From Octopus bimaculoides (taxonomy: Eukaryota), in the NCBI RefSeq assembly GCF_001194135.2, contig NC_068993.1:60479690-60543689 (forward strand): a stretch of DNA of 64,000 nucleotides. The letters run 5' to 3'. Both the position numbers and the translations under genes were made by a program. This document shows positions 1 to 64,000 of this stretch, in pieces; within the stretch, counting starts at the first letter, position 1, and every line of letters begins with the position of its first letter. The notes under the pieces were generated by a model, which ran no database searches, had not been told where the DNA came from, and saw only the letters and a program-made list of their open reading frames with translations.

Positions 1-3
1 CTC

Positions 4-36
<33 letters not shown>

Positions 37-739
37 CATACATAAATACATACATATGTATACATATATATATAGCTTACTGCACCCGGTTTCACTTTCT
101 AGTTGCGACTGTTTAATTTTCATTTTACGTCGGTCATGTCGTCAGCATACCCTTGAGAAAGGCACGAGAATTCAGTTTTGTTCCACATCTGAGGACTTAA
201 CGTTTTGCAATCTGACATCGATGTAAGTTGTTGTTAAGCCCCAGGTAAACCTACAGCTAGCAGCTCTCTCAATAAACATGCCATCTGTGACCATCCTGTC
301 ATTTGACCTGTGGTTTATGTATGAACGCGCTCGTATGTTATTTTATAGTTTTCACGAAGATCTAGTAACACTGTCGGTCTGGCTGATAGCGGGCTGTTGG
401 GGTAAATTGGTTGACGGGCTTGTGTTGAAGCTCATAATATGGCTGGGTTTTGGCTGTTATTTCTAGAAAGTCGAGCTGTTACGTACAGCAGGCATGGGCA
501 ATCTTTATCGACAAGCGGGTGGCACTAATAAAAAAAATTAATTAATTTAAGGTAACTTTTTGATTCGCGTGCCATTTAGAAAGTCCCACAGACCCACTAT
601 GCGTTCTTGGGCATCAGAGCGGAAACGAAATTTCCTTAGGGTGTGTAAACCCCTAGTTCAACCCAAGGTGTTCGTTTTCATTGCCCACACCCACCCTAAC
701 AAAAACTTTTAGTGGGTGCACTTGCATTCCCTGTTCCCG

Positions 740-975
740 AGTCTACGGAAGTCTTGGTTTCAGTCCCACAGCATGACACTGCGGGCAAGTGTCTTCTGTT
801 ATTGCTCCGAGCCGACCAAAGCTTTGCGAGTGGATTGGGCAGAAGGAAACTGTACGGAAGCCTATCGTGTACGTGTCTTGACAACCGGCGTTGGTTTGTT
901 TGCGTTCCCGTAAATTAACGATTTGGTATAAAACAACGATAGAATAAGCGCCAGACTTGAAAAAAAAAAGTATTG
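740..975 (+). mobile_element. Degenerate tRNA-derived SINE, family A (5'-truncated)
   Basis: GGTTTCAGTCCCAC...GGGCAAGTGTCTTCT...CCGACCAAAGC...GAGTGGATT...GGAAACTG matches the intact copy at 40766-41172. Confidence 0.8.
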
Positions 976-1587
976 GTGGTGGCAGCGTTGATTCTTTCAA
1001 CTAAAACCCTTCCAAAGCCTTTCCGATGACTGGAACAGGTTAAAACAAAAAATTCAAAACGCTTCAAATAATGTCGGTAACGATTATATCGGAATTTAAC
1101 GTAAAAGAAAAGAAAATTGATGGCCGTGCACGTGCACACACACACACACACACGCACGTATCGAATAATTCTTTTCAAAATTTCGACTTTCACTTCTTAG
1201 ATAGAACTACAATTGTGTAACCAATCGAAGCTATCAGCTGAATAAAATTTCTATTACTTGTGGTGATATGTTCGCCAAACAGCATTTGCAGTGGTTGTTA
1301 TTCAATTTTTTTTTTATATAGCGTCGTTAGTTACGTTTCCTGTAGGTCAATTACTGGTTCACTACGTTTGCGATGGAGGTCATGGCAAGGAGGTAATGGG
1401 TAGCTCGAGTAGGACAAATATTGTACAATGTATTCTTATTACAAAACACCGGTTTATTGATTTCACACATCCACACAAACGTGTGTGTACACCTACATGA
1501 GGGCAGCGGATTGTATTTTGTGTGTATATATGTGCGTGTGTGTGTGTATGTATTAATATTATATTTTATCAAATGTATTAAAATTTC

Positions 1588-2366
1588 GGTACTATTCAAG
1601 AAGAGTGCACGCACTTGCACACTCGCGTATCCGCGCTAGCTAGTCGTGACTAGTCGATCCTACAACGACTATGTAACGCGAGTGCGCGCCATGCGCAAAA
1701 CAATTATGAGGGTTTTTTTTTAAACAAAATAAATAATTTTTTTTAAACAAAGTAAATATAACACAAAGTAAATAATTTTGTTGTTGTTGTTGAATCTTCC
1801 CCATCTTACTCTTAAAACGTTGTTTTACTTCCTTCCAGGGTGTATTTTGGTGTCACATCTATTTCAGTAATCCCATTGTACGACGCACTCCAACAATCAG
1901 AATATATAGTCGTCCCTGGTTTGATAAATTTTTTAATAAATGGTAAAAGAGTTTCAGAAGAACGGTCAGGTACAAAGACTAAAAAACCTATTTTTATCCT
2001 CTCTATCCCAACCTCGGTTGTATTTGCGCTTCCACATCATAGATTCATCTGTTTCTACGATGTGCCCAAGTCCACCAATTTAATAGGGGTTACGCAAAAG
2101 CTAATTACTTGTAATGTCCCTCATGTACTGATACCATTGAACAACAGTAGATTTTGAAAGACCAACTTTTTAATGAACTCCTTACCAAAAACAGGTAGTG
2201 TATAATTTATTTACTTTGTTTAGAAAAAAATTATTTACTTTGTTTAGAAAAACCCTCATGTGCATGACGCGCACTCGTGCTAGGTAGTCGTAGGATTGAC
2301 TAGTCACGACTCGCTAGCGCGGATGCGCGAGTGCGCGCACCGGGACCATTCTTGTTGAATAGTACC
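1588..2366 (-). mobile_element. Merlin-superfamily DNA transposon, internally deleted and non-autonomous
   Basis: TIRs at ~1588-1757 and ~2205-2366 begin GGTACTATTCAA and end TTGAATAGTACC. Perfect 9-bp TSD TAAAATTTC at 1579-1587 and 2367-2375. A transposase remnant lies inside. Confidence 0.93.
1800..2190 (-). pseudogene. Merlin/ISXO2-like DDE transposase fragment with stops, frameshifts and deletions
   Basis: Minus-strand translation: LSKSTVVQWYQYMRD..IGGLGHIVETDESMMWKRKYNRG / GIERIKIGFLVFVPDRSSETLLPFIKKFIKPGTTIYSDCWSASYNGI..PKYT / WKEVKQRFK. VETDES (2041-2058) and IYSDCW (1890-1907) carry the first two catalytic Asp residues; the HxxTIE(S)xW segment with the catalytic Glu is deleted. Confidence 0.9.
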
Positions 2367-2524
2367 TAAAATTTCATCTTGGGTGCATAATAGCATTATC
2401 AAATTGTCCCAGTAATTTATGGGTTTACTAAAAGTTAGCGGAGAATATAGTCTTTGTGTGTGGAAAATGTGCAGCTACAATAAGCCCTAAAAATATACGG
2501 ACAACAGGCTCCCTCAAATGCTCA

Positions 2525-3410
2525 GGTAGAAGTAGTAGATAGCTTTTGTTACCTAGGAGACCAAGTTAGCAGTGGGGGAAGGAGTACTGAAAGTGCAGTT
2601 GCTAGGATAAGAACAAGCTGGGAAAAGTTCAGAGAGCTTCTACTTTTGTTGGTAACTAAGGGCCTTTTGCTCTGAGTGAAAGGCAGAGTATGTTTTGTAC
2701 CTGTGTATGTACAGCTGTGATACATGGCAATAAAACATGGTCTTTGATGACAGAGGACTTGTGAAGGCTTAAAAGAAATGAAGCTAGCATACTCTGCTGG
2801 ATGGGTAATGTCAGTGTGCATGCATGACAGGTGTAAATGATTTAAGAGGAAAACTGGTTATGTAAGAGGCATCAGATGTTGTGTGCAAGGGAGAAGGGTG
2901 TGCTGGTTTGGTCATGTGATGCGTATGAATGAGGGCAGCTGCATAAACAAGTGCCATGCTCTAATTGCAGAGGGAACCTGTGGAAGGGGTAGACCCAGGA
3001 AGACATGGGACGAAGTAGTGATAAAGGATCCTTGGGTACTGAGCAGCACAGAGGAAATGACAAGGGGTCAGGAGATATGGAAATTTGCTGTACTTGATAA
3101 GACATATCAAGTTAAGTAAAATGGCTGTCTTCCGCACACAGGCTTCTCCTTTCGGGGACTGGTGCCACTTAAAAAGCATGCTTGGTGGTGCCGCATTAAC
3201 ACACCTGTGTCAGTGCTACATAAATTCACCCACGCCAGTGGCACACAAGGAACACCCAGCACATTCTTTTAAGTGGTTAAAGTTAGGAAGGGCATCTAAC
3301 CATAGAAACCATGCCTCAACAGAGGGAGTTTGGACAGCTCCACAGCTGACCAGCTCCATGTCAAACCATCCAACCCATGCCAGCATGGAGAGTGGACATT
3401 AAATCATCAT
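2525..3410 (+). mobile_element. RTE-clade LINE 3' fragment (RT C-terminus plus 3' UTR/tail)
   Basis: Translation VEVVDSFCYLGDQVSSGG..AVARIRTSWEKFRELL..WFGHVMRMNEGSCINKC..GTCGRGRPRKTW, followed by a tail ending CCATGCCAGCATGGAGAGTGGACATTAAAT before a CAT/GAT repeat. Confidence 0.88.
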
Positions 3411-3414
3411 CGTC

Positions 3415-3725
3415 GTCGTCATCATCGTTTAGCATCCGCTTTCCATGCTGGCATGGGTCAGATGGTTTGACTGAGGACTGGCAAGCCGGGAGGCTGCACC
3501 AGGCTCCAATCTGATCTGGCAAGGTTTCTGCAGCTGGAGCCCCTTCCTAACGCCAACCACTCCGAGAGTGTAGAGGGTGCTTTTTGCGTACCATTAGCAC
3601 AGGGGCCAGTCGGGCAGTACTGGCATCGACCATGCTTGAACAGTGCTTTTTACATGCCACCAGCACAGAAGCTAGTCAAACGGCACTGGTAACGACCATG
3701 CTTTTTACATGCTACCGGCACAGGA
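3415..3725 (-). mobile_element. RTE-tail-derived element (LINE 3' UTR or RTE-dependent SINE), tail-to-tail with the preceding copy
   Basis: Reverse complement of the same 3' end (CATCATCGTTTAGCATCCGCTTTCCATGCTGGCATGGG...CTTCCTAACGCCAACCACT). Confidence 0.85.
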
Positions 3726-3730
3726 GCCGG

Positions 3731-3767
<37 letters not shown>

Positions 3768-3902
3768 CAATAATAACAACAATAATAATAATGATATGTT
3801 TATCTATTTAGATGAACATACTTAGGCCTCTTAAAATAAACTGATTGTCAGTATGTTTTATTAGAAACAATGAGTTTGACAAAATGCTTTTTGTTTCAAC
3901 AG

Positions 3903-3949
<47 letters not shown>

Positions 3950-4134
3950 NNNNNNNNNNNNNNNNNNNNNNNNNNNNNNNNNNNNNNNNNNNNNNNNNNN
4001 NNNNNNNNNNNNNNNNNNNNNNNNNNNNNNNNNNNNNNNNNNNNNNNNNNNNNNNNNNNNNNNNNNNNNNNNNNNNNNNNNNNNNNNNNNNNNNNNNNNN
4101 NNNNNNNNNATATATATATGTATATATATATGAT

Positions 4135-4320
4135 CGGCCATTATTATGATTGACCGTTGACTGAACACTATTCAATTTTTTTTCTCCGTGTTTTTCTCCT
4201 TGTCTCCGTATTCTTTCTGTTGAAGAGCGTAGCTCGAAACGTCAAAGACTTTCCGTATTCCCGAGCGTCATACTAATATATACTTTTGTTATTTACACCA
4301 CCTGTCCTCGTCTGTTGTTA
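4135..4320 (+). mobile_element. Short Penelope-like terminal-repeat (pLTR-like) fragment inserted in a (TA)n tract
   Basis: Non-simple sequence bounded by (TA)n on both sides; it contains a minimal hammerhead motif at 4212-4248. Confidence 0.55.
4212..4248 (+). ncRNA. Minimal type I hammerhead ribozyme motif (variant core)
   Basis: TCTTT-CTGTTGA-A-GAGC-gta-GCTC-GAAA-C-GTC-AAAGA: 5-bp stem I, 4-bp stem II, palindromic ACGT stem III and a GUC triplet. A6 is replaced by U. Confidence 0.6.
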
Positions 4321-4360
4321 TTTTTTGTATATTCTCCCATATATATATATATATATGTAA

Positions 4361-4393
<33 letters not shown>

Positions 4394-5460
4394 TATATAT
4401 ACACATACATATATGTATATATGCATATGTATATACATGTGTGTTTATATGTATATATTTGCATATGTCTATATAAATATATATACGAAATACACAGGTG
4501 CACACACACACACACACACACACATTCAGAATTACAATAGGAATATTTAAAATTGGAATAATAGAATATATTAAAATGGAAATGTTTCATGATTTTAATA
4601 AGATATGCCTCTAAGGAAATATGTTCCCTGTATTCAGAATGTTTCGTTCTATTTGGCGGTGGCAATGGTGGTGGTGGTGGTAGCAGTGGTGATGGTGGTG
4701 GTGGTGGCAGTGGTGGTGGTGGTGGTTTTGGCAGTAGTGATGCGGGTGGTGGTTTTGTTCTCTTTTGCTGGGTTATGTGCTTGACTACGTATAGCGGCTT
4801 AATCTTGTGAATATATTGATTTCAAACAATATCAAAGGAATCCGCCCCCCCCACCACCACCACAAAAAAAGAAAGAAAGGTAAAATAAACCAAGTACAAA
4901 ACAACATAGAGTACATCTTTATAAACTTCCATTGAGCGGCAATTTCATTTTTTTTTTTTTGTTTGTGTGTATGTTGTTTCTTTAAATGTGTTCTGAATTT
5001 GATCTAAAATGATGTTACAGTTATTTCGGAATATTAATCTTAGCAGAAGTGTTTGATTGGTGACAGAAAGTATTGCAGGTCCCGTTTGCTTGACGAGGCT
5101 AGTAGGATTTACTTCGGCAGATGTTACTAAGCTCCTTCGATGACGAGACACAATAATCTGTTATGAATAAAGGGTGCCAAACCTCCCCTGGTGCCAGGGG
5201 ATCGTTTGGTACCAGGACACAGAGAAAGAATAAATTTTAAAACTATATTTCTATTTCATTAACCATGTCCTTGCATTATATACATGTATATATATATATA
5301 TATATATTATATATACCATATTTTAATGTGTATAAGGAACCCTCTAATTCTGGGGACTTAAAATTTGGAAAAAAGGTTTTGTAAGGGATTATAATACTAT
5401 CCATGTATAAGAAACCCCCATATTTCTTTAACCTAATTTTTGACGTAAAAGGGTTCTACA

Positions 5461-5731
5461 GTTCCATATTTAAGAGATGAGGAATTATGTACATTATTTA
5501 CATTATTTACATTTGACAGATATTTGTCCTCGTCTTGTTTGTCGTTAACAGAAAGTTTCGGCTGATATACCCGCCAGCCTTCATCAGGTGTCTTGGGGAA
5601 ATTTCAAACCTGGGTTCTCATTCCTAAGGTATTTTTCGATGTTGTTATTGTTATTATTATTATTCAGGTCATTGCCTGGAATCAAATTTGGAATCATGGG
5701 GTTAGTAACCCGCACGCTTAACCACTACGCC
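5461..5731 (-). mobile_element. tRNA-headed, hammerhead-containing non-autonomous element (complete copy)
   Basis: The minus strand reads TGGCGTAGTGG (A box)..tRNA-like head..(AAT)n..body..hammerhead motif..AT-rich tail. Collinear with 49146-49388. Confidence 0.8.
5547..5592 (-). ncRNA. Minimal type I hammerhead motif (decayed copy)
   Basis: GACAC-CTGATGA-A-GGCTG-gcgggtatat-CAGCC-GAAA-C-TTT-CTGTT. Core CUGAUGA/GAAA is intact; the stem III G is replaced by T. Confidence 0.6.
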
Positions 5732-5889
5732 ATAATAATAATAATAATAATAATAATAATAGTAACATCAAAAAATACCTTAGGAATGAGAACCCAGGTT
5801 CGAAATTTCCCCAAGACACCTGAAGAAGGCTGGAGGGTATATCAGTCGAAACATTATGTTAACAACAAACAAGATTAGGACAAATATCC
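5732..5889 (+). mobile_element. Headless second copy of the same element, inverted against the first
   Basis: (AAT)n-AACATCAAAAAATACCTTAGGAATGAGAACCCAGG...GGACAAATATCC is the reverse complement of ~5519-5665 at roughly 85-90% identity by eye. Confidence 0.85.
5815..5860 (+). ncRNA. Minimal type I hammerhead motif (decayed copy)
   Basis: GACAC-CTGAAGA-A-GGCTG-gagggtatat-CAGTC-GAAA-C-ATT-ATGTT. Core is intact; CpG-type decay (CG to CA) in stem III. Confidence 0.6.
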
Positions 5890-6220
5890 AGATATTGCTG
5901 GTTTAAATGCTAAAAGGTTAAAAGGTCTGAGAGGGAACCAAACCACAGAAACAATATTAACCCTTTAAGCAGTCAGGGTTCTTTGTCAAATTTTATGTTT
6001 CTTTGTAATTTACATTGTTTTGAATTAATCCTGGATTATCTCATAGCTTCAAGATTTCAAATTATGTGATTGCTTAGTTTTAGAATGACATTGTAGGGCA
6101 GGTGTGAGAGATTGGATTTTAACATAAAATAGGGAGAATATTTGAGCCAGATATGACCAGATTAAATGCTAAAGACTTAAACTACACTCCTTTCTGTCTG
6201 TGACTACTTTTTGTTTTTAG

Positions 6221-6324
6221 TGCCAGACCACAAATATATAAAAGAAGGACTGGAATTGGTCCAGTGGTGCTTCTTTGCCTGTTTTATTACCGTTTGCAGA
6301 ATCTTCATCATATTGGACACAATG
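6221..6324 (+). CDS. Candidate internal exon of an unidentified gene
   Basis: Acceptor CTTTTTGTTTTTAG| at 6220 and donor ATG|GTAAGT at 6325. Two frames are open (PDHKYIKEGLELVQWCFFACFITVCRIFIILDTM or ARPQIYKRRTGIGPVVLLCLFYYRLQNLHHIGHN). An alternative acceptor TTTGCAG| at 6299 would give a 25-nt microexon. Confidence 0.42.
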
Positions 6325-6409
6325 GTAAGTGGCATTTCTTCTTGCAACTTGCATTCTGAGTTCAAATTCTGATGAGGGCAACTGTCTTTCATTCTTTTTT
6401 TGGGGGCAG

Positions 6410-6700
6410 GGCTCAATAAAAAAATACCAGTTAATTACTGGAATCAAACTAATTGATTTGTCCCTCTGTCTAAAAAAATTGCTGGCTTTGTGCTAAAATT
6501 TGAAACCATTATATAAGTGGTAAGATGGCAGAATAATTGCCATATCCAACAAAATGGTAAGTTCAGATTCTGCCAAGGATAATTTTGTCATTCCTTCTTT
6601 CAAGGTCGTTAGAATGAGTACCAGTAAAACGCTAGGGTCAATGTAATCGATTTGACCTCCTTCATTCAAAATTGCTGACTTGATACCAAAATTTGAAAGG
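6410..6700 (+). mobile_element. Two degenerate family B SINE pieces in tandem
   Basis: Similar to 35481-35701 (TGGCAGAAT..., AGTACCAG.., GTCAATGTAATCGA.., CAAAATTTGAAA). Confidence 0.65.
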
Positions 6701-7111
6701 GTTTTGTTATTCTAACGACAGTTGTTGTCATTGATGCTGTTGTTTGTCATGATGTTGTTGTTGTTAACTAAATGTTGCCACATCTTGTTTTGATAGAAAA
6801 ACGAACATTTGAAAGAGGTAAAAAAAAAAAAAGATAGCAAAAATGGAAAACAACCTGCCGATGGGACAGAGCCGAAAACGGAAGGAAGGATGCATACTAA
6901 ACAAAACAAAATAAACATGTTCACACACACACACACACATACATGCACACACACATGCACTTACATGCACACACGCACACATGCACATACATACATACAT
7001 ACATACATTCATACATAAGCACATGCATACATACATGTATACATGCATATATATATACATATATACATATATATATACACACACATATATACATATATAC
7101 ATATACACATA

Positions 7112-7191
<80 letters not shown>

Positions 7192-7228
7192 TGCACACAC
7201 ACACATACATATGTATATATGCATTTAT

Positions 7229-7364
7229 TTGGCGTTAGGAAGGGCATCCAGCTGTAGAAACTCTGCCAAATTTAGATTGGAGGCTGGTGTTGCCATCCGG
7301 TTTCACCAGTCCTCAGTCAAGTCGTCCAACCCATGCTAGCATGGAAAGCGGACGTTAAACGATG
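7229..7364 (+). mobile_element. RTE-tail-derived element 3' end
   Basis: TTGGCGTTAGGAAGGGCATCCAGCTGTAGAAAC...CCAACCCATGCTAGCATGGAAAGCGGACGTTAAACGATG, same family as the 3.3-3.7 kb copies. Confidence 0.85.
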
Positions 7365-7469
7365 NNNNNNNNNNNNNNNNNNNNNNNNNNNNNNNNNNNN
7401 NNNNNNNNNNNNNNNNNNNNNNNNNNNNNNNNNNNNNNNNNNNNNNNNNNNNNNNNNNNNNNNTATATA

Positions 7470-7521
<52 letters not shown>

Positions 7522-7914
7522 TACACACATATATATATATATATATATATCATCATCATCATCATCATCATATATATTCAAATTCAAAACCAAGAAGAAT
7601 TCTTCAAAACAAAAACAAACAAAAAAAACAAAGCTAAACAGCGAAATAAATAAAAACAAAAAAACATAAAGTGTAAGTGAAACTGAAACCAAAATCAAAA
7701 CGAAAACGAAGAGAGAATCTGAGGTAAATCGGAAGCAAAGGGATTTAGCTCTGGCGCTACCATTTCCTTCATTCCCTCCCAATTCCACTTTTGGTCTGTT
7801 TTATCGATTCGTTTAGCTTTAAATTCTTTGTTTTGATTACTTTTCAATTTATTTCTATTTTTTTTGTTTTGTTCATTTTCTTTGAATTCTTGTATTCTTC
7901 AAAATTTTGATTTC

Positions 7915-7977
7915 ATTGTACTACCAATGTTGTCGTTGTTGTTAGTGTTGCTGTTGTTGTGGTTATTATTATTATTA

Positions 7978-8021
<44 letters not shown>

Positions 8022-8022
8022 G

Positions 8023-8102
<80 letters not shown>

Positions 8103-8103
8103 T
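7915..8103. repeat. Compound (TTG)n/(TTA)n/(TAG)n microsatellite
   Basis: Seen directly in sequence. Confidence 0.95.
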
Positions 8104-8570
8104 AGGAATTTTTCAGGATATTTTTTAGGCTAGAAATAGTGTTGGTAGGATTGGTGGTGGGGGGGGGAGGATGAGCAAATCAACGTGAGGAAGAAACTGA
8201 GATATATATATATAGAGAGAGAAGGAGATTGAAGGAGAAGGGGTTGGGGAGAGAATCGGTTTGTGAGGGAATGAGAGAGAAAATACAGAGACGTAGAGAA
8301 ATAGAAATGGAGAGGGTGAGACAGAGAAAGCGAAAGACTAGAAGTTAAAGAGAGAGAGAGAGAGAGGAGGGACAGGAGGGGACAAAAAGAGAGGGAGAGG
8401 AGAACAGAGAGAGAGAGGGGACAGAGAAAGAGGGTGACAGAAAGAGAGGGGGATAGAGAAAGTGATAATGTAGAGATAAGACGGAGAATAAAAATGGTAA
8501 AACGGAATAAAGGTAAGAGAGAATAAAGGAAGGGTTACAAGAAGGAGAGAATTGGGGAAGAAAGAGAAAG

Positions 8571-8606
<36 letters not shown>

Positions 8607-9049
8607 TTAGCTTGGAAGATAGAGTGATAGATACGTAAGTATCAATACACATACATCAATCAGTTCATATAAGATAGACATATATGCATACACACACACA
8701 CGCACACACACACACACACCAGACACATACATGGTTGCGTACATACATGGATACATTCATACATGTATATGTACATACACACACACAGTCATACACACAC
8801 GCAGTCATACACACACATACACATATTATATATATATAGAGAGAGAGAGAAAGAGAGACAGACAGACAGACAGATAGACAGACAGACAGACAGATAGACA
8901 GACAGACAGACGAGGATTGATTGATTGACAAGAGAAAAAGTTAATGATAGATATGTCCTCTCTCTCTCTCTTTCTCTCACACACATACACGCACACACAC
9001 ATATACATACATGCATACATATATGTAAGTAAACATATTTAAATATGTG

Positions 9050-9080
<31 letters not shown>

Positions 9081-9273
9081 TTATGCATATTGATATAATA
9101 TATAGCATCATTGTCATTTAACATCCATTTTTGATGATGATCATGATGATGATGCTGATGATATATATGTATACCTATAGCTATATATGTGTGTGTATGC
9201 GTGTGTGTGTAAATAGACATAAACTATATCTATATATAAATCTACGTATATAAATATATATTTGTCAAATATA

Positions 9274-9321
<48 letters not shown>

Positions 9322-9821
9322 TATACATATGTCTATATTTATATATATATGTCTATATANNNNNNNNNNNNNNNNNNNNNNNNNNNNNNNNNNNNNNNNN
9401 NNNNNNNNNNNNNNNNNNNNNNNNNNNNNNNNNNNNNNNNNNNNNNNNNNNNNNNNNNNNNNNNNNNNNNNNNNNNNNNNNNNNNNNNNNNNNNNNNNNN
9501 NNNNNNNNNNNNNNNNNNNNNNNNNNNNNNNNNNNNNNNNNNNNNNNNNNNNNNNNNNNNNNNNNNNNNNNNNNNNNNNNNNNNNNNNNNNNNNNNNNNN
9601 NNNNNNNNNNNNNNNNNNNNNNNNNNNNNNNNNNNNNNNNNNNNNNNNNNNNNNNNNNNNNNNNNNNNNNNNNNNNNNNNNNNNNNNNNNNNNNNNNNNN
9701 NNNNNNNNNNNNNNNNNNNNNNNNNNNNNNNNNNNNNNNNNNNNNNNNNNNNNNNNNNNNNNNNNNNNNNNNNNNNNNNNNNNNNNNNNNNNNNNNNNNN
9801 NNNNNNTATGTATATATCAAC

Positions 9822-9897
<76 letters not shown>

Positions 9898-10281
9898 GCA
9901 TGTATGTATATATGAATACATATATGTGAATACACGCACACGTGTATGTGTGTGTGTGTGAATGTGTTTTACTTGTAAAAAAAGGAAATAAACGTGAGCT
10001 GTAATGAAGCATGGCAAGAAAGAAAGACAATGAGATGTAAATCAATGGAGGGTGGGGTGGGGAGGAGGAGGAGGAGGAGGGGTGAGACTGAGGATATAAT
10101 TAATGTAATTCTTGTATAAATTGGAACGTTAGACATGGTGGGTTTGGTGGCGGGAGTGGGTGGCTGTTGTATATGGAGCACACATCATTATCATCATCAT
10201 TATCATCATCATTATCATCATCATTATCACGACCATCACCATCAACGCTGTCATCATCATCATCATCAACATCATCAACAT

Positions 10282-10312
<31 letters not shown>

Positions 10313-10589
10313 AGCATTGTTACCTTTTATCATTATCATAACCCTATCCAAACTATTGCTACTACTACTACTACTACCACCATCACCACCACCACCACTA
10401 CTACTACTACAAGTGCTGCTGTACAGCCTAATTTTGGTGGTGGTGGTAGTGGTGTTCTTCCAAGAATTGGAAAAGTACATTCAATAATTCTTTCCATCAT
10501 TCCCTGAGTCCTCAACTCCTGATCATCACTGTTATATCATCAATGCTATTATCACCATCATCATCAACATCGTTATCTCAGTGATGTTA

Positions 10590-11285
10590 GTAGATGATGC
10601 ATTCATTGAGACAAAGAAAGAAGAAATAGCGATTTATGACAGGATAGCATGCAAGACAACTGGGAGCTTCTTTGAGAAAACCTGCTGGAAGCTGCAGACC
10701 TGATCTATAAATGGACCAAAGCTTCCACCAGAAAGAAGGTGACATGGAATGGTGGAATGGTTTAGTAGACAAAGCTATAAAAGTTAAGAAACAGATTTAG
10801 AAAGAGAAGGCAAAAGGAAAAGAATTAGATTCAATTTTAGGTGAGTAAAAGACAAGTTAGGCATCAGGTGGACTTTGTGAGTCGAGAAGGAGAAGATAAG
10901 AGGTTTGCAAGTGTTATGTAGAATGTGGAGCAAAGGACATCAGGTATCCTGGATTGCAAGGCAAGATGTTGCTATGAATCAGGCCATCCCTGGTGAAAAG
11001 TGGGAATGTAATGATGTTTGTTTTTTTTTTTTTCTACAAAGTGTGATGTGGCAAAGAAGAGTGACATAAGCCATGAAAGTGGAGGATGTACAAGGCTGGA
11101 AAGAAATGGGGCAAGCATGCTACAATGTATGTGTTTGAATGACATTTGAATTGAAAGGGAATCTGGATATAAGGGGATTTGGATAGAGAGAAGAGCAGAA
11201 GTGAAGACTGGGATGGTACAGACATGTGATGGCTTTGGAAGATGATGGTTGGTTAAAATCTCTGGGAAAGGAAGATTGAATAAGA
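10590..11285 (+). mobile_element. Degenerate RTE LINE ORF fragments (EN-RT linker and RT C-terminus)
   Basis: DLIYKWTKASTRKKVTW/WWNGLVDKAIKVKKQ at ~10.7-10.8 kb; MKVEDVQRLERNGASML..LGWYRHVM at ~11.07-11.24 kb. Confidence 0.75.
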
Positions 11286-11339
11286 TATGGGAAGAAAGCG
11301 TTGAAATCTGTTACCACATATAAATAACAGTAATATATT

Positions 11340-11525
11340 ACTTTCAAATTTAGGCACAAGGCCAGCAATTTCAGGGGAAGGGTTTAGCCGATTACATCGA
11401 CACTGGTACTTATTTTATCGACCCCAAAAAGGACAAAAGTCAAAGGTGACTTCTGCAGAATTTGAACTCAGGATGTAAAGACAAATGCCCGATGTACTAA
11501 CAATTCTACCAGCTCATCACCTTAG
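11340..11525 (-). mobile_element. Family B SINE
   Basis: TTCAAATTTAGGCACAAGGCCAGCAATTTC..GATTACATCGA..ACTGGTACTTATTTTATCGACCCC..GAATTTGAACTCAG..CCAGCTCATC. Confidence 0.85.
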
Positions 11526-12989
11526 AAATAACAGTAATATATTGAGGTGTTTAGTTAATCATATTCGCCCTCGTCAAATCTATGATCTTGTGAGCAACTA
11601 TTTTGAAATAGGTTGGTTGACTGCAACTTGAAAAGCAAAGGTCAGAAATGGCGACCTCCTGTTAGTTTAGTTCTATTTTTCTTCTATTCAAAATCTAAAA
11701 TTATTTTACAAGATCAAATAAAATTGACCTTTTGGTAAACAGCCTTTAACCTGGATGTTTAGATAGGTTAGATTTCAACAACTTCCAGGCTTAAATATCT
11801 AGATCAAAACCAGTGACCTCCAATTCATTTCTGTTATTGAAGAAACCTAACAAGAGAACTGATGTGATATTAGGCAACCAGCTTGCTGGCTTTAGGTTCA
11901 AATCCAGAACAGGTTTTTGTTTTTTTTCTTCATTATGTATTTATGAAGTAGAAGTGATTCTGCATGGATTATGTGTTCAAAACTGGTGCTTGTATTCTTT
12001 TGCTATTTAACTCCAAATCAATCTTGATCAAGTAAACCTACAGTCAAAGACGGTTCATCCATGCCCATCCTGTCTTGTTTTTAGATATAGTTTATATAAG
12101 ACTACATTATTCAAAATCTTATCTTTTTAAAATAGCAGGCTGTGATTTTTAAGAAGTTTTAGCTTCTATTTCTAGCAGACTTTAGGAACCCACCAGGCCA
12201 GTAGGAACCAACCAGGCTATTTGGAAATGTTCCATAAATACACATCTTATCCAGTATGTGATTTACCCCAAGTTTGCTTAATGCCATGAAACAGAAACCA
12301 AATACCCAAACTGAAGAATTTATCTTGTGACACAAGAAACATTAATCTTCTTCATATGGAACAGTTAATTCTACATATCAGAGTTGACCAAATTGTTGAA
12401 AATAGTTACAGAATCATCTGAAGAATATTCACTGAGTTGGAGTCGTGTCTTATCCAGGAAAGGATTTCACTGTCTTAATCTAACATCATGGAATCACAGC
12501 AAAACATTGGCCCTTAAGAATCTCTGAGGTCAGTCTTAAGGGAACAGTGTATTTCTTAAATTTGTATCACATTTTTGTTACATTGGTATTAGCATTGCTT
12601 TTATACTACATGTGGTATATCACATGTGGATACATGTGTATCACATTTTTGTTACATTANNNNNNNNNNNNNNNNNNNNNNNNNNNNNNNNNNNNNNNNN
12701 NNNNNCACATTTTTGTTACATTGGTATTAGCATTGCTTTTATACTACATGTGGTATATCACATGTGGATACATGTGTATCACATTTTTGTTACATTAGTA
12801 TTAGCATTTCTTTTGGGCTACATGTGGTATGTTTGGGTTACATTTAACTTTTATCTTTTACTTGTTTCAGTCATTAGACTGCAGCCACCTTCAAAGTCTA
12901 ATGAAGCAAATTAAATTCTAGTATTTACAGAAAGAAAAAGAAAAAAAACTGCAATCAGAGAATTGATTTCTTACAAATATTAGTGAAGA

Positions 12990-13780
12990 AATAATTTCAA
13001 AGATCGAATCCAGCAATCTTTATCTTGTCAGTTGGGATCAATTATTTTCAACGATCAAATTTATTGACCTTTCACTTCACATGTCACTCTGATGAATCAA
13101 ATATTTTCAAAAATCAAATCCTATAACCTTTGCTGTGTTCTTCAAGAGGGTCTATAATTCTAAAAAGTTAACTCTCTGATCTTCAATATATTACTCACAA
13201 AAACTAAATATATTCGTGGTTCAAAGAGAGTGTTCAAATTGGGTGTTCTGTGTCATATTACTTCCTTCAGTCATATATTTCCAAAAGAGCAAACCCAGTA
13301 ACCTCCTGTATCATATTTCCCAACATACAAGTCAGTGTAGTACATAGTGGAAACATGTAGTACAAACATGTAGTGTAAACATGGAGTGTAAACATTCAAA
13401 CATAGTCACTATCTTTTCAAATCCAGTTGTATTTCACTTAGAAATTTTGGTCCTCCAAAGTCGTCTTCATGTATAATTCCTCCTACCTATTTTTGGCCAT
13501 AAATTTTGGCCTGAAAAATTCCACTTGTATCTTGGAAAATATAGTATTTTACTCTCGCGAATTAAGTATTTCTGAAGGTCAGATCCAGTGTCCGTTTCTT
13601 TGGTACTTCAGCAAATCAAACATTTCCAGAGAGCAAATCCAGTGACCTTGGTATGTTACTCAAGAGCATATTAATATTTTTGAAGGTCAAATCCAGCAAC
13701 ATTTGGTATTTAACTCAAGAGGATAAAATGCTTTCAAAGTTTAAACTTTGTCACTTTGTTATGTTATTCTAAGAAATCCG
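12990..13780 (+). repeat. Degenerate ~53-59-bp minisatellite-like array
   Basis: About 9-10 diverged units of approximate consensus AATATTTTCAAAGGTCAAATCCAGYRACCTTTGNTATGTTACTCAAGAG, interrupted at ~13320-13560. Confidence 0.6.
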
Positions 13781-13936
13781 ATGACCCTTTAGCATTTCAT
13801 CCAGCCAGATCTGACCCAAATATTCTGCCTGTTTTATGTTCAAACAGATTAGGTCTGACCTCTCACACCTACCCTACAATGTCATTCTAAAAATAAACAA
13901 TCACATTATCAAAATCTCAAAGCTGCAAGATAATGC

Positions 13937-13948
13937 AGATCGGAAGAG
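13937..13948 (+). other. Illumina adapter prefix retained at a contig end (assembly contaminant)
   Basis: AGATCGGAAGAG immediately before an N-gap. The true continuation (GCATGATT..) is seen in the duplicated copy after the gap. Confidence 0.9.
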
Positions 13949-14100
13949 NNNNNNNNNNNNNNNNNNNNNNNNNNNNTCTCACACCTACCCTACAATGTCA
14001 TTCTAAAAATAAACAATCACATTATCAAAATCTCAAAGCTGCAAGATAATGCATGATTAATTCTAAACAATGTGAATTAATAAGTATTACATTTCTCAGA

Positions 14101-14483
14101 TGGAGGCACAATGGCCCAGTGGTTAGGGCAGCAGACTCGCGGTCATAGGATTGTGGTTTTGATTCCCAGACCAGGCGTTGTGAGTGTTTATTGAGTGAAA
14201 ACACCTAAAGCTCCATGAGGCTCCAGCAGGGGATGGTGGAGAACCCTGCTGTACTCTTCCACCACAACTTTCTCTCCCTCTTACTTCCTGTTCTGTTGTG
14301 CCTGTAATTCAAAGGGTCAGCCTTGTCACACTGTGTCACGCTGAATATCCCCGAGAACTACGTTAAGGGTACATGTGTCTGTGGAGTGCTCAGCCACTTG
14401 CAATTTAATTTCACGAGCAGGCTGTTCCGTTGACCGGATCAACTGGAACACTTGACGTCGTAAGTGACGGAGTGCCAACAACA
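14101..14483 (+). mobile_element. Full-length tRNA-derived SINE, family C, with TSD
   Basis: A box TGGCCCAGTGG, B-box-like GGTTTTGATTCC and (CAA)n tail. 12-bp TSD ACATTTCTCAGA at 14089-14100 and 14484-14495. Confidence 0.92.
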
Positions 14484-14988
14484 ACATTTCTCAGAGTAAT
14501 CTAAAGAGCTAAAAGTCAACTCCTGCAAAAAATGTAAATAATGTAAATAATGAAAACTAGAGGTATTTTTAGTCTACTGCTTCTGTGGTCAGCATTTGAA
14601 AGTGTTTGTACTTCTATTTTAACCAGCAGTAACTATGATAGCCGTTAGTAAATACTAAAGCTATTAGTAACGATAGCCACATCAATTACTACTATAACTC
14701 TCTGAAGCTACCAAAGTCACCAATAGTCACTCTTTTAGCTGTCAATATCTGAAAGAAATTATGTTGATGTGTACTTAAGTGTCTAAACATATTTCTATTG
14801 CGTTCAGTTTTCACAAATAATCACTAAGTCACTCACCGTGTAACATATTGAATAGATTGTGGATAAAATTAAAATATAAAATTAAAAATAGACTTACAAA
14901 AAAAAAAAATGAGCAAATTTTAAAAAGCAAATTATTTTTTGTGTGTTTGTGATATCAACATTGAATAGAAGATATGTGTGTGTGTGTG

Positions 14989-15021
<33 letters not shown>

Positions 15022-15552
15022 ATTGGAATTCCTTGCTTCAGTAAATTTTTGAGATAAATACGCAAGAATTGAAGCAAGTAATAGATCATCAAGCCCTGAT
15101 GCTTGGATGCCTTTGCAAGAATCTNNNNNNNNNNNNNNNNNNNNNNNNNNNNNNNNNNNNNNNNNNNNNNNNNNNNNNNNNNNNNNNNNNNNNNNNNNNN
15201 NNNNNNNNNNNNNNNNNNNNNNNNNNNNNNNNNNNNNNNNNNNNNNNNNNNNNNNNNNNNNNNNNNNNNNNNNNNNNNNNNNNNNNNNNNNNNNNNNNNN
15301 NNNNNNNNNNNNNNNNNNNNNNNNNNNNNNNNNNNNNNNNNNNNNNNNNNNNNNNNNNNNNGAAGGCTCGAGGAATGGTTATGGATGTACTTTCCTGCCT
15401 CTTACTAAATCATGTAAACAATTTTAAAAATACCAACCAACATCCCAAACACTGTAGAATACAAATATTTGGGAAAATTAGAATAATGGAAAACAATATT
15501 GGAATGGAAATAAAAGACTGCAAACCCTACAAGAAGAGTTAGTTGAGAAGAA

Positions 15553-15720
15553 GTAGGTAAGGCCATGTGGTAAGAAGCTTGCTTCCCAACCACATGGTTC
15601 AGGGTTCAGTTCCACTGTATGGCTACTGGGGCAAGTGTCTTCTATTATAGCCCCAGGCCAACCAAAGCCTTGTGAGTGGATTTGTTAGACGGAAGCTGAA
15701 AGAAGCCTGTTGTTTATGTA
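15553..15720 (+). mobile_element. Family A SINE, 5' half
   Basis: GTGGTAAGAAGCTTGCTTCCCAACCACATGGTTCAGGGTTCAGT...GACGGAAGCTGAAAGAAGCC. Confidence 0.88.
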
Positions 15721-16489
15721 TGTGCATGCATGTGTGTGTGTGTGTGTGTGTTACTATTTTCTTACATTCACATCATGTGTAAATAATATCAGGTCTACTA
15801 AAACAATAACAACAAAAATAAGAGTAAATACGGTGTGTGTGAGCATTGGGGGTGAAATGGATTATCTGTTAGTTGTAACATTTGGTTATCTCACAGTTTG
15901 AGAGAGATTCAGCTGCTATTTCTAGCAGGTGGAGCAACCATGTAAAGGCTTCTTTGTTAACACATAGCAATATTATCGTTTTTCAAAGAGGGTGGGGGGG
16001 GGTACCAACTGAAACGGTTACTCGTCTGTTACTTGATGGAAAGGAAACTTTGTAGGAATCTAAGTTGACACATTAATAGCAATAAATCGATCAATCAATC
16101 AATCAATTAATCAGCCTGAACTTCAGTCAATACATATTTAAACAAAATGTAGGGTTATAGGAGAGATAGATGCAAAGACACAAGCCAGTGATCACTCTGC
16201 TGGATGTCCAATATCCTATTGATCGGTCATCTATTGATAGTCATTTCTATTGTGTAGTGGGAACAAGTCTACTTCACTAATTTACTATTAAAGATGGTGG
16301 ATTAGCAAAGTCATTAGAGCATCAAATAGAATAACTTGCAATATTCGTTTGGGGTTGATAAAAATAGTAACCAGTCCAGGGTAGCAGATTGGTAGAATTG
16401 CAAAAGCATCTGATGTAGTGCCTTACCATTTCTGTTCTCATTCTAAATGTTCTGATAGTAATACCAACCATAATCGAAATCGAAATTGA

Positions 16490-16740
16490 ACCATACTCGA
16501 TGACTGGCACCTGCGCCAGTGGAGCACTAACAGCACTGTTGAGCATGTTCATTGCCAGAGCAGCTGTCTGGCTTCCGTGCTAGCTGCCCGTAAATAGCAC
16601 CATTTGAGCGTAATGGTTACCAGTGTTGCCTTCTAGTACTTGTGCTGGTGGCATTTGAGTGAGGTCGTTGCCAGTGCCGCTGGACTGGCTCCCATGCAGG
16701 TGGCATGTAAAAAACACCTTTTTGAGCGAGGCCATTGGCG
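16490..16740 (+). mobile_element. RTE 3'-UTR-derived repeat fragment
   Basis: Repeated GGCAYGTAAAAAGCACC-type motifs, as in the reverse complement of 3590-3720. Confidence 0.55.
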
Positions 16741-17055
16741 CCACCATTGCTACCATATTTGTTTGTTAAAATAATATAAGGACATTTCTTATTCACTCAC
16801 TAATCGTATTAATAGTTTGCAGTATCTATTTTTAGCAATAAACTCTTACCATAAAGGTTGATTAAATATTTAATGGCTTAATTACACCCAACTGATTCCA
16901 GAATTTATATATTGACATAGGATCAGGGGTAGAAACGGGAGCAGAACTAAAACAGGAACTGAACAGGGAACAGGATAGAACATGAAACAGTGTGAGGGGA
17001 ACAGGAACTAGAAATAACCCCCGCTTTTCCAAGTATTACTGGGTAATTCAGCTAG

Positions 17056-17091
<36 letters not shown>

Positions 17092-17103
17092 CATGTGTGT
17101 GCA

Positions 17104-17136
<33 letters not shown>

Positions 17137-17469
17137 NNNNNNNNNNNNNNNNNNNNNNNNNNNNNNNNNNNNNNNNNNNNNNNNNNNNNNNNNNNNNNNN
17201 NNNNNNNNNNNNNNNNNNNNNNNNNNNNNNNNNNNNNNNNNNNNNNNNNNNNNNNNNNNNNNNNNNNNNNNNNNNNNNNNNNNNNNNNNNNNNNNNNNNN
17301 NNNNNNNNNNNNNNNNNNNNNNNNNNNNNNNNNNNNNNNNNNNNNNNNNNNNNNNNNNNNNNNNNNNNNNNNNNNNNNNNNNNNNNNNNNNNNNNNNNNN
17401 NNNNNNNNNNNNNNNNNNNNNNNNNNNNNNNNTATATATATATATATTATATATATATGTATATCTATG

Positions 17470-17697
17470 CGTGTGTGTCTCTTTGTGTCTGTGTTTGTCC
17501 CCCACCAGTGCTTGACAACTGGTGTTGGTGTGTTTATGTCCCCATTACTTAATGGTTCAGCCAAAGAGACTGATTGAATAAGCACCAGGTTTAGATAAAA
17601 AAAGAGCAGTTGGGTTGATTCATTTGACTAAAAATTCTTCAAGGTGGTGCCCCAGCATGGCCACAGTCGAATGAATGAAACAAGTAAAAGGTAAAAA
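17470..17697 (+). mobile_element. Family A SINE, 3' half
   Basis: GTGTTTGTCCCCCACCAGTGCTTGACAACTGGTG...GGTGGTGCCCCAGCATGGCCACAGTC..GAAACAAGTAAAAG. Confidence 0.88.
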
Positions 17698-18246
17698 CTA
17701 ACAACGAATGATTCCTATTTTGAACCATTCTGCAGACGGATTATTTTAGAATCCGGTCTGTAAAACAATATTTCATGCAGTTCATTACTTGCCCACAGTT
17801 AATTATGATTAATTACAAGAGGAATAAATGGAACAGACAAAGAAACGACAACAACATCAACAACAACACCACCAAAATACAGACACAGATTAGTAACTCG
17901 TCTCCACACACACTGGTATGATGCATACATGCATATGCTGCTTGGTGCACAAATATATGCACATACATACATACACACACACACATACACATAGCTACAC
18001 GTGCAGAGAAGTACAAAAATAGTCAAACATACAAAAACAACAAACACAATTCAAAGAATACAAATGGTTCCATCTTCTTTGATAGAACACCAAACCATCA
18101 CCACTGCCTTTTCTACAACCACCATTCCTATCACTGCCAAAACCATAAATGCTGCCTCACACACACACACACACACACACATTAAATAATGAACTCATTA
18201 CATCAGGCAATTTATATTATTATAAATGACTTTCTTTTGTAGTCTA

Positions 18247-18422
18247 TCTTTGACTTCTTTCACTCATTAGACTGTGGCCATGCTGGGGCACAACCTTCAG
18301 GAATTTTTAAACCTGGTCTCTTTTTGCCAAACTGCTAAGTTATGGAGACATAAACACACCAACATTGGTTATCAAGCAGTGGTTGGGGACAAACAGACAT
18401 AAAGACGTGTATGCGTGCACAT

Positions 18423-18455
<33 letters not shown>

Positions 18456-18600
18456 TACACATACGCATATAATGGGCTTCTTTCAGTTTCTATCTACCAT
18501 ATGCTGAGGCTATATTAGAAGGTGCCACACAGAAGGACTGAACCCAGAGTCATTCGGTTGGGAAGCAAACTTCTTACCACAAAGCCACACCTGTGCCTAT
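18247..18600 (-). mobile_element. Family A SINE, near full length
   Basis: Reverse-strand match from tail (TCATTAGACTGTGGCCATGCTGGGGCAC) to head (CTTACCACAAAGCCACACCTGTGCCTA). Confidence 0.88.
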
Positions 18601-18629
18601 TGAATGACTGACTGTCTTACAAAATTATT

Positions 18630-19620
18630 ATTTCATTTCAACCTACATATATATACAATCATAAACCTACTATATACACCAGGTATGTGAATGACATATT
18701 GATTGTAATGGCCATACAAGAAGGCATTGAGAAGTAAAAGAAGAACCCGACAACAACCAGCCCTCAACTGAAATTCAAAAATCTCAAACAATACAGGTAA
18801 CATTTCTAGAACCACAATAACTATATTTCTAGACATAAACATTCAGGTAGAAAATAACAGGTGCACCATATCTGTTTACACCAAAGACACAAAGAAATTC
18901 ATATATTTACATGAAGACAGTGAATGGCTGCATTGATATAAAATACCAGCAGTAAAATGTAAAATCCATATTCGAAGAGAATTGAGGTTCTCTTCTACAG
19001 AGAAGCACCAAATAAAGTAATGCACGGAATAAATAAACAGTTATCAACAAGAGGTATTCTTCTAACAAAAACTGAGAGATCAAGTCATAGAAAAATACAT
19101 TGTATTGAATGCATTAGATGTTGCACCTATTAAAAATATGCAATCAACACATTAAGAGTGTGATATGAATCAAATGGTTACTAACGATAAAATAGTGGAA
19201 CACATCATCCAAACCTCGTTAACAGAATACAAACTGGATTACACCAAATGATGAATTAAAATGCATAATAGACAAAAATTAACCAAAACCCTCCTTATCA
19301 GTAACATCCCACGAGCAAGTAAATCCATGAACAAACTGCTGATAGACAATATGATTTATGAAGTTGATTGTAAACATCAAAGTTGTAAATGTATAACTAC
19401 TGCATTATTAATACAAATATGACCCACACCTGTTATTTGTAACGGTGGGGGTGGCTATTGCAGTGTAAGGCATTGTGCAACACAAAACCAAACGAGATAG
19501 GAAAACATTAGCAGACAACACATCGATGCTCAACAGAATCCTTCACAAAAATGGATAATCAATTACAGAAGAAATGCTGGTAATATGGCACCATGTTATG
19601 GTAAATACTGACAGAGTATA
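18630..19620 (+). pseudogene. Fossil Penelope-like element ORF (RT palm/thumb plus GIY-YIG endonuclease)
   Basis: KPTIYTRYVNDILIV (YVDD motif decayed to YVND, 18684-18695); PQLKF; IFLDINIQVENNRCTISVYTKDT..YLHEDSEW..YK (FLDI at 18826-18837); NMIYEVDC (19348-19371); later RKTLADNTSML and ITEEMLVI..VNT. Motif order matches PLE ORFs; many stops and frameshifts. Confidence 0.78.
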
Positions 19621-19621
19621 C

Positions 19622-19795
19622 ACCATCATCATTTTAATGTCCTCTTTTCCATGCTGGCATGGGTCAGACAGAGTTTTATTGAGGCAGATATTTTCTCTGG
19701 TTGGATTCCCATCCTGTTGCTAACCCTCAACTGTTTCCAGGCAAGGTAATATTTCCCTCTGACCAGACATGCTTTGCATGGAAGAATGGAATGAA
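19622..19795 (-). mobile_element. RTE-tail-derived element (variant body)
   Basis: CATCATCATTTTAATGTCCTCTTTTCCATGCTGGCATGGGTCAGAC is the reverse complement of the shared RTE-type tail. Confidence 0.8.
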
Positions 19796-20451
19796 TGATA
19801 AAAACTGCATATACATACATGCANNNNNNNNNNNNNNNNNNNNNNNNNNNNNNNNNNNNNNNNNNNNNNNNNNNNNNNNNNNNNNNNNNNNNNNNNNNNN
19901 NNNNNNNNNNNNNNNNNNNNNNNNNNNNNNNNNNNNNNNNNNNNNNNNNNNNNNNNNNNNNNNNNNNNNNNNNNNNNNNNNNNNNNNNNNNNNNNNNNNN
20001 NNNNNNNNNNNNNNNNNNNNNNNNNNNNNNNNNNNNNNNNNNNNNNNNNNNNNNNNNNNNNNNNNNNNNNNNNNNNNNNNNNNNNNNNNNNNNNNNNNNN
20101 NNNNNNNNNNNNNNNNNNNNNNNNNNNNNNNNNNNNNNNNNNNNNNNNNNNNNNNNNNNNNNNNNNNNNNNNNNNNNNNNNNNNNNNNNNNNNNNNNNNN
20201 NNNNNNNNNNNNNNNNNNNNNNNNNNNNNNNNNNNNNNNNNNNNNNNNNNNNNNNNNNNNNNNNNNNNNNNNNNNNNNNNNNNNNNNNNNNNNNNNNNNN
20301 NNNNNNNNNNNNNNNNNNNNNNNNNNNNNNNNNNNNNNNNNNNNNNNNNNNNNNNNNNNNNNNNNNNNNNNNNNNNNNNNNNNNNNNNNNNNNNNNNNNN
20401 NNNNNNNNNNNNNNNNNNNNNNNNNNNNNNNNNNNNNNNNNNNNNNNNNNN

Positions 20452-20499
<48 letters not shown>

Positions 20500-21284
20500 T
20501 GCATATATACACACACATTTATATATATACACATACATATATATGTATGTATTATGCATGTATATATGTATGTACGTATGTGTGTGTTTTGTGTGTGTGT
20601 GTGCATGTGTGTGTGTATTTAGGTGTATACATTTATGTGTTTTTCTATGTGCATGTATGTATATATGTATATGTATATATATGTATGTACGTGTGTGTAT
20701 ATGGCTGTGTCTGTGCATGTGTGTGTGTTTAGGTGTATGCATGTATGTGTTGTTTTATGTGCATGTATGCATGTGTGTGTGTGGATCTGTAAAAGGTATG
20801 TGTGTGTGTGTGTGCATCTGTCTATTATTATGTGTGTGTATATGCAAGCGTCTCCGCATCTTGTTTTTCTAGTTGATAAATGAAATATAGGTTTGCTTGG
20901 TTTCCTAATTTTGATTTCTCAGTTGTTTAGTTTTTATTCCTGTGATACACATATACATACACACTCCCACACACACATTCCCACACATGACATACACACA
21001 CACACACACCTATACCTATATAATTTAAGACCTATTATTACGACGGTTTTAACCTCGTGTTTTCCAAGTGTAAAATATNNNNNNNNNNATTACGACGGTT
21101 TTAACCTCGTGTTTTCCAAGTGTAAAATATATTTCACACTTAAAAAAAAAATCTAAGAAAAAAAAAAATTGATCATAATGGTAAGTCTTAAATCAGAACT
21201 ATAAAACCTCTACATTTGTAGCCTGTATTGAGTACATAATTTACAGGAAGTTTCGTTTGATTGAAAAAAAGAAAAAGAAAAAGT

Positions 21285-21638
21285 ATGTATAGGTGCAGCC
21301 ATAGGTGTGTGTGGTTAAGTGGTTTGTTTCCAAACTATGCGGTTTAAGGTTCATTCCCAAGATATGGACACTGGTCTCTTTTGTTAAGTCTGTGATATAA
21401 CCAGTGTTTTGGGAATGAAATTTGGCATAAAGAACCTGAAAAAGCCCATCATATTTATTCTCTTATTCTTTTATTTCTTTCAGTCTTTAGACTGTGGCCA
21501 TGCTGGGGCACCGCCTTGATGGTTTTACTCGAACTAATCAACCCATGATTTAATATTCTTTTCAAGCATGGTACTTGCTCTACCAATCTCTCTTTGCCAA
21601 ACTACAAAGTTATGGGGATGTAAGCAAACCGACAGTGG

Positions 21639-21640
<2 letters not shown>
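21285..21640. mobile_element. Degenerate family A SINE pieces (5' part on +, 3' part on -)
   Basis: GTATAGGTGCAG..GTGTGGTTAAG on +; TTAGACTGTGGCCATGCTGGGGCACCGCCTTGA and CTCTTTGCCAAAC..AAGTTATGGGGATGTAA on -. Confidence 0.7.
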
Positions 21641-21715
<75 letters not shown>

Positions 21716-22944
21716 TATACACACACACATATTTTTATGCATATTCTTTTAGATGGCTGATGAGACATGTTGAAACACAGTGTCCCAGAATGCCTTGCAC
21801 CAATGAGCTGAGAGTGTTGAAAACAATGTCATCATAAAATAGAGGCGTCCTTCCATGACCAACACTACAGCATCCAACATTTTTTTGTCTACAAGTATTA
21901 AGAATAATAAGCAACTAACTGTTTTTCTTTTATCCATCTCCATTTCAGCTTAAAGGACAAGTCCATGCTGGGGCACAGGCATTTTCTTCAACTCTCCAAT
22001 GACCATTCTTAGGTGGTTGGCTTTTGATGAATAAGGAAATTTGATATTGCTCTCCTCATTTGAGTCCCTTGCCACACACATACACACACACAGCCGGATT
22101 AAGACCCATCGAATACTTAAGCACTTAAAAGATTTTGGTGTCCCTATCAAAGATTACGTAATTCAAAATATAAACAATAACAAACCATAAAATAAATTCT
22201 TATTTTTCAGAACAAAACAAAACAGTAAAAGGGAAAATAAGGTTTATTTTTGTATAATTCCATTTTATTTATATTTGAAAAGTTACCTCCTACTTTTTAG
22301 AATTGCAAAGTCTTTGATCAGATCCTCAAAATTAATCTTAGGTTAACATAATTACATCTATATTTAGTAGAGATAAAGGTATCCCAAATATTATTTCAGC
22401 AAGTTTAATGTGATTTCTTTTGTGCTGTAAACCATTTACCATTTTTGTGGTGGCCCCCCTTCCCTTGGTGCCCTAAGCACATGCCTATTTTGCTTAATCT
22501 TTATTCTAGTGCTGCACATGCACACACAAACACACACACACACATACACACACACATACACACATAATATTTTTGTGTGTGTGTGTGTTAAGTGACTGCA
22601 CTAAACGTACTGTGAAAGAGAATGCCAAACTTCCCCCCTTTGTGCAAAAAAGCTGTCATTGAGTGAATGAGCATCTCAGTGACTTAGCGGGTGTGTTAGT
22701 GAGGCTAAGCCATGGTGACGATGGCAGTGGTAGTGGCGGCAGCGGCGGTGGTGATGGTGGTGGTGGTGGTAGTGTCTCCCTACGTTCCCCTGTGGTGTCA
22801 GTGGGAGGTAACCACAGAAGGACAGTTAGCAAAGAACATTGGTATATGGCAGCGAGTGGTGGGGGGGATTGCATTATTAAAGATTGCCTGCTGGCATTGA
22901 CGGAAAATATTGGTATCTGTCAAAATACAAGACTCAAGTGAACA

Positions 22945-23018
22945 ATGCCAACTAAAACAAGCAATGAAGAAATGTTCCTTGACATCTCACCAAAAATAAT
23001 GACAGTTTTTTCAGGCAG
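22945..23018 (+). CDS. Candidate first coding exon (24 codons plus 2 nt), unidentified
   Basis: ACAATG start, [24 protein letters not shown], consensus donor CAG|GTAAGT at 23019; lies in unique non-repeat sequence. Confidence 0.28.
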
Positions 23019-23149
23019 GTAAGTTTTGATAGCTTGATTGAAGATGGAAGTCAATGCTAGATTTATGTGTGTCTGTATGTATGTATGCATGTATGTATGT
23101 GTATGTATGTGTGTATGCATGTATGTATGTATGTGTGTATGTATGATAG

Positions 23150-23189
<40 letters not shown>

Positions 23190-23541
23190 TCTATTGCGTT
23201 TTTGTTCCATATATACATATATATATATATACATACACACACACACACATATATATATATACGTATATATATATATAAATACATATATATATGTATCCAT
23301 ATATATGTCTATGTCTATATATATATATATATATATATGTATATACATACATATATATATAAAGCCATTCGCACCAAAAGCATATATATATATATATATA
23401 TATATATCTACACATACATACATACATACATATATATATATATATAAATATACATACATACATATATGTGTGTGTGGGCATGTAATATATATATGCATAT
23501 CTATAAATGTATACATATATATGCATATGTAAGTATATATG

Positions 23542-23585
<44 letters not shown>

Positions 23586-36821: not shown

Positions 36822-37729
36822 CGTTCCTCATACGGTCTTCACGGTCTGACTATCTGAGCCAATGTTTAGTGATGGTAGCCTCGAAGCTGTTGACTAGAGC
36901 TTTCTCACAGACTGCAAACTAGTTCTTCTGTTGAATTCTCATGATTAATCAAGCTTAGCAGAAGTCAAAAGTACCTTATCGCTGAACATTTCTGCGTTCT
37001 AAAGATCGATCGAAACGGACAGCGAAGACCAACATCAGCCAGAAAATCAGACAAGAACAAATGAAATCGCAGACTTTGGTGTCAAACCATTCTGACTGTT
37101 GAACTGTTTAAACAAAAGAGTCGCAAAAATAGCCAAACGTTAAGGACGAAAATTTTACCAACGTAAACTGCGTTCACCTCAGCCTATTAAATACAATTTG
37201 TGAAGACAAATCTTCGTGGAAACTTCGATCAGAATTTTCTGCGAATTGTGCTAACACTATTAAGAATGCATTAAATTGTGTTTTTATTCGAGATTTCCAA
37301 TTCCTTGCTTAGATTATTTCCCAAAGAACAATCCAACAATCCGATGTTGCCCAACTCATTGTCCGGATGAGTCGAGAACTAATGTAAAAATCTGATACAG
37401 ACTTAAAAAAAGAAACAAAGAAAAGAAATAAAATTTAAATCTCGTATGTTGCAAACATACTCTACATGGTCGCTTGACCTGTTAGAAATAGCAGCCGAAC
37501 TTTCTTCAAATTATCGTACATCGTCTTGAGAAAATGAGAAGATATACAGGGGTAAGGTGGTCTTAGATATAATTAGTCTGAATAAACAAATAGACAGAAT
37601 CGAGATGGTCACGAATGGAACGTATTTTATTATTAGTAAACGTGATTAAAGTTCATTGGGGGCTGAGCAAAAATAAAGTGACTCAGAAGAAAGACGTTTC
37701 ACATAAAACAATATCAACAACTCAATAGA

Positions 37730-37914
37730 GTCCACCACCACCACCAACAACAACACCACCACTAGCAGCAACAACAACAACAATAATTTCTGCTATTACC
37801 ACCACCACCACCACCACAACCACCAGCCATCGTCGTCGTAGTAATAGTAGTAGTAGTCTCACTATATTTACATTAACAACACTACTGCTGCTTCTGCTAC
37901 TACTACTACTACTG

Positions 37915-37961
<47 letters not shown>

Positions 37962-38440
37962 GCTACTACTTCCATTACTACAGCCATCACTGCATCACAA
38001 GAACATCATAACCACCTCCAGTACCACTACCAAAACCACTAGCACCAAGTCAACGAAGGAACGATCTACTACAACCACCACCGCAACATCTACTGCTACT
38101 ACTAATACTTCTACCTCCACAACCCCACCCCTCTTCACCACCATCCTGCCACGACCACCACCACCACTTTTGGTGAGTTTATTTCTAATTACAATTTTAG
38201 TGTTTGCAGCTGGCTTAGTTTACATAATGTTGTTGTTGGTGTTATTGTTGTTGTACTTCTTATGATTATTTCTGTTGTCTTTGCAATCGTTGTTGTTGTT
38301 GTTGTTGCTCTTTGACTGTTTCTGTTTTTCTTTCTGTGTGCAATTAATTATCGCCGCTGCTGCTGCTAATCTCGTTGTTGTGGTGATAGTGATGACGGCG
38401 TTGACCGCAGTGAGAACAACAATGTTAATGGTGATGATGA

Positions 38441-38473
<33 letters not shown>

Positions 38474-38600
38474 TGGTGATGATGATGACGATCATGATGA
38501 TGATTACAGTAACGATGATTCTTGTGGCGGTAATATGGCGGCAACAAAAACAACAGCTGCAGCAATAACAACACCAACAACAACAACAATAAAAATGTAA
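37730..38600. repeat. Compound trinucleotide field: (CAC)n, (CTA)n, (TTG)n, (GAC)n, (GAT)n
   Basis: Seen directly. Confidence 0.9.
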
Positions 38601-38829
38601 CACTGAAGTAAAAGGTAGCGAACGAACATGTTAATGAAGGAGAGCGAAAGAGATTATTGGTTGGTTACACAGTCAAACTGATAAACAGATAATTAATTCT
38701 TGCTTCCAACTCCATTTGGCCAATTGGCCCCAAGAAACAGTTGAATAGCTAAGGTCAACTCATCCATCCACCCCATCCATCCACCCCATCCATCTACCTC
38801 ATCCATCCACCTTCTTCGTCCACAATACT

Positions 38830-39075
38830 TGGAAAGGTCGTTGGGGGACATACCCCTCAGCCGTCTCATCCACGGGGTCCCATCAGATGCAACGTCAGGA
38901 AACTTTCCAGCTGGATCCCCAAGCGTGATCAGCAGAGATTATAGATGCTATCCAGCCATTTCGTTCTTAGTTTAGCCTGAGATCGCTTTCCGGTTGGCTC
39001 GGCTTGAAGAATCTTTCTTGCGATTCTTTCCGGCGACATTCTGCATACATGTCCACAGTCCGGTAAAATCAGGAA
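38830..39075 (-). mobile_element. LINE RT C-terminal remnant (RTE-like)
   Basis: CGHVCRMSPERIARKILQAEPTGKRSQAKLRTKWLDSI. Confidence 0.75.
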
Positions 39076-39653
39076 TTCGAGAAAAAAACAAACAAACAAA
39101 CAAAACAACTGGTGCTAGTCTGAATTTGTAAGAATGAATCAATAAGAGAATTCAAAGAAAAGTTCAGTTGTATAGTTGCTGGGAAGAGTGCAGAATGTGA
39201 CGGTTCGGATAATTGTTCTTCATCGAAAAGTGAATAGGAGGAAGCGAAGGAAGGGAGAGAAAGGAAATGGCGTTGCTATTTGGGTTGTTGGCAAGTAAAT
39301 GAGATTGAGCTGACGTAGGCGAAAGGTAAAGTTGTGAATATATATATATATNNNNNNNNNNNNNNNNNNNNNNNNNNNNNNNNNNNNNNNNNNNNNNNNN
39401 NNNNNNNNNNNNNNNNNNNNNNNNNNNNNNNNNNNNNNNNNNNNNNNNNNNNNNNNNNNNNNNNNNNNNNNNNNNNNNNNNNNNNNNNNNNNNNNNNNNN
39501 NNNNNNNNNNNNNNNNNNNNNNNNNNNNNNNNNNNNNNNNNNNNNNNNNNNNNNNNNNNNNNNNNNNNNNNNNNNNNNNNNNNNNNNNNNNNNNNNNNNN
39601 NNNNNNNNNNNNNNNNNNNNNNNNNNNNNNNNNNNNNNNNNNNNNNNNNNNNN

Positions 39654-39710
<57 letters not shown>

Positions 39711-40765
39711 GCACGCACATATATCTCGTATATATTCGCGTGTAAGAAACCCCTAACTTAGAGAAGGAAATTTGACGAAAAAATATTATAGTTAAATTGA
39801 AGATAATAATTTGTTACATTAATTTAAAAAACTAATGAATATTTATGGCATGTAGGTATTAGAAGAAATTACATCTGTGGGGAAAATATCGGGGTATCAG
39901 AATTTTGGAGAAATCATATTAACAGTAAAATTCACTTAAACAGAACATTATAAGAGATATACAGAAAAAAAAAGATATATAACTGTTGCGAAATAAATAT
40001 AAAAAAACGAACATTCTAGCAAATTGTTTATCTTTGGTATATTGGAAATTATAAGTTCAAGGATATGTAGTTAATTAGCGACATAAACAAGTAATTAGCT
40101 GCGTAATCAAGCGAGTTTCAAAGCCTTGAAGAAATATAAATTTTAGCAAGGTAGGACTCCCCCACCCTGAGAAGATGACATTTTTATTGAAACATTTAAG
40201 AGATAAACACACACACACACGTATATATATATATATAGATGCCTATCTACATACACATCAGTAAATATATCCACAATATAGATTTACAGAAGAACAAAAC
40301 AAGAAACACAATTACGCGTTATTCTCTGATTGGCACGCGGAAGAACAGTTGAGGAGAGGGGGTTAAAGACGAGGGGGCGACGTGGATGGACTGAAAAACT
40401 AGAAGTAGCTAAGGTTTATATTCATACGTTGCGCAGAAGAGATACCCAGGTTTAAAATTAGATGGTTTTGTCCCATGCGCCTGCAGGAGTTAGATAATCT
40501 ATAGCACAGGAAAATACCATAGTTTAGGAGATGGTGGCCAGTAAGTAGAGCCGGATAAGTTAAAGTGACGAGTTACAGTATTTGAGGAACCACTCGACGT
40601 TGTGATTGACATTAAGGAAATGCTCACAGGACCGGTTACCCAAAAGGCACCACATCTCATCTATACATTGTGCAGTGCAGAGTTTGTGCATTATGTTATA
40701 TGTTATACTTTACACCCAGCGCAAACGCACACATACATATATACATACACACACACATAAAGTTA

Positions 40766-41172
40766 ACAGACGTAGGAGTGGCTGTGTGGTAAGTAGCTTG
40801 CTTACGAACCACATGGTTCCGGGTTCAGTCCCACTACGTGGCACCTTGGGCAAGTGTCTTCTACTATAGTCTCGGGCCGACCAAAGCCTTCTGAGTGGAT
40901 TTGGTAGACGGAAACTGAAAGAAGCCCGTCGTATATATGTATATATATATATATGTATGTTTGTGTGTATGTTTGTGTGTATGTTTGTGTGTCTGTGTTT
41001 GTCTTCCCAACTTCGCTTGACAACGATGCTGGTTTGTTTATGTCCCCGTAACTTAGCGGTTCGGCAAAAAGAGACGATAGAATAAATACTAGGCTTACAA
41101 AGAATAAATCCTGGGGTCGATTTGCTCGACTAAAGGCGGTGCTCCAGCATGGCCACAGTCAAAAGAGTAAAA
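40766..41172 (+). mobile_element. Family A SINE, full length and well preserved
   Basis: Head GGAGTGGCTGTGTGGTAAG..GGGTTCAGTCCC, internal (TA/TG)n, 3' GGGGTCGATTTGCTCGACTAAAGGCGGTGCTCCAGCATGGCCACAGTC-AAAAGAGT. Confidence 0.93.
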
Positions 41173-42171
41173 CAAGATATTTATTAAATTTACGCTTACA
41201 GAAAGAAAAGGAAACAAGAGTATGTGATTTTACGTGCTTAAGGTCTTTGCTAGAAAGACACCGAGAGGAAAAGTCTGGAAAAAAATAGCCAGAAATGAAA
41301 CGGGAAATAACAGGAAAATCGGTTATAGACTATGTTAAGCCTCGTTGAAACTGAACGGAAGTTAGAGATGACCGGAAGTTAAATGGAATGAAAGAGGTTT
41401 CATACAAACAAGTGCAACAGTGGATGAAATTATACGTGTATGTGTGTGTGTAATGATATATGCAGTTACTTTCCTGGTTTTATACTCATTAAATTTCACT
41501 GGATCTTATTCGTCGGCTTGATTCTAAGATAGTAGAACTATAGAGTTACGAAGCGCACAGCCATAACTGTGAGATTGGCGGAAAGGAAGAATGCGAGAGA
41601 AGAAGAAGACAAGAAGTTGGGGGTGAAATAAGGTTCTGGGGAAAGAGAGAGAGAGAGAGCGAGGACGAGAGAGTAAGAGAAGTAAAGAAGGGGAAGAAAA
41701 AAAGAGTCGAGAAGAGAAAAAAACGACAAATATTACGAGAAATAGAGACGAACATTGTTTGAGAAAGATAAGGGGGGGGGGAGAAAAAGAGAGGAAGAGG
41801 AAGAAGTAGAGAGAGAGGGAGAGAGGAAGCGAGAGTGTATGTTATTGAATCCTAGAAAGAGGAAAAGATAGAGTGAAACACACACATACACACATATACA
41901 TAGTGAGCGAGGGCGAGTGAAATGAGCAAGACAGACAAAACGAAATAGAAAATCAGCGACTAAGAATAGTAGAGAGAAAGAGTAGTGAGGGAGAGTGAGA
42001 GAGAGGGGAGGAGGAGAGAGAGGAAAAGAAGAAATCGAAAATATTTAAATCTAATTAAAGAACATTATCGATCCAGGATCGATTAAAAGCAAAATCGATT
42101 CCGTCGGGATTTGAACCCATAACAAGGCATTTAGTGCAAACGTTGTCTGTTTTTGCAGTACACCCTACACG

Positions 42172-42230
<59 letters not shown>

Positions 42231-43159
42231 NNNNNNNNNNNNNNNNNNNNNNNNNNNNNNNNNNNNNNNNNNNNNNNNNNNNNNNNNNNNNNNNNNNNNN
42301 NNNNNNNNNNNNNNNNNNNNNNNNNNNNNNNNNNNNNNNNNNNNNNNNNNNNNNNNNNNNNNNNNNNNNNNNNNNNNNNNNNNNNNNNNNNNNNNNNNNN
42401 NNNNNNNNNNNNNNNNNNNNNNNNNNNNNNNNNNNNNNNNNNNNNNNNNNNNNNNNNNNNNNNNNNNNNNNNNNNNNNNNNNNNNNNNNNNNNNNNNNNN
42501 NNNNNNNNNNNNNNNNNNNNNNNNNNNNNNNNNNNNNNNNNNNNNNNNNNNNNNNNNNNNNNNNNNNNNNNNNNNNNNNNNNNNNNNNNNNNNNNNNNNN
42601 NNNNNNNNNNNNNNNNNNNNNNNNNNNNNNNNNNNNNNNNNNNNNNNNNNNNNNNNNNNNNNNNNNNNNNNNNNNNNNNNNNNNNNNNNNNNNNNNNNNN
42701 NNNNNNNNNNNNNNNNNNNNNNNNNNNNNNNNNNNNNNNNNNNNNNNNNNNNNNNNNNNNNNNNNNNNNNNNNNNNNNNNNNNNNNNNNNNNNNNNNNNN
42801 NNNNNNNNNNNNNNNNNNNNNNNNNNNNNNNNNNNNNNNNNNNNNNNNNNNNNNNNNNNNNNNNNNNNNNNNNNNNNNNNNNNNNNNNNNNNNNNNNNNN
42901 NNNNNNNNNNNNNNNNNNNNNNNNNNNNNNNNNNNNNNNNNNNNNNNNNNNNNTATATATGTATATATATATCGATATAGATAGATAATAATGAGGGATT
43001 AGCAATTCAGGCAAAATACCTCATAAGCTCTGTTGGCCCACTAGGCTAACAGTATTATTTAGATTAGTGAAAAACTCCATCTAATATTTTGGTAGGATCC
43101 CAGTTTATGGTTCATCACCATTCTACATTGTAAATCCGTGGATTTATATAAATATATAC

Positions 43160-43600
43160 ATATTATCGACCCCCACATACTCAACGTATGCTCTCTGCTT
43201 GTTCTCCAGTAGGCCGCGGATAGCGCGGTAGGGATGACTTTCTCAAAGCGTGCTGGGTGACAACTCACCCCAAATTTCGTTCAGGAGTGTTGGACATCGA
43301 TGTTTCACCATACTTGTATTTTTGTGCCTTATCAACATCACATACCCGAATTGAATCCGAGCGAACTGAATCACTGGCGTCGGAGACTATATACAAATAG
43401 AATAAAAACCATTTGTTAATGGTGAAACATCGATGTCCATCGCCCCTGAATAAGATTTGGTGCGAACTGTACCACCTGTCTATGACTTCCAGCTGTTTTA
43501 GCAGACAGCACCTTGACGGAGGCATCACCACTGCGCTGTTTCGCAGCCCACCGGCAAACAAGCATGATACATCCATTGAGTATGTGTGGTCGATAATGTC
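43160..43600. mobile_element. Foldback/MITE-like element with long imperfect inverted arms
   Basis: Arms ~43160-43311 and ~43419-43600 align at roughly 70% by eye and include a perfect 21-bp IR (TGGACATCGATGTTTCACCAT / ATGGTGAAACATCGATGTCCA); ~107-bp spacer. Confidence 0.7.
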
Positions 43601-44719
43601 TACAACACCAGCGCTGCTTCTAATTCATATTTGAATACACACACACACACACACACACATCATATTTGTGTGTGTATGTGTGTGTATACTCGTTGTTCAC
43701 GTAGTGTTACTTATTGTTTAGATTCAACAGTGACCACACTCCGCAATATTTAGGACTATGCATAGATCCTTTATGTAACGTGTCCTTACTTTTTAAGGGT
43801 ATAATTTGTGGGAGAGTTTTGATTGTTATTTTTAGTTGAGCTTATCCTATTGGCTGTTCATACCAGCGATCTACTGGGGATCGTTCAATGAACCACAGTT
43901 CCAGTCTAAAACTGATTTCCTGTTGTTTATCATCATCAGAAACCAATATTACTTTGAGTAAACATTTGTGAGGTTTTGTGCAGCTTTGGATTGCATCTCA
44001 TCATCAGACCAGTGGGTTTTTAATGGTATCGATATATCTAGAGAGAGTAGCAATGGATTAGTGATGGTAGTGGTGGTGGTGGTGGTGGTGGTGGTGGTGG
44101 TGGTGAGGTGGATGTAGAGAGATGGAATCCGATATTGAATGCGAAANNNNNNNNNNNNNNNNNNNNNNNNNNNNNNNNNNNNNNNNNNNNNNNNNNNNNN
44201 NNNNNNNNNNNNNNNNNNNNNNNNNNNNNNNNNNNNNNNNNNNNNNNNNNNNNNNNNNNNNNNNNNNNNNNNNNNNNNNNNNNNNNNNNNNNNNNNNNNN
44301 NNNNNNNNNNNNNNNNNNNNNNNNNNNNNNNNNNNNNNNNNNNNNNNNNNNNNNNNNNNNNNNNNNNNNNNNNNNNNNNNNNNNNNNNNNNNNNNNNNNN
44401 NNNNNNNNNNNNNNNNNNNNNNNNNNNNNNNNNNNNNNNNNNNNNNNNNNNNNNNNNNNNNNNNNNNNNNNNNNNNNNNNNNNNNNNNNNNNNNNNNNNN
44501 NNNNNNNNNNNNNNNNNNNNNNNNNNNNNNNNNNNNNNNNNNNNNNNNNNNNNNNNNNNNNNNNNNNNNNNNNNNNNNNNNNNNNNNNNNNNNNNNNNNN
44601 NNNNNNNNNNNNNNNNNNNNNNNNNNNNNNNNNNNNNNNNNNNNNNNNNNNNNNNNNNNNNNNNNNNNNNNNNNNNNNNNNNNNNNNNNNNNNNNNNNNN
44701 NNNNNNNNNNNNNNNNNNN

Positions 44720-44779
<60 letters not shown>

Positions 44780-44932
44780 ACTGGTGCTGCTGCTACTGAT
44801 GATGAGGAGGAGGAGGGAGGAGGAGGGGGACGATGATAATGATGAGAATGATGATGATGATGATGATATTCCTACTACTACCATCACAACTGCAACTACT
44901 GCTACCACCACAAACACCACCACTACAACCCT

Positions 44933-44993
<61 letters not shown>

Positions 44994-45132
44994 ACTAAAT
45001 GCGTACACATGTTTGCAAGCCTAAATTGCTAAAGACTTTACGTCCGTATGGCATAGCAGCTTCACACCTAGACACACACGCACCCATACACAGCTGTGCA
45101 TGCAATCATACACGCATACACACACACACACA

Positions 45133-45184
<52 letters not shown>

Positions 45185-45310
45185 TAGAGGCACACATGCG
45201 CCGCCCGCACATACATACAAGCATACTCACGGATGCATGGAAACACATTTTAATTGATAGACATACGCATATGCATTCCACTCTACATACATGCGCACAC
45301 TATACACACA

Positions 45311-45348
<38 letters not shown>

Positions 45349-45372
45349 GCACTCTTTCTCACACACGCACAC

Positions 45373-45408
<36 letters not shown>

Positions 45409-46381
45409 GTGCACACATGCACATATCAAACTGACAGATACATACAAAACAGGTAAGNNNNNNNNNNNNNNNNNNNNNNNNNNNNNNNNNNNNNNNNNNN
45501 NNNNNNNNNNNNNNNNNNNNNNNNNNNNNNNNNNNNNNNNNNATGAGCATACATATACACACGCATCATGTGTGCACTTAACAAATTATTTCTTCTAATG
45601 CTTTTGCCTCGAAAAGCAAGCAATAAAGAGATGATTGTGACACAAAATACACTGACCTTCTTATTTCACAAATTACTTGGAGAACCTCTTGATTTTAACT
45701 ACTTCTATTTGTTGTTGTTGCTGTTGCTGTTGTGGTGGTTCTGGTGGTGGTTGAAATTGTTCTTGTTGTTGAGCTAGCTTTGATTTTACGGGTCTTTGAT
45801 CAAAGGCGTTCCATTTGTGGCTGTCTAAAATTTTTGTATTGCCCGGACCATCATAAGTAATGTGTTTGCATTTTTGTGCGTGGTTAGAGTGAGTTTTGGT
45901 TGTTATTTCTAGGAAGCTGAACGACTATGTAGATGTTCCTTCGTTAGCTTTATTTTACCCAGTTGTTGCTGTTGTTGATGCTGTTGCTTTATTCTAGGTT
46001 AGCCTTGATTCAGCAGAACTATTTTCAAAGGCGTTCCAGCCATTTTCCTAAAGAAGTTTTCCCAGACATAATGCATCAAGAATTACAATATAGAATCCAT
46101 TCTTCCCTTTTTATGACATTAAAAGTGTAATATGAGGGTGATTTAGTTACTTTTTCTAGCAGATCGTGTGACCGCGTAGAAGCTTCTTTAATGGTTGATT
46201 TTTTTTTCTTATTGTTCAACTTCTTAAATGTGTTTGTTGTTCAAGAGTCATTTAAATCAAATAGCAATTGGTATTCAGTGACAATATTTGGCTAANNNNN
46301 NNNNNTCATTTAAATCAAATAGCAATTGGTATTCAGTGACAATATTTGGCTAAGAGAGAGAGAGAGAGGGGTGGTGGGAAG

Positions 46382-46425
<44 letters not shown>

Positions 46426-46992
46426 GAGAGAAAGAAAGAAAGAGAGAAAGAAAGAGAGTAAGAAAGAAGGAGAGAGAGAGAGAGGAGTCAAGATTCGTAC
46501 GTGTAGATTCTGCCGCGTTCGACTTCGCTTTTCGCCCGATGTTAGGCTGTTAAATAATCACTCATTATTTGATTGGTACAATAAATAAATAAATAAATAA
46601 ATAAATATGCCCCTGTACTAGTTATTCCCGTAGCTTCATTTTTACGTTCGTTCAAATCCCATAGAGGTCGACTTCATCATTAATCCACCCAGGGATCGAT
46701 AAAATAAATTCCGGTCAAGTTATGCGGATTTACATAATCTCAACAGTTCCTTAAAAAAAAATTTATGGCTTCGTGCCAATGTTATTAATGAAATATTAAT
46801 TAATTCGGAGATCAAGCGACAGCTGTAATAAAATACTTGCAGAGAAACACCTCTCCTGACAGTGTAATTGGCGTGAGTGTGCTGCTGGTAGACGAGTAGA
46901 GGTGACGGTTGCCCCAGTCACCGGTTTCTCCCATCCTTATGCGAGCAAGAACCCTTAACGTTATTTTTTTTCTTGCTTACATCATATCTAAC

Positions 46993-47283
46993 GAAGGCGC
47001 GTGGCCTGGTGGTTAGGATGTTGCATTCACGATCGCTAGATCGTGGATTCGATGCCTCGACCTGGTAGCACGTTGCGTTCTTGAGGAAAACACTTCGTTT
47101 CACGTTTCTCCTGTCCACACAACAATAAAACGATAAGCTTGCGGTGGCCTGGCTTTCCCATCAGAGAGAATGTGGAGCCTGTTCGCCTTGCCAGCGGGGT
47201 GGCATCATTGGAAAGCTAGAAGGATGCAAGGAAGTATATTGTGACCAGTGAGGTATAACAACATCCATTAGTCTGGTCGATAC
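46993..47283 (+). mobile_element. tRNA-derived SINE (head type 2, tail type Y)
   Basis: GGCGCGTGGCCTGGTGGTTAGG..GGATTCGATGCC..TTCTTGAGGAAAACACTT..GGGGTGGCATCATTGGAAAGCTAG..TTGTGACCAGTGAGGTATAAC. Confidence 0.8.
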
Positions 47284-47724
47284 AATAAGTTTTAAAGAAA
47301 ATGTCTAGAGAAAACAAATCAACCAGACTATCTGTGTCTATATAGCTACATGCATATACATGCATATCTATCTGTGTCTATATAGACTATCTGTGTCAAT
47401 GTAGCTACATGCATATGCATGCATAACAATTCAGGCCTAAATATGGTGGGGATCTTACATATTGTGATGTTGAGGATTGAAGAACTTGGGTTAACCGAGA
47501 TTATCCACGAAATAAGAAGACAGGAACTCCTTCTAGAGGTGTTTAAAATCTAAAAACCAAACAGGGGATTACCCCAATAACATTTCATGAATATTTTGGT
47601 GTGCGTTAGAACATTATGTTGTGTGGGAAACGGTGTCATTAATTCTATACATTAGTCTGGCATTCACCTTCAGGAAGAGAGATCTCTGTCTGTCGTTTGT
47701 TTGTCTGCCTCTTCCACCCCTCAG

Positions 47725-47764
<40 letters not shown>

Positions 47765-48469
47765 GTTCTTTATTTCTAAGCCACCTAATGTTGTGAACGT
47801 GGGAATACCATTTACAGAGATTCTAGTTTGATCCACTCTTGTCTGCATTATCTTTATCTTTCAATTATTTATATTGTCTAATATCGGTAGAGTGAACTAG
47901 CCGGATATTTAATCTACGATTTACGTGGATAATCTCTGTTAATCAAAGTTTCTCAACTCGCTAAATTTTATCCCCGAAACCTTAGCGCCAATGTGTAATG
48001 GTCGTTGGCCAGAATGCTTCCTTGATGCATTTCCTCTTTGTCCTTTGGCGAAACATCAGCTTACTCAAATCAGATTCACATTACACCAGTTCCAAACACC
48101 CGAGACTATAACCAAATCCACTCTTTCTCACAATTAACTCCTCCACTCCCGTCGCTACCCTCTCCCCCACTCACATTCTCCTCTCTATCATCATCTCTGT
48201 CATTTCCGATGTATTGTATGAATCACGAGTAAATAGGTAAACAAATGACATTTAAGAACTTCAGAACTTCTAAACGGATTTATTGTTCTTTACTGTTTAC
48301 TGTTGCATTTTTTTTGTTTGTTTTTGCTGATATTTAAGATTTTTGACATACAATTTCATACAAGCGTCTGATGAAATATCAAAAGGAAAGCGAAAAATGG
48401 TTTTTAAAAAAATTAACACTTATTCAAGTTCGGTATTTATGGTGGAATTTCATTAATGAATAATGATTT

Positions 48470-48900
48470 CTCAAAGAGGCACAAGGCCTCAAATCTGGCG
48501 GGAGGGAACAATCGATAATGTTGAACCGAGCAGGTGATAAATACTTTGTTTTACCGATTCCGGAACGAAGAAACCCAAAGTCGGCGTTGGCTGATTTTAA
48601 ACTCTGAACGAAGATACCGGAACAAATCCCTCAAGGTATTTGGAAACAATGATCTAGCGACTTTGTCAATCCACCGATTCACTCACTATTCGAGTTCTAG
48701 ATCAGCGGTTCTTGCAAAAAATATTTTTAAAATAAAAACTATGGTTGAAATAGATAGAACGTCAAATATCTTTTGGTATTTGGTTACATCCCTTTACCTT
48801 CTGAGTTTAAGTCGACTTTTCCTTTAAACTCTCCCTTCGAAAATGGTAACTTAAGTATTAGAAAAAGCACCGAGGTTTGATATAATCGATTGAAGCATTA
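48470..48900. mobile_element. Head-to-head pair of degenerate family B SINEs
   Basis: Minus copy ~48470-48700 (GGCACAAGGCCTC..CCCAAAGTCGGC..TTTTAACTCTGAACG); plus copy ~48740-48900 (TTCTGAGTTTAAGTCGACTTTTCC). Confidence 0.65.
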
Positions 48901-49085
48901 GAATCAGCAAAGATGTTATATGAGCTGTGAATAAAAGCTTTATTTATATCGACTTATTTATAATAGCTTAATTTATAGAAGGACATAACTAGCAAAAAAC
49001 TGGGATATTTCATGTTTTTTTAAACGTTCGTAATTCCGTTTCTATGCAGAAATTTATAGAACGTGAACACTTGATTCATTAAACA

Positions 49086-49388
49086 GTTCTATATTTAAGA
49101 GATGAGCAATTATGTACATTATTTACATTATTTACATTTGACGGGCATATGGTGTAATGGTTCAGAGCGCAGGCTACTAACCTCAAGATTCCGAGTTCGA
49201 TTCCAGGCAGTGACCTGAATAATAATAACGATAATAATAATAATAATATCGAAAAATACCTAAGGAACGAGAACCCAGGATCGAAATTTCCCTAAGACAC
49301 CCGATGAAGGCTGGAGGGTATATCAGCCGAAACGTTCTGTTAACAACAAACAAGATGAGGACAAATATCCGTCAAATGTAAATAATGT
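49086..49388 (+). mobile_element. tRNA-headed, hammerhead-containing element preceded by an inverted copy of its own tail
   Basis: 49086-49145 is the inverted tail (same start as 5461). 49146-49388 reads TGGTGTAATGG (A-box-like), GAGTTCGATTCC (B box), (AAT)n, body, hammerhead motif, tail CCGTCAAATGTAAATAATGT. Confidence 0.85.
49296..49341 (+). ncRNA. Minimal type I hammerhead motif (one core substitution)
   Basis: GACAC-CCGATGA-A-GGCTG-gagggtatat-CAGCC-GAAA-C-GTT-CTGTT. U4 is replaced by C; stems II and III are intact. Confidence 0.62.
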
Positions 49389-49494
49389 TGATTCATTATG
49401 TTAAAAACTTTGGTTATATCTTCGACTTCGACCCATAGTTAAGGTCGATTAAAGCGTAATACTCGAACACACGTATGTCGTCAAAAGCAGAATT

Positions 49495-49715
49495 ATATTT
49501 GCTTCAAATTTAGGCACAAGGCCTGAAATTTTCGAGGAGAGAGTTAATCGATTACATCGACCCCAATGCTCAACTGGTACTTATTTTATAACCTCCAGAA
49601 GGATGAAGAGGCAAAGTCGACCTCGGCGGAATTTGAACTCAGAACGTAAAGACTGCCGAAATACTGCTAAGCATTCTGCTCAGCGTGCTTAACGATTCTT
49701 CCTCTTCACCGCCAT
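49495..49715 (-). mobile_element. Family B SINE
   Basis: TTCAAATTTAGGCACAAGGCCTG..GGCAAAGTCGACCTCGGCGGAATTTGAACTCAGAACGTAAAGAC..GCTTAACGATTCT. Confidence 0.9.
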
Positions 49716-50227
49716 TACATGCATCTATAATATTAACCCAAGTGGTCTTTAAGTACAGAAATTATTTTTTGATTTGAGTATTCATTATTTGTTAACTGCT
49801 TTGGTTGTTGTTTTTTTATTGTCGATGCCATTCTAAACATCTGTAAAACAAAAAAAGCTATAAATTGTCGAGTTTACCTCTTTAATGTCTGCACCATCTG
49901 TGACATTTCTACTGTCTTACTCTTTAAAACAGAATCTGTCGAGAGAATCTCACATTTCATCCTAGTTTACGTCAGTTGACTTTAAACGACTTGGCGGTTC
50001 GTTTCGGGCCCAAACCCCGCCATCTCACTGCATTGTATCGTACCACACCGCATCACGTTGCTATTAATGTGGAAATCACAAAAGAAATGACTGACGTTTT
50101 TCAATCAAATCATTAAAAGAAACCAGACCTTTCAAATGGAAGGAGCTGCTTCGATTTCTGATGCATCTCTTTTGGAACAATTGCTTCGTACAAAAGGGTT
50201 TGGCAAGGGGGACAGAGTGGGGGGGTC

Positions 50228-64000: not shown

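What the first reader, a model, noticed from the sequence alone, without database searches (positions are those of the whole stretch)
49086..49388. SINE-like element joining a tRNA-type Pol III head to a hammerhead ribozyme (second locus at 5461-5889)
Seen: a ~245-270-bp non-coding element with A and B boxes, an (AAT)n spacer and a minimal type I hammerhead fold. The three motif copies (5547-5592, 5815-5860, 49296-49341) each carry a different single defect, so their majority consensus GACAC-CUGAUGA-A-GGCUG-loop-CAGCC-GAAA-C-GUU-NUGUU restores the core and stems II and III. Established: Penelope-like elements carry minimal hammerheads with a palindromic stem III that cleave as dimers, and Pol III repeats with hammerheads are known (Schistosoma Sm-alpha; animal retrozymes give circular RNAs). 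Inference: this is a Penelope-dependent SINE/retrozyme hybrid, transcribed by Pol III, self-processed and mobilised in trans by a PLE RT/GIY-YIG. I do not know of a description in cephalopods but cannot exclude one.
Basis: partly seen in the sequence, partly recalled or inferred. Interest (0 to 1): 0.85.

Follow-up and report, generated by a model that had tools for sequence, protein, structure and literature searches.

The report
tRNA-headed repeat with Penelope-type hammerhead
A short non-coding mobile element joins a tRNA-like promoter head to a minimal hammerhead-ribozyme motif of the kind carried by Penelope retrotransposons, and both insertions look Penelope-made rather than LINE-made; this would be an unusual SINE, but only three decayed copies could be examined.

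Summary
Two copies carry a tRNA-type A box and B box at canonical spacing, followed by an (AAT)n linker. A minimal-hammerhead descriptor hits only these copies in the window and nothing in 300 random windows.

Some details need correcting:
- CUGAAGA in copy 5815-5860 is a legal core, not a defect.
- Position 16.2 differs in all three copies (G/U/A), so the helix III palindrome is inferred from CpG decay, not restored by a majority.
- Rfam hammerhead models and ARAGORN recognise nothing.

New evidence:
- Locus A is a single insertion (49082-49387) bounded by an 11-bp target-site duplication.
- Locus B is a head-to-head inverted pair with one 5'-truncated arm.
- A discrete ~59-nt "tail" module sits at one end of each insertion.

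The best reading is a tRNA-headed, Penelope-dependent non-autonomous element. The "retrozyme" label is not supported, because there are no tandem direct repeats. No external copies or partner element could be retrieved. It is a new variant of a known kind, of moderate interest.

The parts
49071..49081 (.). Left copy of the 11-bp target-site duplication TTGATTCATTA at locus A
   Evidence: This 11-mer occurs only twice in the 64-kb window, at 49071 and 49388, flanking the insertion.
49084..49142 (-). 'Tail' module T (59 nt). Here it is inverted and abuts the 5' end of the tRNA-type head
   Evidence: It is 96% identical to 5459-5517. Its last 17-18 nt recur inverted at 49372-49388. It lies inside the TSD.
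49143..49215 (+). tRNA-type head of copy A (A box 49150-49160, B box 49194-49204)
   Evidence: The A/B boxes have 2 and 1 mismatches and canonical 44-nt spacing. At these thresholds this is the only such pair in the window; 0.025 are expected by chance. It is not foldable as a cloverleaf.
49216..49248 (+). (AAT)n linker of copy A
   Evidence: The genome's major SINE ends in (AAT)n, so the linker is probably a relic SINE tail (inference).
49249..49371 (+). Body of copy A, ending in GGACAAATATCC. It contains the min-hammerhead motif at 49296-49341, with predicted cleavage between 49336 and 49337. The core is broken by U4>C (CCGAUGA), and ACGU is retained
49372..49387 (+). Partial tail (first ~16-17 nt of T in sense orientation) at the 3' end of copy A
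   Evidence: It forms an inverted repeat with 49125-49142 and runs directly into the right TSD.
49388..49398 (.). Right copy of the 11-bp TSD at locus A
5459..5517 (-). Tail module T attached to the 3' end of the inverted copy B-left
   Evidence: It is present at one end of the locus B insertion only.
5518..5734 (-). Copy B-left, nearly full length (it lacks the first 6 nt of the head). Components: body 5518-5640; min-hammerhead 5547-5592 with an intact core (CUGAUGA) and 16.2 G>U; (ATT)n 5641-5664; head 5665-5734 with a perfect A box at 5732-5722
5735..5766 (+). Central (AAT)n at the head-to-head junction of locus B
   Evidence: Its polarity is opposite to the (ATT)n at 5641-5664, so it belongs to the right arm of the mirror-image pair.
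5767..5889 (+). Copy B-right, 5'-truncated within the linker (no head). Its min-hammerhead at 5815-5860 has a legal core CUGAAGA, a G-U pair at 10.2-11.2 and 16.2 G>A
5446..5455 (.). Candidate left TSD of locus B, TAAAAGGGTT. Its candidate partner is TAAAAGGTT at 5911-5919
   Evidence: It is a 7-9 nt match with one indel. I estimate a chance probability of about 0.01-0.05, so it is only suggestive.

Best explanation
This is a composite non-autonomous retroelement of about 230 nt, plus an optional tail of about 59 nt.

**Anatomy.**
- A tRNA-derived head carrying an internal Pol III promoter (A and B boxes).
- An (AAT)n linker, probably the relic 3' tail of an older simple SINE.
- A 3' module derived from the terminal repeat (pLTR) of a Penelope-like element. 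This module carries a minimal type I hammerhead with no hairpin helix III. Such a motif can only assemble an active core as a dimer through the palindrome ACGU.

**Proposed working.**
1. Pol III transcribes from the head through the body (inferred).
2. The Penelope-type 3' module recruits a Penelope RT/GIY-YIG protein in trans (inferred).
3. Integration leaves the Penelope signature: a TSD of about 10 bp, a head-to-head inverted 5'-truncated companion copy, and an optional tail at one end (shown at these two loci).

The hammerhead is the hallmark of the Penelope module. Whether it cleaves, or mainly serves as a recognition or processing structure, is not known. The three copies here are dead, each about 4% diverged from a common source.
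For: - **Motif not chance.** The descriptor hits only this family in the window and nothing in 300 random windows.
- **Penelope min-hammerhead features not imposed by the core search are all present.** These are an unpaired A between A9 and G10.1, a G10.1-C11.1 pair, a 6-bp helix II, a 4-bp helix I and the ACGU palindrome at 15.1-16.1 (copy A). Compare with Cervera & de la Pena 2014, PMC4209133. That paper also reports dual motifs 100-700 bp apart on opposite strands, which is what locus B shows.
- **Stems intact.** All 30 stem cells pair in the three copies. The single stem substitution gives G-U.
- **Head.** The A/B pair at exact tRNA spacing is the only one found in the window at <=2/<=1 mismatches (copy A), against a chance expectation of 0.025; B-left has the same spacing with a perfect A box and a decayed B box. 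There is no TTTT on the sense strand of any copy, while the antisense strand has TTTT(T).
- **Unit mobilisation.** The 11-bp TSD encloses tail, head, linker, body and partial tail at locus A. Locus B is a mirror-image pair whose microsatellite runs have opposite polarity.
- **Penelope-type insertion anatomy.** It matches Craig et al. 2021 and Arkhipova et al. 2013, PMC3846280: an inverted 5'-truncated copy at the 5' end, a tail on one end only, 8-10 bp TSDs, and capture and trans-mobilisation of unrelated sequence by pLTRs.
- **No LINE-type tail.** There is no poly(A) and no plain microsatellite at the 3' end.
Against: - Only three decayed copies exist, and no copy has every feature intact. 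Position 16.2 differs in all three.
- There is no compensatory change, so covariation has no power.
- Rfam hammerhead models give nothing.
- Predicted thermodynamics do not favour the hammerhead fold: -3.2 against an MFE of -11.0 kcal/mol. This is common for hammerheads.
- The window holds no Penelope ORF and no element sharing the 3' module.
- There is no direct tandem arrangement.
- The tail contains (AAATAATGT) repeats that resemble LINE 3' repeats. A 23-nt identical stretch ends a different repeat at 14530-14552, so a LINE partner is not excluded.
- The hammerhead lies 34 nt from the body's 3' end, so cleavage would detach the promoter-bearing part from the 3' end.
- The TSD at locus B is weak.
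Confidence: 0.55

Rival explanations
1. It is an ordinary LINE-mobilised composite tRNA SINE. On this reading the body merely contains a fossil fragment of Penelope origin, so the hammerhead is a passenger. Mobilisation depends on the TAA-like 9-mer repeats of the tail, used for example by a Dong/R4-type LINE that recognises (TAA)n-like 3' repeats.
For: - The major SINE of this window ends in (AAT)n.
- The tail carries (AAATAATGT)2-3, and the same 23-mer ends an unrelated repeat at 14530-14552.
- Dong-R4 LINEs are abundant and recently active in octopus (PMC13282606), if the window is indeed from an octopus.
- TSDs of variable length also fit LINE integration.
Against: - Both loci (2 of 2) carry inverted partial duplications of the same segment. 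LINE twin priming inverts non-overlapping segments, so it does not explain this.
- The tail is absent from B-right and only 17 nt long in A, so it is not a constant 3' end.
- The (AAT)n is internal, not terminal.
Confidence: 0.2
2. It is a Penelope pLTR-derived non-autonomous element that transduced a piece of a tRNA SINE between its repeats. On this reading the head is cargo, not a working promoter. Transcription comes from read-through or from a pLTR Pol II promoter, so it is not a SINE in the strict sense.
For: - Penelope pLTRs are known to capture and mobilise unrelated sequence between direct or inverted pLTRs with TSDs (PMC3846280).
- At locus B the head sits between two inverted bodies.
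- T carries a TATA-like TATATTTAAG upstream of the head.
- The head does not fold as a tRNA.
Against: - The same head-linker-body junction recurs in two independent insertions.
- The A box is perfect in one copy and the B box near-perfect in the other, at exact tRNA spacing.
- Only the sense strand is free of Pol III terminators.
Confidence: 0.15
3. The hammerhead-like motif is a chance resemblance inside a SINE body and has no ribozyme ancestry.
For: - Rfam gives no hit.
- There is no covariation.
- The hammerhead fold is not the predicted MFE.
- Every copy departs from the ideal motif in at least one place.
Against: - The descriptor gives 0 hits in 300 random windows, about 35 Mb of searched strand.
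- Four extra Penelope-specific features that the descriptor does not require are present.
- The insertion anatomy independently points to Penelope.
Confidence: 0.05
4. It is a DNA transposon, a MITE or a foldback element with terminal inverted repeats.
For: - At locus A an 18-bp inverted repeat (49125-49142 against 49372-49389) brackets the unit.
- Locus B is a long inverted repeat that folds as a hairpin. That hairpin explains the spurious Rfam plant-miRNA hits.
Against: - The left arm of the inverted repeat at locus A is internal, about 43 nt from the left end, so it is not terminal.
- The termini next to the TSD are not inverted copies of each other.
- An 11-bp TSD is atypical for DNA transposons.
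- The two loci differ in architecture.
Confidence: 0.03

Closest known systems
Penelope-like element min-hammerheads in pLTRs, and the dispersed solo motifs (Cervera & de la Pena 2014, PMC4209133; Lunse et al. 2017)
   Same: - Type I topology with no helix III hairpin.
- A palindromic 15.2-16.2 pair, which implies action as a dimer.
- An extra nucleotide between 9 and 10.1, and a G10.1-C11.1 pair.
- A long helix II and a 4-5 bp helix I.
- Dual motifs on opposite strands a few hundred bp apart.
- An insertion anatomy of inverted 5'-truncated copy, tail and TSD.
   Different: - No RT/GIY-YIG ORF and no direct pLTR tandem are present.
- The motif is fused downstream of a tRNA-type Pol III head and an (AAT)n linker.
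- Sequence relatedness to any actual Penelope pLTR could not be tested.
Schistosoma Sm-alpha / Sj-alpha SINE-like retroposons (Ferbeyre et al. 1998; Laha et al. 2000; summarised in PMC6765202)
   Same: They are short non-coding repeats that combine a Pol III promoter with a type I hammerhead.
   Different: - Sm-alpha has a canonical hammerhead with a helix III and loop-loop contacts.
- It occurs largely in tandem arrays, from which units are cut out.
- Here the motif is the minimal Penelope type, the copies are dispersed or inverted, and the promoter lies upstream of the ribozyme.
- No sequence comparison was possible.
Animal non-LTR retrozymes (Cervera & de la Pena 2020; de la Pena et al. 2020, PMC7761336; Li, Clavereau & Pollet 2026, bioRxiv 10.64898/2026.07.22.740005)
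   Same: They are non-coding repeats that carry a type I hammerhead and are proposed to be non-autonomous derivatives of Penelope pLTRs.
   Different: - Retrozymes are tandem direct repeats with a hammerhead in every unit, and they yield circular RNAs.
- No tandem arrangement exists here, and a tRNA head is not a retrozyme feature.
Classical tRNA-derived SINEs with LINE-derived 3' tails (for example the octopus OK/OR SINEs of Ohshima & Okada 1994, and the major (AAT)n-tailed SINE in this window)
   Same: - A tRNA-type A/B-box head.
- A modular head-body-tail build.
- Target-site duplications.
- An (AAT)n tract like the tail of the neighbouring SINE family.
   Different: - The 3' module is of Penelope type rather than LINE type.
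- There is no terminal poly(A) or plain microsatellite.
- The insertions carry inverted companion copies.
Short non-autonomous Penelope elements annotated in insects (Heliconius; PMC6685494)
   Same: They are short non-coding derivatives presumed to use Penelope proteins in trans.
   Different: No Pol III head or hammerhead analysis is reported for them in the text I could read.

Membership tests
Hammerhead ribozyme, canonical type I (Rfam Hammerhead_1 and related models) | Catalytic core CUGANGA ... GAAA ... UH | tested here: met
   The core is intact in B-left (CUGAUGA) and B-right (CUGAAGA). Copy A has CCGAUGA. GAAA and U16.1-U17 are present in all three.
Hammerhead ribozyme, canonical type I (Rfam Hammerhead_1 and related models) | Three helices, including a closed helix III hairpin; match to the curated covariance model | tested here: not met
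   There is no helix III hairpin: ACGU has zero loop. No Rfam hammerhead hit appears at gathering score, nor at E<=10 in 400-nt and 61-nt scans.
Hammerhead ribozyme, canonical type I (Rfam Hammerhead_1 and related models) | Self-cleavage at the H17 site | not testable with these tools
   This needs in vitro transcription of monomer and dimer constructs.
Penelope-type minimal hammerhead (min-HHR, Cervera & de la Pena 2014) | Unpaired nucleotide between A9 and G10.1, plus a conserved G10.1-C11.1 pair | tested here: met
   CUGAUGA-A-GGCUGG...UCAGCC-GAAA is found in all three copies.
Penelope-type minimal hammerhead (min-HHR, Cervera & de la Pena 2014) | Palindromic 15.2-16.2, with no helix III loop or a palindromic one | tested here: inconclusive
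   C-G is present in copy A only. B-left has C-U and B-right has C-A. Ancestral G is inferred from CpG decay.
Penelope-type minimal hammerhead (min-HHR, Cervera & de la Pena 2014) | Short helix I (4-5 bp) and long helix II | tested here: met
   Helix I has 4 bp and helix II has 6 bp including G-U. All 30 of 30 cells pair.
Penelope-type minimal hammerhead (min-HHR, Cervera & de la Pena 2014) | Located in, or derived from, the pLTR of an element encoding RT plus GIY-YIG | not testable with these tools
   The window holds no such ORF. No other sequence of this genome could be reached.
Penelope-like insertion architecture | Head-to-head inverted 5'-truncated copy adjacent to a fuller copy | tested here: met
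   At locus B, B-left (-, nearly full length) is joined through (AAT)n to B-right (+, truncated in the linker).
Penelope-like insertion architecture | Short 'tail' extension present at one end of the insertion | tested here: met
   The 59-nt module T sits at 5459-5517 (one end only) and at 49084-49142, with a 17-nt partial copy at the other end of locus A. At 59 nt it is longer than the published 30-40 bp.
Penelope-like insertion architecture | Short target-site duplication | tested here: met
   Locus A has an 11-bp TSD that is otherwise unique in the window. Locus B has only a weak candidate.
Penelope-like insertion architecture | Partial direct tandem (pLTR) arrangement | tested here: not met
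   There is no direct tandem copy at either locus.
tRNA-derived SINE | Internal Pol III promoter: A and B boxes at tRNA spacing | tested here: met
   A reconstruction from the two heads gives a perfect A box and a 10/11 B box.
tRNA-derived SINE | 3' end shared with a partner LINE, or poly(A)/simple-repeat tail | tested here: not met
   The body ends in GGACAAATATCC with or without the tail. There is no poly(A), and (AAT)n is internal. The LINE comparison itself was not possible.
tRNA-derived SINE | Transcription by RNA polymerase III | not testable with these tools
   The only indirect evidence is that the sense strand lacks TTTT and the antisense strand has it.
Animal non-LTR retrozyme | Tandem direct repeats, each with a type I hammerhead, giving unit-length circular RNA | tested here: not met
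   There are only one single copy and one inverted pair. No two sense-strand hammerheads lie on one strand within a locus.

The most novel reading that the evidence does not exclude
This is a true SINE that parasitises Penelope-like elements instead of LINEs. On this reading a tRNA-promoter head with a relic (AAT)n tail, inherited from a LINE-dependent ancestor, acquired a Penelope pLTR module with its dimer-dependent hammerhead. That would be a partner switch between two retrotransposon orders. The family would then be a Pol III-driven source of hammerhead RNAs in a cephalopod genome.
Probability: 0.4. Interest if true: 0.7.

Novelty: new variant of a known kind. Interest (0 to 1): 0.55.

Why it matters
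SINEs are defined in textbooks by their dependence on LINEs. Penelope-like elements are a separate retrotransposon order whose integration mechanism and hammerhead function remain unclear.

A high-copy, tRNA-promoted element that carries the Penelope 3' module would give three things:
1. A natural reporter for which cis sequences Penelope RT/GIY-YIG needs in trans.
2. A case where the hammerhead sits in a Pol III transcript with a defined start. This would make 5' and 3' end mapping, and the dimer-cleavage question, directly testable.
3. An example of partner switching in SINE evolution.

It would also change how part of the very large "unclassified SINE" fraction reported for octopus genomes (PMC13282606) should be annotated. 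All of this depends on genome-wide confirmation.

Tried and rejected
**Attempts to obtain more copies all failed.**
- I translated the element, which has frames open for 45-68 aa, and searched the 5.8-billion-protein collection with a 3-row alignment. It gave 0 hits.
- I searched with a LINE-like ORF fragment from 2841-3116 as a handle on contigs of the same genome. It gave 0 hits, so this organism is apparently not in that collection.
- Exact-pattern scans with two conserved 21-24-mers found 0 matches in metagenome, GTDB genome and viral contigs.
- A full-text search for sequence strings of the element found only irrelevant primer matches.

**Model-based recognition.**
- Rfam gave nothing relevant in the gathering scan and three E-value scans. 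The plant-miRNA and snoRNA hits are artefacts of the 290-bp inverted repeat and of low complexity.
- ARAGORN found no tRNA at default or relaxed thresholds.

**Analyses that were uninformative.**
- Thermodynamic folding of monomer and dimer does not reproduce the hammerhead fold.
- The covariation count has no power with three near-identical rows.
- Substitutions inside the motif versus outside show no sign of constraint, as expected for dead copies.

**Rejected readings.**
- I rejected the MITE/foldback reading and the model of two separate elements that merely sit next to each other (see rivals). The reasons are the opposite polarity of the two microsatellite runs at locus B and the TSD that encloses head and body at locus A.
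- A regex scan for RT (YxDD) and GIY-YIG motifs found no Penelope ORF in the window.

Full report
**What is there.** The sequence at 49086-49388 and 5461-5889 holds three copies of one repeat. This was checked with blastn at word size 7 and with nhmmer using profiles of the body, head and tail.
- Copy A is 49143-49371 (+).
- Copy B-left is 5518-5734 (-).
- Copy B-right is 5767-5889 (+).

Nothing else in the 64-kb window belongs to the family. A three-way alignment gives this anatomy: a ~73-nt tRNA-type head, an (AAT)n linker of 9-11 units, and a 123-nt body ending in GGACAAATATCC. A hammerhead-like motif lies 34 nt before that end.

**Is it more than chance?** I wrote a minimal-hammerhead descriptor after Cervera & de la Pena 2014: helix I of at least 4 bp, CUGANGA, 0-1 extra nucleotide, helix II of at least 4 bp closed by G10.1-C11.1, GAAA, two nucleotides, U, H.
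- Without the palindrome requirement it hits only B-left and B-right in the whole window on both strands.
- It hits nothing in 300 first-order Markov windows of the same composition.
- The tRNA-type promoter test looked for A box TRGCNNAGTGG and B box GGTTCGANTCC at 28-50 nt. At <=2/<=1 mismatches its only hit in the window is the head of copy A, and 0.025 hits are expected per random window.
- B-left has a perfect A box and a B box decayed at a CpG.
- In both heads the boxes start 44 nt apart, exactly as tRNA positions 8 and 52 do.

- CUGAAGA in B-right is a legal core, because position 7 is free.
- Only copy A has a broken core (U4>C).
- Position 16.2 is G, U and A in the three copies. The ACGU palindrome that would make the intermolecular helix III is therefore not restored by majority. 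I infer an ancestral G because many differences between copies lie at CpG sites: 192, 209, 223, 275, 286 and 297.
- Rfam's curated hammerhead models do not recognise the motif at any threshold I could apply. E-values there are multiplied by 4227 families, so the negative is weaker than it looks. Those models also expect a helix III hairpin, which is absent here.
- ARAGORN finds no cloverleaf even at a 60% threshold. The head is tRNA-derived by promoter boxes and spacing, not by fold.
- All 30 stem positions pair in the three copies. There is no compensatory change, so covariation says nothing.
- Predicted energies do not favour the hammerhead fold, which is uninformative for this ribozyme class.

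**New anatomy.**
- *Target-site duplication.* Locus A is bounded by an 11-bp direct repeat, TTGATTCATTA. It occurs only at 49071 and 49388 in the whole window. The inserted unit is therefore 49082-49387.
- *Tail module.* The unit contains, upstream of the head, a 59-nt module T (49084-49142). T is 96% identical to 5459-5517. In locus B the same module follows the 3' end of the inverted copy B-left. In locus A its first 17 nt also follow the 3' end of copy A in sense orientation, giving an 18-bp inverted repeat around the unit. B-right has no T at all. So T is a discrete module that starts exactly at the end of GGACAAATATC(C/T) and is present in full at only one end of each insertion.
- *Inverted pair.* Locus B is a head-to-head pair. 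B-left is nearly full length, lacking 6 nt of the head. It is joined through (AAT)n to B-right, which is truncated inside the linker. The two microsatellite runs have opposite polarity, (ATT)n at 5641-5664 and (AAT)n at 5735-5766. The locus is therefore a mirror duplication, not a microsatellite split by separate insertions.
- *Age.* The three bodies are 91-92% identical in every pairing, a star-like pattern. This fits near-simultaneous origin from one source followed by independent decay.

**Comparison with published Penelope features.** Cervera & de la Pena (PMC4209133) list four features of Penelope min-hammerheads that their search did not impose:
- a nucleotide between 9 and 10.1;
- the G10.1-C11.1 pair;
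- palindromic 15.2-16.2;
- families with a short helix I (4-5 bp) and a long helix II.

They also note dual motifs 100-700 bp apart on opposite strands. All of these are seen here, with the palindrome intact in one copy only. Craig et al. 2021 and Arkhipova et al. 2013 (PMC3846280) describe Penelope insertions as follows:
- frequently 5'-truncated;
- often with an inverted 5'-truncated copy at the 5' end;
- a 30-40 bp tail on one end only;
- TSDs of 8-10 bp;
- a link with simple trinucleotide repeats and template jumps;
- pLTRs able to mobilise unrelated captured sequence in trans.

Both loci fit this description. Neither looks like a plain LINE-driven SINE insertion.

**Best explanation (confidence 0.55).** This is a composite non-autonomous element: a Pol III tRNA-type head, a relic (AAT)n tail, and a Penelope pLTR-type 3' module with a dimer-dependent min-hammerhead, integrated by Penelope machinery.
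- *Shown:* the motif, the promoter boxes and spacing, unit mobilisation, and the insertion architecture.
- *Inferred:* Pol III transcription, supported only by the sense strand lacking TTTT while the antisense strand has it; trans use of a Penelope RT/GIY-YIG; and any cleavage.
- *Relic-tail idea:* it rests on the window's major SINE family. That family has at least seven copies, and the copy I read through to its 3' end, 35483-35750, ends in (AAT)n.

**Rivals.**
- *A LINE-mobilised composite SINE with a passenger Penelope fragment (0.2).* The tail contains (AAATAATGT) repeats, and an identical 23-mer ends a different repeat at 14530-14552.
- *A pLTR-derived element that merely transduced a tRNA-SINE fragment (0.15).*
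- *Chance (0.05).*
- *A MITE or foldback element (0.03).*
- *The "retrozyme" label fails its defining test.* There are no tandem direct repeats, so no transcript carries two sense hammerheads.

**Limits.**
- No other DNA of this genome could be reached. Protein-space and DNA-pattern routes all returned nothing.
- The window has no RT or GIY-YIG ORF.
The octopus repeat literature I could read reports abundant, largely unclassified SINEs and active Penelope elements, and makes no mention of hammerheads.

**Novelty.** Several related things are already known:
- SINE-like repeats with Pol III promoters and hammerheads (Schistosoma Sm-alpha);
- dispersed Penelope min-hammerheads;
- short non-autonomous Penelope derivatives;
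- retrozymes as Penelope derivatives.

I found no description of a tRNA-headed element with a Penelope-type min-hammerhead module and Penelope-type insertions in the searchable library. Repbase and Dfam could not be checked. I rate it a new variant of a known kind, with interest 0.55.

Noticed in passing
window 49495-49710 (-), 35483-35750 (+), 35271-35432, 11328-11482, 32758-32883, 6354-6697: This is the window's major SINE-like family, with at least 7 copies at 67-80% identity to the 49481-49900 query. The copy I read in full (35483-35750) shows a B-box-like GAGTTCAAATTCC and ends in an (AAC)/(AAT)n microsatellite. One copy lies about 110 bp downstream of locus A. The pair at 35271-35700 is in inverted orientation.
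   Followed up: partly
window 14530-14552 (within repeat 14295-14560; partial second copy at 62543-62679): A 23-nt stretch, AATGTAAATAATGTAAATAATG, is identical to the 9-mer repeats of the tail module T. It sits at the apparent 3' end of an unrelated repeat. This could mean the tail repeats are a shared 3' recognition sequence, or just a common minisatellite.
   Followed up: partly
window 5558-5849: Rfam E-value scans report plant miRNA precursor families (MIR7996, MIR5048, MIR2606; E down to 1e-17, below gathering score). These are artefacts of the ~290-bp inverted repeat of locus B. If transcribed, that repeat would form a long hairpin and might feed small-RNA pathways.
   Followed up: partly
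window 1815-2036 (-): An ORF fragment matches Pfam DDE_Tnp_IS1595 (ISXO2-like transposase): E 3.8e-6, 27.4 bits against a cutoff of 27. It is a relic of a DNA transposon.
   Followed up: partly
window 2484-3116 (+) and 38932-39114 (-): These ORF fragments carry the motif WFGHVMRM...GRGRPRKTW, which from memory is typical of the C-terminal region of LINE reverse-transcriptase proteins. Pfam gives no hit, and the protein collection holds no homologue.
   Followed up: partly
window 5890-5910: An unexplained 21 nt (AGATATTGCTGGTTTAAATGC) lies between the 3' end of B-right and the candidate TSD. Its first 7 nt form a near-palindrome with the element's end (AATATCC/AGATATT). This is reminiscent of the junction palindromes described for Penelope insertions.
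   Followed up: no
whole window: The window contains 6226 N in many gaps, mostly flanked by (TA)n/(CA)n-type microsatellites, and has 34% G+C. It looks like a draft short-read assembly of a repeat-rich intergenic or intronic region, with no convincing protein-coding ORF.
   Followed up: no
window ~149 (-): A single RT-like YADDM motif lies in a short ORF at the left edge of the window. It may be the end of a LINE that runs off the window.
   Followed up: no
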